Both the position numbers and the translations under genes were made by a program. Positions 1 through 64,000 of a DNA stretch of 64,000 nucleotides are shown piece by piece. Each line of letters opens with the position of its first letter. Within the stretch, counting starts at the first letter, position 1. The notes below the pieces were generated by a model. That model was not told the DNA's origin and ran no database searches. It worked only from the letters and a program-made list of their open reading frames with translations. Source of the stretch: Bryobacterales bacterium. GTDB lineage: Bacteria > Acidobacteriota > Terriglobia > Bryobacterales > Bryobacteraceae. The stretch spans positions 17,752 to 81,751 of the forward strand of contig JADZGD010000011.1 of assembly GCA_020854055.1 (NCBI GenBank). The letters run 5' to 3'.

Positions 1-1216
1 GGAGAGATCCAACCGCCGTGCAGTTCATATCCGCCGCGCTCTCCAATTTGAAGTCGGGCTCCGCCTCCGGTCCGCGCCGGTTATGGAACCAGCGGCAGAA
101 CCAGTCCGTAGTTGCCAGCCGCAGCTTCATCGTCATCGCGTGAGGGTCGCCGGCCTCCACGGTGGAAAACTTCTCCCCAACCCCCATCAGCTCGTATCGC
201 GCCCTGATTTCATCTGCGGCTCGCTTGAAACCCGGACGGCTGAAGTGCTCAACCGTAGCCAGTAATGGCCGCGGAGCGATGGCCGTGTGCAAGTCCGGAA
301 AATCAATTCCGTAAATTGCCGCGGGGAAAAAATGCTGTTCCGCATCGCCCGTTCCAAGAACCATTTCAGGCCGGACGATAACCGGCCAGGCGTGATCGGT
401 GCCGCCTTCGTTCACCGCCACGCACTTCACGCGCTCATCCAGCGCGCTGATGAACAGCGTCATCGTGCCGCCGCCAGAGTGTCCGCAACAGCCAATGCGT
501 TCCGGGTCTACTTCCGGACGGCTCAGCAAATAGTCCATCGATCGCATCCCATCCCAGATCCGGTAGCGCGCCAGGTCCTCGCCCACCAGCAACAGCAGCT
601 GTCCGGCCAGCGAATGTTCCCACGTAACGGGACCGCCGATTTCGTTTCGGTTCGTCAGAGGATTCCAGAAATACCGCCGCTCACCCTGCCCGATCGGGTC
701 ATAGGCCAGCACGGCAAAACCCTGCCTCACCAGGCTCAAGTAGAGGTACTGATACTCGGGATGCAGACGCGCATCGGGATAATGCCCGCACGGCGAGATG
801 ATGCCCGGAAACGGGCCTTTGCCGGTGGTCGGAACGTACAGGCTTGCAGTCACCCGGAAATCCGGCTGACTCTCGAACATGACAACCTCGATCCGGTACC
901 CATCCCGCTCCAGCCGCCGCACCACAACCGGCTTGAGCGGCGTGCGCGCCGGTAGGCCGTGAATCATTTCGATACACCGCGCCTGTACGAACCGGTTGCG
1001 CTTCTCTAAAGCCGCCGCGGTCCGTATCGCGGCGCGCTTGCCATCCCATTCGGCCGCTAGCGTATTCAGCCCGTTGGCAAGATAGTTGAGCAGCATATCC
1101 GGCAACTCGTTGCCGAACGGCTGCATTTCATCAGCGCCACGCGTCACGCGACTCACTGCCGCCGCGCCGCCCGGTAGCGCCGCGGCTTGTTTGAGAAATG
1201 CTCTCCGGTTTTGCAT
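1..1216 (-). CDS. Tat-signal alpha/beta hydrolase (acetyl-xylan-esterase / dienelactone-hydrolase-like); 3' end runs off the left edge of the window
   Basis: Absent from the ORF track because its stop lies outside the window. My own minus-strand translation from the ATG at 1216 gives MQNRRAFLKQAAALPGGAAA (twin-arginine signal). It continues to ...YDPIGQGERRYFW...DYLLSRPEVDPERIGCCGHSGGGTM, with the GxSxG nucleophile elbow encoded near 455-480. It is clearly paralogous to the N-terminal half of the CDS at 58134..60260. Confidence 0.75.
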   Translation of the reverse strand, partial: MQNRRAFLKQAAALPGGAAAVSRVTRGADEMQPFGNELPDMLLNYLANGLNTLAAEWDGKRAAIRTAAALEKRNRFVQARCIEMIHGLPARTPLKPVVVRRLERDGYRIEVVMFESQPDFRVTASLYVPTTGKGPFPGIISPCGHYPDARLHPEYQYLYLSLVRQGFAVLAYDPIGQGERRYFWNPLTNRNEIGGPVTWEHSLAGQLLLLVGEDLARYRIWDGMRSMDYLLSRPEVDPERIGCCGHSGGGTMTLFISALDERVKCVAVNEGGTDHAWPVIVRPEMVLGTGDAEQHFFPAAIYGIDFPDLHTAIAPRPLLATVEHFSRPGFKRAADEIRARYELMGVGEKFSTVEAGDPHAMTMKLRLATTDWFCRWFHNRRGPEAEPDFKLESAADMNCTAVGSL

Positions 1217-1396
1217 CGTATGTGGTTTGCCGCCGGACAGTGCTTCAGTGCCCGCGTACATACTATATAGAATCCATCCGGCCCGTCCTGGCAAATCTTC
1301 CGGAACGCGGGATTCCGACGGCCCACGCCGTCGTTGCTTTTCCGAATCCTGCACTCGCATCGCAAGCGCTTATACTGGAAATCCGACCGGCTAAAC

Positions 1397-3508
1397 ATGC
1401 GAACACTCTCTATTGCCTTACTACTAAGCGCCACCGCCGCGCTGGGACAGATCGGAAACGCCACCTGGGCGGCCGCCGTTTCGAGGCATTTCACCGAACC
1501 CGCATGGTGGGACCAGGGCGTGGTCTTCGTCGGCAACTGGGAACCCCTCATCTTCCGCCTGCGCCACGGCGGCGCCAACATGCCCGTCGACATGGTCGAT
1601 TCCTACAACCGCGAACACAGCGAAGATACCGTGCTCACACTGAAGCGGGCCGGCGTGAACATGATCATCACCAACTTCTACAAGATGGGAATCGCTGCTG
1701 AACGGGAAGATATCGAAGCCGCCAGGCGTCTCGCCGTACTCTGCCACAAACATGGCATGAAGATCGGAACCTACATCGGACGAACCATGTTCGCCGAGAC
1801 CCTGCTCCGCGATCTACCCGAAGCCAAAGCCTGGATCCGCCGCGACGAACACGGAGACCCCATTCGGTATGCCGCGCAGACCTACCGCTATCGTCCCGAT
1901 TTCAACCACCCCGGGTACGTCGAATACATGAAGAAGATTTCTCGAATGGCCATCGAATACATCCACACCGATCTGATTCACTTCGATAACCACGCCCTCA
2001 TCGCGCCGCCCTGGACCGGCGCAACTCCGGAGATCAACCGCCGCTTCCGCGAATTTCTACACCGCAAATACACCCCCGCCCAGTTGAAGCAGCGGTTGGG
2101 ATTTTCCGATATTAGCGCGGTTACCGTGCCTTCCTGGCAAGGGATTTCCCACCCGTCGGAAATTTCCCCAATCACCGACCCCGTCATGCAGGAGTGGATC
2201 GATTTCCGCTGCCAGGATTTCGCCGAATATTACGGCAAAGTGGCCGATTACATCCATAAATTAGATCCCAACGTCGTGGTGGAGCTGAACCCCCACGGCA
2301 TCTACGGAACGAACCGGGCCTTCCTGAACGGGGTCGATCATGCCCGCCTCGTGCCGCACGGGTCCGTGTTCTGGAGCGAAGAGCCCAATGAAGCGCAGGT
2401 GGACGGCCAGGGCAACCTCATCTCCAAGATCCGCTCCATGAAACTCGCGCGCAGCCTGAACCAGACTCTGTTCTCCTACACGGGCACCGCCCGCTCCGAT
2501 CCGGAAAAGCGGTCTCACCGGTTGCTGATGGCTGAATCCATGGCCTTCAACCGCAACTCCCTGGGAGATGTCGGCGATCCGTTAGAAGTCACCGGACTCG
2601 ATCAGGATGCCCTTACGTACATCCGCTTCTACCACCGTCACAATGCGCACTTCTCATCCACGCGCGTCGTCGCCGACGTCGCCCTGCTGCGCTCGTTCCC
2701 GTCGCTGGCCTACAACAGCGTGGAACCGCAACTGGAAACCACCCTCGCCGAGCAGTTGCTGATCCAATACAAGATTCCATTTGAGTACGTCTTCGATCAA
2801 GATCTCCCAAACCTCTCCCGTTACCGCGCCGTCATCCTGGCGGACCAGGAATCGCTTTCTGACAAAGCCGCCGAACAACTGAGTAACTATGTGAACCACG
2901 GAGGCGGCCTCCTGGCCACCGGACGTACATCGCTCTACAATGACTGGCGCCGCAATCGCGGAGATTTCGCGCTGGCTGCCACCCTCGGCGTGCATTATTT
3001 GCCTGGTAAACTTCCCGCCGCCTCTCGCCATGAATTCGGCCGTGGCCGCGCCGCCTATATCCCGGCCATTGAAAGCGTCGATCACATTCCAGGACTCGGT
3101 CCGGGCAAGGCCCCCGGGCCGGCCGGCGCCGGTGCATTCGGGAATCGCTATTGGAAGACGCCGCGCAACTCCGAAGAACTTCTCCGGGCGTTGCGCTGGG
3201 TAATCCGGGAACCCTTCTCGGTGGAGTTCGAAAACGCCCCCCTCACCACCGTAATGGAGTTGACCGAAAAAACGGGCGGCCGCGAACGCATCCTCCACTG
3301 GCTCAACTATAAACTCCCAACGGCTGTTGAACCCACGTACGTAACCGTATCCACCGGCGAAAACACCAAGGTCGCCTCAATCGAAGTGCTCTCGCCCGGC
3401 CGCCCGGCGGCCGCGACAATACCGTTTGAGCAAAACAGGAATCGCGTGCGCTTCCAAATGCCCGCGCTCGAGGTCTACAACATGGCCGTCATCCGCCTTG
3501 CAAGATAA
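1397..3508 (+). CDS. secreted glycoside-hydrolase-like protein (GH42-like TIM barrel plus GATase1-like C-terminal module)
   Basis: ORF 1334..3508. The internal ATG at 1397 gives the signal peptide MRTLSIALLLSATAALGQ. The C-terminal stretch AVILADQESLSDKAAEQLSNYVNHGGGLLATGRTSLYNDW resembles the GH42 trimerisation/GATase1-like module. The family call is tentative. Confidence 0.55.
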   Translation: MRTLSIALLLSATAALGQIGNATWAAAVSRHFTEPAWWDQGVVFVGNWEPLIFRLRHGGANMPVDMVDSYNREHSEDTVLTLKRAGVNMIITNFYKMGIAAEREDIEAARRLAVLCHKHGMKIGTYIGRTMFAETLLRDLPEAKAWIRRDEHGDPIRYAAQTYRYRPDFNHPGYVEYMKKISRMAIEYIHTDLIHFDNHALIAPPWTGATPEINRRFREFLHRKYTPAQLKQRLGFSDISAVTVPSWQGISHPSEISPITDPVMQEWIDFRCQDFAEYYGKVADYIHKLDPNVVVELNPHGIYGTNRAFLNGVDHARLVPHGSVFWSEEPNEAQVDGQGNLISKIRSMKLARSLNQTLFSYTGTARSDPEKRSHRLLMAESMAFNRNSLGDVGDPLEVTGLDQDALTYIRFYHRHNAHFSSTRVVADVALLRSFPSLAYNSVEPQLETTLAEQLLIQYKIPFEYVFDQDLPNLSRYRAVILADQESLSDKAAEQLSNYVNHGGGLLATGRTSLYNDWRRNRGDFALAATLGVHYLPGKLPAASRHEFGRGRAAYIPAIESVDHIPGLGPGKAPGPAGAGAFGNRYWKTPRNSEELLRALRWVIREPFSVEFENAPLTTVMELTEKTGGRERILHWLNYKLPTAVEPTYVTVSTGENTKVASIEVLSPGRPAAATIPFEQNRNRVRFQMPALEVYNMAVIRLAR

Positions 3509-3562
3509 CGGCGGCCAACGGCCCGGCATCGATCCGGTACAATATCCGCCAGTCGAACCGCC

Positions 3563-4921
3563 ATGATTCTCAACCGCCGGCAGTTTCTTTACACCGCGGC
3601 CGCTCCGCTTGCCGCCCGCCCTGCTCCGCCTCCCAACTTCGTCATCATCTTTCTTGACGACTCGGGCTACGCCGACTTCCACCCCTTCGGCAACCCCGCC
3701 TACCGCACACCAAACGTTCAGCGTCTCGCCTCACAGGGCTGCCGGTTCACAAACTTCTACGTCCCGCAAGCCATCTGCTCGGCCTCGCGCTCCGTGTTGC
3801 TCACCGGCTGCTACCCCGGCCGCACCAAACTGGTCGGAGCCATCGGCCCCGGCGCCCGCGGCCTCGATCCGTCTTTCGCCACCATGGGCCAGGTGCTCAA
3901 AACCGCCGGCTACCGCACCGCCTGCTTCGGCAAGTGGCACATCGGCGACCAGCCCGATACGCGCCCCAACGTCCGTGGCTTCGATGAATCCTGCGGCCTG
4001 ATGTACTCCAACGACATGTGGGAGTTCCACCCCCAGCACCCCGAAGCCTATATCGGCAAGCCTCTCCAGTTCTGGGAGAGCGGCAAGGTGAAAATTGCTC
4101 GTATGACCAAAGAGCACCAGCCGATGCTCACCACCTGGTACACCGAACACGCCGTCGATTTCATCCACCGCAATCGGAAAGATCCCTTCCTGCTCTACGT
4201 GCCTCACTCCATGCCCCACGTGCCGCTCTTTTGTAGTGACAAGTTCCGCGGTAGATCGGGCGCCGGCCTCTACGGCGATGTGATCGAGGAAATCGATTGG
4301 TCCGTCGGCGAGATCGCGAAGGCGCTGCACCGGGCCGGCCTCGACGGTAATACCCTGGTCCTGTTTACGTCCGATAACGGCCCCTGGACCTCCTACGGCA
4401 ATCATGCCGGTAAGACGCCGTTCCGCGAAGCGAAAGCCACCAGCTTTGACGGCGGCGTCCGCAGCGCCTGCATCGGCCGCTTCCCCGGACGCATCCCGGC
4501 CGGCTCGGTCTCGCACCGTATGTTCTCCACCGTGGACATCCTGCCTACCCTCGCTCACCTGGCGGGCGCCCGCCTGCCCTCGGACCCGATCGACGGTCTG
4601 GACGTCTGGGACCTCATCGCCGGCAAGCCCGGCGCGAAAAATCCGCACCAGTACTATCCGTTTTCCACGATCGACAGGCTGGAGGGTGTCCTCTCTTCCG
4701 ATGGACGCTGGAAGCTCCACCTGCCGCATCCATACCGGACCCTGGTCCGCGCCGGAAACGGCGGCCAGGCCGGCGTCTATCGCCAGGCCCGGATCGAACT
4801 CTCACTCTTCGACATGGAAGCCGATCCGTACGAGAAAACCAACGTAATCAGCAGGTACCCTGAGATTGCCGCCCAACTGCAAACCTGGGCCGAACAGCAG
4901 CGCCGCCAGTTCTATGATTGA
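3563..4921 (+). CDS. Cys-type sulfatase (arylsulfatase A family), Tat/Sec signal
   Basis: N-terminus MILNRRQFLYTAAAPLAA. Metal-site motif FVIIFLDDSGYADF. Formylglycine motif C-S-A-S-R followed by SVLLTG (Cys codon at 3776..3778). Confidence 0.9.
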   Translation: MILNRRQFLYTAAAPLAARPAPPPNFVIIFLDDSGYADFHPFGNPAYRTPNVQRLASQGCRFTNFYVPQAICSASRSVLLTGCYPGRTKLVGAIGPGARGLDPSFATMGQVLKTAGYRTACFGKWHIGDQPDTRPNVRGFDESCGLMYSNDMWEFHPQHPEAYIGKPLQFWESGKVKIARMTKEHQPMLTTWYTEHAVDFIHRNRKDPFLLYVPHSMPHVPLFCSDKFRGRSGAGLYGDVIEEIDWSVGEIAKALHRAGLDGNTLVLFTSDNGPWTSYGNHAGKTPFREAKATSFDGGVRSACIGRFPGRIPAGSVSHRMFSTVDILPTLAHLAGARLPSDPIDGLDVWDLIAGKPGAKNPHQYYPFSTIDRLEGVLSSDGRWKLHLPHPYRTLVRAGNGGQAGVYRQARIELSLFDMEADPYEKTNVISRYPEIAAQLQTWAEQQRRQFYD

Positions 4922-4931
4922 CGCCGGAAGC

Positions 4932-5966
4932 CTATGAGGGTTCGCTCCAGTCCAGCACCACTTTGCCCGAAGTACCCTGCCGCATGGCCGCAAAACCCTC
5001 CCCAAAACCCGTGTACGGCAGCCGGTGCGTAATCACCGGCGCAATGTCCAGGCCGGATTCCAGCATCACCGTCATCTTGTACCAGGTCTCGTACATCTCC
5101 CGGCCATAGATGCCCTTGATGGTTAGCATGTTGAAGATCACCTTCGTCCAGTCGATCGAAAGCTCCTTCGACGGAATCCCCAGCAGCGCGATCTTCCCGC
5201 CGTGGCTCATGTTGGCCAGCATCTCGTGGAACGCATTGGCGTTACCCGAAACCTCCATCCCCACGTCAAACCCCTCGTGCATCCCCAGTCGTTTTTGTAC
5301 TACCCCCAGCGGCGTCTCGCGCGCATCCACCGCCAGCGTCACGCCCACCTTCCGCGCCAGTTCCAGCCGCCATGGGTTCACGTCGGTGATCACTACATAG
5401 CGCGCCCCGGCATGGCGTGCCACCGCCGCCGCCATGATTCCAATCGGCCCGGCGCCCGTGATCAGCACGTCTTCGCCCAGTACCGGAAACGACAGTGCCG
5501 TGTGTACCGCGTTGCCGAACGGATCGAAGATCGCCGCCACCTCCAGTGGAATGCCCGGCGCATGGCGCCAGATGTTAGTCACCGGCAGCGAGATCAGCTC
5601 CGCGAACGCGCCCGGACGATTCACCCCAACCCCCGCCGTCTTCGCGCACAGGTGCCGCCGCCCCGCCAGGCAGTTCCGGCACCGCCCGCAAACCACGTGC
5701 CCTTCGCCGCTCACAATCTCGCCCGGATGAAAATCGGAGACGTTGGAGCCAACCTCCACAATTTCGCCCACGAACTCGTGGCCAATCACCATCGGAACGG
5801 GAATCGTCGCCGCCGCCCAATCGTCCCATTCGAAAATGTGCAGGTCCGTGCCGCAAATGCCCGTCTTCAGTACCCGGATCAGTACGTCATTAATTCCGAT
5901 ACCCGGCTCGGGAACCTCTTCCAGCCAGAGTCCCGGCTCGCGGCTTCGCTTGACCAGTGCTTTCAT
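4932..5966 (-). CDS. tdh: L-threonine 3-dehydrogenase (zinc-dependent MDR family)
   Basis: [73 protein letters not shown] matches the Tdh signature region. The start at 5966 is preferred because GGAGG lies about 8 nt upstream. Confidence 0.9.
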
Positions 5967-6071
5967 GCCGGCCGCCTCCAATCTTGTTTATGAGACATTT
6001 GTTCACTATCGTAGATCAGCCGCCCGTCAGGATGCAAGATATTTTCTTGGATGCTGGATCTACCGCCGCCC

Positions 6072-6698
6072 TCAGTGATAGATGTCCACCAGAAACATCA
6101 CCGCCTCCCCCTCCCCCGCATTCACAATCGCGTGCGCCACATCGGCCCGGTAAGTCACCGAATCTCCCGCCGCCAGCACCTCGGCGTCCTCCCCCGATTC
6201 CACCCGCACCCTGCCCGACTGCACCGTCAGAAACTCCCGCGTGCCCGTGTAGTGCGCCTCGCTGCGCAGCGCCCCGCCCCGCCCCAGCCGCACTTCGTAA
6301 AACTCCACGTCCTTTTCCAGGTGCAGCGGCGAGAGCGTCCGTACCCGGCAGTTCCTCTCCGAACGGAAATGAAACGCCCGGTCCGCGGCGCGAATCACCT
6401 CCATCGAAGACGCGCTCCCCGGCGATTGCACCAGTTCCCCAATCGACAACTCGAACGCATGCGCAATCGCCATCGTCACCGCCAGCGTCGGATTCGCCTG
6501 CCCCCGCTCGATCTGGCTCAACATCGCCCGGCTTACTCCGCACCGCTGCGACAGCGTCTCGAGCGACCATCCCCGCTGCGCCCGCAACCTCTTTACCCGC
6601 ACCGAAAGCTGCGCCGCAACCGCCGCCGGCGAGCGCGATGGCTTCACACTCTTCTTCATCGCCGTGGCCGGCTTTTTAGCGTTCACCATACCAGACAC
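6072..6698 (-). CDS. XRE-family HTH transcriptional regulator with C-terminal cupin domain
   Basis: HTH segment LSQRCGVSRAMLSQIERGQANPTLAVTMAIAHAF, followed by a cupin-like C-terminus (GDSVTYRADVAHAIVNAGEGEAV). The start codon is uncertain because there are several in-frame Met codons. Confidence 0.85.
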   Translation of the reverse strand: MSGMVNAKKPATAMKKSVKPSRSPAAVAAQLSVRVKRLRAQRGWSLETLSQRCGVSRAMLSQIERGQANPTLAVTMAIAHAFELSIGELVQSPGSASSMEVIRAADRAFHFRSERNCRVRTLSPLHLEKDVEFYEVRLGRGGALRSEAHYTGTREFLTVQSGRVRVESGEDAEVLAAGDSVTYRADVAHAIVNAGEGEAVMFLVDIYH

Positions 6699-6722
6699 AT
6701 TCTTTCATAATGGCCGGACCAA

Positions 6723-6770
6723 AACATGTTCCTCGCACCCTACAATGTTACGGTGGACCAACCAAAGGAG
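6723..6770 (+). promoter_or_regulatory. candidate promoter/operator upstream of the GH35 gene
   Basis: Perfect 8-bp palindrome AACATGTT at 6723..6730. Related half-site ACAATGTT overlapping a TACAAT -10-like hexamer at 6741..6746. AAGGAG at 6765..6770, 13 nt before the ATG at 6784. There is no convincing -35. Confidence 0.25.
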
Positions 6771-6783
6771 AATTCTGAATCCC

Positions 6784-8586
6784 ATGGCGAAACTCACCCG
6801 GCGAACGCTGCTCACCATCGCCCCCGCGGCGTATTCCCATGCCGCCGCCCCTGCTGCCCCCCGCCGCTTCCAATTCGACTCCACCCGCTTTCTGCTCGAC
6901 GGCCGGCCCTTCACCATGATCTCGGGTGAAATGCAGCCCGCGCGAATTCCCCACCAGTATTGGACCCACCGCATCCGGATGGCCAAAGCCATGGGCTGCA
7001 ACACCATCGCCTGCTACGTTTTCTGGAGCTTCCACGAGCCGGCCGAGGCCCGCTTCGACTTCACCTCTCCCGAACGCGATATCGCCCGCTTCCTCCATGC
7101 CTGCGCCGCCGAAGGCCTCCCCGTCATCCTCCGCCCCGGCCCCTACTGCTGCGCTGAATGGGACTTCGGCGCGCTTCCACCCTACCTGCTCCGCATCCCC
7201 GACATCAAAATCCGCTGCCTCGATCCGCGCTACATGGCCGCCGCCGGCCGCTACCTCCGTGCGCTCGCCCGCGTCATCAAGCCTCTTATGTGGCACCAGG
7301 GCGGACCCGTCCTGATGGTTCAAATCGAAAACGAGTACGGCAGCTACGGCAACGATCGCGCCTATCTCGAACGCCTCCGCCAAATCTGGATTGACGAGGG
7401 CGTTCAGGGCCCATTCTTTACCGCCGACGGTCCTACGCCCGCCCTGCTCGAAGCCGGATCGCTCCCCACGGCCGCCGTCGGTCTCGATGGCGCTCCCACC
7501 GCCGAAGGCTTCGACCTTGCGCACAAGATGCGTCCCGGCGTGCCGGTTCTTGCCAGCGAAGTCTACCCCGGCTGGCTCACCCACTGGGGAGAACCCTGGG
7601 CCCGGGTGAAAACCGAAAAACTCCTCGGCCAGGTTCGCTTCCTTCTCGATAACCACCATTCGTTCAATCTCTATCTGGTCCACGGTGGAACCAGCTTCGA
7701 TTTCATTGCCGGCGCCAACTCTGGCGGCAAAGGCTATCAGCCCGACGTCACCAGCTACGATTACGACTCCCCCATCAACGAACAGGGCCGTCCCACCCCC
7801 AAGTACCACGCCCTGCGCAGCCTCTTCGCCACCCCTGCCACCCCCGCAATCCCCGAGCCAATCCCGGCCATGTCCGTATCGCCCATCACGCTCCGCCCGC
7901 ACGCCTCGCTATGGGATAACCTCGGCGCGCCGCTCGCCAGCATTCAGCCCCGCCCCATGGAGGAATACGGCCAGTACCAGGGCTTAATCGTTTACGAAGC
8001 CGCGTTGATCGGCCCCAAGAGCGGCAAACTCGTTCTCACCCACCTGCACGACTACGCAACCATCTTCGTGGACGACGCCTACATCGGCACGCTCGACCGC
8101 CGCCAGGCCCAGTCCACCCTCGAACTGCCCCCGCCCGCCACCGCCACACCCCGGCTCACCATCCTGGTCGAAGCCATGGGCCGCATCAACTTCGGCCCCC
8201 AAATGATCGACCGGAAAGGAATCACCGATCACGTCACCCTGAACAACACAACCCTGATGAACTGGCGTGTCTACCGGTTGCCGCTGGAATGCGACTGGGT
8301 GGAAGCCCTCAAGCCCGCGCCCGCCGGCCACCGCCCCGGCGTCTTCTTCCGCGGTGAGTTCCACCTCGCCACCGCCGCCGACACCTTCCTCGATCTCTCC
8401 CACTGGACCAAGGGTATCGTCTGGGTCAACGGCCGCAACCTCGGACGTTATTGGAACATCGGCCCCCAGCAGCGCCTCTTCTGTCCTGGCGTCTGGCTGC
8501 GGCAAGGTTCGAATCGCATAACCGTCTTTGACCTCCACCAGACCGAACCGGCGCCCATTGCAGGCTTTCCCGAAATGAACGTCTGA
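6784..8586 (+). CDS. beta-galactosidase, glycoside hydrolase family 35
   Basis: Tat-like N-terminus MAKLTRRTLLTIAPAAY. GH35 hallmarks CYVFWSFHEP and VQIENEYGSYG. Confidence 0.9.
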   Translation: MAKLTRRTLLTIAPAAYSHAAAPAAPRRFQFDSTRFLLDGRPFTMISGEMQPARIPHQYWTHRIRMAKAMGCNTIACYVFWSFHEPAEARFDFTSPERDIARFLHACAAEGLPVILRPGPYCCAEWDFGALPPYLLRIPDIKIRCLDPRYMAAAGRYLRALARVIKPLMWHQGGPVLMVQIENEYGSYGNDRAYLERLRQIWIDEGVQGPFFTADGPTPALLEAGSLPTAAVGLDGAPTAEGFDLAHKMRPGVPVLASEVYPGWLTHWGEPWARVKTEKLLGQVRFLLDNHHSFNLYLVHGGTSFDFIAGANSGGKGYQPDVTSYDYDSPINEQGRPTPKYHALRSLFATPATPAIPEPIPAMSVSPITLRPHASLWDNLGAPLASIQPRPMEEYGQYQGLIVYEAALIGPKSGKLVLTHLHDYATIFVDDAYIGTLDRRQAQSTLELPPPATATPRLTILVEAMGRINFGPQMIDRKGITDHVTLNNTTLMNWRVYRLPLECDWVEALKPAPAGHRPGVFFRGEFHLATAADTFLDLSHWTKGIVWVNGRNLGRYWNIGPQQRLFCPGVWLRQGSNRITVFDLHQTEPAPIAGFPEMNV

Positions 8587-8595
8587 GGCGCGCTG

Positions 8596-9597
8596 CTACT
8601 GCACCAGTCCCAGTTGCTCCCGCGCATAAGCAACACTCGAGCGCACATTCGCCTGCTCCAGGCCAAGGCGCGCCTCCCGGCTCATCGCATCCGGCCGTGC
8701 CAGCGGCGCCGCTGCCCGGTTCGCCCGCACCCGCCGCAGCGCCCGCGCCAGGTACACGCCGTTACGATCCCCGAACGTCGCCCAGTACTTCTCCGTCAAA
8801 CATGGAATCTGCAACGGATTGCGCGTCAGCATGTCCAGCGAGAATCGCACCCGCGGCCGCGCCCGCCGTATGATCCCCAGCATCTGCTTCAATGGCAGGA
8901 ACCCCTCGCCCAACGCCACCTCGGACATCAGGAAACCGCCTTCGTACTCCTCCACCGCAACGTCTTTAATATGGGAGTTCACCGCAAACGGAGCTAGCGC
9001 CCGGGCCACCTCCAACGGATCGTCCAGCAGCGCCACGTTGTTCCCCCAGTCGATGCATGCCCCCAGGTATTCGCTCGAATATCCCTTCAGCAGTGGAACC
9101 ATCTCCGCCGCCGTCCAGTCTTTGTGGTTCTCCATCCCCAGTGGGATCCGAACCCTCTCCACAATCCGCACCGCGCTCGCCAACCGCCTGTGCGACTCCT
9201 CCACAAACCCCTTCCACTCCTCTCGCGTGGAGAAGTTCTCGTACCGCCGGCCCGTCAGGCACACCGACCGCAAACTCAACGCCCCCGCTTCCTTCGCTGC
9301 CCGCGCCACCGCTTCAAAGCGCGGCTCATCGCCATTGGGCAGCGCCAGGCTCACCTCCACATACATCCCCAACCGCTCTGCCCGCTCGCGAAGCGCGCGG
9401 ATCAACTCCCGGCCTCCCGTCGCCGGCAAAGCCACCTGCACGCCTCCAGCGCCCCGCTCGTAAGCGTATTGAAGATACTCCAGCGCCGGCTTGCGCTCGC
9501 CCGCCACAATGAAACAGTCCGGCGAAAAACCCATCGACGAGCGCGCCGGCCCCATCGCCGCCACCGCTGCCGAGCCGAGAAACCCGCGCCGCGTCAT
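8596..9597 (-). CDS. Tat-signal sugar phosphate isomerase/epimerase (xylose-isomerase-like TIM barrel)
   Basis: MTRRGFLGSAAVAAMG signal. TIM-barrel-like body (GMENH..., CIDWGN..., HIKD). Its ATG overlaps the stop of the upstream oxidoreductase as ATGA (9594..9597). Confidence 0.8.
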   Translation of the reverse strand: MTRRGFLGSAAVAAMGPARSSMGFSPDCFIVAGERKPALEYLQYAYERGAGGVQVALPATGGRELIRALRERAERLGMYVEVSLALPNGDEPRFEAVARAAKEAGALSLRSVCLTGRRYENFSTREEWKGFVEESHRRLASAVRIVERVRIPLGMENHKDWTAAEMVPLLKGYSSEYLGACIDWGNNVALLDDPLEVARALAPFAVNSHIKDVAVEEYEGGFLMSEVALGEGFLPLKQMLGIIRRARPRVRFSLDMLTRNPLQIPCLTEKYWATFGDRNGVYLARALRRVRANRAAAPLARPDAMSREARLGLEQANVRSSVAYAREQLGLVQ

Positions 9598-10940
9598 AAC
9601 CGGAAACTCCGCAGCGTCTCGTCCCAAGGCTTGCGATACGGCCGCTCCAGCAGCGCGGAGGCTTCGCGGTCATCCACTACTTCTTCTTTAACGGCATCCC
9701 ACCGCAGCCGCCGTCCCAACCGTAAAGAGAGGTTTGCCAGATGGCACGAAACCGCCACCAGGTGCCCCTGCTCGACATCCGCCACCGGAAGCTTCCGCGA
9801 CTTCACACAATCCAGGAAGTTCCGCGTGTGAGCAGGCAGCGGATCGCTCCCCGCCTCGCCGCCCTTCACCACTCCGGTGCGCGGCCGTGGCTTCCCTGCG
9901 TGCACCGCCTGCGGATGCCCCGGTGGCCGCGACCACTGCGGGATCTGCCCCTGCGCCGGAATGTCCAAATCCGGATACACCTCAAAGCCGCTCCGCCCGA
10001 TCATCATGCTCCCCTTGGTGCCGAACAGTTCCGTCCCCGCTCCCTCGCCGCGCCCGCCGCTCGCCTCCCGAATCGAAATGATGATGTTGAAATCCGGATA
10101 CTCCAGAATCGCGTCCTGAACATCCGGAGTCTCCCCGTTATCCTGCAAGCAATGCCGCCCGCCGCTCGAGTATGCCGCCCTGGCCGAATTCACCTTCAGC
10201 GCATAATGCACCAGGTCGATATCATGCGCCCCCAGGTTCGTCATCTGCCCGCCCGAGTAGTCCCAGAACCACCGGAAATTGTACAGCGCCCGGTTGCGGT
10301 TATACGCCCGCGCCGGCGCCGGCCCCTGCCATAGCTCATAATTCATCCCCGCCGGAGGAGCCGAATCGGGTGGATTGCCGAAACCGGGCATCACGTTGCG
10401 AAACGTCCCAATGCGCACGCTGTGGATCCGGCCAATGTGCCCCGCCCCAATCAGCCGCAGCACCTCGGGGAAGTGATCCCCGCTGCGCCCCTGCGTTCCC
10501 ACCTGCACCACCCGCTGGCAGCGCCGCGCCATGGTAGTCATCCATCGCCCTTCACGCACGAACAGCGTCATCGGCTTTTCAACGTAGACATCCTTTCCCG
10601 CCGCGCACGCCATCATCGTCTGCAAAGCGTGCCAATGGTCGGGAGTGGAAATCACCACTGCATCGATGCCTTTATCATCCAGTACGCGCCGGAAATCGCC
10701 AGAAGCCGCCGGATGGTTGCCACAAGCCGCCCGCGCCGCCTCCTGCCGCGGGGTGTAAACGTCGCAAACCGCCGCCGCCTCCACATCCGGCTGCTGCCGG
10801 AAATCGGAGATGTGCCGCATCCCGATCAGCCCGCACCCGATAAACCCCACGCGGATCCGCTCATTCGCCCCCACAATCCGGCCATAGGACAAGGCGCCGG
10901 CCGCACCCAGAAACGCCCGCCGGGAAGAAGGACTGTTCAT
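9594..10940 (-). CDS. Tat-signal Gfo/Idh/MocA family oxidoreductase
   Basis: MNSPSSRRAFLGAAGALS twin-arginine signal. Rossmann start RVGFIGCGLIGMRH. Characteristic VYVEKP motif. Confidence 0.85.
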   Translation of the reverse strand: MNSPSSRRAFLGAAGALSYGRIVGANERIRVGFIGCGLIGMRHISDFRQQPDVEAAAVCDVYTPRQEAARAACGNHPAASGDFRRVLDDKGIDAVVISTPDHWHALQTMMACAAGKDVYVEKPMTLFVREGRWMTTMARRCQRVVQVGTQGRSGDHFPEVLRLIGAGHIGRIHSVRIGTFRNVMPGFGNPPDSAPPAGMNYELWQGPAPARAYNRNRALYNFRWFWDYSGGQMTNLGAHDIDLVHYALKVNSARAAYSSGGRHCLQDNGETPDVQDAILEYPDFNIIISIREASGGRGEGAGTELFGTKGSMMIGRSGFEVYPDLDIPAQGQIPQWSRPPGHPQAVHAGKPRPRTGVVKGGEAGSDPLPAHTRNFLDCVKSRKLPVADVEQGHLVAVSCHLANLSLRLGRRLRWDAVKEEVVDDREASALLERPYRKPWDETLRSFRL

Positions 10941-11116
10941 AGTAGGAAAGAGTATATGTGGGAGACAACCCGCCAGGCAAGCTGCCGCCGCGCGCTACGA
11001 CGCCCACGGGTTCCGCATCGACAAGTTGCCCCCCTGGCGGCGCAACCCCATGACGCAAAGGACGCGATGAAAACCAGATCGGTTGAGTCAATTTTTCGTG
11101 CTATCTTGGGAACCGT

Positions 11117-11443
11117 GCGGGCGTGGCGGAATCGGCAGACGCATCGGACTTAAGCGTAAACTTGAGTGCTCGCCGGGAAACTGGCGATGCAGAACTGCTC
11201 AAATTCGGGGAACCCTACAAGTTGGCGATCCCGAGCCAAGCCCGGCCCGAATCGGCCGGGAAGGTGTAGAGACTAGACGGGCAGCACCTAACGCTCGGAC
11301 CCAAATCCGGGCCACGGTGAAGGGATAGTCCAGACCCCAAACCCCATCGCGAAAGAGGTGGGCGGCGGCGAAAGCCGTAGCAGGGCATGAAAATCCGTTG
11401 GACCGCAAGGTCCGTGAGGGTTCAAGTCCCTCCGCCCGCACCA
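11117..11443 (+). tRNA. tRNA-Leu(UAA), interrupted by a group I intron (exons 11117..11151 and 11390..11443, CCA encoded)
   Basis: Acceptor stem GCGGGCG / CGCCCGC. T arm GAGGG-TTCAAGT-CCCTC. Long variable arm TTGGACCGCAAGGTCCGT (class II tRNA). The joined exons give the anticodon loop CTTAAAA, that is anticodon UAA. Discriminator A plus CCA. Confidence 0.85.
11152..11389 (+). ncRNA. group I intron (trnL-UAA / IC3-like), 238 nt, no internal ORF
   Basis: Inserted between anticodon positions U34 and A35. The 5' exon ends in U, and exon ACUU (11148..11151) can pair with GAGU (11164..11167), giving the U-G wobble of P1. The intron ends in G (11389). The core strings GGCGATCCCGAGCCAAGCC, GGAAGGTGTAGAGACTAGACGGGCAGCACCTAACG, GATAGTCCAG and a GCGAAAGC tetraloop hairpin match my recollection of the Anabaena/plastid trnL intron core. 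Confidence 0.8.
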
Positions 11444-11499
11444 ATTCTTTCGCGTTCCGGCCCGCCAACGCCGGCAGGAGCGGAGTTGACCTGGCGTTT

Positions 11500-12708
11500 T
11501 CAACAAGCTCTTAGACGCGAGGGGTCCTGGTGCTTATAAGTGATGAATTGTTCCCGATGCCCCAGGATTTCCGGGCGTGTCAGCTTGCCCGCCGCCACCG
11601 CGGTAATCAGCGAGAATAACTCCTCGGCGGCTCCCGTCATGGTCACCTCGCCCGTAAGCACGCGGCTGGCGTCGAAATCCATATCGTCTTGCAGGCGATG
11701 AAACGTCTCGCGATTCCCGGTGATCTTTATCAATGGCGCGATCGGGCTTCCTATAACACTCCCGCGGCCGGTAATAAACAACACGATGTGCGCGCCGGCC
11801 GAAATCAGGTCCATGATGCCTTCCGTATCATTGGGGTTCGTATAGCCGAATTGCATAAAGTGTTCATCCGGCACGCTGTCCAGAAGCCATAATCCAGGCC
11901 CGCCCGGCTGTTCCGCAACACGGATGACGCCCTGAATGGGACTGCTCCCGCTTTTCACAAAAGCTCCCATGCTCTTCTCTTCAATCGTCGTGAGTCCGCC
12001 CGCGAAATTACCCGGCGAGATCGAGTATTGGCGAACGGACCGGCAATACCGTACCGCCTTGTCATAGGCTCGCGATACGGCCGCTCTTGCCTCGTCCGTA
12101 GCCGCCCGGCTGCGCAACACCTCGCCGAGACCGATCATCTCCACCGTCTCCTCGAAAACCGCCGTCCCCCCGCGTCCTACCAGCAGGTCGAAGAACCGGC
12201 CTACCACCGGGTTTCCAGCCAGCCCGGACGTGCCGTCCGAGCCGCCGCACTCCGCCCCTACCACCAGTTCGTTAACAGACATCGGAGCCAGGCGCGCGCT
12301 CTCTCGCATGGTGTCGCGAAGGCTCCGTACGATCCGCTTTCCGAGCTCGATACTCTTCAACGTCCCGCCGTGCTCCTGGATATAAAACCACTCCGCGGGA
12401 CGTCCCGACTTACGCACAACCTCGGCGATCTTCGCCGGCTGCGTGTATTCACACCCGAGGCCGACCGCCAGCACCGCCCCCACATTCGGGTGCCGGGCCA
12501 GCGCCAGCATCAAACGGATGGCATAGGCATTGTCGTAACAGCCCGAAAACCCCACCACGTGAGCATCCGGCTCGCCCCTGGCAATCTCCAGCGCCACATG
12601 GCTGGCACACTCTACCGTGTAGACCACCAGCACGACGTTACGAATCCCCTTGCGGCCGTCATCGCGAAGAAAGCCCTGAAAACTCAAAGGATTATTCATA
12701 CACGACAT
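11500..12708 (-). CDS. uxaA: UxaA-family (altronate/galactarate) dehydratase, large C-terminal subunit
   Basis: [27 protein letters not shown]... and GLGCEYTQP... are typical of the UxaA C-terminal domain. The start is at 12708 or 12699, and both overlap the stop of the SAF-domain gene (sequence ATGTCGTGTATGAATAA). The longer 467-aa ORF N-terminus looks non-coding. Confidence 0.85.
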
Positions 12709-13015
12709 CGGTCGGCGCTCCTGTTTCAACGTCCAGTGTCGAAGAACGCTCATCCACCCGGCTGCGGCAGTTGTGCAGGTGAATCCACTCGCCCGCGCGA
12801 ATCGGTTGGGTAGCCACGCCGATTGGGATCCCGAATTTGATGATGGCCGCGCCCGGTTTAATGTCGCATAACGCCACTTTATGTCCCAGGCGAATCGGCT
12901 CAACCAGAGTCACACCCGCCGGGCTGCCTCCTATCACTTCCACGCCGCCCCCGTCACAGTCCTCCAGCAGCGTGGCTGCATTATCGTCTGCGTGGATCTG
13001 AAAGCATTTCTTCAT
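12692..13015 (-). CDS. UxaA-family dehydratase, small SAF-domain N-terminal subunit
   Basis: [19 protein letters not shown]...[42 protein letters not shown] is a SAF/AFP-like domain. It overlaps the start of the large subunit, consistent with translational coupling. Confidence 0.85.
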
Positions 13016-13171
13016 GGTCTTCTACCCGACTCGCCCGTCGCCTCTGCCCATCGGCTCGACTCACATTCACACCTAATTCTCGTCTAATTCTGTAATTTCT
13101 GTAATTACTTGCGATAACCGTCCCGCGGCCCGGCTGAATCCATGCCCTAAACTGAAGCCGGAGAATCCATC

Positions 13172-13720
13172 GTGCGTTCCGCTGCTCAAATCGAAGCTTC
13201 ACGCCGCAACGGCGCCCTGTCCCGAGGTCCCAAAACTCCCGCCGGCAAAGCCCGCGCCTCTCGTAACGCGCTCACCCACGGCCTCACCGCCCGCAAGCAC
13301 GCGATCCTCTTCGCCCAAGCCGAACTCGAAGAGGCTGCCCATTTCCGCGCCGCTCTCATCGCGCGCTTCCGTCCTGCTGCGCCGGAGCAGATTCTTTTGG
13401 TGGATCAGGCAGCCCACGCTCATCTTCACCTGTGCCACGCCGCGGCCGCCGAAACCGAAGCCCTTAACCGGATTCTCCGCGCTACTCCCGCTGCGTCCCG
13501 CCCACCAGCCCTCCCCATCGAAAACCCCGCTGTCACAAAGGCCATGCGGGCGTTTCACCGGCTTCAATCCCGCTGGCAGCCGGTCTTCTTCAGGACTCTC
13601 TCCAGCCTCATCCGGATGAATGCAAAAAAATCGCAAAACGAACCCGGGAAATTATCCGAACTTCAGTCCGAAATCCCTATTCCGCAACAACTTGCCGCTC
13701 ACCCAACGCAAGACGCGCCC
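13172..13720 (+). CDS. candidate small basic protein of unknown function; 3' end undefined (no in-frame stop)
   Basis: GTG start. N-terminus MRSAAQIEASRRNGALSRGPKTPAGKARASRNALTHGLTA with coding-like codon usage up to about 13650 (...KKSQNEPGK). The frame then stays open through the antisense of the BNR gene and fuses in frame with the deacylase gene (track ORF 13172..16315). The true end cannot be called. Confidence 0.3.
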
Positions 13721-14752
13721 TCAGTCGAGCCGCTTCATCCCGATACCGTTCGTGGTCTCCCAGGCAGCCAGCACCCCGCCCTCGGGCAGCGCCGTCAAAC
13801 TGACGAAACTTCCGTTCGCCGCCAGCGGCGCCGCGCCCGCTGCCCCCGGCCGCAAGACCTCCAACCCGCCGCCCCGCGCCCACGCCACAAACGGCCCGTG
13901 CGCGGTTTCCGCGATCGCAACGTCCTTGCCCGTCCCCACCATCCGCTCCGGTCCCATATCCCGCGCAACGTACACCGCGCCTTCCCGCCGCCACGCCGTA
14001 ATCGCCCCTCCATCGCCCGCCGTAATGCCGCCTCCATCCATCGGACACGCATCCAGCTTCCACGTTCCCCGCCCTATTTTTCGCGCCGCTTCAAAATGCG
14101 CCCCATCCCGCGAACTCGTCACATAGAGGTCCCGCGCGCCATCCACCACGTTCCTCCACATCACCCACACCCGCCCCGTTTCATCGAACGCCAGCGACGG
14201 ATCGCAACACTGGCAGATCGTTCCCGAAGGCGATGCATAAATCTCCACATTCCTTCCCCATCGCCGGCCGCCATCGCTCGATCGAGCCCCATACAAGCGG
14301 GTTCCCTTTGCCCGCAAGTCCAACCAGACCGCGAACAGGTTGCCCCTTCCATCGGCGGCCATCGCGTGCAACCCCTCCCGCGCCGCGCCGCTCGTATCGT
14401 TGATCACGCCCGCCGGCGCCCACGTCCTTCCGCCGTCAACCGACCGCCACGCCCTCAACTCGCCGCTGCCCGGCTTCTCACCGGTTACGGCGGAGATCAC
14501 CACCGCTCCCGGAACCATCGCCACTCGCGGCCCACGATGATGCCCCAAAGCCAGTGCCCCTGCATCGGCCACCTTCACCGGCGCGGAAAAACTCCGGCCC
14601 TCATCCGCCGACGCAGTAAAATAAATCGCCTTCCCCGCGCCGAACGTCATCACCACTTTTCCCTGCCCGGCCGCCATCTGCGGCTGCCTGGCCCCGGCTG
14701 GAACGGGACCGGCAATCGAAGCCATCAGGATCGCCATTGGCAAAAGCATCAT
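13721..14752 (-). CDS. secreted BNR/Asp-box repeat beta-propeller protein (sialidase-like fold)
   Basis: Signal MMLLPMAILMASIAGPVPA. Asp-box-like repeats SADEGRSF, SVDGGRTW, SSDGGRRW and SRDGAHF. Confidence 0.75.
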   Translation of the reverse strand: MMLLPMAILMASIAGPVPAGARQPQMAAGQGKVVMTFGAGKAIYFTASADEGRSFSAPVKVADAGALALGHHRGPRVAMVPGAVVISAVTGEKPGSGELRAWRSVDGGRTWAPAGVINDTSGAAREGLHAMAADGRGNLFAVWLDLRAKGTRLYGARSSDGGRRWGRNVEIYASPSGTICQCCDPSLAFDETGRVWVMWRNVVDGARDLYVTSSRDGAHFEAARKIGRGTWKLDACPMDGGGITAGDGGAITAWRREGAVYVARDMGPERMVGTGKDVAIAETAHGPFVAWARGGGLEVLRPGAAGAAPLAANGSFVSLTALPEGGVLAAWETTNGIGMKRLD

Positions 14753-14800
14753 ACTTCTTATCTTCGCTCCAACCGCGCCGTGCGATATCCTGGCTTCCAA

Positions 14801-16315
14801 ATGCTGGCTCTAACCAACGCAACGGTGTTCGATGGCCGCGGCGGCCCCCCCATCGCCGCCGGAGTGTTCTGCGAGGACGGCCGAATCACCGGCGTCACTA
14901 CCGAAACACCGCCGGCCGGCGCCGAGATTACCGATTGCGCCGGACTCGCCATAGCCCCCGGCTTCCTCGATCTCCACAGCCACTCCGATCTCCAGGTACT
15001 CGATGCCGCCCGCACCGAAAAGCTGAAGCAGGGCGTCACCGCCGAACTGGTGGGCAACTGCGGTTTTTCGGCCTTCCCCTGCGCCCGCGACGCCACCGAA
15101 CTTCGCTCCTTCGCCGGCGGTATCTTCCGCGAACAAGGAGATTGGGGCTGGCCTTCCGCCGCCGCATATTTCCGCCGGTCCCATCAGGCGCCCGCCGGCC
15201 AGGGTGTCTTCTCCCTAACCGGCCATGGCTCCTTGCGGGTCGCCGTGACCGGCATGCGGCAATCCATCACTCCCGAAGAATCAAGCGCCATCGCCAACCT
15301 GCTTGAAGCGTCGCTCGATGAGGGCTCGGCCGGCCTCTCCACCGGCCTGATGTACGCTCCCGGCTCCGCCGCCGGCTTCGACGAACTCGCCCCGTTGTGC
15401 CGCACCGTCCGCAAGCACGACCGCCTTTACGCCACCCACATGCGCAGTTACATGGGCGGCCTCATCGATGCGGTCGACGAACAGTTGAACCTCGCCCGGG
15501 CCACCGGTTGCCGCCTGCAGATCTCCCACCTCCAGGCCGCCGGGCGCGCCAATTGGGACCTCCAGCGCCGGGCTATCGACCATATCGAGGCCGCGGCCCG
15601 CGAAGGGGTGGATGTCGAGTTCGACATCTACCCGTATCAATGCGGCAGCACCGTGCTCACCCAGTGGCTACCCGATTGGGCGCTCGATGGCGGCATGGAC
15701 TCTCTCTGCGCCCGCCTCTGTGATCGCGCCGCCCACGGCCAAATCGCCCAAACCGTCCGCTCCACCATGGCCCAGACACCGGAAGACATCACCATTACCG
15801 GAACCCGCACGGAGGCGAATCAGTTCGCCATCGGCCTCCCGCTTTCCGCCCTGGCCGCGCGCTGGAATATGGAGCCGGTGGACGCCATGCTGCGGCTGCT
15901 GCTCGAGGAGCACGGAGCCGTCAACGTCGTCTCCTTCAACCAGAGCGAGAGCAACCTTCGCCAACTGCTCGGGCACCCGCTCTGTACGGTAATCAGTGAC
16001 GGCTTTTACGTTCGCGGCCTGCCGCACCCCCGCCTCCACGGCGCCTTTCCCGAACTGCTCGGCGGCGTCGTGCGCGAGCGCCGCTGGCTAAGCCTTTCCG
16101 AGGCCATTCACAAAGTCACCGCCAAGCCTGCCGCCCGCCTCGGATTAAAAGACCGCGGCGTAATCGAACCCGGCGCCCGCGCCGATCTGGTCGTCTTCGA
16201 CGTTGCCCGCATCGCCGCCCGCGCCACCTACCAGCAGCCGGAACAGGATCCCACCGGCATCGCCGCCGTCCTGCGCGGCGGCATACTGGTCGCCGGAGAA
16301 CGCCTTGTCCGCTAA
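14801..16315 (+). CDS. N-acyl-D-amino-acid deacylase (D-aminoacylase) family amidohydrolase
   Basis: MLALTNATVFDGRGGPPIAAGVFCEDGRITGV...APGFLDLHSHSDLQ is the typical D-aminoacylase N-terminus and metal motif. The C-terminal ADLVVFD motif is present. Confidence 0.9.
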   Translation: MLALTNATVFDGRGGPPIAAGVFCEDGRITGVTTETPPAGAEITDCAGLAIAPGFLDLHSHSDLQVLDAARTEKLKQGVTAELVGNCGFSAFPCARDATELRSFAGGIFREQGDWGWPSAAAYFRRSHQAPAGQGVFSLTGHGSLRVAVTGMRQSITPEESSAIANLLEASLDEGSAGLSTGLMYAPGSAAGFDELAPLCRTVRKHDRLYATHMRSYMGGLIDAVDEQLNLARATGCRLQISHLQAAGRANWDLQRRAIDHIEAAAREGVDVEFDIYPYQCGSTVLTQWLPDWALDGGMDSLCARLCDRAAHGQIAQTVRSTMAQTPEDITITGTRTEANQFAIGLPLSALAARWNMEPVDAMLRLLLEEHGAVNVVSFNQSESNLRQLLGHPLCTVISDGFYVRGLPHPRLHGAFPELLGGVVRERRWLSLSEAIHKVTAKPAARLGLKDRGVIEPGARADLVVFDVARIAARATYQQPEQDPTGIAAVLRGGILVAGERLVR

Positions 16316-16391
16316 TCGCAACCTCCGCCACCGCCAGCCAGTCGAACGAAAGTCGTACCGCTCTGTTTGGCCCGTTCGTCATAATACTTAT

Positions 16392-17696
16392 ATGGCGACT
16401 CGTTTCTCTGCACTCTTCCTCCTTCTCGTCGGTGTGTGCGGCGCTATTCTCGCTCAGCAAGCCCCCCCGCCGGCCGCTGACGCCAAGGACCGCGTCAAAG
16501 CGGCGCGCGAACTGGCCAAACAGGGCAGCGCTGCCATTCCCGCGCTCACCCCCTATCTATCGGATCCGGAAGTGGACGTTCGCGTGGAAGCCGTCAAGTC
16601 GTTGGTCGACATCGGCACCCAGCACAGCATCGACCCGCTGCTCAAAGCCACCCGCGATAATGACCCCGAAGTGCAGATCCGCGCCGCCGAAGGATTGGTC
16701 AATTTCTATTACCCCGGCTACATCAAGACCGGATGGACGGCATCGGTGCGCCGCGTGGGCACCCGCATCATGAGCCGCTTCAGCGACACCAACGACCAGG
16801 TCATCGATCCCTACATCCAGGTTCGGCCCGAGGTGATTCAGGCCCTGGGACGCTTGGCGCGTAGCGGGTCCAGTCTCGATTCGCGCGCCGCCGCGGCCCG
16901 CGCCGTCGGCGTGCTCCGCGGAAAGGCCGCCATTGACGACCTCGCCGCGGCCATGCGCAGCAAGGATGATGCGGTGATCTACGAATCGCTCGTCGCCATG
17001 CAGAAAATTCGCGACCCGGAATCCGCCCCTAAAATATTTTTCCTGCTTCGCGATTTCAACGAGAAAATCCAGATCGCGGCGCTGGAAACGGCCGGTTTGT
17101 TGCGCAACCCGGCCGCCCTTCCCGAGCTGAAGGAATCTCTCTCCCGCGCCCGCAATAACAAAGTCCGCCGCGCCGCCCTGGCCGCCATCGCCATGATACC
17201 CGACCCCGCGAATCGCCCTCTTTTCACCCAGTACTTCAACGATAAGGATGAGGGTCTGCGCGCCGCTTCCGCCGAAGGTTTCGCCCGCATTGGAACCGGC
17301 GCCGATGTCAGCATGCTTCAAACGGCATTCGAATCCGAAAAGAAAATGGCGCCCCGGCTATCGCAGGCCTTCGCCCTGGTGAGCCTGGGACAAAACGCCA
17401 CCAGCGAGTTCGCGCCTCTCACTTACCTGGTGAATACGCTGAACTCGAAGTCGTACCGCGGAGTGGCCCTGCCGTTCCTGGTCGAACTGTTGCGAAGACG
17501 GGACAATCGTGAGGCGGTCTATACCATCCTGCCGCGGGCTACCAAAGACGAAAAGATGCAGTTAGCGCAGGCGCTCGCCCGAAGCGGCGGGACCGACAGC
17601 GTGGCGCCCTTGGAAAATCTGGTGAGGGATGGGGATGCGGACGTATCGGATGAAGCAGGGCGAGCTCTGCGTAATCTGAGAGCCCGCACTACCTGA
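16392..17696 (+). CDS. secreted HEAT-repeat (PBS-lyase-like) protein
   Basis: Signal MATRFSALFLLLVGVCGAILAQQ. Repeated D-x-D/E-x-x-V-R-x-x-A units (DPEVDVRVEAVKSL, DNDPEVQIRAAEGL, DKDEGLRAASAEGF). Confidence 0.8.
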   Translation: MATRFSALFLLLVGVCGAILAQQAPPPAADAKDRVKAARELAKQGSAAIPALTPYLSDPEVDVRVEAVKSLVDIGTQHSIDPLLKATRDNDPEVQIRAAEGLVNFYYPGYIKTGWTASVRRVGTRIMSRFSDTNDQVIDPYIQVRPEVIQALGRLARSGSSLDSRAAAARAVGVLRGKAAIDDLAAAMRSKDDAVIYESLVAMQKIRDPESAPKIFFLLRDFNEKIQIAALETAGLLRNPAALPELKESLSRARNNKVRRAALAAIAMIPDPANRPLFTQYFNDKDEGLRAASAEGFARIGTGADVSMLQTAFESEKKMAPRLSQAFALVSLGQNATSEFAPLTYLVNTLNSKSYRGVALPFLVELLRRRDNREAVYTILPRATKDEKMQLAQALARSGGTDSVAPLENLVRDGDADVSDEAGRALRNLRARTT

Positions 17697-17728
17697 GTCT
17701 GCAGCAGCCGGATGGCCGGCCGGATACT

Positions 17729-17938
17729 TTACTTCGCCTTTTTCTGCTTCTGCTGGCCAACACGAACCTTGACGTGCGCCAGTCTGGCCTCCTGGAAGGC
17801 CTTGTGGTCGTGACGGGCCACCGCATCCGCCAGATACTCATCGACGTTCACGCTCTTGGGCAGAACGGTCATCACCGTGAAGTTGTCCCCGCAGGTCGGG
17901 CAGAAAGGGCGAAAACGCTTCACATTCGGAATTGCCAT
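17729..17938 (-). CDS. hypothetical small protein (69 aa, Lys-rich tail)
   Basis: ATG-initiated ORF MAIPNVKRFRPFCPTCGDNF...QQKQKKAK with a CPxC pair. It fills an otherwise empty gap. No clear Shine-Dalgarno sequence. Confidence 0.4.
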   Translation of the reverse strand: MAIPNVKRFRPFCPTCGDNFTVMTVLPKSVNVDEYLADAVARHDHKAFQEARLAHVKVRVGQQKQKKAK

Positions 17939-17950
17939 ATGGTTCTTATC

Positions 17951-18841
17951 TTAACACGGCGTTTTGGCCGGTCCCCGCTGGCCTACCAGGTCTGCAAGCG
18001 CGTTCGCCAGCTCCGGATAGCGGAACTCGAATCCCGCTTCCATCAGCCGGGCGGGCAGCGCCCTCTGGCTCGCCAGCAGGACCTCCGCCATCTCGCCGAA
18101 TACCAACCGTAGGGCGAATGCGGGCGCGGGAATTATGGCCGGACGCCGCAAAGCCGCCGCCACCGCCCTGACAAACTCCGCGTTTCTCACTACCCCCGGC
18201 GCGGTAGCATTGACCGGACCCGCAACCCGGCCATCCTCCAGCACTTTCTCAAAGATTGCAACCAGGTCTTTCAAATGGATCCACGAAATCCACTGCCGCC
18301 CGAACCCGAAACGCCCGCCAATCCCCATCCGGAACGGAGTCAGCATCTTCGCCAACGCGCCACCGCCCCCATCGAGCACCATGCCGATACGGGTCGATAC
18401 CACCCGGCATCCAAATTGCTCCGCCCGGGAGGCTGCATCCTCCCACGCCTGGCAAACCCCGGCTAAAAAGTCCGCGCCCGGTCCCGAGTCCTCCCTCAAG
18501 GTCTCCTCGCCCCGATCGCCGTAGTAGCCAATCGCCGATCCGCAAATCAGCACGCCCGGAGGCCGCTCTGCCTGCCCGATCGCGCTTACCAACCGGGACG
18601 TACCCTCGATCCGGCTCTCCCGGATCTGGGCTTTCGCGGCCGCCGTCCAACGCTGTGCGATCGGTTCCCCCGCCAGGTGGATCACCGCCCCAGCGCCCTC
18701 TACGAGACCCACCGGAAACTGCCCCTCCGCCGCATCCCACTCATCGTGCCGCACCGGTGTCACGTGGTGGCCCTTGAGCTTGAGACAGCGGCTGAGCCTG
18801 GTGCCGATAAACCCGCCTGCTCCCGTCAGCACAACGCGCAT
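17951..18841 (-). CDS. NAD-dependent epimerase family protein (YfcH / SDR39U1-like, C-terminal DUF1731-type)
   Basis: MRVVLTGAGGFIGTRL glycine-rich NAD motif at the N-terminus. C-terminal ...ASQRALPARLMEAGFEFRYPEL is typical of this family. Confidence 0.85.
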   Translation of the reverse strand: MRVVLTGAGGFIGTRLSRCLKLKGHHVTPVRHDEWDAAEGQFPVGLVEGAGAVIHLAGEPIAQRWTAAAKAQIRESRIEGTSRLVSAIGQAERPPGVLICGSAIGYYGDRGEETLREDSGPGADFLAGVCQAWEDAASRAEQFGCRVVSTRIGMVLDGGGGALAKMLTPFRMGIGGRFGFGRQWISWIHLKDLVAIFEKVLEDGRVAGPVNATAPGVVRNAEFVRAVAAALRRPAIIPAPAFALRLVFGEMAEVLLASQRALPARLMEAGFEFRYPELANALADLVGQRGPAKTPC

Positions 18842-18915
18842 CTCAGCCGCCAATATACCAGCCGCCGCGGCTTCATACCTCTTTTTCGACCTGCCGCTAC
18901 AATTAAAGGAGCATC

Positions 18916-20010
18916 ATGCGAGCATGGAATCGCGCCAGGCTCCTCTGGAGTTACCTCCGGCGCCACACGCGGGTGAATGCCCTGCCGGTCGAGTACATCG
19001 TCGAAACCACGGCCAAATGTAATCTCTACTGCCCGATGTGCCCGCGCGAATCGCACCCCCAGCCCAAAGAAGACATGCTCGACGGTATCTTCACCCGGCT
19101 GGTGAACGAATCGGCCCGCTCGGCCGAACACATGATGCTGATCGGACTGGGCGAGCCGCTGCTCGACCCCTCCATCTTCAACCGCATCGAGTACTGCGCC
19201 GAGCACGGCATCTCCACCCTCCTCTCCACCAACGGCACCCTGCTCGACGAAAAAGCCGCTGACCGCCTCCTCTCCACCCGGCTCGATCACATCACCCTGA
19301 GCTTCGACGGCGCAACCAAGGAGAGCTACGAGTTCTACCGCAAAGGCGCCCGCTTTGAAAAGGTGAGGGACAACTTCGTGCGCTTCGCCCGCATGAAGCA
19401 CGAGCGCCGCTTGCCCGTGCAGATCGTCGTCCAGATGGTGGTCATGGAACGTAACCGCAACGAGACCGAAGAGTTCGTACGCTTCTGGTCGGCAGTTCCC
19501 GGTGTCGATCAGGTCCGGCTGAAAGAGGATGAAACCAACCTCATGCAGCCCGAGGCCGGCCACCAGTCCGCCGACTGGAGGTGGCCCTGCCATTACCTGT
19601 GGCGCGGTCCCATGTATGTGAAGCACAACGGCGACGTCTATCCCTGCTGCCAGAGTTACATGCTGGACGGAAAACCCGTCGGCCACCTCGGCAAACAGTC
19701 GCTCGAAGAGATCTGGAACTCGCCCGGGATGCGGCAAATGCGCGAGTTGCACGCCCTCGGCCGGGCCAACGAAATCGATATTTGCTCGCGCTGCCTCATC
19801 AACATCCCCCACCCCGCGCTGGTCGTCGGCAGCCTGGTCTTCCACGGCCGCACCGTGCGCCGCCTATTGCCGCTGATCGAGCGCCTGCAACACTGGGGGA
19901 GACTTCCCATTCGCCTGCTGACCCCGCCCGCGCCGCATTCCGGCGATCCGGCGAAAACGCTCATCCAGATCGAAGGTCCGGTGGGTCCGGCGCCAAAGTC
20001 CGGCGACTGA
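18916..20010 (+). CDS. radical SAM protein with SPASM/twitch-like C-terminal Cys cluster
   Basis: CxxxCxxC as VETTAKCNLYCPMCPRE. C-terminal cysteines in CHYLWRGPMYVKHNGDVYPCCQSYM...ICSRC. Confidence 0.85.
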   Translation: MRAWNRARLLWSYLRRHTRVNALPVEYIVETTAKCNLYCPMCPRESHPQPKEDMLDGIFTRLVNESARSAEHMMLIGLGEPLLDPSIFNRIEYCAEHGISTLLSTNGTLLDEKAADRLLSTRLDHITLSFDGATKESYEFYRKGARFEKVRDNFVRFARMKHERRLPVQIVVQMVVMERNRNETEEFVRFWSAVPGVDQVRLKEDETNLMQPEAGHQSADWRWPCHYLWRGPMYVKHNGDVYPCCQSYMLDGKPVGHLGKQSLEEIWNSPGMRQMRELHALGRANEIDICSRCLINIPHPALVVGSLVFHGRTVRRLLPLIERLQHWGRLPIRLLTPPAPHSGDPAKTLIQIEGPVGPAPKSGD

Positions 20011-20026
20011 AGCGCGGAGTCGGGCG

Positions 20027-22369
20027 TTACTGGTCGATGGCCTTGCGCAATTTGCGGAACTTGGACTTCAGTTCTTCGCTGGCGTCGCGAATCTGAGCTG
20101 TGTCGTAAATCACCCGGGGCGTGAGAAAAACCACCAGTTCCGTGCGGTCGCGGGTGTAACTGCGGTTCCCGAACGCCGCCCCCACAATGGGTAGCCGGTG
20201 CAGCAAAGGGACACCCGAGCTGCTCATGCCGTTGCTCTCGTTGATGATGCCGCCGATGGCGATCGTATCGCCGTCCTCCACCGTGACCTGCGTCTGCACG
20301 GTGCGCTTGGAGAAAGAAGGCGACTGAATTGCCGACGTCGAAGACGGAGCCTGCGGCGAGCTCACTTCCTGGTTGATCACCAGCGTCACAACGCCGCTGG
20401 GATTCACGCGCGCCATGATGTTCAGCGTGACGCCGGTGCTGCGATTGGCGATCGAGTTGGCGAATAACGAGTTGCCGCCCTGCTGTACTCCCGTGACGGC
20501 CTGCGCCGTCAGCGTTGGCACCTCCTCGCCCACGTTGATTGAAGCGGGAATGCTGTCGGTAGCGATGACGCTCGGTTCGGAAAGAGTCTTCGTCTTGCTT
20601 GCGTTCTCGCTCAACGAAAGCGCGCCCAACAACTCGCGGCTCTTGCCCACCAGAAGGCCGGCCGTGAGCGTGGTGTAAGGCGCAACCATCGATCCCTGAA
20701 ACTGATGCGCAAAGCTGGCGGTGTTGGCCCCGCTGGCGCCCAGCCGCTGCAGATATGCGGAGACTCCGCTGGCGAAAGCGCCGCTGAGAGTTACCTCCAC
20801 AACCTTCGCTTCGATCAGAACCTGTCTCGGTGGAATATCGAGCTGTTTCAATAGCCGCAGGATCGACTCGTATTCCTCCGGAGTCGCCTGAATCAGAATC
20901 GTGTTATCCATCGGATTGGGAACAATCTGCGGACCTCTCGCCGCGGCCCTCGCCGTGCTCCCTGTCAGATACTGCCCGGTTTGGTCGGCGGATGGGCCAG
21001 GAGCCGCGGCCGTGCCGGTACCTGAAGCCGGAACCGGAGTCGAAGTCGTGCCGAGGGGCGGAACGCCCGAGCTGATGATCGAATTGGGAAGGCCCCCGAT
21101 CATCGGGTTCATTCCGTACATGCCCCCGCCATACATCCCGCCGCCGTACATTCCTCCACCATACATCCCGCCCATGCCGCCCATACCGCCCATGCCGGAG
21201 TACATACCGCCGCTCCCATACATCCCGCCGCCATACATCGATGCCCCATACATACCGCCGCCCATGCCGCCCATACCGCCCATGCCGCCCATCATTCCCA
21301 TCATGCCCATCATCCCCATCATGCCCATCATGCCGCCGCCCATATAAAGCGACATGACGGCGATTCCGATGAACTCGGCGCGGCCGTACTTCACCCGATA
21401 GACATAGTTATCCACGGAGCCCGACGGCGCGGCGACCGCGATGTCCAGCTTCTTCAACCACTCGGAGACCTGGCTGAAAACGCCGGGGTTGCTGGCAATC
21501 GCGATCAGCGTGTTGATCCGGTCAAGCGGAAGAAACTTGATGGTAGATAGCCGCTCGTTCAACGAGATCGACTTAAAGATCTTGTCCAATTCCTTGGCCA
21601 GATCCGTGGGCCGGCTGTTCTTGATGTCAAACAGGCGCACACGCTGTCCGGCCAGCGTGTCGCTATCGAACATGGCGATCAGTTCCATGGTGCGCCGCAT
21701 GTTCCGGCCGCTGTCCAGGATCATGAGCAGGTTCGCCGGCGCATACGTATAGACCTTGCCCCCATGGCCGAGAAACGGCTCCAACAGCTTCGATAGCTCA
21801 TCGGCGTTCACATATTTGAGAAAGACCAGATTCAGCCGCACACGGTCGTCTTCGGGTATCGCCTGCGCCTGCTTCTCTTCGGGAGCCAGTGGCTGGCTGG
21901 CAACATCTACCAGCGGAACGATGCGATAGACCGGGCCATTCTGCACCATGGCAAATCCATTGATGCGCAGCACCAGGTCGAGCAGCGCGCGCGTGTCGAT
22001 GGATTTGGTCTCTCCGTAGGTGAATAGCGTGACCGAGCCCTGCACCTTCGGATCGAGAACATAGTTGATCTTCAACTGCCGCGCTAACAGATCGATCACC
22101 GTGGTGAGCGAGGCATTGTCCAGATTGAGACTGCCCGTTTCCGGGCCTCCCGGGCCGGCAGTCTGCGGAATGGTAACCGGTACCGCCTTCTTGGTGTGGA
22201 CCGGTTTGTCCGCAACCTGGCCGGTAGCCGGAGCCGCCTCCTCCGGCGGGCGATTCAATTTGTCCGCCGAGGGACCGAAGCCGGGAGGAATGACAACAGG
22301 GGTCTGCGCCACCAGTAGCGAAGCCAGCGCCACGGCGGCACAACCGATTCGGATGGGCTGCGAAAACAT
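20027..22369 (-). CDS. gspD: type II secretion system secretin GspD with an internal Gly/Met/Tyr-rich insert
   Basis: Signal peptide. N0-like LNLDNASLTTVIDLLARQLKINYVLD. Repeated N-domains. C-terminal secretin core ...GVPLLHRLPIVGAAFGNRSYTRDRTELVVFLTPRVI. Confidence 0.9.
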   Translation of the reverse strand: MFSQPIRIGCAAVALASLLVAQTPVVIPPGFGPSADKLNRPPEEAAPATGQVADKPVHTKKAVPVTIPQTAGPGGPETGSLNLDNASLTTVIDLLARQLKINYVLDPKVQGSVTLFTYGETKSIDTRALLDLVLRINGFAMVQNGPVYRIVPLVDVASQPLAPEEKQAQAIPEDDRVRLNLVFLKYVNADELSKLLEPFLGHGGKVYTYAPANLLMILDSGRNMRRTMELIAMFDSDTLAGQRVRLFDIKNSRPTDLAKELDKIFKSISLNERLSTIKFLPLDRINTLIAIASNPGVFSQVSEWLKKLDIAVAAPSGSVDNYVYRVKYGRAEFIGIAVMSLYMGGGMMGMMGMMGMMGMMGGMGGMGGMGGGMYGASMYGGGMYGSGGMYSGMGGMGGMGGMYGGGMYGGGMYGGGMYGMNPMIGGLPNSIISSGVPPLGTTSTPVPASGTGTAAAPGPSADQTGQYLTGSTARAAARGPQIVPNPMDNTILIQATPEEYESILRLLKQLDIPPRQVLIEAKVVEVTLSGAFASGVSAYLQRLGASGANTASFAHQFQGSMVAPYTTLTAGLLVGKSRELLGALSLSENASKTKTLSEPSVIATDSIPASINVGEEVPTLTAQAVTGVQQGGNSLFANSIANRSTGVTLNIMARVNPSGVVTLVINQEVSSPQAPSSTSAIQSPSFSKRTVQTQVTVEDGDTIAIGGIINESNGMSSSGVPLLHRLPIVGAAFGNRSYTRDRTELVVFLTPRVIYDTAQIRDASEELKSKFRKLRKAIDQ
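21092..21343 (-). repeat. in-frame low-complexity coding repeat (MGG / MMG / MYGGG units) inside gspD
   Basis: Secretin residues about 343-426: MGGGMMGMMGMMGMMGMMGGMGGMGGMGGGMYGASMYGGGMYGSGGMYSGMGGMGGMGGMYGGGMYGGGMYGGGMYGMNPMIGG. On the plus strand the DNA shows reiterated catgccgcc / catcatgcc / gtacat units. Confidence 0.9.
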
Positions 22370-22375
22370 CGGCCG

Positions 22376-22870
22376 TTACTCCTGGCCGCCCGCGGCGGCG
22401 CCCCGCGGCGCCGCGTCCGCTTTCTTGCCCTGGTAACGCTCCCAAACACGGCGTTCGTACGCGCTCAAATCACTCTTCCTGGTGGTCCACTTAAGCAGGC
22501 CGAAAGGGCCGGGCCGGGTAAACTCGATGGCATCGCCCTTATCCGTGGCCGTGGCCATATCCACGGCCCGCCGGTCCACCACGGTCTCACGATCATATTC
22601 GGGATGGTCGGCCACGGCCAGTTTGGCCAGAGTGAATGGCGTGCGCCGGTAGATCCACTTCTTCCCTTGCGGATCGGTATATTCCCACGTATTCGGGCTG
22701 ACCAATTTCGCGCCGGCCGGAAGTCTTGCCAGCATCGGATCCGCCCGATCCGTCTTGTAAGCGCCGGTCTTCGGCGCCGCCTGGGCGTTGGCCGGCTTTG
22801 CGGAATCGGAGGCGGCGCCGGCCGCTAGCGCTGTCCCCAAACACAATACTGCCGTGATCAGCTTCTTCAT
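22376..22870 (-). CDS. hypothetical secreted protein immediately upstream of the secretin
   Basis: Signal MKKLITAVLCLGTALAAGAAS. I recognise no family. It is 6 nt from the gspD start and 9 nt after the preceding gene. Confidence 0.6.
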   Translation of the reverse strand: MKKLITAVLCLGTALAAGAASDSAKPANAQAAPKTGAYKTDRADPMLARLPAGAKLVSPNTWEYTDPQGKKWIYRRTPFTLAKLAVADHPEYDRETVVDRRAVDMATATDKGDAIEFTRPGPFGLLKWTTRKSDLSAYERRVWERYQGKKADAAPRGAAAGGQE

Positions 22871-22879
22871 CGAATTTCC

Positions 22880-23629
22880 TTATGGTTTACCTACCGGCTC
22901 CCAGCGGCAGAAGCCGCCAAATGGAGTCGCATTCTTCACTAATCTCAGGCCGTTGACAACGGTCCCCGCCGGCGTGGTGTCGCCGGGCTGGCACATGTGA
23001 AATTCCGAGCCCGGCGCCATTTCTTTACCCGGCCCCAGTTGGTTGTCCCCGCTGGAGATCTTGGTGGTACCAGCCGGCGCATCCGGCTGTGGCGCCGCAG
23101 CCGCCGCCGCTTGTTGAGGCGCCTCCACCTGGCGTTCGACCCGGGCGTTGCGGGCCGCAATCTCAGCCAGCGTCCGCCTCACCTGTTTGCCGTCCCACTC
23201 TAATACGATCTCTTCCCGGTTTACCGACACAAGCTTGAAATCGCCGATCTCGTCCCCCGGGCGGTAAGCCTTGGTGGAGCTTGCCGGCTTCTCGCTCAAT
23301 AAGACGGTGGGATCGCCTCCAAAGTCGACGAAGCCATGGGAAAAAGGCAGCGCCGGCATGGGCGGAGGGGGAGCCACGTCGAGAACCACGTTGGGATTGC
23401 GGTCGCGCGAGAACAACATCTTCTGAGCTACGCCGGCATATTGCGCGGAGTTTACGCCGGCAACGGGCGGCAGCAGGGGAGCTACCGGCGCCGGCGCGGG
23501 CTTTACCTTCTGCTGGATCGCCTGCTGCCGGCGGGCCTCGGATGCGCGCCAATTGCGGCGAAACTGCCAGCCAAGACCGGCCACGGCAACCGCCAGCACC
23601 AGGTTAACAATAGCCAGTCTGCGCCTCAA
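22880..23629 (-). CDS. hypothetical membrane-anchored protein (position consistent with a GspC/PilP-type component)
   Basis: N-terminal anchor MRRRLAIVNLVLAVAVAGLGW, a Pro/Ala-rich linker, and a small beta-rich C-terminus (GDFKLVSVNREEIVLEWDGKQVR). Its ATG overlaps the upstream stop (ATGA). Confidence 0.6.
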   Translation of the reverse strand: MRRRLAIVNLVLAVAVAGLGWQFRRNWRASEARRQQAIQQKVKPAPAPVAPLLPPVAGVNSAQYAGVAQKMLFSRDRNPNVVLDVAPPPPMPALPFSHGFVDFGGDPTVLLSEKPASSTKAYRPGDEIGDFKLVSVNREEIVLEWDGKQVRRTLAEIAARNARVERQVEAPQQAAAAAAPQPDAPAGTTKISSGDNQLGPGKEMAPGSEFHMCQPGDTTPAGTVVNGLRLVKNATPFGGFCRWEPVGKP

Positions 23630-24213
23630 AATGCCGCCAACCCTTTCTTTTCCGGCACCAGTTTGCGCGGCACCGCCGCGGAGACCGTCAGCCGCACCTG
23701 AACTGTTTTCTGCTTTGCGTTGGCCGCGCTGATGCGCACCTGGTCGGTCGCGATCAGTTCCGGCTGCTGCGTGATCCGGGCAAGCAGGTTCAGCGTGGCA
23801 TCGATCGTGGATTCGAACCCGATCGAAACGGTGACCACCCCGTACGCATCTCCCAACGGGCGCGCCTGGCCCAGCTCCTTCGTCTTCAGTTCAATGTTCT
23901 CTGCCTTGGCGAGCTTCTGCATCAACTGCAACAGCATGGCCTGCGCCTGGGGAGCGGTGTCCGCGGCAAGCATTCCCTTCTCTCGCGACGCCAGATCAGC
24001 CCGCGCCTGCTCAACCAGGTGCTTCTTGCCCGGAACCATCGACGCCAGTTGCCGCATTCGGGCCACCCTCCGTTCGGCCAGCGGAATGCTATCCACCGAT
24101 GCCGCAACGCCGGGTGTGGAATCACCGCTTCCGGAGAAGTAATAGATGCCTCCGGCAATCATCACCACGGCCCACAACCCAAGCAATTTGCGGTCGCGCC
24201 CCGAAATGCTCAC
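23626..24213 (-). CDS. GspM/PilO-like bitopic assembly protein
   Basis: Short cytoplasmic N-terminus, one TM (LLGLWAVVMIAGGIYYF), a coiled-coil segment and then a ferredoxin-like C-terminus. The position between the L-like and C/P-like genes fits. 4-nt overlaps on both sides. Confidence 0.6.
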   Translation of the reverse strand: MSISGRDRKLLGLWAVVMIAGGIYYFSGSGDSTPGVAASVDSIPLAERRVARMRQLASMVPGKKHLVEQARADLASREKGMLAADTAPQAQAMLLQLMQKLAKAENIELKTKELGQARPLGDAYGVVTVSIGFESTIDATLNLLARITQQPELIATDQVRISAANAKQKTVQVRLTVSAAVPRKLVPEKKGLAAF

Positions 24214-25523
24214 CGCACGCCTCCCTCGCGCCGGGTGCGGATCCGGAAAACTTCGATCTTGCCGCTTTTCTGGAAGGACGTTACGAACTCGGATCCCTGA
24301 AAGAACGGCGACGCATCCAGAGTCTTCAGTAGAGGTTCGGCTTGCTCGGCCTCGCCGGCCAGGTTGACCGTGTCGAGGGTCATCTCCAGGTTGGAGATAA
24401 AAATGGGAGGCGGAAGAATGTTCGTCAGTTCATTCAGAGTGTCGATGTCGGTTCGGGTCTGCTTGCGGAAATCATCCAGCAGGCGGATCCGCGCATAAGC
24501 GTTGGCGGCTTCCCTGTCCAGCCGCGATACGAGGCTGGCCGCCGGTTCCAGTTGCTGGATCTGATGGCGAAGCGTGGCCAGGTAGCGGCGATCGGCTATC
24601 GTGCGATACGATGCCAGGCCGACCAGCAACGCCACGAGCAGCAGCGCCAGCACCAGAGTCGGAATGAAGATGGCACGCGAGGAGGAGGCCCGCTGCCCCT
24701 CCGGCAACAGATTCACGGCCGGCGCCAGGCGTGGGCAAGCCCCGGAAAGCGCCGAAGCGTAGGGCAAGGCGATAGCGTGGAAACTGGTATCTTCGGGCGT
24801 GGTTTTCGGTTGCGGCAACATGCCGGTGGCATCCAGCGTTTCCACCGTATCATCCAACCGCAACTCGGCCAGCGTCAACGTACGCGCCCGGCCTTCGGCG
24901 CCGTTCAGAAAGCAGGCCGAAAAGATGGGGCGCGAAGGGCTTTCCCCGTACGCCTCCACACCGCCGTCAAACGTTTGCAGCACCAGGAGTCCGCCCGCCG
25001 GCGGAACCGAATACAGACGCGAGGCCGAATACAAGACCGACGCGGAGAAGGTGAGCGCCGCCACCTTGACTCCGGCCTCGTTAAAAACCGTCATTACCTC
25101 ATCAATCACGCCGCGCCGGGCGACGCCCACCAGCACCGAATCGGTACCGGGAATGCGCCTCCAGCCGAGCACCGCTTCATCCTCGCTAAAGGGATGGAGC
25201 GAATCGGCCTGGTAGCCGATTGCGTTCTCCAGTTCGTTGTCGGCGACGCCGGGCAGCGCAACCTGCCGCACAATGACGTCTTTGCGCGGCAGCAGCACGG
25301 TTGCGGGAATGTGCGCCGCGCCCAGTCCGCGGACAAACGCCGCATAATCGCTCCCCCACTCCGCGGCCGGCCGCTGGCGAAATTTATCCACCGCCGCCGC
25401 GCCGAGAATCGTCACTCCATTGGGGCGCGCCCGGACCACAGTCACGATCAGGTCCCGCGGTCCGATCTCGATACCAATGCCAGTTCCGATGGCGAGCCAG
25501 CGCTTCCACCCCGCAGCGATCAT
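24210..25523 (-). CDS. GspL-like assembly protein (PilM-like cytoplasmic domain, TM, PilN-like periplasmic domain)
   Basis: N-terminus IGIEIGPRDLIVTVV...LPRKDVIVRQVALPGVADNELENAIGYQADSLHPFSEDEAVLGW resembles PilM/GspL. TM IFIPTLVLALLLVALLVGLASY. The coiled-coil plus C-terminus resembles PilN. Confidence 0.65.
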   Translation of the reverse strand: MIAAGWKRWLAIGTGIGIEIGPRDLIVTVVRARPNGVTILGAAAVDKFRQRPAAEWGSDYAAFVRGLGAAHIPATVLLPRKDVIVRQVALPGVADNELENAIGYQADSLHPFSEDEAVLGWRRIPGTDSVLVGVARRGVIDEVMTVFNEAGVKVAALTFSASVLYSASRLYSVPPAGGLLVLQTFDGGVEAYGESPSRPIFSACFLNGAEGRARTLTLAELRLDDTVETLDATGMLPQPKTTPEDTSFHAIALPYASALSGACPRLAPAVNLLPEGQRASSSRAIFIPTLVLALLLVALLVGLASYRTIADRRYLATLRHQIQQLEPAASLVSRLDREAANAYARIRLLDDFRKQTRTDIDTLNELTNILPPPIFISNLEMTLDTVNLAGEAEQAEPLLKTLDASPFFQGSEFVTSFQKSGKIEVFRIRTRREGGVR

Positions 25524-26524
25524 CTTCCGAGACCCTCCGCCACCGGCGCATTGTCATACCATCGCAGAACATCGTAGGGTCTGTCGTAGGTGCCAATGAA
25601 ATGCATCTGTACGGTGACGCCAATCGAACGCGCCAGGTCGGAAAGTTTTCCGCCGGCACGTACCGGCCGGGCTGTGGCCCGCAGCGTAAAGATCGAATTG
25701 CCACCCACTCTCAATCGCTGGCCGGCCGGACCGGATGCCTGAACCAGCGCCATCAGTTCCTGCGCGCCGCGAATTGGAGCGATGCGCCGGCGCAGGACGA
25801 TCGCATGGATCGTCTCCGGCGTCAGGCCCAGTGCCTGCATCAGCGCGGGATGTATGGAATTGACATCAAAGCTGCCCATCGAACCAAACACGGACACACA
25901 ATCCTTCAGCCCGGGATGGGGCACCAGGTTGCCCTTCGGGCCGCGCTCATAGCTGCCATAGTAGATTTCGGGCGTCATTCCATGAACCAGCAGGAGTTCT
26001 TCCGTCTCTCCTAACGACGCATGCCGCGCCCGAAAAGACGACGGGCTGGAAAGATACAGCGAATCAAACGGGGTAATGGTGCCTGGAGGAACGAACGTCC
26101 GCCAGTCTATGATCGCCGCGGTGATCTCCCCGGCGCGGCCTGGCGGCACGCCGAGCACCATCAGCAGCCGCAACAACTCATCGGGTTGACAGACGTTGAT
26201 GTTGAGCTTGGCGGTTTCCGGAACCACCTCCACCAGAGTCCGCCCCCCCGGAAAGTCGAAATGAAGATAGCTCTGCCCGTTCTCCCAGTAGCGGGCCGTC
26301 CCGTCGGGATTTCTCACTCCGGAACCGTAGGTCATATAGAGCAACGCCCGCTCCAGCGCTCCTTCGGCCAGGTAGTAGGCACGCAGCCCGTCGGCGGCGG
26401 TGGAGGTTCGCTCTGTCTCCGCGCGGACCGTGGTTGCCAGCGTGAACGCGATGGCCGAAAGCGCCGCCGACAGCCACAACACGGCCAGCAGCGCGGCGCC
26501 GCGCCGGGTGTCAGTTGTCTTCAT
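25520..26524 (-). CDS. gspK: type II secretion minor pseudopilin GspK
   Basis: RRGAALLAVLWLSAALSAIAFTLATTVRAETERTSTAADGLRAYYLAEGALERALLYM is the typical GspK N-terminus. The size also fits GspK. Confidence 0.8.
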   Translation of the reverse strand: MKTTDTRRGAALLAVLWLSAALSAIAFTLATTVRAETERTSTAADGLRAYYLAEGALERALLYMTYGSGVRNPDGTARYWENGQSYLHFDFPGGRTLVEVVPETAKLNINVCQPDELLRLLMVLGVPPGRAGEITAAIIDWRTFVPPGTITPFDSLYLSSPSSFRARHASLGETEELLLVHGMTPEIYYGSYERGPKGNLVPHPGLKDCVSVFGSMGSFDVNSIHPALMQALGLTPETIHAIVLRRRIAPIRGAQELMALVQASGPAGQRLRVGGNSIFTLRATARPVRAGGKLSDLARSIGVTVQMHFIGTYDRPYDVLRWYDNAPVAEGLGR

Positions 26525-27251
26525 ATTCCCGGTCCATATCCCTGGTGATGCGCACCGGAATGGTCAACGTGCTCACCTGGAGCCGGGATGGGTCCGGCTC
26601 CAGCGGATCCACCTCGATGCGAATGCCCGACGGCCATCCGCGCTTCACCCATCGCTCGGTCCAGGCGGCCCTCATCGGTGGCGCCATTGCTTCCCGGTAG
26701 AGAAAGCGGCAGCGCGCCAGCTTATCAGCCAGCACGAAAGACTGGGTGCCTGCCTCGGCCGGGCGAAACTGCGGCATGGCAACGCCCAATCCCTCGTCAT
26801 AGGCCAGACCGAAGCAGAACGCGCCGGTTGACAGGGGACCCGAGTACAGATACTCGTTCACCACCAGGCGCACGCCGTTGCCCTCATCTCCGGGAATCAC
26901 CAGATACTCGAGAATTCGTGGATAGCCGCGCCCAGCCTCCTGCAGCGAATAGCTGGACACAAATCGCATGAGCTGCGATTCGCCCTGGAAGAAGGCGATT
27001 CGCACGCCGGACACGCCCCCTCCCGCATTGCAGTTGGCATAGACCGGCATCAGGCCGGACACTTCCTGCTCCATCACCCGGATGACGCCCTGCACCTTGC
27101 GGTTCTGAATCAGCCGCGCGTTGGTGCGCGCCATGGTGCCAAGACCCATGCGCATGGACATTAAAATGCCTACCGAAAGCAGGCTCAGCATGGAGATGGC
27201 AATCAAAAGCTCGATGAGCGTGACGCCACGTTGAAAACGACGGCGCGTCAT
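26511..27251 (-). CDS. minor pseudopilin, GspJ-like (prepilin-type N-terminal cleavage/methylation domain)
   Basis: The internal ATG at 27251 gives MTRRRFQRG/VTLIELLIAISMLSLLSV. It overlaps the GspI-like stop as ATGA. Confidence 0.7.
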   Translation of the reverse strand: MTRRRFQRGVTLIELLIAISMLSLLSVGILMSMRMGLGTMARTNARLIQNRKVQGVIRVMEQEVSGLMPVYANCNAGGGVSGVRIAFFQGESQLMRFVSSYSLQEAGRGYPRILEYLVIPGDEGNGVRLVVNEYLYSGPLSTGAFCFGLAYDEGLGVAMPQFRPAEAGTQSFVLADKLARCRFLYREAMAPPMRAAWTERWVKRGWPSGIRIEVDPLEPDPSRLQVSTLTIPVRITRDMDREYEDN

Positions 27252-27685
27252 CCCCGCGGCACTCCGATAACCGCGACATCCTCCGCGTCGAGTCTCCGGG
27301 CGCGATAGGTCTCCAGGTTGAAGTGGCGATCCTGGCCGCCCGCCTTCCACCAGATCCGCAGTTCGATTCGCTCCAGAATCTCGGAACCGGCAACGCCCGC
27401 GGGACCGCGTTCAAACGGCGTGACGCGCGCCTTCCACCCGGATTCGAGGCCCCCCATTACCTCCGGCCGGAAATTCTCCCCCATCGGAACTCCCAGGGGA
27501 ATTCGCGGCAGCAGCAGAATTTCGTCCATCTTCTGCCTGGCCAGCATCGCCGCACGATCGTATTCGGTCAGACGCGCCGTGTTGCGCAGCGAGGCAGTCA
27601 GGCTGGAGAGCAAGCCGGTGACGGCGATCCCCATGATGACGGTCGCCACCAGCATTTCGAGCAGCGTAAATCCCCTGCGGTTCAC
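27248..27685 (-). CDS. minor pseudopilin, GspI-like
   Basis: GTG start. MNRRG/FTLLEMLVATVIMGIAVTGLLS prepilin-type N-terminus. About 145 aa. Confidence 0.7.
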   Translation of the reverse strand: MNRRGFTLLEMLVATVIMGIAVTGLLSSLTASLRNTARLTEYDRAAMLARQKMDEILLLPRIPLGVPMGENFRPEVMGGLESGWKARVTPFERGPAGVAGSEILERIELRIWWKAGGQDRHFNLETYRARRLDAEDVAVIGVPRG

Positions 27686-28155
27686 TGTGGCCGCTCCACT
27701 TCGGGAACCCCGGTGATGGGATCGACCCGGACAATCCGGCGGCTCCCGCGCTTGTCAACAAGTTCCACGCCAAAGCGGGGGATGGCGCCGCCGGGCATCA
27801 GCACGACACGCCGCGGAGCCTCTTCGCTTTCACCGGCCACCTCGGGCAATACATTGAGAATCGTGATTCCGCCAGGCATCGCCAGCACACGCTCGAATCC
27901 CGCCTCTGTCGACCGCAGAGTGAGCGTTGACGCCGCGCGGGAGATGGTGACTTCCACCACCTGCTGCCGGCGTTCCGCCCGGTCGAGCGCCGCGTTGAGA
28001 AAGCTCGCCGTCTGGTCGCAGGCGGTATTCAGCCGCAACGAGTCCAGGCCGGCGCTGACCGACGGGAATGAGATCGCCGCCAGCAGCCCAATCAGCCCCA
28101 GCACAATCACCAACTCCAGCAGCGTGACGCCGGCCTGTGGCGAGCGATACCGCAT
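27682..28155 (-). CDS. minor pseudopilin, GspH-like
   Basis: MRYRSPQAG/VTLLELVIVLGLIGLLAAISFPS. The ATG at 28155 shares one base with the gspG stop (TGATG). Confidence 0.7.
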   Translation of the reverse strand: MRYRSPQAGVTLLELVIVLGLIGLLAAISFPSVSAGLDSLRLNTACDQTASFLNAALDRAERRQQVVEVTISRAASTLTLRSTEAGFERVLAMPGGITILNVLPEVAGESEEAPRRVVLMPGGAIPRFGVELVDKRGSRRIVRVDPITGVPEVERPQ

Positions 28156-28577
28156 CAGTTCTTCCAACTGGCGATGTCGGCGTTGATTCCCTCACCACCC
28201 GGCTGCCCATCGGCGCCGTAGGAAATCACGTCCGGCCCGTCGCCATGCTCCCCCGGATAGACATAGACATAGGGGTGTTTCCAGGGATCGAGCGGAATGT
28301 CCTTTTCGAGAAATGGCCGCAGCGCCGCCAGCCCCTGCTCCGTGGTGGGGAAGTTGCCGTTCTCCAGCTTGTATTGGGCCGCGGCATTGACCAGGTTGCT
28401 GATCTGAACCTTGGCCGCGGTGACACGCGCCTTGTCCACGTTTCCGAACATTCTCTGTCCCACCAGCGCGGCGAATAACGCGATGATGGTCACCACCACC
28501 AGCATTTCGATCAGCGTCACGCCGGCCCGCGCCGCCCGGCGCCGGTCACCCTGCGCTTCCAACGTATGATTCCTCAT
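28155..28577 (-). CDS. gspG: type II secretion major pseudopilin GspG
   Basis: ...RAG/VTLIEMLVVVTIIALFAALV then KARVTAAKVQISNLVNAAAQYKLENGNFPTTEQGLAAL...DPWKHPYVYVYPGEHGDGPDVISYGADGQPGGEGINADI is the GspG domain signature, including the calcium-loop region. Confidence 0.9.
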   Translation of the reverse strand: MRNHTLEAQGDRRRAARAGVTLIEMLVVVTIIALFAALVGQRMFGNVDKARVTAAKVQISNLVNAAAQYKLENGNFPTTEQGLAALRPFLEKDIPLDPWKHPYVYVYPGEHGDGPDVISYGADGQPGGEGINADIASWKN

Positions 28578-29782
28578 AGAGCTACCTCGTTGATACTGGT
28601 AATTGCTAACAGGATACTCAGGATCAGAGCACCCACCACAATTCCCATCACCAGAATAACCATCGGCTCGAGCAGCGCCGTAAAGCGCTTGATGGCTGTC
28701 CGTGTATCGGCCTCATAAAGATCGGCCATTCGGGCAAACATCGCATCCAGCCGCCCGGTCTCTTCACCCACGCTCAGCAGGTGTCCGGCCAGCGGTGGAA
28801 ACACTCCCGTCTTCTTGACCGGCCCGGCGATGCCTTCACCGCGCTTCACGCCGCTGGCCACCATCTCCAGCGATCCGGCGATTTTCTGATTCTTCAGGAT
28901 GGCCCGCGCGATACCCAGCGATTGCACCAGCGGCACGCTGTTGGCCACCAGCGTGGACATGGCCCGCGCGAAACGGGCTACCTCCGCCTTCAGAAGCGCG
29001 TCACCCAGAACGGGAGCCTTGAGCCGCGCCCCGTCCCACCACAGCCGCCCCGCCGGCGTGCCGATCCAGGTTCGGAACGACACCAGCCCGATCACCAGGC
29101 CCGCCAGTACGAATAAGCCATAGCGTTGGAGCGCGCCGCTCACTTCCAGCATGATCTTGGTCGGCAGCGGCATCTGCATGTGCGATTCCTGGAACACCGA
29201 GGCGAAGCGTGGCACCACGAAGTACATCAGCACCAGGATGGATGCTACGCCGACGGTGGCAAGCAGCGCCGGATAAATCATCGAGGAGATGATGTAGTTG
29301 CGCAGATCGTCGCGCGTGCGCTCGAATTCGGAAAGCCTCTCAAACACCGTGGAAAGCGATCCGCTGGCTTCTCCCGCCCGCACCATGTTGATGTACAGGT
29401 CGGGGAAATAATCTGGATGGGTGGCGAGGCTGTCGGCCAGCGAACGCCCTCCCTTCAGCACCCGGATGACGTCCATCAACACGGTGCGGAAGCGCGGCCG
29501 CTCGCAAAGCTCGCTGCTGATGGTGAGAGCGCGGTCCACCGGCACGCCGGCATTGAGCAGCGTGGAGATCTCCTGGGTGAAGAACAGCACGTCCTTGCGC
29601 TTGCCGCCTTCAAAGACCGGCATCTTCAGGTTGAAGGATCGCTTCTGCTCGCGGCCGACGTAAACCGGCACCAGCCCCTGGCGGCGCAACTCGCGGGCGA
29701 TGAGCTTCTCATCGTCGCCGGTGAGTTTACCCGTCCTCACCTTGCCGTCGCCGGTCACCGCCTTGAAGTAGAACGTTCCCAC
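28574..29782 (-). CDS. gspF: type II secretion inner-membrane platform protein GspF
   Basis: Two T2SSF-type repeats (FTQEISTLLNAGVPVDRAL... and FARAMSTLVANSVPLVQSL...). About 400 aa with three TM segments. Confidence 0.9.
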   Translation of the reverse strand: MGTFYFKAVTGDGKVRTGKLTGDDEKLIARELRRQGLVPVYVGREQKRSFNLKMPVFEGGKRKDVLFFTQEISTLLNAGVPVDRALTISSELCERPRFRTVLMDVIRVLKGGRSLADSLATHPDYFPDLYINMVRAGEASGSLSTVFERLSEFERTRDDLRNYIISSMIYPALLATVGVASILVLMYFVVPRFASVFQESHMQMPLPTKIMLEVSGALQRYGLFVLAGLVIGLVSFRTWIGTPAGRLWWDGARLKAPVLGDALLKAEVARFARAMSTLVANSVPLVQSLGIARAILKNQKIAGSLEMVASGVKRGEGIAGPVKKTGVFPPLAGHLLSVGEETGRLDAMFARMADLYEADTRTAIKRFTALLEPMVILVMGIVVGALILSILLAITSINEVAL

Positions 29783-29784
29783 CG

Positions 29785-31428
29785 TCAGAATTCCTGCGTC
29801 ACCCGCATCACTTCGTCAGCCGTGGTGACGCCTTCGCGCACTTTCAACCAGCCGTCTTCCCGCAGGTTGCGCATGCCGTTGCGACGGGCGGCAGCGGTGA
29901 TCTGCACCGCATCCTCGTTGTGCATGATCAGCCGCCGGATCTCGTCGGTCAACTCCATCAGTTCGAAGATGCCCACGCGGCCCTGGTAGCCGCTGCCGAA
30001 GCAGACATCACAACCTGCCCCACGGTAGGTCTGAACCGCTTCGCCGTCGGGCGCCATCCGTACATCGGCCGGCGTCTTGCAGCCACTGCAAATCATCCGT
30101 ACCAGCCGCTGCGCCAACACCGAGACCAGCGAAGACGTAATCAGGTAGTTCTCCACACCCATATCGGTGAGCCGCGTAATGGCGCTGGGCGCGTCGTTGG
30201 TATGCAGCGTGGAGAAGACGAAATGGCCGGTCAGCGCCGAACGAATGGCGATATCGGCCGTCTCCCGGTCGCGGATTTCGCCCACCATGATGACGTCGGG
30301 GTCCTGGCGGACAATGTGCCGCAAACCGGCCGCGAACGTCAGGCCGATCTGCGGATTGACGTGGATCTGGTTGATCCCGTCCATCTGGTACTCCACCGGG
30401 TCCTCGATGGTAATGATCTTCTTGTCGGTCTGGTTGATCCGCTTCAGCGCCGAATAGAGCGTGGTCGATTTGCCGCTGCCGGTCGGTCCGGTCACCAGAA
30501 AGATGCCATGTGGCAGAGAAGTGTAGTGCTCCATCCGCGCCAGCATCCGGTCATCGAAGCCCAGCCGGCGCAGATCGTAGAAATCGCCCGCGGAGCGGTC
30601 GAGCAGGCGCATGACGACACTCTCGCCGTACAGCGTGGGCAGCGTGGAAACGCGCAGATCCACCTCGCGGCCGATGGTCTTCACTTTGATGCGCCCGTCC
30701 TGCGGCAGGCGGCGCTCGGCGATGTTCAACTTGGCCATCAGCTTGACGCGCGAAATGACGGCGGCGCGTAATTCACGCGGCGGCGGGTCCTGCGGGTAGA
30801 GCACGCCATCCACCCGGTAGCGCACGCGGAAGTCCTTCTCAAACGGCTCCAGGTGAATGTCGCTCGCCCGCTTCTCCACCGCCTGGGCAATCATCGTATT
30901 CACCAGGCGGATCACCGGCGCCTCGCTGGCCATATCGCGAAGCTGTTCCAGGTCTTCATTCGCCAGGCCACGATCGTCGTCAAACCCGGCCTCGGGCCTT
31001 TCCGCCTCGCCGTAGTAGCGATCTACGGCATCCAGAATCTCTTGCTCGGCCGCCAGCGCCGCCTTCACCCGCAGGCCAGTGAAGTTCGCAACCGCCGCCA
31101 GAGTCTCGAAGTCGAGCGGGTCGGCCATGGCCAGGACCAGGTGCGAGTCCTCCATCGCGGCCGGAATCACCCGGAACTGGCGCAGGAACCGGTTCGACAA
31201 CCCTTCGGTCTCCGGCGCCGCCGGCGGTGGTCCGTCCAAGGTTACCAGCGGAATCTGGAGCTGGTCAGACAGCGCTGCCAGCACATCGCGTTGGGCAACG
31301 AACCCCAGGTCGATGAGGATCTTGCCAATCTTCTCGCCACGGTCCTTCTGAAGTTCCAGCGCCCGGTCCAGGTCGCCGGCGGTGATCAACCGCCGCTCCA
31401 TCAGCATCTCACCGAGCCGCATGATCAA
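29785..31428 (-). CDS. gspE: type II secretion ATPase GspE
   Basis: N-terminal MshEN/GSPII_E_N-like domain. Walker A GPTGSGKST. Asp box, Walker B MVGEIRD and His box. Tetracysteine motif CSGC...CDVC. Confidence 0.95.
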   Translation of the reverse strand: MIMRLGEMLMERRLITAGDLDRALELQKDRGEKIGKILIDLGFVAQRDVLAALSDQLQIPLVTLDGPPPAAPETEGLSNRFLRQFRVIPAAMEDSHLVLAMADPLDFETLAAVANFTGLRVKAALAAEQEILDAVDRYYGEAERPEAGFDDDRGLANEDLEQLRDMASEAPVIRLVNTMIAQAVEKRASDIHLEPFEKDFRVRYRVDGVLYPQDPPPRELRAAVISRVKLMAKLNIAERRLPQDGRIKVKTIGREVDLRVSTLPTLYGESVVMRLLDRSAGDFYDLRRLGFDDRMLARMEHYTSLPHGIFLVTGPTGSGKSTTLYSALKRINQTDKKIITIEDPVEYQMDGINQIHVNPQIGLTFAAGLRHIVRQDPDVIMVGEIRDRETADIAIRSALTGHFVFSTLHTNDAPSAITRLTDMGVENYLITSSLVSVLAQRLVRMICSGCKTPADVRMAPDGEAVQTYRGAGCDVCFGSGYQGRVGIFELMELTDEIRRLIMHNEDAVQITAAARRNGMRNLREDGWLKVREGVTTADEVMRVTQEF

Positions 31429-31957
31429 ACTCCTGAGTCTTCAGCTTCGCGGCGATAGCGTCATCGAGCGCCTTGGGGCCGAAACCCACGAGTTGCTTTC
31501 GAGTGGCCTCCATCAGGATCTGGCCGGGAAGGCCGTCCACGTCTTCGTACTTGAAGTTGTACAGCGACACCACCACCACAATCCGCTCGTCCCCGGGAAC
31601 GGTGTCCAGTTGGTTGGCCGCATCCACCATCACCTGCCGCATGGCGCTGCGCAGCATCGGCAGGCGGGCCAGCTTGCGCTGGTGCAACTTGACCACTTCT
31701 TCCCGGCTCAGCGCCGGCCGGAAAGGCGACAGCACGATGGATATCAGGTTGACGTCGGCCGAGATCACCACGCCATAGCCCGGCAGGTAAATACCGCGCG
31801 GCTCACCGACAATGTCCAGCGCCGTGTCGGTGCTGAGCTTCACCAACCGGTTGCTGAAACTCTGTTCCACCACCTTCATCGCATCGCGCGGCACCACCGG
31901 CTTTTCGGCCGCGGCCAGCACCGCGCCGGCAGCCAGCAATACGAGCAGGTGTCTCAC
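31409..31957 (-). CDS. hypothetical secreted protein between the anti-sigma factor and gspE
   Basis: Signal MRHLLVLLAAGAVLAAAEKP. I recognise no family. 4-nt overlap with the anti-sigma stop, and its 3' end overlaps the gspE start by 20 nt. Confidence 0.55.
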   Translation of the reverse strand: MRHLLVLLAAGAVLAAAEKPVVPRDAMKVVEQSFSNRLVKLSTDTALDIVGEPRGIYLPGYGVVISADVNLISIVLSPFRPALSREEVVKLHQRKLARLPMLRSAMRQVMVDAANQLDTVPGDERIVVVVSLYNFKYEDVDGLPGQILMEATRKQLVGFGPKALDDAIAAKLKTQEFDHAAR

Positions 31958-32559
31958 TCGAGGCCCCTCTGCTCCAGGCTTGCGCGGCGATAGACTCCGA
32001 GTTGCCGTCCCATGTAGTCCAGCTTCTCGTCAAAAGCCATCTGGTCATCACGGCGCTGGAGCTCGAACCGCTTTTCAGCGGACTCCACCAGCCGCGCCGT
32101 CTCCTGCCGGCCTTCGCGGCGGGCCTGCTCAACCGCATTGCGAATCAGGTGATCCACCGGCTGAGCCGGGGCGGACACCGGGAGAGCAGCCACTCTCCGG
32201 GAGACCTCGGCCGCGACCCGCGCCTGTAGTTCCGCGCTGGAAACCACCGGAGCGGGCCGGACAAAGGTATGCACCAGGAGAGCGACAGAGAAAATCAGGG
32301 CAGAGGCGAACGTCAGCCTCGGCGCCAGGTTCCAGACCTGCCACCAGCGAGGCTCGAAGACTTTGTCGGAGACGAAGGCGATCCGCCGCGGAATCTCCTC
32401 ATCGGGCACGGTCCGCAGCACGGCTGCCGTCAATCGCAGCCGTTCCAACTCATCCCGGCAGCCGCCGCAACCCGCGATGTGCGCCTCCACCTGCCGTCTC
32501 CCGGCGGCCGGCAGTTCGTCGAACAAAAAATCCCTTAGATCAAACGGTGAGCAACTCAT
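31954..32559 (-). CDS. anti-sigma factor (zf-HC2 type), single-pass membrane protein
   Basis: H-x3-C-x2-C motif in VEAHIAGCGGCRDELERL. Central TM (APRLTFASALIFSVALLVHTFV). 4-nt overlap with the sigma gene. Confidence 0.8.
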   Translation of the reverse strand: MSCSPFDLRDFLFDELPAAGRRQVEAHIAGCGGCRDELERLRLTAAVLRTVPDEEIPRRIAFVSDKVFEPRWWQVWNLAPRLTFASALIFSVALLVHTFVRPAPVVSSAELQARVAAEVSRRVAALPVSAPAQPVDHLIRNAVEQARREGRQETARLVESAEKRFELQRRDDQMAFDEKLDYMGRQLGVYRRASLEQRGLE

Positions 32560-33104
32560 TCCACACCCCGCGCATCAATCGGAGCCAGAGCCGTCTTCAG
32601 AAGATTCAGTGCGGTGTATAACCGGGACTTCACGGTGGACACCGGGCAGCCGGTAATTTCGGCCATCTCCTCGAACTTGAACCCCTGATAGATCTTCAAC
32701 ACCACCGCTTCGCGCTGATCCTCGCTAAGCCGCGCCATGGCCGATTCCACGGCAATGGACACCTCGATGGGTAACATCCGCCCGCGGGCGCCGGGCATCG
32801 GCGCCTCGTCCTCCAACTCCCCGTCCGGCTTCGTCTTGCGCAGCAGCGAGTAGGCTTCGTTGTGCGCGATGCGGAACAACCAGGGAGCGAAACGGCTCTC
32901 GTCCTCGAGCCGGGCCAGATTCCGGTAGGCCTTGAGGAAGGTATCCTGCGTCAAGTCCAAGGCGTCCTCCCGATTCGCCACCAGCCGGAACAGGTAGTTG
33001 TAGACACGCTTCTCCCACCGGGAGACCAGGAGGTTATAAGCCTCCACCATTCCCCGGCGAGCCCTCCGAATGAGGTCACGGTCTTCAACCTCCCGAAAGA
33101 TCAA
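32556..33104 (-). CDS. ECF-type RNA polymerase sigma-70 family factor
   Basis: Region 2 DALDLTQDTFLKAYRNLARLEDESRFAPWLFRIAHNEAYSLLRK. Region 4 LSEDQREAVVLKIYQGFKFEEMAEITGCPVSTVKSRLYTAL. TTG start with AAGGAG 7 nt upstream. Confidence 0.9.
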   Translation of the reverse strand: MIFREVEDRDLIRRARRGMVEAYNLLVSRWEKRVYNYLFRLVANREDALDLTQDTFLKAYRNLARLEDESRFAPWLFRIAHNEAYSLLRKTKPDGELEDEAPMPGARGRMLPIEVSIAVESAMARLSEDQREAVVLKIYQGFKFEEMAEITGCPVSTVKSRLYTALNLLKTALAPIDARGVE

Positions 33105-33270
33105 CGATCGGCTCCTTTTGAAAGACGCTGGAATTTGGCAAAAAGTCGGATGACCGGAACCGGGACTGTCTCACCATCTGAACGGCCTCCGGGGCAGGCG
33201 GGTTGCCGGGTAAAATCTAATCATAACGAATTCGAGTTTGCGGGCCGCGTCAATTCAGCCCCGTCCACAG

Positions 33271-34545
33271 ATGAACTATCCCGATTCCGTCCGCTTCCTC
33301 TACGCGCTGGGGAATGAAGTCAAGACCGCAAAACTGGGCCTCTCCCGGGTAGCCCAACTCGCCGCCGCCCTGGGCAACCCGCAACAAGCGGGCAGGATCA
33401 TTCATGTGGCCGGAACCAATGGGAAGGGCTCGGTGGCGGCCATGATCGAGTCCGGCTTGCGCTCAGCCGGGTATCGCACGGGGCTCTATACCTCGCCGCA
33501 TCTTTCGGAGCCAACCGAGCGAATCCGCATCGGCGCGGTCCCGGTGAGCACGGGCGATTTCACCGCTGCTTTCGCCGAGGTTCATCAGTTGGCCGAGCAA
33601 TTGCTCGAAAACGGCTCCCTTGAACTGCATCCCACCTATTTTGAAACCGTCACCCTGATGGCGTTCCTGCTATTTCAGAAATACGCGGTGGATTGGACGG
33701 TGCTGGAAGTCGGCCTGGGCGGACGGCTGGACGCCACCAACATCGTTACACCCGCTCTCACCGTGATTACGCCCGTGGATTACGATCACGAGGCGTACCT
33801 GGGGACTTCGCTCGAAGCCATTGCCGCGGAGAAGGCCGGCATTCTGAAGCCCGGTGTTCCGGCGATCCTGGGCAGGCAGCGGCCCGAGGCCGAATCCGTG
33901 ATTCTGGAGCGCGCCACCGAACTGGCGGCGCCGGTGGAGCGGATCGTCGATTGCCGGGTGGAGCGTGGCCCCGCCTCGATCGATGGCTCGGACCTGAAGG
34001 TTCACACGCCGCTGCCATTGTCCCTACACTGCCCTCTGCCGGGTGACCATCAGTTGGACAACGCTCTCACCGCCGCACTGGCGCTGCATCGGATGGAGAT
34101 CGCGCCCGCGGCCATTGAAAACGGCATCGGGGGAGTGCGCTGGCCCGGACGTCTGGAACGCGTTTCCACCATGCCTGATATTTTCCTCGATGGAGCCCAC
34201 AATCCGGCCGGAGCCCGCGCGCTAGCCGCCTACATCGAGCCGCTGTTTCGAGGACGCCGGGTCTGGATTGTCTACGGAGCGATGCGGGACAAAGCGGTCG
34301 AGGAGATTACCGGCATCCTGTTCCCCCTGGCCAGCCGGCTGATTCTGACCATGCCGGACCAGACGCGGGCGATCCGCCCCGAAGCGCTCGCCCGGCTCAC
34401 CGGAAGTTCGGGCGCGCTGACCGCGGCCAGCGTTGCCGAATCGGTACGGATGGTGCGCCAGTTAGCCGCGCCGGGCGACGTGGTGTTCTTCACCGGATCC
34501 CTCTTCCTCGTGGGTGAAGCCCGGCCATTGTTCGTAAACTGGTAA
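33271..34545 (+). CDS. folC: bifunctional folylpolyglutamate synthase / dihydrofolate synthase
   Basis: MNYPDSVRFLYALGNEVKTAKLGL...IIHVAGTNGKGSVAAM (Mur-ligase P-loop). Typical FolC length. Confidence 0.9.
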   Translation: MNYPDSVRFLYALGNEVKTAKLGLSRVAQLAAALGNPQQAGRIIHVAGTNGKGSVAAMIESGLRSAGYRTGLYTSPHLSEPTERIRIGAVPVSTGDFTAAFAEVHQLAEQLLENGSLELHPTYFETVTLMAFLLFQKYAVDWTVLEVGLGGRLDATNIVTPALTVITPVDYDHEAYLGTSLEAIAAEKAGILKPGVPAILGRQRPEAESVILERATELAAPVERIVDCRVERGPASIDGSDLKVHTPLPLSLHCPLPGDHQLDNALTAALALHRMEIAPAAIENGIGGVRWPGRLERVSTMPDIFLDGAHNPAGARALAAYIEPLFRGRRVWIVYGAMRDKAVEEITGILFPLASRLILTMPDQTRAIRPEALARLTGSSGALTAASVAESVRMVRQLAAPGDVVFFTGSLFLVGEARPLFVNW

Positions 34546-34551
34546 ATTCGC

Positions 34552-35283
34552 ATGTCTCTCAGCTACCTGCGGGCAATCCTGATTACCGACCCGCTGATCG
34601 TCCTGGCCACCATCCTCATGGGCAGTATTTCGATGGCAGCCTCACTGTTCGACTCTACCGGGCGCGCGCAGCACAAGGTGGCACGAATCTGGGCACGAAT
34701 GCTGCTGGCAATTTCCGGCGTGCGCGTGCGAGTGGAGGGGCTGGAGCAGATCGACCCTCGGGCACCCTATGTAATCGCGTCCAATCACTTGAGTTACATG
34801 GACACCCCGGTCGTTCTGGCATGGATTCCGTTGCAGTTTCGCTTTCTGGCCAAACGCGGCTTGTTCCGAATTCCCTTCCTCGGGACCCACCTGCACCGGG
34901 CGGGTCACATACCGGTTCCGCGGGAGGATGCGCGGGCAGCGGTGAAGACGCTGAACGACGCCGGGCGGATCGTTCGCGAACGGGGCGTGTCGATTCTGGT
35001 GTTTCCCGAGGGGGGCCGATCCCCCGCGGCGATGCGGCCGTTCAAAGAAGGCGCGGCGTATATCGCAATTCGCGCCGGCGCGCCGATTGTGCCCGTGGCC
35101 CTGGTTGGCACAAGGCCAGTCCTGCCCATGGGCTCCGTCCACGTCCGCTCCGGACACGTGACGGTGAGGATTGCCCGGCCGATTCCGACCGCCGGGCTGA
35201 AAATCCATGACCGTAGCGCGCTAACCGAACAGGTCCGCGATGAGGTAGCAAGACTGCTGAACGGAGCGAATCCGGTCCATTAA
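34552..35283 (+). CDS. plsC: 1-acyl-sn-glycerol-3-phosphate acyltransferase
   Basis: HX4D motif in ASNHLSYMDTPV, FPEGGRS motif and an N-terminal TM segment. Confidence 0.85.
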   Translation: MSLSYLRAILITDPLIVLATILMGSISMAASLFDSTGRAQHKVARIWARMLLAISGVRVRVEGLEQIDPRAPYVIASNHLSYMDTPVVLAWIPLQFRFLAKRGLFRIPFLGTHLHRAGHIPVPREDARAAVKTLNDAGRIVRERGVSILVFPEGGRSPAAMRPFKEGAAYIAIRAGAPIVPVALVGTRPVLPMGSVHVRSGHVTVRIARPIPTAGLKIHDRSALTEQVRDEVARLLNGANPVH

Positions 35284-35900
35284 TGCATCGTTTGCAGGTA
35301 CTTCCCCGTTGTCGCATCGACATAAATGGAGAAGTTGCTGGTGCCCAACGATTCACCCCAGATCACCCGCCAGACCGGGTTGGGAAAGCGTTCGTTGAGC
35401 TCCGCGAGATAGTTAATCGGCTTGTCCGGGTTCTTCTTGACATAATCGGCCGCCTTCGCCATGGCAGCCTTCAGCGCTTCGTCGGAATCGATTTTGATGG
35501 CCTGCATGAGAAACGGTTTCGTCTGCCCCCGCGGCCCGGACCAGGACTCCTCCAAACCGGCAAAAACACCTTTGTGCAGATTTCCTTCGCCCTCAACGAC
35601 CGAATACGTATAGGTCTTGGCTCTCCCCGTTGAGGGTGATACAAACACCGTTTCCCAGGCGCCCGCCTTGCCTGGTTCGGCAGGCACGCCACGGACGGGA
35701 ACGTTGCGGATCCGCAGAATCTGGATATCGGGAGCCCACGCCCGGGCGGCGGTGAACATCTGGTACATCGCGTAGCGGCCGGTGACAGGCTCCGCCGGTT
35801 TTTCCGGTTCTTTCGTCGCGACCGGTTTCGTTGAGGTTTGTGAGCAGCCGGCGAGAATTGCAAGAGCAGTTAGTGGTAGTAGAACCTTGAATCGGAACAT
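35280..35900 (-). CDS. hypothetical lipoprotein
   Basis: Lipobox in MFRFKVLLPLTALAILAGCSQ. I recognise no family. Confidence 0.65.
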   Translation of the reverse strand: MFRFKVLLPLTALAILAGCSQTSTKPVATKEPEKPAEPVTGRYAMYQMFTAARAWAPDIQILRIRNVPVRGVPAEPGKAGAWETVFVSPSTGRAKTYTYSVVEGEGNLHKGVFAGLEESWSGPRGQTKPFLMQAIKIDSDEALKAAMAKAADYVKKNPDKPINYLAELNERFPNPVWRVIWGESLGTSNFSIYVDATTGKYLQTMH

Positions 35901-35984
35901 CGGAAGTTGCCTCGCCTCATTCTAACGCCAACGGAATTTCCGCGGTTTGGTGTCATAATATGTCTAACCCGAGGAGGTTCCTCC

Positions 35985-37316
35985 ATGACGCATGCACGGT
36001 TTTTGGAGTGGACGGGCATCGTCGCACTCTCAGTGTTGATTGCAGCTTCCGGCCAGGCTCAGACAAGGGGCGGCGGCGGACCCGCGGGAGGCAACACCGG
36101 CGGGTCAACAGGATCTTCGGGAACGCCGGCAAACGTTCCGAGCGTTCCTACCGTTCCTAGCAACACGCCGTCGAACACGCCCTCAACGCTTCCGGGTAGA
36201 ACACAGCAGCCCGGCCAGCAATATCCGGAGATGATGAGCCGGCCAATGTATGTTTCCGGCAAGGTGGTAACGGATTCCGGCACCCCGCCGCCGGACTTCG
36301 CGACGATGGAACTGGTCTGCGGATCCCAGGTTCGTCCCCAAGGTTACACCGATAGCAAAGGCCGATTCAGTTTCGAACTGGGCCGGAGCCAGGGCGTGTT
36401 TATGGACGCCAGCACCAGCGGTGCCCCCGGCATGGGTCCGGGTATGTCCGACACGGGGATGGGCACAACCAGCCGCGGCGATACTGCCACCATGGGAAGA
36501 ACGGGCGGCTACGGCTCCATGATGGGGGGCGGAGTCAATGAACGGATGCTGATGGGCTGCGAAATCCGCGCTGCGCTGCCCGGCTACCGCTCCGACGTCG
36601 TCAACCTGGCGGGACGCCGGGTGATGGATAACCCCGATGTCGGCACCATCATCCTGCACCGTTTGGCAAACGTAGAGGGAACCATCATCAGCGCCAACAG
36701 CTTGGCCGCGCCCAAGGACGCCCGCAAGGAATATGACAAGGCGCGCGATTCCATACGAAAAGACAAGTGGGAAGATGCCGCCAAGCATCTGCACAAGGCG
36801 CTTGCGGCGTATCCGGAATATGCCGATGCGTGGTTCGAATTAGGCCAGTACTATCAGAAGCAGAACAACCGCGCCGAGGCCCGCAACGCGTACACCAAGG
36901 CCGTTGGGATCGATGGCAAGTTCATCAAGCCCTACCTGCCGCTGGCATTCCTGGCGTCGTCGGAGCAGAAATGGGCCGATGTCGCCGAGTACAGCGGCAA
37001 AGCCATCAAGCTCGATCCGATCAGTTCGCCCCAGGCGTTCTTTTTTAATGCGGTGGCCGAGTACAACCTGCACCACCTGGATCTGGCGGAAAAATCCGTA
37101 CGGCGGGGAATCGAGATCGACACCAAACACCGCATCCCGAAGATGAACCATCTGCTGGGCGTCATTCTGGCGGACAAACAGGATTACCCCGGAGCCGCGG
37201 CCCAACTGAAGAACTACCTGGAATTCGCGCCCAAGGCAAACGACGCCGACCAGGTTCGCCAACAGTTGGCGGAGGTCGAAAAGTTCGCCTCCTCCGCCGT
37301 GCCCGCGACAAAGTAG
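35985..37316 (+). CDS. secreted TPR-repeat protein with Gly/Ser/Pro-rich linker and carboxypeptidase-regulatory-like region
   Basis: GAGGAGG at 35971..35977 precedes the ATG at 35985. Signal ...ALSVLIAASGQAQ. TPR-like helices at the C-terminus (AAYPEYADAWFELGQYYQKQNNRAEARNAYTKAV...). Confidence 0.75.
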   Translation: MTHARFLEWTGIVALSVLIAASGQAQTRGGGGPAGGNTGGSTGSSGTPANVPSVPTVPSNTPSNTPSTLPGRTQQPGQQYPEMMSRPMYVSGKVVTDSGTPPPDFATMELVCGSQVRPQGYTDSKGRFSFELGRSQGVFMDASTSGAPGMGPGMSDTGMGTTSRGDTATMGRTGGYGSMMGGGVNERMLMGCEIRAALPGYRSDVVNLAGRRVMDNPDVGTIILHRLANVEGTIISANSLAAPKDARKEYDKARDSIRKDKWEDAAKHLHKALAAYPEYADAWFELGQYYQKQNNRAEARNAYTKAVGIDGKFIKPYLPLAFLASSEQKWADVAEYSGKAIKLDPISSPQAFFFNAVAEYNLHHLDLAEKSVRRGIEIDTKHRIPKMNHLLGVILADKQDYPGAAAQLKNYLEFAPKANDADQVRQQLAEVEKFASSAVPATK

Positions 37317-37381
37317 TAGACGTCCAACGAACATTGCAGCCCGCGGCCGGCCGGTTGCTCGACTCTCCTCTGATGGGCAGA

Positions 37382-38740
37382 TTATTGGGCCGGCGCGATG
37401 TTGTGGTTAAAGCGGAACAGGTTGCCGGGATCGTAGCGGGCTTTAATGCCGGCCAGGCGGCCGAAACGGGCATCACTGTAGGCAGTGTGCACGTCGTCCC
37501 CCATGGAAAGATAGTTCACGTATGTGCCGCCGGTCGAGTAGGGCAGGATTCGTCCGTGCAAGCTACGCGCCCAGGCGATCACGGCCTCATCGAGTCCGGG
37601 ATTGGTACAAACGCCGAAGATGCCCAGGTTGAACCGCACCTGCCGATGCTCAAACGCCGTCGCATCCTTGGCGATGCGGGAAATGGCCCCGCCCTGGGTC
37701 TCAATCATGACCTGATCGAGGACTCCTTCGGTGTTCTCCATCGCACTGACGAGCAAGCCGATGGTCTCGTCGGACAACTCATTCAGGTATGCGGATTTCC
37801 AGTAATGCCGCTGCCCCTTCGGGGAGTTCGCATCCAGTTGCCGCTGCATAACGCAATAGGGAACCCGGGCCACAGTGTCGAGCACGATCGACCCCAATTC
37901 GCGGATGGGACCGAGCGCTTGCCACCCCTCTTCTTCAGGGCCAAAGTCACTCATCAGCACGGCCACCAGTTTGCCTGCGCCCGGAAGGGGAAGAATAGCG
38001 GCAAACCAGACGCGATGGTCGGGAGCTTCCAAGGCCACTTCACGAAAGCGCTTCAGCACGGCCTCCGCCATCGTGAAGGGAAACGCGACGAATCCGCTCA
38101 GCACGTGCCCGACCGGCTGCAATTGATACTCGAACGAAGTCACGATACCGAAGTTTCCGCCGCCGCCGCGCAGCGCCCAAAAGAGGTCCGGATGCTGGTC
38201 GCCGCTGGCAGTAACGAAATCGCCTTCCGCGGTGACGACATCCGCGGAGATAAGGTTGTCGCAAGCCAGGCCATAGCTACGAGAGAGATAGCCGAAGCCC
38301 CCGCCTAGAGTGAGCCCGGCGATTCCGGTGGTGGAGACCGCGCCGCCCGGCGAGGCCAATCCGAAGGCCTGCGTCTCACGGTCGTATTCGCCCCAAAGCA
38401 CTCCGCCTTCGGCACGCGCGCGCCGGGCGGACGGGTCGACCCGTACCGATTTCATCGCCGCAAGGTCAATCACCAGGCCGTCGTCGCACACGGCGCTCCC
38501 CGCCACGTTATGCCCGCCGCCGCGGATCGCTACCGGCAGGCCGCGTTCCCGCGCAAACCTGACGGTGGCTTGGATGTCGGAGACGCCGGCAACTTTGACA
38601 ATGGCGAGCGGGCGCTTGTCAATCATGGCGTTCCAGACCTGGCGCGACTGATCGTATCCCTCTGTGCCGCGTAGCAGTATTCTGCCGCGTAGGGCACCTT
38701 CCAGTTCTTTGAAGGTACTCTCGCCGAAAGCGGGTGTCAC
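37382..38740 (-). CDS. FAD-binding oxidoreductase (FAD_binding_4 / berberine-bridge-enzyme-like)
   Basis: PLAIVKVAGVSDIQATVRFARERGLPVAIRGGGHNVAG, plus the BBE-type C-terminus ...IKARYDPGNLFRFNHNI. Confidence 0.9.
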   Translation of the reverse strand: MTPAFGESTFKELEGALRGRILLRGTEGYDQSRQVWNAMIDKRPLAIVKVAGVSDIQATVRFARERGLPVAIRGGGHNVAGSAVCDDGLVIDLAAMKSVRVDPSARRARAEGGVLWGEYDRETQAFGLASPGGAVSTTGIAGLTLGGGFGYLSRSYGLACDNLISADVVTAEGDFVTASGDQHPDLFWALRGGGGNFGIVTSFEYQLQPVGHVLSGFVAFPFTMAEAVLKRFREVALEAPDHRVWFAAILPLPGAGKLVAVLMSDFGPEEEGWQALGPIRELGSIVLDTVARVPYCVMQRQLDANSPKGQRHYWKSAYLNELSDETIGLLVSAMENTEGVLDQVMIETQGGAISRIAKDATAFEHRQVRFNLGIFGVCTNPGLDEAVIAWARSLHGRILPYSTGGTYVNYLSMGDDVHTAYSDARFGRLAGIKARYDPGNLFRFNHNIAPAQ

Positions 38741-38991
38741 GAGTACAGTCTAGTACGGATTTTCCGATGTCGTGCGATCACAAGCCGGCTTTTCTAAATT
38801 TTTTCCTAGATAAGGCGCAGGGTGGGGTTTGGTTGCGCTGGTGGCGGCGGCACCGCCGTCGCGCGCCTTACAGAAGCTACATCGGACCGGTGGACCCTCA
38901 AGCCTTGAAAATCCCCGCCCGAGGCGGAGCACTCCGTCTCTCCATTTCAAACTGAACCAGCGCAACAGACCGTTTTCCACGGCAATTGGTG

Positions 38992-39786
38992 TCACGTGGT
39001 GAGTGAAGACAGGTTTCCGGTAAGGAAATCCTTGCGCTTGTCGCCCACCCAGTAACGCTCTCCGGCAATGCACCAAATGAACTCGAGCGGTTCCTGCTGC
39101 GAAAAGACCGGATGATAGTTCAGAAACGGAATCGTGACAATATCTCCCTCGGAAACGCTGTGCACAAAACTCAGCGTCTCCGGACTCTCATAGACCTCCA
39201 TCGCGCCGCTGCCCTTGATGAAGATGTAGGCTTCTTCCTGGTCGGTGTGATTGTGCGGCGGCCAGGAGCGCGCATACGGTTCAAAGAACGTATATCCGGC
39301 CACCAGTTTGTCCGCTCTCTCGGAAACGTCGAACATCAGATAAACGATCTTCCCCTTGGGGCGACGGATGCGCTCCTCCAGCCGCGACAGTTCCGCAAAG
39401 CGCGAATGAAAAACCGGATGGGCGTTTTCGGCGACGGCGTGGGTGTGAACCAGTCTCGCCGGCTCGCCACCGGAATTGAAGATAGAAAACGGCGCGCCGC
39501 GCGGAATGTAGACAATGTCGTAAGGGGCCACCGTCAGGACGCCGCCGTCCACCCGCACCTCGGAACTGCCTTTCCACTGAAACAGCAGACTCTCCTCGCC
39601 GGGGAAACTGTAACCGGCGGAAGCGGCGCCGGGTTCAAGGTGAAACTCCCCACACGCCAGCCACTTCAGGTTTGCATCCTGGGGCCGGAACCGCTCCACA
39701 TATCGCACGCCGCTCGTCGACGAACGAAAGAGTCTTCCCGGTTGAACCGGGCTCGCTTGCGCCGGGTTTGCCATAAGAGCCAACAT
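38992..39786 (-). CDS. bicupin protein (IolB/KduI-like sugar-isomerase-type fold; function uncertain)
   Basis: Two cupin-like modules (DIVYIPRGAPFSIFN and PPHNHTDQEEAYIFIKGSGAMEV). The family assignment is tentative. Confidence 0.6.
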   Translation of the reverse strand: MLALMANPAQASPVQPGRLFRSSTSGVRYVERFRPQDANLKWLACGEFHLEPGAASAGYSFPGEESLLFQWKGSSEVRVDGGVLTVAPYDIVYIPRGAPFSIFNSGGEPARLVHTHAVAENAHPVFHSRFAELSRLEERIRRPKGKIVYLMFDVSERADKLVAGYTFFEPYARSWPPHNHTDQEEAYIFIKGSGAMEVYESPETLSFVHSVSEGDIVTIPFLNYHPVFSQQEPLEFIWCIAGERYWVGDKRKDFLTGNLSSLTT

Positions 39787-39818
39787 AACATCAGGCCCGT
39801 GGCACGTTCGAGATCCCG

Positions 39819-40739
39819 ATGGCGCGCAAGCTTCCCCTTCACCTTGTCTATCACGATGGATATGACCTCAACTTCGGCACACACGTTTTTCCGTCGAGCA
39901 AGTACCGCCTGGTTCGCTCCCGGCTGCTGCGCGAGGAATTCGCCTCCGTGGAGGACTTTGCCGATCCCGAATCGGCCACCGACGACCAGTTGCGCCTGGT
40001 ACACACCGCAACCTGGATCTCCAACCTGAAGAACGGCACGCTGAATTACATGGAGCTGCTGAAGTTGGAAGTGCCGTACTCCCAGCAGATGGTCCATGCC
40101 TTCTGGCTGGCGGCCGGAGGGACTACGCTTGCCGCGCGCCTGGCGCTTGAAGAGGGTATCGGCTTCAACATCGGCGGGGGCTTTCATCACGCCTTCCCCG
40201 ACCACGGCGAAGGCTTCTGCGCCATTCACGACGTGGCCGTGGCCATCCGAATCCTTCAACACGAAGGGCGTATTCGACGCGCGCTGGTAGTGGATTGCGA
40301 CGTACACCAGGGCAACGGCACGGCGGCAATTTTTGCCGGCGACAGCGGCGTATTCACCCTCTCCATTCACCAGCTCAACAATTATCCCGACCACAAACCC
40401 CCATCCACCGTGGATATCAACCTGGAAGACGGTGTCGGCGACACCGAATACCTGGACCGGCTGCGCGGCCCCTACGAAACCGCAATCGAAGGCTTCCGGC
40501 CCGATCTGGTAATGTACGTGGCCGGCGCCGACCCCTACTACGAGGATCAACTGGGTGGACTCTCGCTGACCATCGAGGGCCTTATGCTGCGCGACCGGCT
40601 GGTGCTCGATCCGGCGATCCGGCTTGGAATTCCGGTGGCCGTAACGCTGGCCGGAGGTTACGCCCTCGAGTTGAGCGATACCGTACGCATCCACGCCAAT
40701 ACCGCCATCGCCTGCGCCCAGGCCCTGAGGGAATGCTAG
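39819..40739 (+). CDS. histone-deacetylase-family (arginase/deacetylase superfamily) amidohydrolase
   Basis: GGGFHHAFPDHGEGFCAIHDVAVA and VVDCDVHQGNGTA are canonical HDAC-family catalytic motifs. Confidence 0.9.
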   Translation: MARKLPLHLVYHDGYDLNFGTHVFPSSKYRLVRSRLLREEFASVEDFADPESATDDQLRLVHTATWISNLKNGTLNYMELLKLEVPYSQQMVHAFWLAAGGTTLAARLALEEGIGFNIGGGFHHAFPDHGEGFCAIHDVAVAIRILQHEGRIRRALVVDCDVHQGNGTAAIFAGDSGVFTLSIHQLNNYPDHKPPSTVDINLEDGVGDTEYLDRLRGPYETAIEGFRPDLVMYVAGADPYYEDQLGGLSLTIEGLMLRDRLVLDPAIRLGIPVAVTLAGGYALELSDTVRIHANTAIACAQALREC

Positions 40740-40745
40740 GTCCGT

Positions 40746-41768
40746 CTACCAGGGTTTCGAACGGGCCACGGAGATGCCACGCACTTCCTTGCCGTTCACT
40801 TTGGAAACCGCGCAGTAGAAGTGATACAGCACGCCCTCATACGTAATCACCGAAGGCTTGTGGGCGTATGTCGAATCGATGCTTCCAGGAGGCCCCACGT
40901 CGATCAGCACCTGGCTGCACTTTTCTGCGTGAAACGGATCCGGGCCAGTGGCGGCCAGGTCGCGGGCGACACCCTTGCTATCCAGGCCGAAGTAGAAAAA
41001 CACCCAGCGTTTGCCGTCGCGCAGCACGCAAGGATCGCTGGCAAAGCGCTCATCGGGGCTCCCGGCGGGACCGTTGCGCAGGATGGGATTCGCCTCATAG
41101 CGCGTCCAGCTCCTCAGATCCCTGGATGTCGCAACGCCGGTCTGCTCCCGCCAGTGGGTGGGCAGGTTCTTGGCATTATAGAAAAGGTAATAGGTTCCGC
41201 TATCCTCCACCAGGCAGGGCTTGTACAGGCCGGCCTTCTCCCAGGCGGCGCCATCGGAAGCTCGCAGGCAGGGCTCATCCACCTTCCAATCCCGCAGGTT
41301 GCTGCTCCAGGCGAGACCGATCACCGCCGGGCCAACCTCAAAGCCGGCGCCTGGATAGGCATGATAGACGCCCACGTAGCGGCCGCCCACCTTACGCAGA
41401 CGTCCCCGGGAGCCCAGATCGTTCTCCCGCAGGATCCAATTAAGCGCAATGTTGTAGCGCGCGATGGGCGAGGCCGGATCGCGCTTCAGGATAGCTCCTT
41501 CGGAACGCCAGTCGGCCAGGTCATTGGAAGAGGCCAGCCCGGTCTGGTAGCCGATACCGTCAAAGCCGAGATACGTCATCCAAAACCGGCGATGGTGGTA
41601 GAACACAAACGGGCAATCCACGGCAATGCGGTCAAACGCTCCCTCGTGGCCGGAGCCGCTCACAATCAGGCGTCCGAGTTTATACGGTGTCTCAAGGCCG
41701 CGCGGGTTACATGCGCCGGCCATGGGCGCCGCCGCCAGGGCGGCCAGCAGTTCTCTTCGGGTGATCAT
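40746..41768 (-). CDS. Tat/Sec-signal five-bladed beta-propeller glycoside-hydrolase-like protein (GH43/32/130 superfamily)
   Basis: MITRRELLAALAAAPMAGA. Repeated blade-like W-containing segments (SSNDLADW, SSNLRDW, SRDLRSW). The exact family is not determinable by eye. Confidence 0.65.
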   Translation of the reverse strand: MITRRELLAALAAAPMAGACNPRGLETPYKLGRLIVSGSGHEGAFDRIAVDCPFVFYHHRRFWMTYLGFDGIGYQTGLASSNDLADWRSEGAILKRDPASPIARYNIALNWILRENDLGSRGRLRKVGGRYVGVYHAYPGAGFEVGPAVIGLAWSSNLRDWKVDEPCLRASDGAAWEKAGLYKPCLVEDSGTYYLFYNAKNLPTHWREQTGVATSRDLRSWTRYEANPILRNGPAGSPDERFASDPCVLRDGKRWVFFYFGLDSKGVARDLAATGPDPFHAEKCSQVLIDVGPPGSIDSTYAHKPSVITYEGVLYHFYCAVSKVNGKEVRGISVARSKPW

Positions 41769-41792
41769 ATTTATGCCATAGTCGGAAATGAG

Positions 41793-44378
41793 ATGCGCGT
41801 GTATCTTTTCGGCCCGCTACTGCTGATTGCGGCTTCGCTTAACGCTCGTTCCCTCATCCCGGTACATCTTCAGTGTGAAGGCCAGGATAACCCGATCGCG
41901 GTAGAGACCGCCAGACCGAGGCTAAGTTGGAAGCTGCGCGCCGCTGAACCGGGGGCGCGCAACCTGGCGCAGTCGGCCTACCAGATCCTGGTGGCATCGA
42001 CAAAAGAGATGCTGGCGCGCAATCACGGTGATCTCTGGAATAGCGGCAAGGTGGCCTCACGGGCGACATTCGAGGTTGCCGGCCCAGGCAAGCCGGCGCC
42101 CGAAATCTTCTGGTGGAAGGCGCGGGTTTGGGATAGCGCGGGCAGGGTTTCCTCCTGGAGCGGACCCGCCTTCTGGAGGCCGGCTCCCACCAGTTGGGCA
42201 GGCGCGAAATGGATCTCCGGACCGGCCGAGGGCGAACGCATGCCGGTATTTCGCAAGTCTTTCCGCCTCACCAAACCGGTGGCGCGCGCGCTGCTCTACG
42301 TCTCCGGCCTCGGCCAGTACGAGTTCTCGCTCAACGCAAGGAAGGTGGGCGATGCCGTATTAGCACCCGGCTGGACGAATTACCGCAAAACCGTGCTCTA
42401 TGATGCCTACGACGTTTCCTCACTGCTGGCGCCGGGCGAGAACACGGCCTGGGTGATGCTTGGCAACGGCATGTACCACGTAGCGAAGACGCCGGGACGT
42501 TACACCAAGTTCACCGGTTCGATGGGCGAACCGAAGATGATTGCCCGCCTGCATATCGAGTACGCGGGCGGCGGTATCGAAGAGATCGTCAGCGATGCCA
42601 GTTGGCAGGCAGCACCGGGACCGATCCTCTACTCGCACACCTATGGCGGCGAAGATTACGATGCCCGCAGACAGCCTTCCGATTGGCAGCCGGCGCGAGA
42701 GGTGGAGGGGCCCGGCGGTCGTTTGACTGCCGCATCCAATCCTCCGATACGGGTGATGCAAACATTCCACGCGGTAGACGTCACCACGCCCCGCGCCGGC
42801 ATCCGCGTCTACGATCTGGGGCAGAACTTCTCCGGCTGGCCCGTAATCCGGGTCCAGGGTCCGGCGGGGGCGGCGGTGAAGTTGATTCCCGGCGAACTGC
42901 TGGACGCCGGCGGGTTGGTGACGCAGCGCAGTTCGGGCCAGCCCCAGTGGTACACCTACACGCTCCGGGGCGGCGCCGCCGAGACGTGGGCTCCGCGGTT
43001 CAGCTACTATGGCTTTCGCTATGTGCAGGTAGAGGCCCCGGCCAGTGTCACCGTCCGATCGCTGACCGGCGAATTCATCCACGCGGCTGCGCCGGTGGTG
43101 GGCGAGTTCTCCTGCTCCAGCACACTGTTCAACCGCATCCACCAACTGATTCTGGCGGCGATTCGCAGCAACATGCAGAGCGTGCTCACCGATTGCCCGC
43201 ATCGCGAAAAGCTGGGCTGGCTCGAACAATCCCACCTCGCCGGACCGTCCATCCTCTACAACTTCGACGCCGCCAGGCTCTACGCCAAGATCGCGAACGA
43301 TATCCGCGACTCCCAACTTAGGGACGGTCTGGTGCCCGACATCGCGCCCGAGTACACCGTATTCAGCAAGGGCTTCCGCGATTCGCCGGAGTGGGGTAGC
43401 GCCGCGATCCTGAATCCCTGGCTGGTTTATCGATTTTCCGGCGACCCCAGCCTGATGGCCTCCCAATACGAAGTCATGTCCCGCTATGCCGGTTATCTAT
43501 CCGGCAAAGCGCAGGACCGGATTCTCAGTTACGGGCTCGGCGACTGGTACGACATCGGACCGGGCGATCCAGGCGTTTCCAAGCTCACCGCGCTGGGCGT
43601 AACGGCGACTGCCATCTACTACGCCGATCTCGAAGCGTTACGCCATGCCGCGTTCCTCAACGGCCAGCCCGGCGAAGCCGCGCGGTGGCAGCGGGAGGCT
43701 GCCGCCGTTCGCCAGGCGTTCAACGCCCGCTTCTATTCGGCTGCCGAAGCCAGGTATGACCGCGGCAGCCAGTGCTCCTCGGCGATGGCACTGGTATTGG
43801 GACTGGTTCCGGAACGGGATCGCGCGCGGCTGCTGGACCGCCTGGTAAGCGACGTACGCGCCCACGCCAATCACACCACGGCCGGCGACATCGGCTATCA
43901 CTTTGTAATTCAGGCTCTGAGCGAGGGCGGCCGTTCCGACGTGATCTATGACATGCTCTCGGCCACCGATCCGCCCAGCTACGCCGCCCAACTCAGAGCC
44001 GGTGCTACGTCACTGACTGAAGCCTGGGATTCGGATCCGCGTAGTTCTCAAAACCACTTCATGCTGGGCCACGCCGAAGAGTGGTTCTACCGCTACCTGG
44101 CCGGTATCGACTTCGATCTGTCACGTCCGCCCGATCAGCGTATCACGCTGCGTCCCACGCCGGCAGGCAGCATCACCTGGGCGCACGCCTCGTACAATTC
44201 GGTGCTGGGACGTATCACCAGCAGTTGGAAAAAGAACGGCAGTGAACTCGTCTACCAGGCCGAAGTTCCACCTAACGCCACCGCTACGGTTCTGCTGCCG
44301 GCCGGCGAAAAGAAGATGATCGGATCCGGCCGCTGGACCTTCCGGGTACGGTTGCAACGTCGTTCCGGCTCAAACTGA
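41793..44378 (+). CDS. alpha-L-rhamnosidase, glycoside hydrolase family 78
   Basis: Signal MRVYLFGPLLLIAASLNA. Typical GH78 N-terminus NPIAVETARPRLSWKL...QSAYQILVAS. The catalytic (alpha/alpha)6 region contains DCPHREKLGWLE. The 5' part of track ORF 40821..44378 is antisense to the preceding gene. Confidence 0.9.
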   Translation: MRVYLFGPLLLIAASLNARSLIPVHLQCEGQDNPIAVETARPRLSWKLRAAEPGARNLAQSAYQILVASTKEMLARNHGDLWNSGKVASRATFEVAGPGKPAPEIFWWKARVWDSAGRVSSWSGPAFWRPAPTSWAGAKWISGPAEGERMPVFRKSFRLTKPVARALLYVSGLGQYEFSLNARKVGDAVLAPGWTNYRKTVLYDAYDVSSLLAPGENTAWVMLGNGMYHVAKTPGRYTKFTGSMGEPKMIARLHIEYAGGGIEEIVSDASWQAAPGPILYSHTYGGEDYDARRQPSDWQPAREVEGPGGRLTAASNPPIRVMQTFHAVDVTTPRAGIRVYDLGQNFSGWPVIRVQGPAGAAVKLIPGELLDAGGLVTQRSSGQPQWYTYTLRGGAAETWAPRFSYYGFRYVQVEAPASVTVRSLTGEFIHAAAPVVGEFSCSSTLFNRIHQLILAAIRSNMQSVLTDCPHREKLGWLEQSHLAGPSILYNFDAARLYAKIANDIRDSQLRDGLVPDIAPEYTVFSKGFRDSPEWGSAAILNPWLVYRFSGDPSLMASQYEVMSRYAGYLSGKAQDRILSYGLGDWYDIGPGDPGVSKLTALGVTATAIYYADLEALRHAAFLNGQPGEAARWQREAAAVRQAFNARFYSAAEARYDRGSQCSSAMALVLGLVPERDRARLLDRLVSDVRAHANHTTAGDIGYHFVIQALSEGGRSDVIYDMLSATDPPSYAAQLRAGATSLTEAWDSDPRSSQNHFMLGHAEEWFYRYLAGIDFDLSRPPDQRITLRPTPAGSITWAHASYNSVLGRITSSWKKNGSELVYQAEVPPNATATVLLPAGEKKMIGSGRWTFRVRLQRRSGSN

Positions 44379-44391
44379 TACGATTTTCGAC

Positions 44392-46518
44392 ATGAGAACC
44401 GTGTGCCTGGCGCTGGTGCTGTGCGGTTGCCTTCATGGCGATTTCTTTGTCTCCACGAAGGGTTCCGACTCCAATCCGGGCACGCGGCAGAAGCCGTTCC
44501 GGACGCTCGAACGCGCGCGTGACGCCCTGCGCGCGGCTGGTCCATCGAAAGCCGCGACCGTGTGGCTGCGCGGGGGGACTTACCGTCTCACCAAAACGTT
44601 TCAACTCGAAGCCGAAGATTCCGGCTCGGCTGGCCACCCGGTAGTTTATCGTGCCGTGGCCGGTGAAACAGTGCGCCTCACCGGAGGCCAGCCGGTTGCC
44701 GGATGGCGCCGCTGGAAGGGATCCATCAAACGAGCCGATCTACGCAAACAGGGCATCACCGATTTCGGCAAGATCGTCTCACGCGGCTTCAGCCGCCCCC
44801 TTCATCCGGCCGGACTGGAGTTGTTTGCCGGCGGTCGTCCCATGCCGCTGGCTCACTGGCCCAACCACGGCTGGGCATACATCGGCGCCGGGACGCCGCC
44901 GAAGTCCAAGGACCGCTTTGCCTACGACTCCAGCCGGCCCGAGCGCTGGAAGAACGCCCCCGACGTCTGGGTACACGGCTACTGGACCTACGATTGGGCC
45001 GACACCTACGAGCATGTCGCCTCCATCGACACCACGGCCAAGATGATCCTCACCGATGCCCCACACGTCGTCTATGGTTACAAGCCGGGCCAGCGCTGGA
45101 TGGCACTCAATCTACTGGAAGAACTCGACGAACCGGGCGAGTGGTATCTGGACCGCGCCACCGGCATGCTCTACTTCTGGCCGCCCGCCGGCGCGCGCGA
45201 GCCCTTTGTCTCGGTGCTCGATACACCGCTGATAGCGATGCGCCAAGCCTCCTACATCGAACTGCGCGATTTCAGCTTCGAGTATTCACGCGGCGATGGC
45301 ATCCACATCACTGGCGGCTCCGGGAACCTGATTGCCCGCTGCCGCATCATGAACCTGGGCAATCGCGGAATCGTCATCGAAGGCGGTTCAAACAGCGGCG
45401 TCGAAGACACCGAGATCGCCTACACCGGCGAGGGAGGACTCAGCCTCGCCGGTGGCGACCGGCGTACCCTCACCGCCGCCCGCCACTTCGCGCGGCGCAA
45501 TCGTATCCACCACTACGGGTACTGGTCACGCACCTACACGCCGGCCATCTATCTGCAAGGAGTAGGCCAACAGGTGAGCGGCAACACCATTGACCACGCT
45601 CCCCACAACGCGATCCTGCTCGGCGGCAATGAACACCGGGTCGAAGCCAACGACATCCACACCGTGGCGATGGAGACCGGCGACGTCGGCGCCTATTACC
45701 TGGGCCGTGATTGGACGGAGCGCGGCAACGCCGTCATCGGCAACTACTTCCACAACCTGGGCCACGGCGACGTCAATGCGGTCTACCTGGACGACTGCGC
45801 CAGCGGCACCATCATCCGCGGCAACGTAATCGAACGCGCGCACCGTGGCGTGATGATCGGCGGCGGGCGGGACAATCTCATCGAAGCCAATCGCTTTGTC
45901 GATTGCGACATCGCCATTCACATGGATGCCCGAGGCCTGGGCTGGGCGAAGTTCTGGTTCGACGGCCGTGACAACACGCTGTTCGACCGCCTGGACGCAA
46001 TGCCCTTCCGCCAGGAACCGTGGCGGTCGCGTTATCCGCAACTGCTCACGCTAACCCACGACGAGCCGGCGATGCCCAAGGGCAACACCGTTGATGACAA
46101 CTGGATCTGGGGTCCTGGGAAATTCGTTGCTTATTACGATCACCTGACACATTGGGACTTGCGCCAATCCGGCAATCACATCTCTCCGCAGACGGTAGCC
46201 GTTGACGCGGCCTGGGTGAAAGGCATGGGGTTGGCGATACAGACGGCGGTAATCGAAGCCCGGCTGGAAAAGACCGGCGCCACCGAAGCCGTACTCACCA
46301 TCACCAACCGCGGCCGGAGTTCAGAGTCCGGCGTCTACGACATCTGGGCGTATCCGGAAGAGGCAGCCACATTGGACGGGCCACGCGCCGTTCCATACAC
46401 CCTACATCCCGGTGAACAGAAGCAGGTGAAACTGGATATCGCTCACTCCCGGCCCGTCTGGCTGGGCGCCGAACCGCGCGGCGAAGGATACAATCCCGCA
46501 GGAATTCTGCTGAAGTAG
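44392..46518 (+). CDS. secreted right-handed parallel beta-helix repeat protein (pectate-lyase-fold)
   Basis: FFVSTKGSDSNPGTRQKPFRTLERARDAL is the typical N-terminus of this class. Repeated I/V-x-G-N-x-I coils (GGSGNLIARCRIMNLGNRGIVIEGG..., VSGNTIDHAPHNAILLGG...). Confidence 0.75.
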   Translation: MRTVCLALVLCGCLHGDFFVSTKGSDSNPGTRQKPFRTLERARDALRAAGPSKAATVWLRGGTYRLTKTFQLEAEDSGSAGHPVVYRAVAGETVRLTGGQPVAGWRRWKGSIKRADLRKQGITDFGKIVSRGFSRPLHPAGLELFAGGRPMPLAHWPNHGWAYIGAGTPPKSKDRFAYDSSRPERWKNAPDVWVHGYWTYDWADTYEHVASIDTTAKMILTDAPHVVYGYKPGQRWMALNLLEELDEPGEWYLDRATGMLYFWPPAGAREPFVSVLDTPLIAMRQASYIELRDFSFEYSRGDGIHITGGSGNLIARCRIMNLGNRGIVIEGGSNSGVEDTEIAYTGEGGLSLAGGDRRTLTAARHFARRNRIHHYGYWSRTYTPAIYLQGVGQQVSGNTIDHAPHNAILLGGNEHRVEANDIHTVAMETGDVGAYYLGRDWTERGNAVIGNYFHNLGHGDVNAVYLDDCASGTIIRGNVIERAHRGVMIGGGRDNLIEANRFVDCDIAIHMDARGLGWAKFWFDGRDNTLFDRLDAMPFRQEPWRSRYPQLLTLTHDEPAMPKGNTVDDNWIWGPGKFVAYYDHLTHWDLRQSGNHISPQTVAVDAAWVKGMGLAIQTAVIEARLEKTGATEAVLTITNRGRSSESGVYDIWAYPEEAATLDGPRAVPYTLHPGEQKQVKLDIAHSRPVWLGAEPRGEGYNPAGILLK

Positions 46519-46528
46519 GCAGTCCCCC

Positions 46529-47677
46529 CTATTGGGCCGGCCGGTCGAGGTGGAAGATTTTCTTCACTCGCGGCGCCAGGCCTTCGGCCATCCACCAGAA
46601 GCCAAGATCGTTGGGGTGCACACCGTCCACCACCCCATCCATACGGTCGAATCCCAACAGGTCGGTTCCTTCCACCACTTGAAGATACTGATCGCCCGCG
46701 GCGATATGCTTGCTCGCAATGCCGCGAATCAATTCGCGCTGGAGTTCGATCCGGGTCTTCTCCAGAGAGAGCGTTTCCCGTGCATTTCCAATCGGAGTGA
46801 TCACGAGAATCGGTGTCCCCGGATGCTTCTCACGCACCGTGTCGAGAAACGGCTCATAGTTCTGGCGCAGACTGGCCACCGTTGGATTGTTCTGCGCGAA
46901 GTCGAGCACGAACATCGACGCATCGATCTCGGCGACTGCCCGCGCCAGTTCCGGCTCACCCAATCCATTTCCTGAGAAGCCCAGGTTGACGTAATCCAGG
47001 TTCAACTGGCGCGCCAGAATAGCCTGATAATCCATCCCCGGACGGCTGGCACATCCGCCCTGTGTGATCGAAGTGCCGTAGAATACCATCGGCCGGGCAA
47101 CTGAAAACGGCGACGGTTTGTCAATCCGCGCCTCCCGATCGAGGCCGATCGCCAGCACCTTCACCGGTTTATAGAGCGAGAGGTAAAGCACCACCTCGCG
47201 CTCCTTGCGAGGCTGTTTGGTCAGATCCACATAGAGATGCTCCATCACCTTACCCGGCGCCGAGTCCTTTTGCGCAACGGCGGAGCCGCGATAGTAGCCA
47301 TCCAGGTACAGATCCACGCCGGTCTGCCCGAAGGCGTGCATGTTCTCCATGTCAGGCGGTGAGGGATACTCCAGCCGGATGGCAAAAATCGTCGAGTTGG
47401 TGCGAAAACGGATCCGGCCGCCGCTGGGAGATTGAGCGAGATTCCAAACCGGGGGGCGTACCTGATCCTTGATCCGCAGCGGAAGGCGAATCCAGGCGCC
47501 GCCATTCTCTTTGAACCACGGGAGGCCATCGACCTCGAAGCGGGCATCAACGGCGGGAATCCAATTGGTTTCGGACGGCGCAGCTACCCTGGACGGAGCA
47601 GCCGCGGCCGTGACGGCCAGCAAGGCAAAGATCCATGTTCGAAACATCGCGTTCATGGTATCAGGCTTCGAGGGCAC
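46529..47677 (-). CDS. secreted SGNH/GDSL-family hydrolase (esterase) with N-terminal beta-sandwich
   Basis: Block I VFYGTSITQGG, block III GFSGNG and block V DGVHPNDLG. The start may be the internal Met at 47656 or 47647 (MNAMFRTWIFALLAV signal). Confidence 0.8.
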   Translation of the reverse strand: MPSKPDTMNAMFRTWIFALLAVTAAAAPSRVAAPSETNWIPAVDARFEVDGLPWFKENGGAWIRLPLRIKDQVRPPVWNLAQSPSGGRIRFRTNSTIFAIRLEYPSPPDMENMHAFGQTGVDLYLDGYYRGSAVAQKDSAPGKVMEHLYVDLTKQPRKEREVVLYLSLYKPVKVLAIGLDREARIDKPSPFSVARPMVFYGTSITQGGCASRPGMDYQAILARQLNLDYVNLGFSGNGLGEPELARAVAEIDASMFVLDFAQNNPTVASLRQNYEPFLDTVREKHPGTPILVITPIGNARETLSLEKTRIELQRELIRGIASKHIAAGDQYLQVVEGTDLLGFDRMDGVVDGVHPNDLGFWWMAEGLAPRVKKIFHLDRPAQ

Positions 47678-47698
47678 ATCCGGCGCAGTCGGCGCGTT

Positions 47699-50056
47699 CT
47701 AGTTACCGCCCAGATAGCCGAGGCTGCGCAACTGCTCCAGCGTCTTGGAATCAATGGTGGCCTTGCCGCCGCTCTGAAGCGAACTGCGAATCTTGTCCTG
47801 AGCCTCGATCCAGCGGCCGATCTCGCGGCGGATCAACTCGGTCTGCTGCGGATTCCCGCTCGCGACGTCGCGCGTCTCTTTGGGATCGGCGCGGCGATCG
47901 TAAAGCTCCACTTCTTTCATGCGTACCCGTTTGGCCTGCCGCCGGAAGATCAGCTTCCAGTTGGCATCCATCATGGCGAACAGATCAGTGCCGTTTTCCC
48001 TAACGTGGCCCAGGTAGTGCGGCGAAGCGTAGCGCGATGTAACCACGGCCCCGCGGCGATGGAATGGCTGGCCGCGTACGAATCCGGCAAGGCTCTGTCC
48101 CTGCACCATCTCGGGCATCGGCAGACCCAGCAGATCCAGGATCGTGGGCATCACGTCGATCAACTGAACCGGCTCCGCCACCCTCTTCGGCGCGGGAATC
48201 AACTTCCGGTTGTACATCAGAAACACACCGTGGGCCAGTTCCGCGTAAAGCGACTGGCCATGCGCGGTCCATCCGTGCTCCCAGAATTCCTCGCCATGAT
48301 CGGAAACCACAATCAGCAGCGTGTTATCGAATATCCCCAACTGCTTCAGCTTGTCCACCAGCCGCTGCAAATTGAAATCGTTGAACAGGATCTCGCCATC
48401 GTACCGGTCGGCGGCCTGGCGAATGAAGCGGTCCGGGTCAAGTCCGGCTCTCTTGACCGCCGCGCGATCCACTACGGTGCCGCCGCCGTACTGGCGAACA
48501 TCGCGCATCTTCATGTATTCGCGGTCGAACTGCGACGACTCAGCCGGGTTGGCGAACTTCTCCTCAAACCCGGCCGGCGGACGATAAGGCGCATGCGGGT
48601 CGGTGGTGTGCGCATAAAGAAAGAACGGCTCGTTCTTGTGCAGTTCCAGCCAGGGAAACAGAATCCGGTTCACCGCCGCCGAGTCCGTTCCGCGGTCTTC
48701 TTTCTCATTCCGGTAGCGTTGGATGACCGACCACTCATCCAAAAAGTCGAAGCCGCGTTGGAGACCCGAAAGCCGTCCGGCGAATGGATTGGCGATCACA
48801 CCCGCGGTGACGTAACCGGCCTTTCGCAACTCCTCGGCCAGCGCCGGCGAACCGGCGGGAATCATGTCATAGTCGTTGATCAGTCCGTGCGTGTAGGAGT
48901 ACAGCGACGTCAGCAGCGAAGCGACCGATGGCTTGGTCCAGGGCGCCTGCACCTGGCAGTCGTCAAACACCATACCCTGGGCGCCCAACTGATCGAGAAA
49001 CGGAGTCGTCTTGCGCTGGTACCCATAAACCGATGCATGATCGGCGCGCAGGGTATCGATCAGATAGATGAGAACGTTCAGCTTGGGTTTGGGCGCGGCC
49101 CGGGTGAGCACGGGGTTGGTCCACAGCGCTACCGTGCCTTCGCGCGCGGACGAGGTGACAAAGTCGATGCGCAGGTTCCGGCCGGCGTAAGCGCTCAGGT
49201 CGATATCGGCATCGCTCCAGGCGAAAGCATCCGATACCGTCTTACTCATCAGCTCGGTGGAGCCGTTGGCCAGTACGCGGAAGGTGACCGGTGCGGTCGA
49301 CTCGGTAATGCCCATGCCCACGGTAAGATGCGCGTCTTTAGGAATCGCTTTTTCGTAAGTGATGGTCGCCGGAGAATGGACGTAGACGCAATTGCGGAAT
49401 TCGTCACGCTTGCCGATAAAGTCGCGTCCGGCCAGCTTGGGAAAATCGGCCTTACGCGGCACCAGCCGGATGGACCGGATCGCCACCAGGTCGAACAGAC
49501 CGTCGGTCGGCATGATCGCCAGGGGACGGGGCCCGGGATCCGGAATGGCGACGGCGAAGCGGTAGGTTTCGTACTTGTGGAGGGCGGGAATGCGCTGGCG
49601 GTACTCGTCGTTGCCGATCTTGATCTTGGTCTCGCGTCCTCCTTCGGCGAGCATAACCATCTCCACCGCTTCATACCGTGTCCAGTCGATTACCGGCTTC
49701 GGCGGAGCCAGGATAACGGCGGTGCTGCCCTCTCCTTTGACGATCAGATCCCCGCCGCGGAATCCGATCCGGCCGCGCAGCAGCCCCCACGTAATGGATT
49801 CTTCATTGACGAAGTTATGCCAGACAACGCTCTCCGCCATCATCGCCGGCGAGGACTTCGAATCGGCGCGGACCTTGCCGTCGCTCTCCAGATGATCGTC
49901 GAAGCGGTAAAGCTGAAACGTGGAGGAAGAAGAAGAGCCAGCCGGGGAGGAAACGGCCGGCTGTCTCTGGCAGCCGGCCGTGATCAGTACTACCGAAGTT
50001 ATCGCCGATCCGAGAAGAAGCCGTTTCAGGCTGCAGACTACGGGGCTTCCTCTCAA
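47699..50056 (-). CDS. lipoprotein with an N-terminal domain of unknown function and a sulfatase-fold (alkaline-phosphatase superfamily) domain carrying Thr at the nucleophile position
   Basis: TTG start with AAGGAG upstream. Lipobox VVLITAGCQ. Metal motif VLIYLIDTLRADH. The nucleophile segment W-T-K-P-S-V-ASLLTSLY (T374 at 48935..48937) sits where sulfatases have C/S-x-P-x-R. VVSDHGEEFWEHG is also present. Confidence 0.85.
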   Translation of the reverse strand: MRGSPVVCSLKRLLLGSAITSVVLITAGCQRQPAVSSPAGSSSSSTFQLYRFDDHLESDGKVRADSKSSPAMMAESVVWHNFVNEESITWGLLRGRIGFRGGDLIVKGEGSTAVILAPPKPVIDWTRYEAVEMVMLAEGGRETKIKIGNDEYRQRIPALHKYETYRFAVAIPDPGPRPLAIMPTDGLFDLVAIRSIRLVPRKADFPKLAGRDFIGKRDEFRNCVYVHSPATITYEKAIPKDAHLTVGMGITESTAPVTFRVLANGSTELMSKTVSDAFAWSDADIDLSAYAGRNLRIDFVTSSAREGTVALWTNPVLTRAAPKPKLNVLIYLIDTLRADHASVYGYQRKTTPFLDQLGAQGMVFDDCQVQAPWTKPSVASLLTSLYSYTHGLINDYDMIPAGSPALAEELRKAGYVTAGVIANPFAGRLSGLQRGFDFLDEWSVIQRYRNEKEDRGTDSAAVNRILFPWLELHKNEPFFLYAHTTDPHAPYRPPAGFEEKFANPAESSQFDREYMKMRDVRQYGGGTVVDRAAVKRAGLDPDRFIRQAADRYDGEILFNDFNLQRLVDKLKQLGIFDNTLLIVVSDHGEEFWEHGWTAHGQSLYAELAHGVFLMYNRKLIPAPKRVAEPVQLIDVMPTILDLLGLPMPEMVQGQSLAGFVRGQPFHRRGAVVTSRYASPHYLGHVRENGTDLFAMMDANWKLIFRRQAKRVRMKEVELYDRRADPKETRDVASGNPQQTELIRREIGRWIEAQDKIRSSLQSGGKATIDSKTLEQLRSLGYLGGN

Positions 50057-53000
50057 TCGACTCCTTTCTCTACCACTCTACCCTACCCGTAAGCTGAATG
50101 ATGCGGGGATCATTCCTCTGCGAGCTCATGTTGATCAGCCCGGTGGTCGTGTTGGGATTGTTATCGTTCGGGTGATTGAAGGCGTTAAAGAAATCACCCG
50201 TGAAGCGGAGCTTGATCCGCTCGGTGATGCTGAAGTATTTGAACACCGAAAGATCCTGGCTCCAGGAGCGCGGACCCAGCAGGAAGTTCTTCGGGTTCCA
50301 CGTGAAGTTGTCGGTGATGGAAGCGTTGACAACGGAACCGTTGGCGAGTTTGACCTGCACCTGATTATTGTAGGTGGTGCCATTGGACGTCACCGGGTGG
50401 ATGGCGCGTTGTCCGCGGTTCACCGGCACCAGTGCCTGAAGTTTGCTCTGGTCGGCGCCCGTGGCCAGCGTCGGGTCGAAGTCGCCCTTGAAATAAAGCA
50501 CCGAATCGACTCCGCCATACTTGAACCGCATCCGCTGGTCGGAGCTGAGGTTCGGGTCGGACCAGACATAATTGGCCAGGTTCAGCCAGTTGCCGCTCTG
50601 CCAGTAGCCAATGAAAGCGATCTGCCAGCCCCCGATAATCTGGTTAACGGCCTTGCTTACGCCATCGCCCCACTTCTTGCCTCTACCGAAGGGCAGATCG
50701 TAGATGCCGTTCCACTTGATCTGGTGCGGAGGAATGGCCGACGAATTATAATACACCTGCCGCAACCGCTGATTCATGCTAAGCGAAGGCTCACCCAGGA
50801 TCGTTTTATTTTCCGGAACCGTGGCGCCGTCGGAGCCCGATCCAAATCCATTGGCATCGCTGGTTGTAAGCGCGTGATTGTAGACGTAGAAGGCCTGGAA
50901 ACTCAACCCCTGCGCAAAGCGCCGCTGCACTTCGACCTGCGCCGAGTTCGAGTTGGAGAAGCCGATATGCGAGGTGAGGGTGGCGCTCCAGTTCGGATTG
51001 AAACGCCGCAGGTCGTTGCCCGCCGCGCCGGCCTTGATGTTCTGGCCCGTCCGGTTCATATAATTCCAGGCAGACTCTACCGTGTTCCATCCAACAAGTT
51101 GTTCGAGGTTGCTGCCGTGCGTGCCGATGTAGCTCAGCCGCAGGGAGGTCTCTTTCATGATCTCCCGCTCGATGTTGAACGTCCACTGCTGCATACGGTC
51201 ATCGGCCCAGTTATTCGGATCCATCAGCACCATCGGTCTTGAAGTGGATGGAATGCCGACGATACCGGTGGTGTCCACCGTCAGGTTCGGCATGAAGTCA
51301 CTCGCCGAAGGCGCGTTGAGCAGCGAATAGTTCGGAACGTCTCCATTCCGGTCCACCGGATTATTGGAAAATACGAGGTTAAGCGGCGGATTCTTCCTGT
51401 TCGCCTGAAGAATCTGCGATAGAGGCATCGGCCAGTAATACATGCCATAGCCTGCGCGGATGACGGTCTTCTCATTCAAGCGATAGGCCAGGCTGAGCCG
51501 TGGACCGAAATCCTTCCAGTAGTCCTTAAATAGCGAACTGGGGAAACCCGCCTGGTTCGCGGTAGTCCAGCTTAAGCCGCGCAGTTTCCAGCTATTGAGC
51601 ACACCGGACGGCACCCCTGGCATCTGATCGATCGAGGTTGAGTTAGGAGTAATCACCTGGAACGCCGTGGCGTTGGTCATATCAATACTCACAAGGCGGT
51701 CGTACTTCTCCTTGTAAGGCGTCCAGTGATCCCAGCGAAGTCCCAATCCCAAGGTTAGTTTCGGCGTAACCTTCCAGGTGTCGTTGAAATAGAGACCCAG
51801 CTCCTTCTGTTGGAAGTAGAAGTAACCGCGGTTGTATTGATTATTTAGGCTGCTGGGAAGACCTAGTAACATCTCGGCGAAACCCGAACCTGTGTACGAG
51901 GTCGATGACTGTACGGAGGGATCATAGAGAGCCGTCCAGTTACTGTAAAAGCTGTGGCTTCCCTGAGCCTGCTGCAGTTCGCGAATGTTGTTACGCTCCA
52001 AGCGGCCCTTGAAGCCCATCTGGAGGTTATGCTTCCCTTTGACCCAGGTGACGTTGTCTTCAATATTGAAAGACGTCAACATCTGGTTCTTGCGGTTGTC
52101 CCCATCCCAGCAGCCGCCGTAGAAGAATTGGCCGGCATCGGTGCAAATGGTGGGCCACCCGGTTATTCCGAACGGGTTCGGAAATCCGAGTTTGGTGGCC
52201 CAGGGTACATCGTCTCCCAGCGTACCCGAACCGCCCGCGTTGCGGCTGAAGGTAAGCAGTAACTCATTGATCAGGGTGGGCTTGAAGACGTGCGTTTCAC
52301 GGGCCGTGACCGAATAATTGATGTAGTTCTGCCGCGACGATCCGCCGCAATCGGTGCAGCCGACGGCCGGATAACCGAAGACGTTTCCGTACTGCGCCGT
52401 AAACCGCGGCGATTGGGTATAGCGCGCGGAGAACGTGTCCTTATCCGAGAACGTGTGATCACCCTTAAAGGTGATCGAGTGGGTGTTGGTGATCGCCGGA
52501 TAATAGGTCCGGAAATTATGAGTTATCCAAGGATTCTGATCCAGGTTGTAGTTGGGAACCGGCGAGATGCTCTGCATCACCTTGGCAACGTTGTTGATCC
52601 GCCCGCTCGGAATCGTGTTCCCCGGAAACGGGGAGCGCGCGCCGTCCACGCCGGTGGTCAGCGGATCGTAAATCGTGTACGTGTCGCTGCTGGAATCGGT
52701 CATGTTGCTCAGATTGCCGTTCCACATTGCAGGGCTGAATGCGCTCGTTTCGGCATACGCATTCTGGCGCTGCTTGAGATACTCGAGGTCCATGAACCAG
52801 AACGTCCGGTTTTTCCCGTTATAGATTTTAGGTATCAGCACCGGTCCGCCGGCGAAAAACCCAAATTCATTGCGGATCAGTTTCGCCGCGCTGCCACTGG
52901 CGTCCTGCCGGGCGCGCGACCGCAAGCCAGCCGCGTTGCTACGAAACGTTTCGAACGCTGCACCGTGAAAGTCGTTCGTCCCACTGCGGGTAACCAGCGC

Positions 53001-53900
53001 GACCGTCGCCGGCCGTGAAAACTGGGCGCCGGAGCCAGCCGTCTCGATGCGAAATTCCTGAACCGTGTCCAGGCCGGGTTGCACGCGCGACATGCCGCCG
53101 CCAAACCGGTCCACCAGCGATGCGCCATCGAGCAGCATCTCGGTGGCGCCCACCTTCATGCCGTTAGTGCGGGGATTGCCGCCTCCCACCACGCCCGGCG
53201 TCAGGTCGAACAGTGTGGTCACCTGCCGTCCGTTCAGTGGCAGGTTATGAATGCGAAGCGCGTCCTTGACGTCGCCCACCTGCGCGCCCTCCGTCGTGAT
53301 TACCGGGGCCGCGCCCGTTACCTCCACCGTGTTTTCCACGCTGCCGACTTCAAGCACCGGATCGATGCTGAGGGTCTGTCCGGCGGCCAGTGTGAATTCG
53401 CTCTCCCACTTCTTGAAGCCGGTCGCAGATACCGTCATCCTGTACGGCCCGACGACGACACCCGGAATCACGTAGATGCCCGCTTCGTTGGACTGCGTGT
53501 TACGCACAGTTCCGGTCTCGGTACTGGTGATGGTGACCTGTGCTCGTGGCATTACCGCTCTGCTGGCGTCATGCACAGTGCCGCGGATCACCCCAAGTCC
53601 GGTCTGTGCAAGGAGAGGAACGCTAGTAAGCGTTAGAAACATTACTATGTTTCTTGCTGCTGGAAAAAAACTCGTTGATTTCATCGCGGTCGGTTCCCTT
53701 CTGCAAGTGAGAATTGGGCTAATTATGAGCGACAATTCGCATCTTGTCAAGACACTGCAGCAGTGTGCGGACCGAAATTTGAAGTGAAAACGCCATCACA
53801 GAGCAGACCGAACCTCCTGGCATGGCTCGGAGTGCCCAGTTCCTTGCAAGAGCCTAGAAAGTCTCATTGCGAAACAATTAATTAGTTAGATACATTACAA
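49895..53900. repeat. tandem segmental duplication, unit 1 (5' end of lipoprotein gene + TBDR-A + upstream region)
   Basis: Aligns by eye with 54000..58005 at a constant offset of about 4107 bp. Examples: stop codons at 50070 and 54177, start codons at 53684 and 57791, and the cattac motif near 53893 and 58000. Confidence 0.8.
50070..53684 (-). CDS. TonB-dependent receptor with carboxypeptidase-regulatory-like N-terminal domain (paralog A)
   Basis: Signal ...LTSVPLLAQTG. GVIRGTVHDASRAVMPRAQVTITSTETG (CarboxypepD_reg-like). Plug region LPLNGRQVTTLFDLTPGV. C-terminal beta-barrel ending ...IIQLTGRVEW (terminal aromatic residue). Confidence 0.9.
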   Translation of the reverse strand: MKSTSFFPAARNIVMFLTLTSVPLLAQTGLGVIRGTVHDASRAVMPRAQVTITSTETGTVRNTQSNEAGIYVIPGVVVGPYRMTVSATGFKKWESEFTLAAGQTLSIDPVLEVGSVENTVEVTGAAPVITTEGAQVGDVKDALRIHNLPLNGRQVTTLFDLTPGVVGGGNPRTNGMKVGATEMLLDGASLVDRFGGGMSRVQPGLDTVQEFRIETAGSGAQFSRPATVALVTRSGTNDFHGAAFETFRSNAAGLRSRARQDASGSAAKLIRNEFGFFAGGPVLIPKIYNGKNRTFWFMDLEYLKQRQNAYAETSAFSPAMWNGNLSNMTDSSSDTYTIYDPLTTGVDGARSPFPGNTIPSGRINNVAKVMQSISPVPNYNLDQNPWITHNFRTYYPAITNTHSITFKGDHTFSDKDTFSARYTQSPRFTAQYGNVFGYPAVGCTDCGGSSRQNYINYSVTARETHVFKPTLINELLLTFSRNAGGSGTLGDDVPWATKLGFPNPFGITGWPTICTDAGQFFYGGCWDGDNRKNQMLTSFNIEDNVTWVKGKHNLQMGFKGRLERNNIRELQQAQGSHSFYSNWTALYDPSVQSSTSYTGSGFAEMLLGLPSSLNNQYNRGYFYFQQKELGLYFNDTWKVTPKLTLGLGLRWDHWTPYKEKYDRLVSIDMTNATAFQVITPNSTSIDQMPGVPSGVLNSWKLRGLSWTTANQAGFPSSLFKDYWKDFGPRLSLAYRLNEKTVIRAGYGMYYWPMPLSQILQANRKNPPLNLVFSNNPVDRNGDVPNYSLLNAPSASDFMPNLTVDTTGIVGIPSTSRPMVLMDPNNWADDRMQQWTFNIEREIMKETSLRLSYIGTHGSNLEQLVGWNTVESAWNYMNRTGQNIKAGAAGNDLRRFNPNWSATLTSHIGFSNSNSAQVEVQRRFAQGLSFQAFYVYNHALTTSDANGFGSGSDGATVPENKTILGEPSLSMNQRLRQVYYNSSAIPPHQIKWNGIYDLPFGRGKKWGDGVSKAVNQIIGGWQIAFIGYWQSGNWLNLANYVWSDPNLSSDQRMRFKYGGVDSVLYFKGDFDPTLATGADQSKLQALVPVNRGQRAIHPVTSNGTTYNNQVQVKLANGSVVNASITDNFTWNPKNFLLGPRSWSQDLSVFKYFSITERIKLRFTGDFFNAFNHPNDNNPNTTTGLINMSSQRNDPRIIQLTGRVEW

Positions 53901-53998
53901 TACGAACTGTTTACTTTCACTGCGGCCGGTTTTCAAGATTTTGTTCTCTGCAAGAGCATAAAGCCGGCCAGTGGAGTAACCCTGCGCGGTGGCTAATC

Positions 53999-54163
53999 TC
54001 ACACAGGGCGGCCCGGACGATCATCGAACGTTGAGGGAAACAGGAACGCTGAGGAAGGTACGGCCGGTTGCTCTTGGCAACCGGCCGTAATTCGTACTAC
54101 CGAAAACAGCACCGATTCGAGAAGAAGCCGTTTTGGACCGCAGCCCGCGGGACCATCTCTCGA
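53999..54163 (-). pseudogene. relic 5' fragment of the sulfatase-fold lipoprotein gene, left by tandem duplication
   Basis: In the frame homologous to 47699..50056 my translation reads SRDGPAGCGPKRLLLESVLFSVVRITAGCQEQPAVPSSAFLFPSTFDDRPGRPV*. The intact gene reads MRGSPVVCSLKRLLLGSAITSVVLITAGCQRQPAVSS...STFQLYRFDD. The TTG start is replaced by TCG, and the frame stops after 54 codons. Confidence 0.55.
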
Positions 54164-57100
54164 CCGGCTCCTTCTGCTACCACTCTATCCGGCCCGTGAG
54201 CTGAATGATGCGAGGATCATTTGCCTGCGTGCTCATGTTGATCAGACCGGTGGTCGTATTGGGATTGTTGTTGTTCGGGTGGTTGAAGGCATTGAAGAAG
54301 TCACCCGTAAGGCGAAGCTTGATCCGCTCGGTGATATTGAAGTACTTAAACACCGAGAGATCCTCGCTCCAGGCGCGCGGACCGAGAATGGAGTTCTTCG
54401 GGTTCCAAGTGAAGTTATCGGTAACCGCCGCATTCACAACCGATCCATCGGCCAGTTTTACCTGCACCTGGTTGTTGTACGCAGTACCGTTGGAGCTTAC
54501 CGGATGGATGGCGCGCTGCCCCCGGTCCAGCGGCACCAACGCCTGAAGTCTGCCCTGGTCGACGCCTTTGGCCAGCGTGGGATCGAAATCACCTTTGAAG
54601 TACAATATCGAGTCGACGCCGGAGTACTTGAAACGCATCTGCTGGCCGGAGTCGAGGTGCGGGTCAGACCAGACATAGTTGGCCGGGTTCAGCCAGTTGC
54701 CGCTTTGCCAGTAGCCGATGAAAGCGATCTGCCACCCTCCGATGATCGAATCGACCAGTTTGCTGGCACCATCGCCCCACTTCTTGCCCTTGCCGAACGG
54801 CAAGTCATACACGCCATTCCACTTCAACTGGTGTGGAGGAATGGCCGCCGAGTTGTAGTACACCAGGCGCAGCCGCTGATCCATGGTAAGCGAGGGTTGG
54901 CCGAGAATCGTCTTGTTTTCCGGAACCGTGGCCCCATCGGCGCCCGATCCGAATCCATTCGCGTCGGTGGTTGTCAGCGCATGGTTATAGACGTAGAAGG
55001 CCTGGAAACTCAGCCCCTGGGCAAACCGGCGCTGTACCTCCACCTGCGCCGAATTGGAATTGGAGAAGCCGATGTGCGAGATGAGCGTGGCATTCCAGTT
55101 CGGGTTGAAGCGGCGCAGATCGTTACCTGCCGCACCGGGTTTAATGTTCAGACCGGTGCGCGTCATGTAATTAAACGCCGACTCCGGCGTGTTCCAGCCT
55201 ACCCGCTGCTCGAGATTGCTGCCGTGGGTACCGATGTAGCTCAACCGCAGAGAGGTCTCTTTCATGATCTCCCGCTCGATGTTGAACGTCCACTGCTGCA
55301 TGCGGTCATCGGCCCAATTCTTCGGATCCATCACCACCATCGGCCGCGAAGTGGATGGAATCCCGGCGATTCCGGTGGTGTCGATCTGCACGTTCGGCAT
55401 ATAGTCGCTGCTGGAGGGTGCGTTCAACAGCGCATAGTTGGGCACGTTTCCATTCCGGTCTACCGGATTATTGGAGAAGACCAGGTTCAGCGGAGAGCTC
55501 GTCCGGCTGATCTGAAGAATCTGCGATAGCGGCATCGGCCAGTAATACATGCCATAGCCGGCGCGAATCACCGTCTTCTCGTTGATGCGATAGGCCAGGC
55601 TGAGGCGTGGTCCAAAATCCTTCCAAGCAGTGTCCATCAACGCTCCGGGAAACCCCGCCTGCTCCGCCGTGGTCCAACTGAGGCCACGTATCCTCCAGCT
55701 ATCAAGAACGCCGGATGGGACGCCCGGCATCTGGTCGATCGAGGTCGAGTAAGGGCTGATCACCTGGAACGCCGTGGGGTTGTTCATATCGATGGTCGCC
55801 AGCCGGTTGTATTTCTCCTTGTAAGGAGTCCAGTGATCCCATCGAAGCCCGAGCCCCAGGGTCAGCTTCGGTGTAACCTTCCAGGTGTCGTTGAAATAGA
55901 GGCCCAACTCCTTCTGCTGGAAGTAGAAGTAACCCCGGTTGTACTGATTGTTCAGGCTGGCCGGCAGTCCCATCAGCAGATCGGCGAACCCCGAACCGGT
56001 GTAAGGCGTCGAGTTCTGAGCCAGCGGATCGTAGAGCGACGTCCAGGCGGAATAGAAGCTGTGGCTTCCCTGAGCCTGTTGCATTTCACGAATGTTGTTA
56101 CGTTCCAACCGGCCTTTGAAGCCCATCTGGAGGTTATGCTTCCCTTTCACCCAGGTGACGTTGTCTTCAATGTTGAAGGCCGTGAGCATCTGGTTCTTGC
56201 GGTTGTCCCCATCCCAGCCGCCGCCATAGAGAAAGCCGCCGGCATCGGTGTATATACTGGGCCAGCCGGTTACTCCGAATGGATTCGGGAAGCCAAGCTT
56301 GTTCGCCCAACTCACGTTGTCGCCGAGCGTACCCGAATCGCCGGCATTGCGGCTGAAACTGAGCAACAGTTCGTTGATCAGAGTGGGGGTGAAGACGTGG
56401 GTCTCGCGGAGCGTAGCGGAGTAATTCATGTAGTTCTGCCGCGACGACCCGCCGCAATCGGTGCAACCCACGGCCGGAAAGCCGAACACACCACCGTACA
56501 CCGCGCTGAACCTCGGTGATTGGGTATAGCGGCCAGAGAGCGTATCCTTGTCGGAGATCGTGTGGTCTCCCTTGAACGTGATCGAGTGCGTATTGGTGAT
56601 CGACGGGTAGTACGTCCGGAAATTGTGCGTCAACCATGGATTCTGATCCAGGTTGAAGTTGGGAACGGGCGAGATGCTCTGCATCACCTTGGCGACATTA
56701 TTGATCCGCCCGCCCGGAATCGCGTTACCCGGAAACGGGGAGCGCGCGCCGTCGGCGCCGGTGGTCAGCGGATCGTAAATCGTGTACCTGTTGCTGCTGG
56801 AATCGGTCATATTGCTCAAATCACCGTTCCACATGGCCGGGGTGAAGGCGCTCGCTTCGGCGTAGGAGTTCTGGCGCTGCTTGAGATACTCCAGGTCCAT
56901 GAACCAGAACGTCCGGTTCTTGCCGTTATAGATCTTGGGTAACAGCACCGGTCCGCCGGCGAAAAATCCAAATTCGTTGCGAATCAGTTTCGCCGCGTCG
57001 CCCCGGACGTCCTGCCGGGCGCGCGACCGCAATCCAGCCGCGTTGCTGCGAAACGTTTCGAACGCCGCGCCGTGAAAGTCGTTCGTTCCGCTGCGGGTAA

Positions 57101-58005
57101 CCAGCGAAACGGTGGCCGGCCGCGAAAACTGCGCGCCGGAGGCGGCTGTTTCAATACGAAATTCCTGAACCGTGTCCAGACCGGGTTGCACGCGCGACAT
57201 GCCGCCGCCAAACCGGTCCACCATCGATGCGCCATCCAGCAGCATCTCGGTGGCGCCTACCTTCATGCCGTTGGTACGGGGATTGCCGCCTCCCACCACG
57301 CCCGGCGTCAGGTCGAACAGTGTGGTCACCTGCCGTCCGTTCAGCGGCAGGTTATGAATGCGAAGCGCATCCTTGATGTCACCTACCTGGGCGCCCTCGG
57401 TTGTGATGGTCGGGGCCGCGCCGGTCACTTCCATCGTATTTTCCACACTGCCGACCTCCAGCACGGGATCGATGCTGAGGGTCTGCCCGGCGGCCAGCGT
57501 GAATTCACTCTCCCATTTCTTGAAACCCGATGCGCTGACCGACATCCGGTAGGGTCCGACGGCAACGCTCGGAATGACGTAGATACCCGCTTCGTTGGAC
57601 ACCGTACTGCGGGTGGTCCCTGTCCCGGTGTTGCTGATAGTTACCTGCGCTCCCGGCATCACCGCCTTGCTCGAGTCATGTACTGTACCGCGGATCACAC
57701 CCAATCCGGTCTGAGCCACGAGTGGGACACCAGCAAACGTGAATAAGATTACAAGCTTTCTTGCTACTGGAAAAAAACTTGCCGCTTCCATCGCGATCAA
57801 CTCCCTTCTGCAATTGAGATTTGGGACCGTAGCGATGGCCATACACCTCCTGCTAAACCATTGCTACCATGCCCAAAAACTTAACAAAAACGTCAAAACA
57901 CCGCCTTGGCGGCGAAACCACCTGACACGGCTAGTAGATCATACTTCCTTGCGATTGTACAGAAAGAGTCATTGTAAAATAACTTACTTGTAGGATTCAT
58001 TACGG
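54000..58005. repeat. tandem segmental duplication, unit 2 (relic lipoprotein 5' end + TBDR-B + upstream region)
   Basis: See unit 1. In the 60-nt line I compared base by base (50101.. vs 54208..), 7 of 60 positions differ. Confidence 0.8.
54177..57791 (-). CDS. TonB-dependent receptor with carboxypeptidase-regulatory-like N-terminal domain (paralog B)
   Basis: Collinear with paralog A over the full length (same signal, CarboxypepD_reg, plug and barrel motifs). Ends ...IIQLTGRIEW. Confidence 0.9.
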   Translation of the reverse strand: MEAASFFPVARKLVILFTFAGVPLVAQTGLGVIRGTVHDSSKAVMPGAQVTISNTGTGTTRSTVSNEAGIYVIPSVAVGPYRMSVSASGFKKWESEFTLAAGQTLSIDPVLEVGSVENTMEVTGAAPTITTEGAQVGDIKDALRIHNLPLNGRQVTTLFDLTPGVVGGGNPRTNGMKVGATEMLLDGASMVDRFGGGMSRVQPGLDTVQEFRIETAASGAQFSRPATVSLVTRSGTNDFHGAAFETFRSNAAGLRSRARQDVRGDAAKLIRNEFGFFAGGPVLLPKIYNGKNRTFWFMDLEYLKQRQNSYAEASAFTPAMWNGDLSNMTDSSSNRYTIYDPLTTGADGARSPFPGNAIPGGRINNVAKVMQSISPVPNFNLDQNPWLTHNFRTYYPSITNTHSITFKGDHTISDKDTLSGRYTQSPRFSAVYGGVFGFPAVGCTDCGGSSRQNYMNYSATLRETHVFTPTLINELLLSFSRNAGDSGTLGDNVSWANKLGFPNPFGVTGWPSIYTDAGGFLYGGGWDGDNRKNQMLTAFNIEDNVTWVKGKHNLQMGFKGRLERNNIREMQQAQGSHSFYSAWTSLYDPLAQNSTPYTGSGFADLLMGLPASLNNQYNRGYFYFQQKELGLYFNDTWKVTPKLTLGLGLRWDHWTPYKEKYNRLATIDMNNPTAFQVISPYSTSIDQMPGVPSGVLDSWRIRGLSWTTAEQAGFPGALMDTAWKDFGPRLSLAYRINEKTVIRAGYGMYYWPMPLSQILQISRTSSPLNLVFSNNPVDRNGNVPNYALLNAPSSSDYMPNVQIDTTGIAGIPSTSRPMVVMDPKNWADDRMQQWTFNIEREIMKETSLRLSYIGTHGSNLEQRVGWNTPESAFNYMTRTGLNIKPGAAGNDLRRFNPNWNATLISHIGFSNSNSAQVEVQRRFAQGLSFQAFYVYNHALTTTDANGFGSGADGATVPENKTILGQPSLTMDQRLRLVYYNSAAIPPHQLKWNGVYDLPFGKGKKWGDGASKLVDSIIGGWQIAFIGYWQSGNWLNPANYVWSDPHLDSGQQMRFKYSGVDSILYFKGDFDPTLAKGVDQGRLQALVPLDRGQRAIHPVSSNGTAYNNQVQVKLADGSVVNAAVTDNFTWNPKNSILGPRAWSEDLSVFKYFNITERIKLRLTGDFFNAFNHPNNNNPNTTTGLINMSTQANDPRIIQLTGRIEW

Positions 58006-58083
58006 GATGGAGCTCCAGCCCGCCGCTCGGCGGATGTCGAGGGTCTTGCCCTGAGCCGGGTCAATGTCCGATTGGCGGAATAA

Positions 58084-58104
58084 GCCGCCCGCGTGGTGGG
58101 CGGC
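58084..58104 (-). terminator. candidate intrinsic terminator downstream of the 58134..60260 hydrolase gene
   Basis: 7-bp GC stem GCCGCCC / GGGCGGC with a 7-nt loop, 30 nt past the stop. On the minus strand it is followed by TTATTCC, which is only a weak U tract. Confidence 0.3.
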
Positions 58105-58133
58105 CTGGCGCGTCGAACCCTCTGGTACGGGCT

Positions 58134-60260
58134 CTAAAGCGCAGAGAGCAGCGCGGGGAGGAAGGTAGAGAACGGCTCATCCTCGCCATCGCGCACGCTG
58201 ACACGCACATTCGCAACCTGAGCGTAGGCGCGCTCGGCCTCCGCTTGTGACATTGGCTGGCCAAGCGGATTCACCGGGTTGGTCAGATCAATCCGGCACG
58301 GGGCGAGAGCAGCGGCGACGTCCGGCAAATCGAAGTGAGCCATTGCGCCCGGGACGATCTGCTCGGGCGCGTCCTGGTTCAACCGTGCGTCGATCACCGC
58401 CTGGTAGGACACCAGCATACCCTCCAGGATCAGGCGTTTCATTCGACTGTCAAATAACGCCCCAAACACCATCGGCACGGCGGCGGTTCCCACCCCTACA
58501 CCAGTAATGCGGGAGGAATCCACCTCCGGCCGCGAAACCAGGTAGCGAACTGCGCAAACCAGGTCGCGGGCGCGCATGCCGGGCAGCGTCTTCCCCACCA
58601 GCCAGGCGGTGGCGGCGCTATCGTAATCGCCAAAAGCCCGTGACCAGGAGCCACCTTCGGGCTTCGGCCGCGTCTCGCCATAGCCGCGCAGATCGACTGC
58701 CAGTACCACCGCCCCTTTTTCCACCAGGTGTTCGGAGACACCGGCGGCCGAAGATTTGCCCGCCGCATCCGCGATCAACACCGCCGGATGGCGTCCTTCA
58801 CCCGGAGGCAGAAACAGCAGCGCCGGAACCTGGATGCCCGATTCACTTTCAATCGCCAATTTTTCCACCCTCGATCGCGGGCGCGAGACGACGCCGAAGC
58901 CGGTCACCGCGGGCACGGCTGCCGCCGGCGCTTCGTAGCGGGACAGTTCAGCTACCGCGCGGCGCAACTCGTCCGCGCCTGCCTTGCGATGCGGCCGTTG
59001 AGCCGCCACGCGCCGGCGGATAATGGAGTGCGCGTCAATGCCGTTGGGAAACGAAGTCGCCACCTGGCCGGTCGGCGTACACTGCAACTGCTCGGGGCTT
59101 TCGAGTTCCACCGGCGCCTCGGGGGACGTGTCTTCGGCGCCCTTCAGCCACCGTGTCAGCCAGCGGTAACCGGCCAGGCGGCGCTGCGGGTTGTAGCCGT
59201 GCCCGTCGTCCCACTCAAACATCGACACCTTATCCGCGGCCCCCAGGCGGGTGAACGTCTCTTTGACCTCGCGATAGGAGGCGCGGGCGCCCAATATCGG
59301 AAAGAAGTCGCGGATGGCCGAGAGGATGATGAACGGATTGGTTCCATGCGCGTAGAGATAGTCCGGGTAATCAAAACCGTCGGCCAGAAACCAGGGGAAG
59401 ATCTGTTCGGCGTCCTGCGGCCCGATCGACTCCAGCATCCGCGTCCACGACGTGATGTAGCAGGACGCCGCCGACACCTTGATCCGGTCATCCAGCGCCG
59501 ATAAATAGGACGTATGGGTGCCTCCGCCCGAGTTGCCGGTGCAACCGATTCGGTTGGAATCCACCTCCGGGCGCGATACCAGGTAGTCCAGCGCGCGGAT
59601 TCCGTCCCAGATGGTGAACGAGGCGGTGGTGGCGCCGGCCAGCAGGCACTTCTGGCCGAGCATGGTGTGTTCGATGGTTGAAGCGCGCGCCTTGGAGTCG
59701 TCGAGATCGGGATCGTAGTACTGGATCCGCTCCCCCTGTCCGATCGGATCCCAGGTGAGACACACAAAACCTCGCCGTGCCAGGCTCACCAGGCAGCGCT
59801 GCCATGCGTGGTGGCTCTTGGCGCCGGGTTCGTGCCCCAGCGGGAACAGTACCCCGGGATAGGGCGCTGAACCGCTCTTGGGAAGATACAGATTGGCGGT
59901 GACATAGAACCCCGGAAGGCTTTCAAAGATGACCTTCTCAATGCGATGATCGTTCCGCTCGACCGTGCCGGTAATCCGGGCATTCAGCGGCGTACGCTCC
60001 GGTTCGCCGCCCAGCACGCTCCAGATACGCTCACGGAAATAGCGGCGGCGCCGGGCCAGGTCCGCTTCGGTATGAATCTGCTCGATCTTTTTCCGCCTGG
60101 AGGCAAGCAATTCCGCGGCCCGGCCCTTCAAATAGGCCGGCAGCATCCCATGAACATCGCGGAAGACCGACGAGTACTCGAGAAATTCCCAACTGCCGGC
60201 GCTGCGTTGCGCAGCCAGTGGGGAGGCCAGCAGCAACTGCAGAAAAGTAGTGCGTTTCAT
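58134..60260 (-). CDS. secreted tandem alpha/beta-hydrolase protein (acetyl-xylan-esterase-like N-half; second half lacks the nucleophile Ser)
   Basis: Signal MKRTTFLQLLLASPLAAQ. N-half ...WDPIGQGERIQYY...DYLVSRPEVDSNRIGCTGNSGGGTH (GxSxG). C-half repeats RYLVSRPEVDSSRITGVGVGTAAV, where the elbow reads G-V-G-T-A. Confidence 0.85.
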   Translation of the reverse strand: MKRTTFLQLLLASPLAAQRSAGSWEFLEYSSVFRDVHGMLPAYLKGRAAELLASRRKKIEQIHTEADLARRRRYFRERIWSVLGGEPERTPLNARITGTVERNDHRIEKVIFESLPGFYVTANLYLPKSGSAPYPGVLFPLGHEPGAKSHHAWQRCLVSLARRGFVCLTWDPIGQGERIQYYDPDLDDSKARASTIEHTMLGQKCLLAGATTASFTIWDGIRALDYLVSRPEVDSNRIGCTGNSGGGTHTSYLSALDDRIKVSAASCYITSWTRMLESIGPQDAEQIFPWFLADGFDYPDYLYAHGTNPFIILSAIRDFFPILGARASYREVKETFTRLGAADKVSMFEWDDGHGYNPQRRLAGYRWLTRWLKGAEDTSPEAPVELESPEQLQCTPTGQVATSFPNGIDAHSIIRRRVAAQRPHRKAGADELRRAVAELSRYEAPAAAVPAVTGFGVVSRPRSRVEKLAIESESGIQVPALLFLPPGEGRHPAVLIADAAGKSSAAGVSEHLVEKGAVVLAVDLRGYGETRPKPEGGSWSRAFGDYDSAATAWLVGKTLPGMRARDLVCAVRYLVSRPEVDSSRITGVGVGTAAVPMVFGALFDSRMKRLILEGMLVSYQAVIDARLNQDAPEQIVPGAMAHFDLPDVAAALAPCRIDLTNPVNPLGQPMSQAEAERAYAQVANVRVSVRDGEDEPFSTFLPALLSAL

Positions 60261-60300
60261 AACATTTCCGGTTGCAGCCAGTATACGACGCCGGCCCAGG

Positions 60301-61317
60301 TCAGGCGACGCGGGAAGCGACGACGATGGACAGGATCAGGACGGCGATCGCGGACCACTCCAGCCGCTTGGCTCTCGGTCCGGCATGCTTCCATTCGCCG
60401 GCCACGAAGCCGAGGAAATTGGCCGTCAGAATCACCGTGGACATGAATGCCGGCCAGCCCACTACGGCGCCCAACTGCCCCATGGCCGCCGCTCCCATGC
60501 CATAGATGCTGAGACCGCCGAACCAGAGCAACCCCATCAGGCTGGCGCCAGCCCAGGCAGCCGGGCTTGCCTTGGCCCCCCGGTAGAGCGCCCAGCTACG
60601 ATTCTTGTTCAGCAAATAGATAGAGTACCCGGCGTTGGCCAGAAACCCGCCCAGCAGCGCCGGCGCCCAGATGGTATTGGCGGCGAAACTGGCCCCGGCG
60701 CCGTGGGCAGCCCCAGCCGCCTGCAGCGGTTGGCCGAACACGAAGCCGATGTTCAGCATCGGCGAAAGAATGCCCGACAGAATGCTCACCACCAGGCCGC
60801 TGACGAATTTGTTCTTGGGCGGAGTACCCTTGCTATGCGCATCGCGGTCGCGCTGCGCCCCGGCCATCGAGCACAGTATGATGCCCAGCACCGCGATGGC
60901 AATGCTGGCCAGCAGCGTCTTGCCGCGGGCGGTGCCGATGACTCCCGGATCGAAAATCACCAGCGGAAGCAACGAACCGACACTGCTGGTGATGCCAAGA
61001 ATAATGGCAAATCCCAGCGCCATTCCGATCCGGCTGATGGCCTGGCCGAACAGTACCGACCCGGTCCCCCAACCGAGACCGAACAGCGCCACAAGCCACA
61101 GCATTCCCGGGGAGGCCTGCCGGTAGATCTCACCCAGTCCGGGAACGGTGAGCATGGCCAACAATGGCGGCAAAACCACCAGTCCGGCCACCGAATAGAT
61201 GAGCCAGATGTTTTCCCAGGCCCAAACCCGCTCCAGTTTCTTCATCGGCAGGGCGAAGCTGCCGTGAAACAGGCCGCCGAAAACAACAGTCAGAAGACCA
61301 AGTACGGGTGGTTCCAC
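60301..61317 (-). CDS. rhaT: L-rhamnose/H+ symporter RhaT family transporter
   Basis: HGSFALPMKKLERVWAWENIWLIYSVAGLVVLP parallels the E. coli RhaT N-terminus (FYAPFKKVKKWSWETMW, from memory). About 10 TM segments and about 340 aa. Confidence 0.8.
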   Translation of the reverse strand: MEPPVLGLLTVVFGGLFHGSFALPMKKLERVWAWENIWLIYSVAGLVVLPPLLAMLTVPGLGEIYRQASPGMLWLVALFGLGWGTGSVLFGQAISRIGMALGFAIILGITSSVGSLLPLVIFDPGVIGTARGKTLLASIAIAVLGIILCSMAGAQRDRDAHSKGTPPKNKFVSGLVVSILSGILSPMLNIGFVFGQPLQAAGAAHGAGASFAANTIWAPALLGGFLANAGYSIYLLNKNRSWALYRGAKASPAAWAGASLMGLLWFGGLSIYGMGAAAMGQLGAVVGWPAFMSTVILTANFLGFVAGEWKHAGPRAKRLEWSAIAVLILSIVVASRVA

Positions 61318-61387
61318 CAGAAACCGCCTTTCAGACCGGGAGCTCCGGAAAAATCGAGAATCCTATCGTACCCCAGCGCGCACCCGG

Positions 61388-62656
61388 CTAGACAAACACG
61401 TTCCACGGCGCGCGTTGTTCACGCCGAAGCATCCTGGACGCCTCGGCATCGCCGATGATGGTCTCTTTCACCGGATCCCACCGGATCTTCCGTCCGGTGC
61501 GGACGGCGATGTTCGACATGTGGCTGATCAGGTCCGAGCGGAGGGCCGAATCGATGGGACTCTCAGGCGCCTCCCTGCGCCGGATGGCGTTGACAAAGTT
61601 GAGCAGATGGTTCTCGCCCATATTGTTGAACGGAGTCTTGGCAAAACCCGAGACCAGAGACTCCGGACTCGACGAGATGGCCGTCCGGCTGATGCGCACC
61701 CAACCGTCCGCGCCATGGAAAGTGGTGGAATCGGGACCGGTCTTAAAGCTCATGGCCGTCCCATTAGCGTAGCGGCAGCGCACCTCCCAGTGCATCACCG
61801 TATCGAAAAGGCCTTCGGTGGGAATCAGGCCCGTGCCCTCATACTCCACCGGCACGGCGGGAACGGGCAGCGCCCAATCGAGCACGTCGAGCGGATGAGC
61901 CCCCCAACCGCCCAGAAACCCGATGCTGTAGTCGGTGATGTGGTAGTGGCCGGGAGTCACACAGCGGGCCGGCTGAAATTCCCGCGCCGGCGCGGGGCCC
62001 TGCCAGATCTCCCAATCGAGGCCGTCCGGAATCGGCGCCGTGGCCTTCGATCCGCCCGGTTCACCCGTTGGCGCGACCACCTCGATCTCGTGGATCTTGC
62101 CGATCCGCCCGCTGCGTACCACTTCGCAGCCACGGCGTACATGCTCCGCTCCGCGCTGCTGTGTGCCGTACTGGAAGACGCGGCCGGTTTCCTTCAGCAC
62201 CTTGCGAGCCAGCAGGTTCTCCTCCACGGTGGGACTGAGCGGCTTTTCCACGTACACATCCTTACCGGCCCGGGCAGCGGCAATCATGATGGGGACATGC
62301 CAGTGGTCGGGTGTGGCGATGCAGACCCCGTCGATGTCCTTGCGCCGCAGCAGTTCCCGAAAGTCGTTGTACATGGCGACGCCTTTGAAGCCGGCCGAAC
62401 CGTTGCGCTTGGCATAGGAGTCCTCAATCTGTTTGGCGCGCTTTTCGCGGCGATCGCGAAACGGATCGCAAACAGCGACACACTGGCAATCGGCATGAAC
62501 CAGGGCGTTCCTGATCAACCCATCGCCGCCACGGCCTCCGGTGCCAATAAAACCAAGAGTCACGCGGTCGCTGGCGGGTGGCGCCACGCCCCGGCCAAGC
62601 GCCGTGCCGGTAATGATTACGGGCGCGGCGGACTTCAGAAAGCTGCGTCTGTCCAT
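61388..62656 (-). CDS. Tat-signal Gfo/Idh/MocA family oxidoreductase
   Basis: MDRRSFLKSAAPVIITGTALG. Rossmann TLGFIGTGGRG. VYVEKP motif. Confidence 0.85.
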   Translation of the reverse strand: MDRRSFLKSAAPVIITGTALGRGVAPPASDRVTLGFIGTGGRGGDGLIRNALVHADCQCVAVCDPFRDRREKRAKQIEDSYAKRNGSAGFKGVAMYNDFRELLRRKDIDGVCIATPDHWHVPIMIAAARAGKDVYVEKPLSPTVEENLLARKVLKETGRVFQYGTQQRGAEHVRRGCEVVRSGRIGKIHEIEVVAPTGEPGGSKATAPIPDGLDWEIWQGPAPAREFQPARCVTPGHYHITDYSIGFLGGWGAHPLDVLDWALPVPAVPVEYEGTGLIPTEGLFDTVMHWEVRCRYANGTAMSFKTGPDSTTFHGADGWVRISRTAISSSPESLVSGFAKTPFNNMGENHLLNFVNAIRRREAPESPIDSALRSDLISHMSNIAVRTGRKIRWDPVKETIIGDAEASRMLRREQRAPWNVFV

Positions 62657-62738
62657 GCGGAATTCCTCCCCTCAAATTGAATCACACCCCGGAACACTCC
62701 GCCGAAGCGGCCCCAATCAGCTACAATTGCGTGCTGGT

Positions 62739-63848
62739 ATGGGCAGACATATTCTATACGTTATTTGCCTTCTCGGCGGCCTGGCGCCGGCACAGACGCC
62801 GCAGATGAAGTACGGCGTGCCGGTGAAGGCCGGCCCCATGGACTCGGTATTGCTAAAGGATTACGAGCCGGAGTCATCCGTCGTGGTGCCCCAGACGCAG
62901 GTCGAAAAAGCCCGTTTCCCGGTAATCGACGTCCACACCCACGACGACATGAGCGAAATCAAGTCGCCGCACGACGTGGTCCGCTGGTTGAAGACATTAG
63001 ATGACACCGGTGTTGCCATGGCGGTTGTATTCATCGATGGAACCGGCGACACCTTTGCCCGCAAGGCCAAATGGTTTCTGGCCTACCCGGACCGTTTCCA
63101 GGTCTGGTGCGGACTCGAGACCCGGGACTTCGACAAACCTGGCTACTCCACACGTGCCGTAGCCGCCCTGGAGCAGTGCTACCGCGACGGAGCCCGCGGG
63201 GTGGGTGAGATCTCCGACAAAGGCTGGGGGATCCAGGATGAAAAGCGCCCCCCGGGACAGCGGCTGCACATTGACGACCCGCGCCTCGACCCGGTCTGGC
63301 AAAAGTGCGCCACGCTTCACCTCCCGGTGAACATCCACCTGGCGGATCACCCCTCCTGCTTCCGTCCGCTGGGGCCACACCAGGAACGCACCCCGGATTT
63401 CCAGGTCTTTAACCTTTACGGTAAGCCGGTGCCATCCTATGAAGAACTGCTGGCCAAACGCGGCCGCGTGTTGGCGCGAAATCCGAAAACCACGTTCATC
63501 TTCTGCCACCTGAGCAATCAGGGCAACGATCTGGCAGCGCTCCGCACCGACATGGACCGGTACCCGAATCTCTACCTCGATATCGCGGCGCGGGATTACG
63601 AATTGGGCCGGACTCCGCGCGCCGCCGCCCTCTTCCTCGCCCGCTACAGCGACCGCGTCATGTTCGGCACCGATATGGGCGCCGATGCCGAAATGTACCG
63701 TGGCTGGTGGCGTCTGCTCGAAACGGCCGACGAGTATATTCGCGGACGCCTGTGGTGGCGCCAGTACGGACTCGAGTTGCCAGCGCCCCTGCTTGAAAAG
63801 CTCTATCGCAAGAATGCCCAAAGGCTGCTCAACTGGCAACGCCCGTGA
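62739..63848 (+). CDS. secreted amidohydrolase-2 family (TIM-barrel metal-dependent hydrolase) protein
   Basis: Signal MGRHILYVICLLGGLAPAQT. Metal motif FPVIDVHTHD. ...MFGTDMG near the C-terminus. Confidence 0.8.
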   Translation: MGRHILYVICLLGGLAPAQTPQMKYGVPVKAGPMDSVLLKDYEPESSVVVPQTQVEKARFPVIDVHTHDDMSEIKSPHDVVRWLKTLDDTGVAMAVVFIDGTGDTFARKAKWFLAYPDRFQVWCGLETRDFDKPGYSTRAVAALEQCYRDGARGVGEISDKGWGIQDEKRPPGQRLHIDDPRLDPVWQKCATLHLPVNIHLADHPSCFRPLGPHQERTPDFQVFNLYGKPVPSYEELLAKRGRVLARNPKTTFIFCHLSNQGNDLAALRTDMDRYPNLYLDIAARDYELGRTPRAAALFLARYSDRVMFGTDMGADAEMYRGWWRLLETADEYIRGRLWWRQYGLELPAPLLEKLYRKNAQRLLNWQRP

Positions 63849-63902
63849 CACCGGCGCCGGCGGCACACCCGCCCTGCTCCGTTTACAATGTGGTTATCCA
63901 TC

Positions 63903-64000
63903 ATGATCAGAGCGCGCGATCTTTTGTCCCTGGCGGTACTCTCATTCTGTGTCGCCATTCCGGCGGCGGCAGAGCCCGCTTCCGCACACAAGGCCGCACC
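63903..64000 (+). CDS. possible 5' end of a secreted protein gene (runs off the window)
   Basis: My translation from the ATG at 63903 is MIRARDLLSLAVLSFCVAIPAAAEPASAHKAA, which looks like a signal peptide. It is too short to judge. Confidence 0.3.
   Translation, partial: MIRARDLLSLAVLSFCVAIPAAAEPASAHKAA

Follow-up and report, generated by a model that had tools for sequence, protein, structure and literature searches.

On the + strand of the 64-kb stretch analyzed here (64,000 nt; hereafter the window), which comes from an acidobacterium of the order Bryobacterales, lies a tRNA gene in two pieces. Exon 1 (11117..11151, 35 nt) supplies the 5′ strand of the acceptor stem, the D arm, the 5′ strand of the anticodon stem, and the loop nucleotides C32, U33, and U34. 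Exon 2 (11390..11443, 54 nt including the CCA) begins with A35 and A36 and carries the rest of the anticodon arm, the long variable arm, the T arm, the 3′ strand of the acceptor stem, the discriminator A, and the CCA. Joined in silico, the 2 exons give an 89-nt class II tRNA with the anticodon loop CUUAAAA, the discriminator A, and an encoded CCA, and ARAGORN calls this spliced 89-mer as tRNA-Leu(taa). The material between them is a 238-nt insert that is preceded by U11151 and falls between U34 and A35. An earlier reading of the DNA from its letters alone (the sequence-only reading) had proposed exactly these exon boundaries, this class II tRNA-Leu, and this insertion at the U34/A35 site of trnL(UAA), and had named tRNA folding of the spliced sequence as the check; all of it stands, to the nucleotide. 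Three Bryobacterales metagenome-assembled genomes (L027, L080, and L094), and another that is labeled only “Acidobacteria” (L113), encode a mature tRNA 100% identical to this one. In the analysis itself, the host is assigned from the sequences of this tRNA and its intron, which make Bryobacterales the most likely order. The split gene is the sole tRNA gene in the 64 kb and is neighbored by genes for a GH35 beta-galactosidase, a GFO/IDH/MocA oxidoreductase, and an altronate dehydratase. Since the ORFs flanking the split gene use both UUA (11 of 312 leucine codons) and UUG (40 of 312), a tRNA with the anticodon UAA is needed.

The insert (11152..11389) reads as a group I intron, IC3-like and without an ORF. 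A sensitive local cmscan aligns 11142..11351 to the full RF00028 (Intron_gpI) model, positions 1-253, with 48.5 bits (E 2.6e-11), and in the sensitive scan of the whole window RF00028 is the only RNA-family match at E ≤ 0.01 (E 2.9e-09). The sequence-only reading, which offered a covariance-model search against RF00028 as the check on its group I assignment, is upheld by this match; moreover, the 3 core stretches that it quoted are found in the sequence, and the insert does end in G (the omega-G, G11389). Thirteen helices were drawn by hand, and every pair in them is standard in the window. P1 (11148..11167; strands 11148-11154 and 11161-11167) brings the exon sequence ACUU and the intron’s first AAG against the internal guide CUUGAGU in 7 of 7 standard pairs. 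In it ACUU (11148..11151) lies opposite GAGU (11164..11167) and the splice-site wobble is U11151·G11164, as had been suggested from the letters. P2 (11170..11187) is a 7-bp hairpin capped by a GAAA tetraloop, L2. P3 (11195-11200/11279-11284) spans 11195..11284 and encloses P4 (11204-11209/11230-11235), P5 (11214-11217/11222-11225), which is minimal in the window, P6 (11236-11237/11263-11264), and P6a (11241-11247/11254-11260). P7, the guanosine-binding helix that closes the pseudoknot (11269..11331), pairs G(A)GACUA at 11269-11275 with UAGUCC at 11326-11331 and encloses P8 (11285-11288/11316-11319) and P8a (11293-11299/11306-11312). The P9 domain (11335..11385) consists of an outer helix of 3 bp (11335-11337/11383-11385) and, inside it, 2 hairpins capped by GAAA, P9a (11343-11362) and P9b (11365-11378).

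The minimum free energy fold (-101.9 kcal/mol, z = -3.2; equaled by 0 of 200 shuffles) independently recovers P1, P2, P4, P5, P6a, P7, P8, P8a, P9a, and P9b. As to subgroup, IC3 introns are taken here as those that lack P2.1 and a P5abc extension and whose L2 and L9 are GNRA tetraloops matched by receptors in P8 and P5. The helix inventory appears to fit; L2 and L9b are GAAA, P8 carries what looks like a variant of the GAAA-tetraloop receptor (CCUAAC...CACGG), and the putative receptor in P5 is non-canonical. No clear P10 pairing is seen in the hand-drawn fold. A homing endonuclease within the intron was considered and rejected: the longest reading frame is at most 62 codons, which leaves no room for one.

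A second family also matches in this region. In the sensitive local cmscan, the LOOT model (RF03000) aligns end to end with 11285..11379 at 35.6 bits (E 4e-05), and a match at the same place recurs in one close acidobacterial relative (L094, 28.9 bits), so that the region might be imagined to encode a LOOT-type small RNA instead of part of an intron. We rejected LOOT as an identity, and such a small RNA is extremely improbable: LOOT’s gathering score, 46.4, is not reached, the alignment skips the middle 49 model positions, and LOOT is absent at E ≤ 0.01 from 15 other intron loci. The parts that do match are P8 with its receptor-like motif and the 2 GAAA hairpins of P9, and we read the match as probably reflecting generic RNA modules within a complete group I fold. 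The relationship could even run the other way, as LOOT itself would be an intron fragment if its seed alignment carried the invariant AAGGGAUAGUCCAG segment.

The group I fold was also examined in homologues. One genome per GTDB species was scanned with a pattern built around the two exon ends and the core 18-mer GGTGTAGAGACTAGACGG, and the split gene was found in at least 119 species genomes, at least 118 of them non-cyanobacterial. By record title, the 119 matches listed comprise 40 Acidobacteriota, about 76 Proteobacteria, 2 Binatia, and a single cyanobacterium (Phormidesmis). Alphaproteobacteria (for example, Bradyrhizobium, Caulobacter, Brevundimonas, and Sphingomonas) make up most of the proteobacterial matches listed; the others include 9 Betaproteobacteria, Burkholderia among them, and, within the Gammaproteobacteria, Carnimonas. 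In-silico splicing yields tRNA-Leu(taa) in 116 of the 119 matches listed, with the CCA encoded in 115 of those 116, and the homologous introns listed are 202-249 nt long. The omega-G is present in 119 of 119, although a G there was demanded by the search pattern; the pattern likewise fixes the exon ends, the 5′ strand of P7, and 18 core bases, and invariance at these places is by construction. The pattern left the 3′ strand of P7 free, yet this strand too is invariant.

Covariation was assessed by projecting the hand-drawn structure on a plain MAFFT alignment of the window with 50 diverse homologues (alignment A1), which was not fitted to any structure. Standard pairs fill 87.4% of the alignment cells, a share that drops to 29-47% once the 3′ partners are shifted by 1-3 columns; double-sided (compensatory) changes occur in 41 of 70 pairs across the 51 sequences; and none of 500 shuffles matches any of the 5 observed covariation measures. 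All 51 sequences have the U·G wobble of the 5′ splice site and also P7, which is paired throughout and invariant. P3 is 100% paired, with double changes in 4 of its 6 pairs, and P4, P6, and P8 are 96-100% paired (P4, 96%; P8, 99.5%, with double changes in 3 of 4 pairs). Compensatory changes are found in 7 of 7 pairs of P2, 6 of 7 of P6a, 6 of 7 of P8a, and 4 of 5 of P9b, the last being 95% paired. P9 and P9a have low values because their length varies and MAFFT leaves them out of register. A P3-P8 core with a P3/P7 pseudoknot backed by covariation, one of the hallmarks by which a group I intron is recognized here, is thus present, and removal of the insert between anticodon positions 34 and 35 leaves a valid class II tRNA-Leu, as expected of the catalogued class Leu.3Ug. 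We therefore hold with high confidence that the chromosomal tRNA-Leu(UAA) gene of this acidobacterium is split at U34/A35 by a small, ORF-less group I intron of the Leu.3Ug class, probably of the IC3 type.

Given how well the intron and the spliced tRNA are formed, the behavior of routine annotation tools at this locus is instructive. ARAGORN with default settings detects no tRNA anywhere in the window, and default cmscan at the Rfam gathering thresholds reports nothing there. Both are blind because the intron interrupts the tRNA and because the RF00028 score falls 1.5 bits short of the gathering score, 50 in the Rfam copy used. Allowing introns in ARAGORN produced a candidate that had to be discarded, a tRNA-Ser(aga) with an intron at position 37, which is a wrong call. 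The warning in the sequence-only reading that standard gene callers may miss this tRNA was thus well placed, and this genome, if annotated with default tools, would appear to be without a tRNA-Leu(UAA). The problem is not peculiar to the window. Verified homologues score 36-59 bits against RF00028, and the 50-bit gathering score is reached by 4 of 18 such loci in one set and 6 of 15 in another (the sets share 2 loci, L010 and L071). Since most verified homologues are below the cutoff, introns of the Leu.3Ug type would be systematically under-annotated as a class. Williams 2020 (10.1101/2020.01.27.920355) quotes an older RF00028 cutoff of 40, and the tRNAscan-SE 2.0 paper states, in its authors’ own account, that the program is not meant to find such introns. 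Lowering the threshold, or using a model made for this family, would remedy the under-calling.

How the intron leaves the precursor can be proposed from its relatives, as the IC3 introns of Anabaena tRNA-Leu and Azoarcus tRNA-Ile are established models for the splicing steps. A precursor transcript of about 330 nt would be made, and the intron would fold into its P1-P9 core, with the guide GAGU on the exon’s ACUU forming P1 around U11151·G11164. An exogenous guanosine bound in P7 would then attack the phosphodiester after U11151; G11389 would next occupy the G site, and the free 3′-OH of U34 would attack after G11389, ligating CUU to AAAA to form the mature anticodon loop and releasing the 238-nt intron. 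By analogy with the 2 models, we infer this chemistry, self-splicing in the absence of protein, and the essentiality of the split tRNA. As the sequence-only reading had also pointed out, the position of the intron in the anticodon loop means that the tRNA reading UUA and UUG would need splicing before use.

It could be objected that the intron is real but no longer self-splicing, either because it needs a host protein cofactor or because it splices inefficiently. Plastid trnL introns of this family do need protein help, and the window’s intron has some traits that would fit such a loss: an outer P9 of 3 bp, a minimal P5, no obvious P10, and a sub-threshold score against the general RF00028 model. 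Nevertheless, the catalytic core is complete, purifying as well as compensatory selection on it is strong, and the GAAA tetraloops of L2 and L9 and the receptor-like motif in P8 are present; L2/L9 tetraloop-receptor contacts are what stabilize the small self-splicing introns of Azoarcus and Anabaena. No maturase-like gene is adjacent to the split gene. We consider a loss of self-splicing unlikely.

Far less credible is the notion that the gene is dead, that is, a disused interrupted tRNA in a genome where Leu(UAA) is supplied from elsewhere. The inspection covered 64 kb of the genome, and neither a promoter nor a terminator consensus was recognized on the + strand: a strict search for the two promoter hexamers gave nothing there, and the terminator scan was equally negative for that strand. 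What speaks against a pseudogene is that the exons are 100% conserved with those of relatives and fold into a perfect tRNA, that the intron core and helices are kept by compensatory changes in many species, and that a -10-like block is conserved upstream. The block, TTTCGTGCTAyCTT, stands at equal distance from the gene in acidobacterial relatives; in the window a candidate extended -10 element, TGCTATCTT, lies on the + strand at 11099..11107, 10 nt ahead of the tRNA. The conservation of the block hints that it may be an extended -10 promoter element. In all, a pseudogene at this locus seems very improbable.

One of the nearest known counterparts is the intron of the Azoarcus pre-tRNA-Ile(CAU), an IC3 intron of known crystal structure. 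Represented by the seed Aol6.Ile2.5Ug, it is 86% identical to the window intron over aligned positions. Both are small (about 200-240 nt), ORF-less, IC3-like introns in a bacterial anticodon loop, with GAAA in L2 and L9 and a near-identical core, GAAGGUGUAGAGACUAGACGG; the Azoarcus intron differs in residing in another tRNA, at loop position 5 (3 in the window), and in having a simpler P9 and a canonical 11-nt receptor in P5. The trnL(UAA) introns of Anabaena, Synechococcus, and plastids share with the window intron the U34/A35 site and an overall IC3-like architecture, and their core (J3/4, P4, P6, P7, and J8/7) closely resembles its own; the proposal of the sequence-only reading that an intron of the cyanobacterial/plastid type occupies the cyanobacterial/plastid site in an acidobacterial genome is borne out. 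They are unlike it in their peripheral helices, and the host here is acidobacterial; the window has the core variant GGUGUAGAGACUAGACGG where GGUGCAGAGACUC is the usual cyanobacterial form. Over aligned positions the Synechococcus seed (Sel1) is 81% identical to the window intron, which is closer in sequence to proteobacterial IC3 introns than to this one. Vepritskiy et al. are said to have described, in J. Bacteriol. in 2002, a trnL(UAA) group I intron from a subsurface gamma-proteobacterium.

The closest fit is with a class that has already been catalogued. According to Williams 2020 (bioRxiv 10.1101/2020.01.27.920355), a scan of about 80,000 bacterial genomes showed group I introns interrupting 5,292 tRNA genes; the classical classes number 4, Leu.3Ug among them, 72 further introns, all in Proteobacteria, are classed as Leu.3Cg, and in the group I intron database cited there the classical introns of bacterial tRNA genes are labeled IC3. 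The Ncf2.Leu.3Ug seed of that study is about 93% identical to the window intron over aligned positions and has the same site (CUU/a...g/AAAA), U(-1), omega-G, and helix set, including nested P9 hairpins. It is unlike the window intron in the length and sequence of P6a, P8a, and P9a, and the outer P9 of the window, at 3 bp, is the weaker one. A tRNA-Leu-TAA with a putative group I intron is also on record in Beggiatoa “BOGUAY” and Ca. Thiomargarita nelsonii (PMC4853749), so that interrupted tRNA-Leu-TAA genes in gamma-proteobacteria had been reported by 2013-2016; the hosts are from a different group, and the likeness is by description only. That article (PMC4853749, citing MacGregor 2013) says that the interrupted gene was missing from the automatic annotation, just as at the present locus.

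The sequence-only reading also bore on where the intron came from. It implied that such an intron outside the cyanobacteria would be rare and surprising, and the distribution does not support this: at least 118 non-cyanobacterial species carry the split gene, including at least 40 Acidobacteriota, and the Leu.3Ug class had already been catalogued (Williams 2020). It also left a choice between lateral transfer and a wider distribution. Wider distribution is what we find, and a recent transfer from a cyanobacterium was rejected. Identities of the window intron to the 119 genomic homologues listed range over 59-91%. The nearest of these are all acidobacterial (L094, 91%; L040 and L010, 89% each; L002, 88%), and the mean identity is 79% for acidobacterial, 75% for alphaproteobacterial, and 66% for betaproteobacterial introns listed. 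A phylogeny of the intron, which the sequence-only reading had recommended, was run as a neighbor-joining tree (without support values); in it the window intron is nested among acidobacterial introns, in a 36-leaf clade whose other members are 33 Acidobacteriota and 2 Binatia; of the 40 acidobacterial introns, 6 are placed outside this main clade. Nesting in a nearly pure acidobacterial clade is indicative of vertical inheritance, and the tree and the identities thus point to an intron that has probably been long resident, and vertically inherited, in the Acidobacteriota. The gene neighborhood adds nothing to this: tblastn of 6 flanking proteins against the 8-kb blocks around the 119 listed loci gave one weak, non-syntenic match (L044), and in the absence of synteny with the relatives’ blocks the neighborhood is uninformative both on the taxon and on intron history.

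The identical core 18-mer and the same split gene also occur on 9 IMG/VR viral contigs, which are mostly low in GC; several are 100-335 kb long and have further tRNA genes. Phage-borne copies of the split gene thus exist.

A recent lateral acquisition from a cyanobacterium or a plastid would have such copies as available vehicles, and the insertion site and the intron family are those of the classical cyanobacterial trnL intron. Several lines go against it. The one cyanobacterial intron among the matches listed is the most distant of all, at 59% identity, and the Synechococcus seed stands at 81% against 93% for Ncf2; the intron is placed within the acidobacterial group, and the exons match those of Bryobacterales exactly; the intron’s GC content (61%) is about that of the window (62%), and it has no endonuclease ORF. 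A recent acquisition of this kind has very little chance of being the right account, and long residence in the Acidobacteriota is the history that we favor.

A side observation concerns the DNA upstream of the split gene. In at least 15 loci, a truncated, intron-less copy of the 5′ half of the gene’s own tRNA lies there, spanning tRNA positions 1-14 through 39-44 and running uninterrupted across the CTT|AAAA junction. Ten of these loci are acidobacterial (L080, L094, L019, L002, L113, L059, L075, L102, L053, and L010) and 5 are alphaproteobacterial (L116, L039, L031, L073, and L095). For the 9 loci looked at closely, the distance from the end of the copy to the gene is 27-170 nt, and the alignment scores are 32-77, whereas downstream controls score no higher than 28. 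In these upstream regions ARAGORN detects no intact tRNA, and several of the copies share a 1-nt insertion, a G, by which a perfect hairpin is formed. A degraded remnant of the block appears to be present in the window on the + strand at about 11028..11085, recognizable only by alignment with relatives; against the window’s own tRNA it scores 14, which is background level.

The half-tRNA may be what is left of an intron-less allele that was displaced, something like the remnant of an integration site, or a functional leader. One could speculate that it is the footprint of the spread of the intron-bearing allele, or else a relic kept as a functional hairpin leader, and we regard this as rather unlikely. 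As a footprint, it might have arisen when the split gene with its short promoter inserted into, or recombined with, a resident intron-less trnL at the anticodon arm, and the old 5′ half may have been displaced in the process, leaving something that resembles an integration-site remnant. In a related speculation, integrases that target tRNA anticodon loops would lose their attachment site once an intron occupies the loop.

With respect to novelty, the locus is an un-annotated new case of a known and common kind, and neither the annotation point nor the evolutionary one is new. The main practical value of the finding is the correction to annotation. For the family, the locus adds to existing evidence that the trnL intron is widespread and that it is largely vertical in the trnL(UAA) genes of Acidobacteriota and Proteobacteria, and this wide distribution weakens the trnL intron as a marker of cyanobacteria and plastids.

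We scored 33 loci, drawn from the at least 119 species-genome loci that carry a homologous split trnL(UAA) (L001-L119), against Rfam RF00028 (Intron_gpI) in two partly overlapping sets of 18 and 15, with L010 and L071 common to both. Scores fell between 36 and 59 bits, and only 4 of the 18 and 6 of the 15 verified introns passed the 50-bit gathering score, which means that the majority are lost at that setting; a passage in Williams 2020 (bioRxiv 10.1101/2020.01.27.920355) gives the earlier RF00028 cutoff as 40 bits. A second Rfam family, LOOT (RF03000), matched the P8-P9 domain at the 3′ side of the intron, end to end at window 11285..11379 (35.6 bits) and again in the Bryobacterales MAG locus L094 at 2073..2166 on the minus strand (28.9 bits), both below its gathering score of 46.4 and both leaving out the middle of the model. 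These matches probably arise from common modules, namely a tetraloop-receptor hairpin and two GAAA hairpins.

In the window, mechanical ORFs of 243 aa (10422..11153, plus strand), 81 aa (11083..11328, plus) and 89 aa (11199..11468, minus) run across the tRNA exons and the intron. From these, a gene caller could place spurious hypothetical proteins on what is an RNA gene.

Just 5′ of the split gene, several acidobacterial and alphaproteobacterial lineages carry a truncated, intron-less duplicate of the 5′ half of the same locus's tRNA-Leu, spanning tRNA positions 1-14 to 39-44 with the CTT/AAAA junction uninterrupted. Counted from the tRNA 5′ end of each locus, the copies lie at -77..-39 (L080), -79..-41 (L094), -82..-50 (L019), -93..-54 (L116), -210..-169 (L039), -196..-152 (L031), -66..-27 (L073), -192..-150 (L095) and -179..-151 (L053), and in the window the corresponding block, at about 11028..11085, is degraded. 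In several, a 1-nt G insertion creates the perfect hairpin CGGACUU-AAA-AGUCCG. ARAGORN found no intact tRNA in the half-copy regions, and a search of downstream control regions for half-tRNA copies returned nothing comparable.

In Carnimonas nigrificans (L024), CRISPR-DR4 repeats at 3956..4104 are some 600 nt away from the split gene, whose 8-kb block also contains three ordinary tRNA genes.

Nine IMG/VR viral contigs (L121-L129) also bear this split tRNA-Leu(UAA), the 18-nt sequence of its catalytic core being identical. Their GC content ranges from 25 to 57%, several are 100-335 kb long with further tRNA genes close by, and in-silico splicing yields tRNA-Leu(taa) for all but one of the nine copies. 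These split tRNAs may be phage-encoded, or they may represent host DNA at prophage borders.

What the first reader, a model, noticed from the sequence alone, without database searches (positions are those of the whole stretch)
20930..21343. Secretin with a Gly/Met/Tyr low-complexity insert of about 85 residues followed by a Pro/Thr/Ala-rich linker
An insert lies inside what looks like the last periplasmic N-domain of GspD. It sits between ...VYRVKYGRAEFIGIAVMSLY and ...IVPNPMDNTILIQATPEEYESILRLLKQLD.

The insert has two parts:
- About 85 residues made almost only of G, M and Y (MMG, MGG and MYGGG units), encoded at 21092..21343.
- About 55 further residues of S/T/P/A-rich linker.

I do not know of this composition as a described secretin feature. 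A ring of 12-15 such segments projecting into or around the periplasmic vestibule could form a cohesive Met/Tyr-rich meshwork. Methionine-rich tracts are also known Cu(I)/Ag(I)-binding elements in periplasmic copper-resistance proteins. Both functional ideas are speculation.

The underlying DNA is a short-unit repeat, so length polymorphism or assembly error is possible.
Basis: partly seen in the sequence, partly recalled or inferred. Interest (0 to 1): 0.6.

Follow-up and report, generated by a model that had tools for sequence, protein, structure and literature searches.

The report
Gly/Met/Tyr floppy loop in secretin
The outer-membrane pore protein (GspD secretin) of a soil acidobacterium's type II secretion system has a loop that is short or variable in known pores but here is a 138-residue, uncharged, disordered glycine/methionine/tyrosine segment, kept in composition across a whole clade and not found described in the papers searched; it may form a soft gel-like gasket at the pore entrance.

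Summary
Window 20027..22369 (-) encodes a 780-aa GspD secretin that ends a complete T2SS operon. Residues 343-427 are 52% Gly, 32% Met and 10% Tyr. A Pro/Thr/Ser/Ala linker follows, then a conserved DxTGxYL motif.

The whole 138-aa insert lies between helix 1 and strand 2 of the N3 domain. The literature already knows this site as the non-conserved, usually unresolved "variable N3 loop" (InvG 217-267, MxiD 231-258, PulD 288-303, a 59-aa gap in D. radiodurans). That loop has been linked to the periplasmic N3 constriction.

The new elements are size and composition:
- All 120 closest homologues (Acidobacteriota, mostly labelled Bryobacterales) carry a glycine-rich tract at this site. It cannot be aligned between them but has the same make-up: 47% G, 17% M, 10% Y, 0.7% charged.
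- Met and aromatic content trade off (rho -0.68).
- In this 4.96-Mb assembly only two secretin ORFs have such a tract.
- More distant GspDs mostly have charged loops with a median length of about 65 aa.

The tract is not an assembly artefact, although its length varies between relatives. Copper binding is unlikely because Met is replaceable.

My best reading, at about 40%, is a cohesive, deformable meshwork or gasket at the N3 constriction. I rate it a new variant of a known kind.

The parts
20027..22369 (-). gspD, a 780-aa type II secretion secretin (stop codon included)
   Evidence: TIGR02517 386 bits against a cut-off of 351. Foldseek top hits are PulD 6hcg and GspD 5wq7.
21920..22129 (-). 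N0 domain (residues 81-150)
   Evidence: Pfam PF21305, 47 bits
21344..21406 (-). First half of the N3 domain: strand 1 (322-327) and helix 1 (331-342), ending in the near-invariant L341-Y342
   Evidence: AlphaFold2 secondary structure; invariant columns
21089..21343 (-). Gly/Met/Tyr low-complexity tract, residues 343-427. The strict G/M/Y/S/A part is 343-419 (21113..21343). It is built from MMG, MGG and GGGMY units encoded by imperfect 9- and 15-nt repeats.
   Evidence: pLDDT around 30-37
20987..21088 (-). Uncharged Pro/Thr/Ser/Ala/Gly-rich linker, residues 428-461
   Evidence: pLDDT below 50
20966..20986 (-). Conserved motif DQTGQYL (residues 462-468; family consensus DxTGxYL) inside the otherwise unalignable insert. 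It is possibly an anchor that packs on a neighbouring subunit.
   Evidence: D462, T464, G465, Y467 and L468 are conserved in at least 90% of 72 aligned homologues. The motif is also seen in more distant relatives.
20930..20965 (-). Last 12 residues of the insert (469-480), leading into strand 2
20840..20929 (-). Second half of the N3 domain: strands 481-485 and 490-495, helix 497-510
   Evidence: Aligns with E. coli GspD from residue 286 and PulD from residue 311.
20108..20608 (-). C-terminal secretin pore domain (residues 588-754)
   Evidence: Pfam PF00263, 145.8 bits
22376..33104 (-). Rest of the T2SS operon upstream of gspD: ECF sigma, anti-sigma, an unknown gene, gspE, gspF, gspG, three minor pseudopilins, gspK, gspL-like, gspM, gspC-like and a 164-aa exported protein of unknown family

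Best explanation
The segment is the variable N3 loop (between helix 1 and strand 2) of a T2SS GspD secretin. It has been expanded into an intrinsically disordered, uncharged insert with three parts. First comes an 85-residue Gly/Met/Tyr low-complexity tract attached directly to the end of helix 1. Next is a 34-residue Pro/Thr/Ser/Ala return linker. Last is a conserved DxTGxYL motif about 12 residues before strand 2.

Shown here:
- The tract turns over by in-frame slippage of 9- and 15-nt units, so its sequence cannot be aligned between relatives and its length drifts.
- Selection holds its composition: about half glycine spacers, about 30% hydrophobic 'stickers' (Met and Tyr/Phe, which are interchangeable), and almost no charge.

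Inferred: in the 15-mer the loops add about 120 kDa of tract (194 kDa with the linkers) at the level of the N3 ring. There they most likely form a cohesive, deformable meshwork. This would be an enlarged, soft version of the N3 'constriction' seen in solved secretins. It would act as a gasket or plug under the periplasmic gate. The pseudopilus and a folded substrate would push it aside, or it would thread out between the N-domain rings, as the InvG loop does when the needle is present.
For: Identity and site:
- establish a GspD with the insert between helix 331-342 and strand 481-485.
- In solved GspDs the same interval is about 30-35 residues, against 146-153 here.

The site is a known variable loop tied to the periplasmic constriction:
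- InvG 217-267 was proposed to account for the constriction in the closed state, and it threads out between N3 and N1 when the needle fills the lumen (PMC6155069).
- PulD loop 288-303 is unresolved and 'N3 domain constriction sites' are described (PMC6882859).
- D. radiodurans DR_0774 has a 59-aa unresolved gap in N3 (PMC10828601).
- MxiD 231-258 is 'not conserved' (PMC7058355).

Selection on composition:
- All 120 closest homologues (53-69% identity) have the tract.
- The pooled tract cores of those 120 homologues plus the query total 11,695 residues: 47.3% G, 17.4% M, 10.1% Y and only 0.68% D+E+K+R. Ala (5.3%) and Ser (2.6%), which are also one mutational step from Gly, are roughly ten times commoner than Asp or Arg.
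- Met and aromatic fractions anticorrelate (Spearman -0.68). Their sum varies half as much as either alone.
- Insert length stays within 82-150 aa.
- Gly codons within the tract differ synonymously.

Specificity: only the two secretin ORFs in the assembly have such a tract.

Recurrence: a secretin of 29% identity (L033) carries a G/F/Y/M tract in the same loop. Several representatives at or below 42% identity carry G/Y/S or G/S/F tracts.

Geometry: the compact volume of 15 tracts (about 145,000 cubic angstroms) is close to the lumen of the N3 slab. Spread over a vestibule 75 A wide and 120 A long, the tracts would be at about 380 mg/ml (the dimensions are assumed round values near the about 67-77 A N-domain constrictions reported).
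Against: - No multimer model, map or experiment shows where the loop goes. AlphaFold2 gives no confident structure for it, and no model coordinates were available to measure orientation.
- If all the chain sat in the lumen, it would fill 27-44% of the vestibule volume. That could hinder entry of the pseudopilus and substrate, which favours at least partial threading to the outside.
- A genus of the same order (L068/L069) has a short acidic loop of about 30-35 aa and no tract, so the tract is dispensable for T2SS function as such.
- More distant GspDs have long charged loops (median about 65 aa). The site therefore tolerates many compositions.
- The Met/aromatic correlation is not corrected for phylogeny.
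Confidence: 0.4

Rival explanations
1. Outward collar or elastic tether. The loops leave the lumen between the N3 and N2 rings and lie on the outside of the secretin. There the cohesive, rubber-like Gly/aromatic chains strap neighbouring subunits together, or contact peptidoglycan or GspC. They would let the N-domain rings dilate and recoil during secretion.
For: - With the needle present, the InvG loop threads out between N3 and N1 and stabilises the N domains (PMC6155069).
- The volume estimate shows that the lumen would be crowded.
- The long Pro/Thr/Ala return linker and the conserved DxTGxYL motif look like a tether with a fixed anchor.
Against: - The tract starts immediately after helix 1, with no spacer that could carry it through a ring.
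- In closed-state structures the equivalent loop is associated with lumenal constriction density.
- There is no structural evidence either way for this protein.
Confidence: 0.25
2. Tolerated filler. The tract is slippage-generated low-complexity sequence in a loop that accepts almost anything. The only constraint is that it stays unstructured, uncharged and non-toxic. It has no specific role.
For: - Repeat units of 9 and 15 nt.
- Length differs by 11 aa between genes that are 95.5% identical.
- Same-order relatives lack the tract.
- The loop is long and compositionally diverse across GspDs.
Against: - Composition is held across genes whose flanks are only 53-69% identical.
- Met (the AT-rich codon ATG, 2% of the rest of the protein) is enriched about ninefold.
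- Charged one-step neighbours of Gly codons are about tenfold depleted relative to Ala and Ser.
- The Met/aromatic trade-off.
- Length is confined to 82-150 aa, and the tract is never lost among the 120 closest homologues.
- Nothing else in the genome has this composition.
Confidence: 0.25
3. Metal or redox element. The Met-rich tract binds Cu(I)/Ag(I) as the Met-rich regions of periplasmic copper-resistance proteins do, or it acts as a Met-oxidation sensor or scavenger.
For: The tract in this protein is 32% Met. Met-rich low-complexity domains whose self-association is controlled by Met oxidation are known, for example yeast Pbp1 (reviewed in PMC8394241, found but not read).
Against: - Met is not conserved. 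Its fraction runs from 0 to 0.42, and eight homologues have less than 5% Met with Tyr/Phe/Gln in its place.
- His is 0.03% and Asp 0.3%, and there are no MxxM/His motifs.
- The operon is a pure T2SS block with no copper genes.
Confidence: 0.06
4. Assembly artefact or frameshifted pseudogene.
For: The repeat is hard for short-read assemblers: in 4 of 41 related genomes contigs end inside it.
Against: - The reading frame is intact for 780 aa with both N3 halves in frame.
- All repeat periods are multiples of three.
- The longest exact internal repeat is 30 nt.
- The tract lies inside a 173-kb contig.
- Equivalent tracts occur in single-contig genomes (G011, G027) and in more than 100 independent assemblies.
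Confidence: 0.02

Closest known systems
Variable N3 loop of secretins (InvG 217-267; MxiD 231-258; PulD 288-303; the 59-aa unresolved N3 gap of D. radiodurans DR_0774)
   Same: [quoted passage not shown]
- Not conserved in sequence.
- Disordered or unresolved.
- Associated with the periplasmic N3 constriction.
   Different: - About 2.5 to 9 times longer, at 138 aa.
- Extreme, uncharged Gly/Met/Tyr composition that is conserved across a clade.
- Internal tandem-repeat structure.
- A conserved DxTGxYL motif near its C-terminal end.
Klebsiella/Vibrio-type T2SS secretins GspD/PulD/XcpQ (PDB 5wq7, 6hcg, 5wq8, 5wln)
   Same: - N0-N1-N2-N3-secretin architecture.
- TIGR02517 score above the cut-off.
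- Full gsp operon.
- Best sequence and fold matches.
   Different: Only 16-18% identity in the Foldseek structural alignments to these GspD/PulD chains (15% for XcpQ). The N3 helix-to-strand interval is 146-153 residues against 30-35. The protein comes from Acidobacteriota, where no secretin has been studied.
FG-nucleoporin and FUS/Pbp1-type cohesive low-complexity domains (comparison from general knowledge; Pbp1 reviewed in PMC8394241, not read)
   Same: - Uncharged and disordered.
- Aromatic or Met 'stickers' separated by Gly-rich spacers.
- Many copies grafted onto a ring around a transport channel.
   Different: - No homology.
- Bacterial and periplasmic.
- Self-association, gel formation and selective permeability are all untested.
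- Glycine content, at about 50%, is higher than in FG domains.
Met-rich Cu(I)-binding segments of periplasmic copper proteins (CopA/PcoA, CueO, CusF; from general knowledge)
   Same: High Met content in a periplasmic segment.
   Different: - Met is replaceable by Tyr/Phe/Gln in homologues.
- No His or Asp partners.
- No copper-resistance gene context.

Membership tests
T2SS secretin GspD (TIGR02517) | N0 domain plus repeated Secretin_N (ring-building) domains plus a C-terminal Secretin pore domain | tested here: met
   Pfam PF21305 47 bits, PF03958 91 bits (3 stretches), PF00263 146 bits. The AlphaFold2 secondary-structure elements follow the N0, N-domain and secretin-domain order.
T2SS secretin GspD (TIGR02517) | Score above the curated equivalog cut-off | tested here: met
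   386.2 bits against a cut-off of 351.35. PilQ, MshL, HofQ and SctC models all score below their cut-offs.
T2SS secretin GspD (TIGR02517) | Encoded with gspE, F, G, minor pseudopilins, K, L, M and C | tested here: met
   T2SSE, T2SSF, T2SSG, three N_methyl proteins, T2SSK, GspL-like, GspM and a weak GspC_delta hit lie directly upstream on the same strand.
T2SS secretin GspD (TIGR02517) | Forms a 15-mer outer-membrane pore that secretes folded proteins | not testable with these tools
   Inferred from homology only.
Variable N3 loop of secretins | Located between the first helix and the second strand of N3 | tested here: met
   Helix 331-342, insert, strand 481-485. Alignment to 5wq7 and 6hcg brackets the same interval. 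The site is defined in PMC6155069.
Variable N3 loop of secretins | Sequence not conserved; disordered or unresolved | tested here: met
   Cannot be aligned between homologues apart from the DxTGxYL motif. pLDDT is below 50 over nearly all of 345-476.
Variable N3 loop of secretins | Contributes to the periplasmic constriction of the channel | not testable with these tools
   This needs a multimer structure. Only literature analogy is available.
Cohesive FG/FUS-like low-complexity domain (works-like comparison) | Uncharged, disordered, aromatic/hydrophobic stickers in flexible spacers | tested here: met
   52% G, 32% M, 10% Y and no charged residue in residues 343-419. The family-wide figure is 0.68% charged.
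Cohesive FG/FUS-like low-complexity domain (works-like comparison) | Self-associates into a gel or condensate and forms a permeability barrier | not testable with these tools
Met-rich Cu(I)/Ag(I)-binding segment | Conserved Met (with His/Asp) ligand motifs | tested here: not met
   Met fraction 0-0.42, anticorrelated with aromatics. His 0.03%.
Met-rich Cu(I)/Ag(I)-binding segment | Copper or silver resistance gene context | tested here: not met
   The operon contains only T2SS genes plus an ECF sigma/anti-sigma pair.

The most novel reading that the evidence does not exclude
The fifteen Gly/Met/Tyr loops form a true cohesive phase inside the periplasmic vestibule of the secretin. This would be a bacterial counterpart of the FG-nucleoporin barrier. 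It would seal the channel and exclude bystander periplasmic proteins while the pseudopilus drives cognate folded substrates through. Its cohesion might be tunable by reversible Met oxidation. The recurrence of Gly/aromatic tracts at the same loop in distant secretins (L033; representatives at or below 42% identity; earlier scan notes from Hydrogenedentota, Armatimonadota and Planctomycetota) would then be convergent evolution of a gel-gated outer-membrane channel.
Probability: 0.12. Interest if true: 0.9.

Novelty: new variant of a known kind. Interest (0 to 1): 0.58.

Why it matters
Secretins are the shared outer-membrane gate of type II and III secretion, type IV pili and filamentous phage export. 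Nearly all structural work comes from Proteobacteria, where the N3 loop is short and is usually discarded as unresolved density.

In Acidobacteriota, a phylum that is abundant in soil, the same loop is a conserved Gly/Met/Tyr low-complexity domain that would add 120-190 kDa per pore. This suggests that the 'N3 constriction' can be a functional soft element and not just a stray loop.

If the tract self-associates, it would be a rare bacterial example of a low-complexity gel built into a transport channel. Nature has also provided controls: relatives with short loops, Met-rich versus Tyr-rich versions, and length variants.

There is a practical lesson as well. These repeats break short-read assemblies at gspD in related genomes.

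Tried and rejected
- **Read support.** As a substitute I measured the longest exact internal repeat (30 nt) and relied on conservation in single-contig genomes.
- **Loop orientation.** The model coordinates are not exposed to the Python box and only monomers can be predicted. Whether the loop faces the lumen or the outside remains inferred from the literature. Yan et al. 2017 (the GspD structures) is not held.
- **Copper hypothesis.** Rejected because Met is not conserved and there are no His or copper genes.
- **'Two paralogues keep the tract'.** Weakened. The second copy sits on a 4.2-kb contig and is 95.5% identical to a gene from another genus, so it is probably mis-binned. Most relatives have one copy.
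- **Co-occurrence of the 164-aa neighbour gene with the tract.** Inconclusive. The gene was detected in 40 of the 69 loci held. It is missing by tblastn in both short-loop relatives, but also in one tract-bearing relative.
- **The + strand ORF 20901..21347 (148 aa, Pro/Ile/Tyr-rich).** This is only the antisense reading of the repeat and is not a gene.
- **Literature.** Searches for secretin combined with methionine-rich, glycine-rich, low-complexity, intrinsically disordered or Acidobacteria found no description of this feature. The library lacks most subscription journals, so absence is not proof.
Full report
**1. Is it there?**

Yes. The minus-strand ORF 20027..22369 encodes a 780-residue protein.
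- It has a signal peptide, a Pfam N0 domain (residues 81-150), three Secretin_N stretches and a C-terminal Secretin domain (588-754).
- It passes the NCBIfam GspD equivalog cut-off (386 against 351 bits). The PilQ, MshL, HofQ and SctC models all fall below theirs.
- Directly upstream on the same strand lie a 164-aa exported protein, a gspC-like gene, gspM, a gspL-like PilM/PilN fusion, gspK, three minor pseudopilins, gspG, gspF, gspE, an unknown gene, and an anti-sigma/ECF sigma pair. This is the secretin of a complete type II secretion operon.

Residues 343-419 (window 21113..21343) consist of 40 Gly, 25 Met, 8 Tyr, 3 Ser and 1 Ala. With the MNPMIGG tail the tract ends at residue 427 (window 21089). 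Residues 428-480 (window 20930..21088) are an uncharged Pro/Thr/Ser/Ala/Gly-rich stretch.

The DNA is made of imperfect 9-, 15- and 30-nt units at 73-92% match, all multiples of three. Gly codons within the repeat differ synonymously (GGC 24, GGG 7, GGT 5, GGA 4).

**2. Where in the fold?**

AlphaFold2 with a 72-sequence alignment gives strand 322-327, helix 331-342, then pLDDT below 50 over nearly all of 345-476, then strands 481-485 and 490-495 and helix 497-510. This is a beta-alpha-beta-beta-alpha ring-building N domain split between helix 1 and strand 2.

Sequence alignment to solved GspDs brackets the same interval. Query 332 to 478 corresponds to 256 to 286 in E. coli GspD (5wq7), and query 331 to 484 corresponds to 276 to 311 in PulD (6hcg). 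That is about 146-153 residues here against 30-35 there. Foldseek's best matches are PulD, GspD, EpsD and ExeD.

**3. The site is known; the content is not.**

- Hu et al. [quoted passage not shown] They had proposed that it accounts for the periplasmic constriction of the closed channel. When the needle fills the lumen, it threads out between N3 and N1 and stabilises the N domains.
- In MxiD the equivalent insertion (231-258) 'is not conserved' (PMC7058355).
- In PulD, loop 288-303 is unresolved and 'N3 domain constriction sites' are noted (PMC6882859).
- D. radiodurans DR_0774 has a 59-residue unresolved gap in N3 and a constriction of about 67 A (PMC10828601).
- A review figure adapted from Yan et al. 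2017 shows N3 constriction sites opening on substrate passage (PMC9251779).

None of these loops is described as glycine-, methionine- or tyrosine-rich. Four literature searches found no description of such a tract in any secretin.

**4. How widespread?**

All 120 best database homologues (53-69% identity) carry a glycine-rich low-complexity tract at the same place. They come from metagenomes; the named ones are mostly labelled Acidobacteriota, Bryobacterales or Bryobacteraceae.

The sequences cannot be aligned (MGMGG, GGGMY, GYGMG, GGGQY and GGGF units, among others), but the composition is constant.
- Over the pooled tract cores of those homologues plus the query (121 cores, 11,695 residues): 47.3% G, 17.4% M, 10.1% Y, 5.3% A, 4.3% P and only 0.68% D+E+K+R. 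In 79 of 121 cores there is no charged residue at all.
- The rest of these proteins is 6.4% G, 2.0% M and 1.7% Y.
- Whole-insert length is 82-150 aa with a median of 126.
- One short motif within the insert is conserved in at least 90% of sequences: D462, T464, G465, Y467 and L468, giving DxTGxYL.

I then searched 1.8 billion cluster representatives with the C-terminal 310 residues only, so that the tract could not bias the hits. Representatives at 54% identity or more nearly all have G-rich uncharged loops, with one exception that keeps the motif but has an S/G/A/P loop. At 45% or less, loops are still long (median about 65 aa) but ordinarily charged (10-30% DEKR). There are sporadic G/Y/S, G/S/F or G/Q/S cases.

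Among 40 genomes of the same family or order, most carry the tract. One genus with several near-complete genomes has a short acidic loop of about 30-35 aa instead (L068, L069).

A 594-aa secretin from an unclassified MAG (L033, 29% identity) has a 95-aa G/F/Y/M tract in the same helix-strand loop. A Fimbriimonadales secretin (L032) has Q/N/G/R-rich inserts in the corresponding loops of two N domains.

Earlier notes from this scan report similar tracts in secretins of another acidobacterium and of Hydrogenedentota, Armatimonadota and Planctomycetota. I treat these as leads only.

**5. Chance, artefact or selection?**

*Genome-wide specificity.* A six-frame scan of the 4.96-Mb assembly found such a tract in only two of 20,620 frames, both secretins. 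This held under strict and under relaxed criteria. The second copy sits on a 4.2-kb contig and is 95.5% identical to the gene of a different genus (L045), so it is probably a mis-binned contig, not a paralogue. It is useful all the same: between these two near-identical genes the insert differs by 11 residues (144 vs 133), which shows repeat-number change.

*Assembly.* Contigs end inside the repeat in 4 of 41 related assemblies, so exact lengths in MAGs deserve caution. In this window the longest exact internal repeat is 30 nt, the tract lies within a 173-kb contig, and the frame is intact.

*Evidence for selection on composition:*
- Asp, Glu and Arg are one mutational step from Gly codons, yet they are about tenfold rarer than Ala and Ser, which are also one step away.
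- Met, encoded by an AT-rich codon in a 61.5% GC genome, is enriched about ninefold.
- Met and aromatic fractions anticorrelate (Spearman -0.68, p about 1e-17, not corrected for phylogeny). Their sum has half the coefficient of variation of either (0.23 against about 0.5). Met and Tyr/Phe therefore behave as interchangeable hydrophobic residues within a constant glycine matrix.

**6. Mechanism.**

*Shown:*
- A disordered, uncharged, sticker-and-spacer type segment is grafted at the variable N3 loop of a T2SS secretin.
- Its composition is conserved.
- It evolves by in-frame slippage.

*Inferred:*
- Fifteen copies give 120 kDa of tract, or 194 kDa with the linkers. The compact volume of the tracts (about 145,000 cubic angstroms) equals that of a lumen slab 70 A wide and 35 A high. 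Spread through a vestibule 75 A wide and 120 A long, they would be at about 380 mg/ml (the dimensions are assumed round values near the about 67-77 A N-domain constrictions reported).
- The chains must therefore dominate whatever space they occupy.
- My preferred reading (about 0.4) is an enlarged, cohesive, deformable N3 constriction. It would act as a soft gasket or plug under the gate that the pseudopilus and substrate displace, possibly by the same threading-out movement seen for InvG.
- By analogy with InvG residues 252-260, the conserved DxTGxYL motif would be the fixed return anchor, packing on a neighbouring subunit.

*Rivals:*
- A permanently external elastic collar (0.25).
- Tolerated filler under a 'no charge, no fold' constraint only (0.25).
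- A metal or redox role (0.06). It is disfavoured because Met is replaceable, His is absent and the gene context is purely T2SS.
- Artefact (0.02).

**7. Verdict.**

This is a bona fide GspD. The feature is a new variant of a known element: the variable N3 loop, expanded into a clade-conserved Gly/Met/Tyr low-complexity domain. It is apparently undescribed in the literature available here, although the scan has met it repeatedly.

Interest is moderate to high, for three reasons:
- The composition is strongly constrained.
- The position in the channel is suggestive.
- Natural variants provide ready-made controls.

Function remains inferred.

Noticed in passing
window 22376..22870 (-): A 164-aa exported protein with no Pfam or NCBIfam match lies between the gspC-like gene and gspD. 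tblastn finds it in the same position in 40 related loci. It was not detected in the two short-loop relatives, nor in one tract-bearing relative. It could be a pilotin-like or accessory component.
   Followed up: partly
assembly contig C6 (4.2 kb; outside the window): This contig carries a second gspC-like / 177-aa / gspD block whose secretin has a (GYGMG)n tract. It is 95.5% identical to the gene of another genus (L045), so the contig is probably mis-binned. The insert is 144 aa against 133 aa, which demonstrates repeat-number polymorphism.
   Followed up: yes
related genomes G002, G006, G013, G038: In these genomes gspD is split across contigs whose ends fall inside the low-complexity repeat. 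Short-read assemblies break at this tract, so gspD will often be annotated as fragments in acidobacterial MAGs.
   Followed up: partly
L033:5098-6879 and L032:2784-5225: A 594-aa secretin from an unclassified MAG (29% identity) has a G/F/Y/M tract in the same helix 1-strand 2 loop. A Fimbriimonadales secretin has Q/N/G/R-rich inserts in the equivalent loops of two N domains. The same loop seems to have been expanded independently in other lineages.
   Followed up: partly
L068, L069 (same order, genus g30): Near-complete genomes (1-2 contigs) whose GspD (660-690 aa) has only a 30-35-aa acidic loop and no low-complexity tract. They are natural 'deletion' controls.
   Followed up: partly
window 31954..33104 (-): An ECF sigma factor and a zf-HC2 anti-sigma gene head the T2SS operon on the same strand. 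This suggests that envelope-stress or signal-dependent control governs secretion. The scan has already logged this as a separate finding.
   Followed up: no
L028 and L030: These records are titled 'Bordetella parapertussis' MAG and 'Candidatus Limnocylindrales', yet they carry acidobacterial-type gspD loci with Gly-rich tracts. The contigs are probably mislabelled or mis-binned.
   Followed up: no
window 20901..21347 (+): A 148-aa Pro/Ile/Tyr-rich ORF that is merely the antisense reading of the repeat. Gene callers could mis-annotate it.
   Followed up: yes
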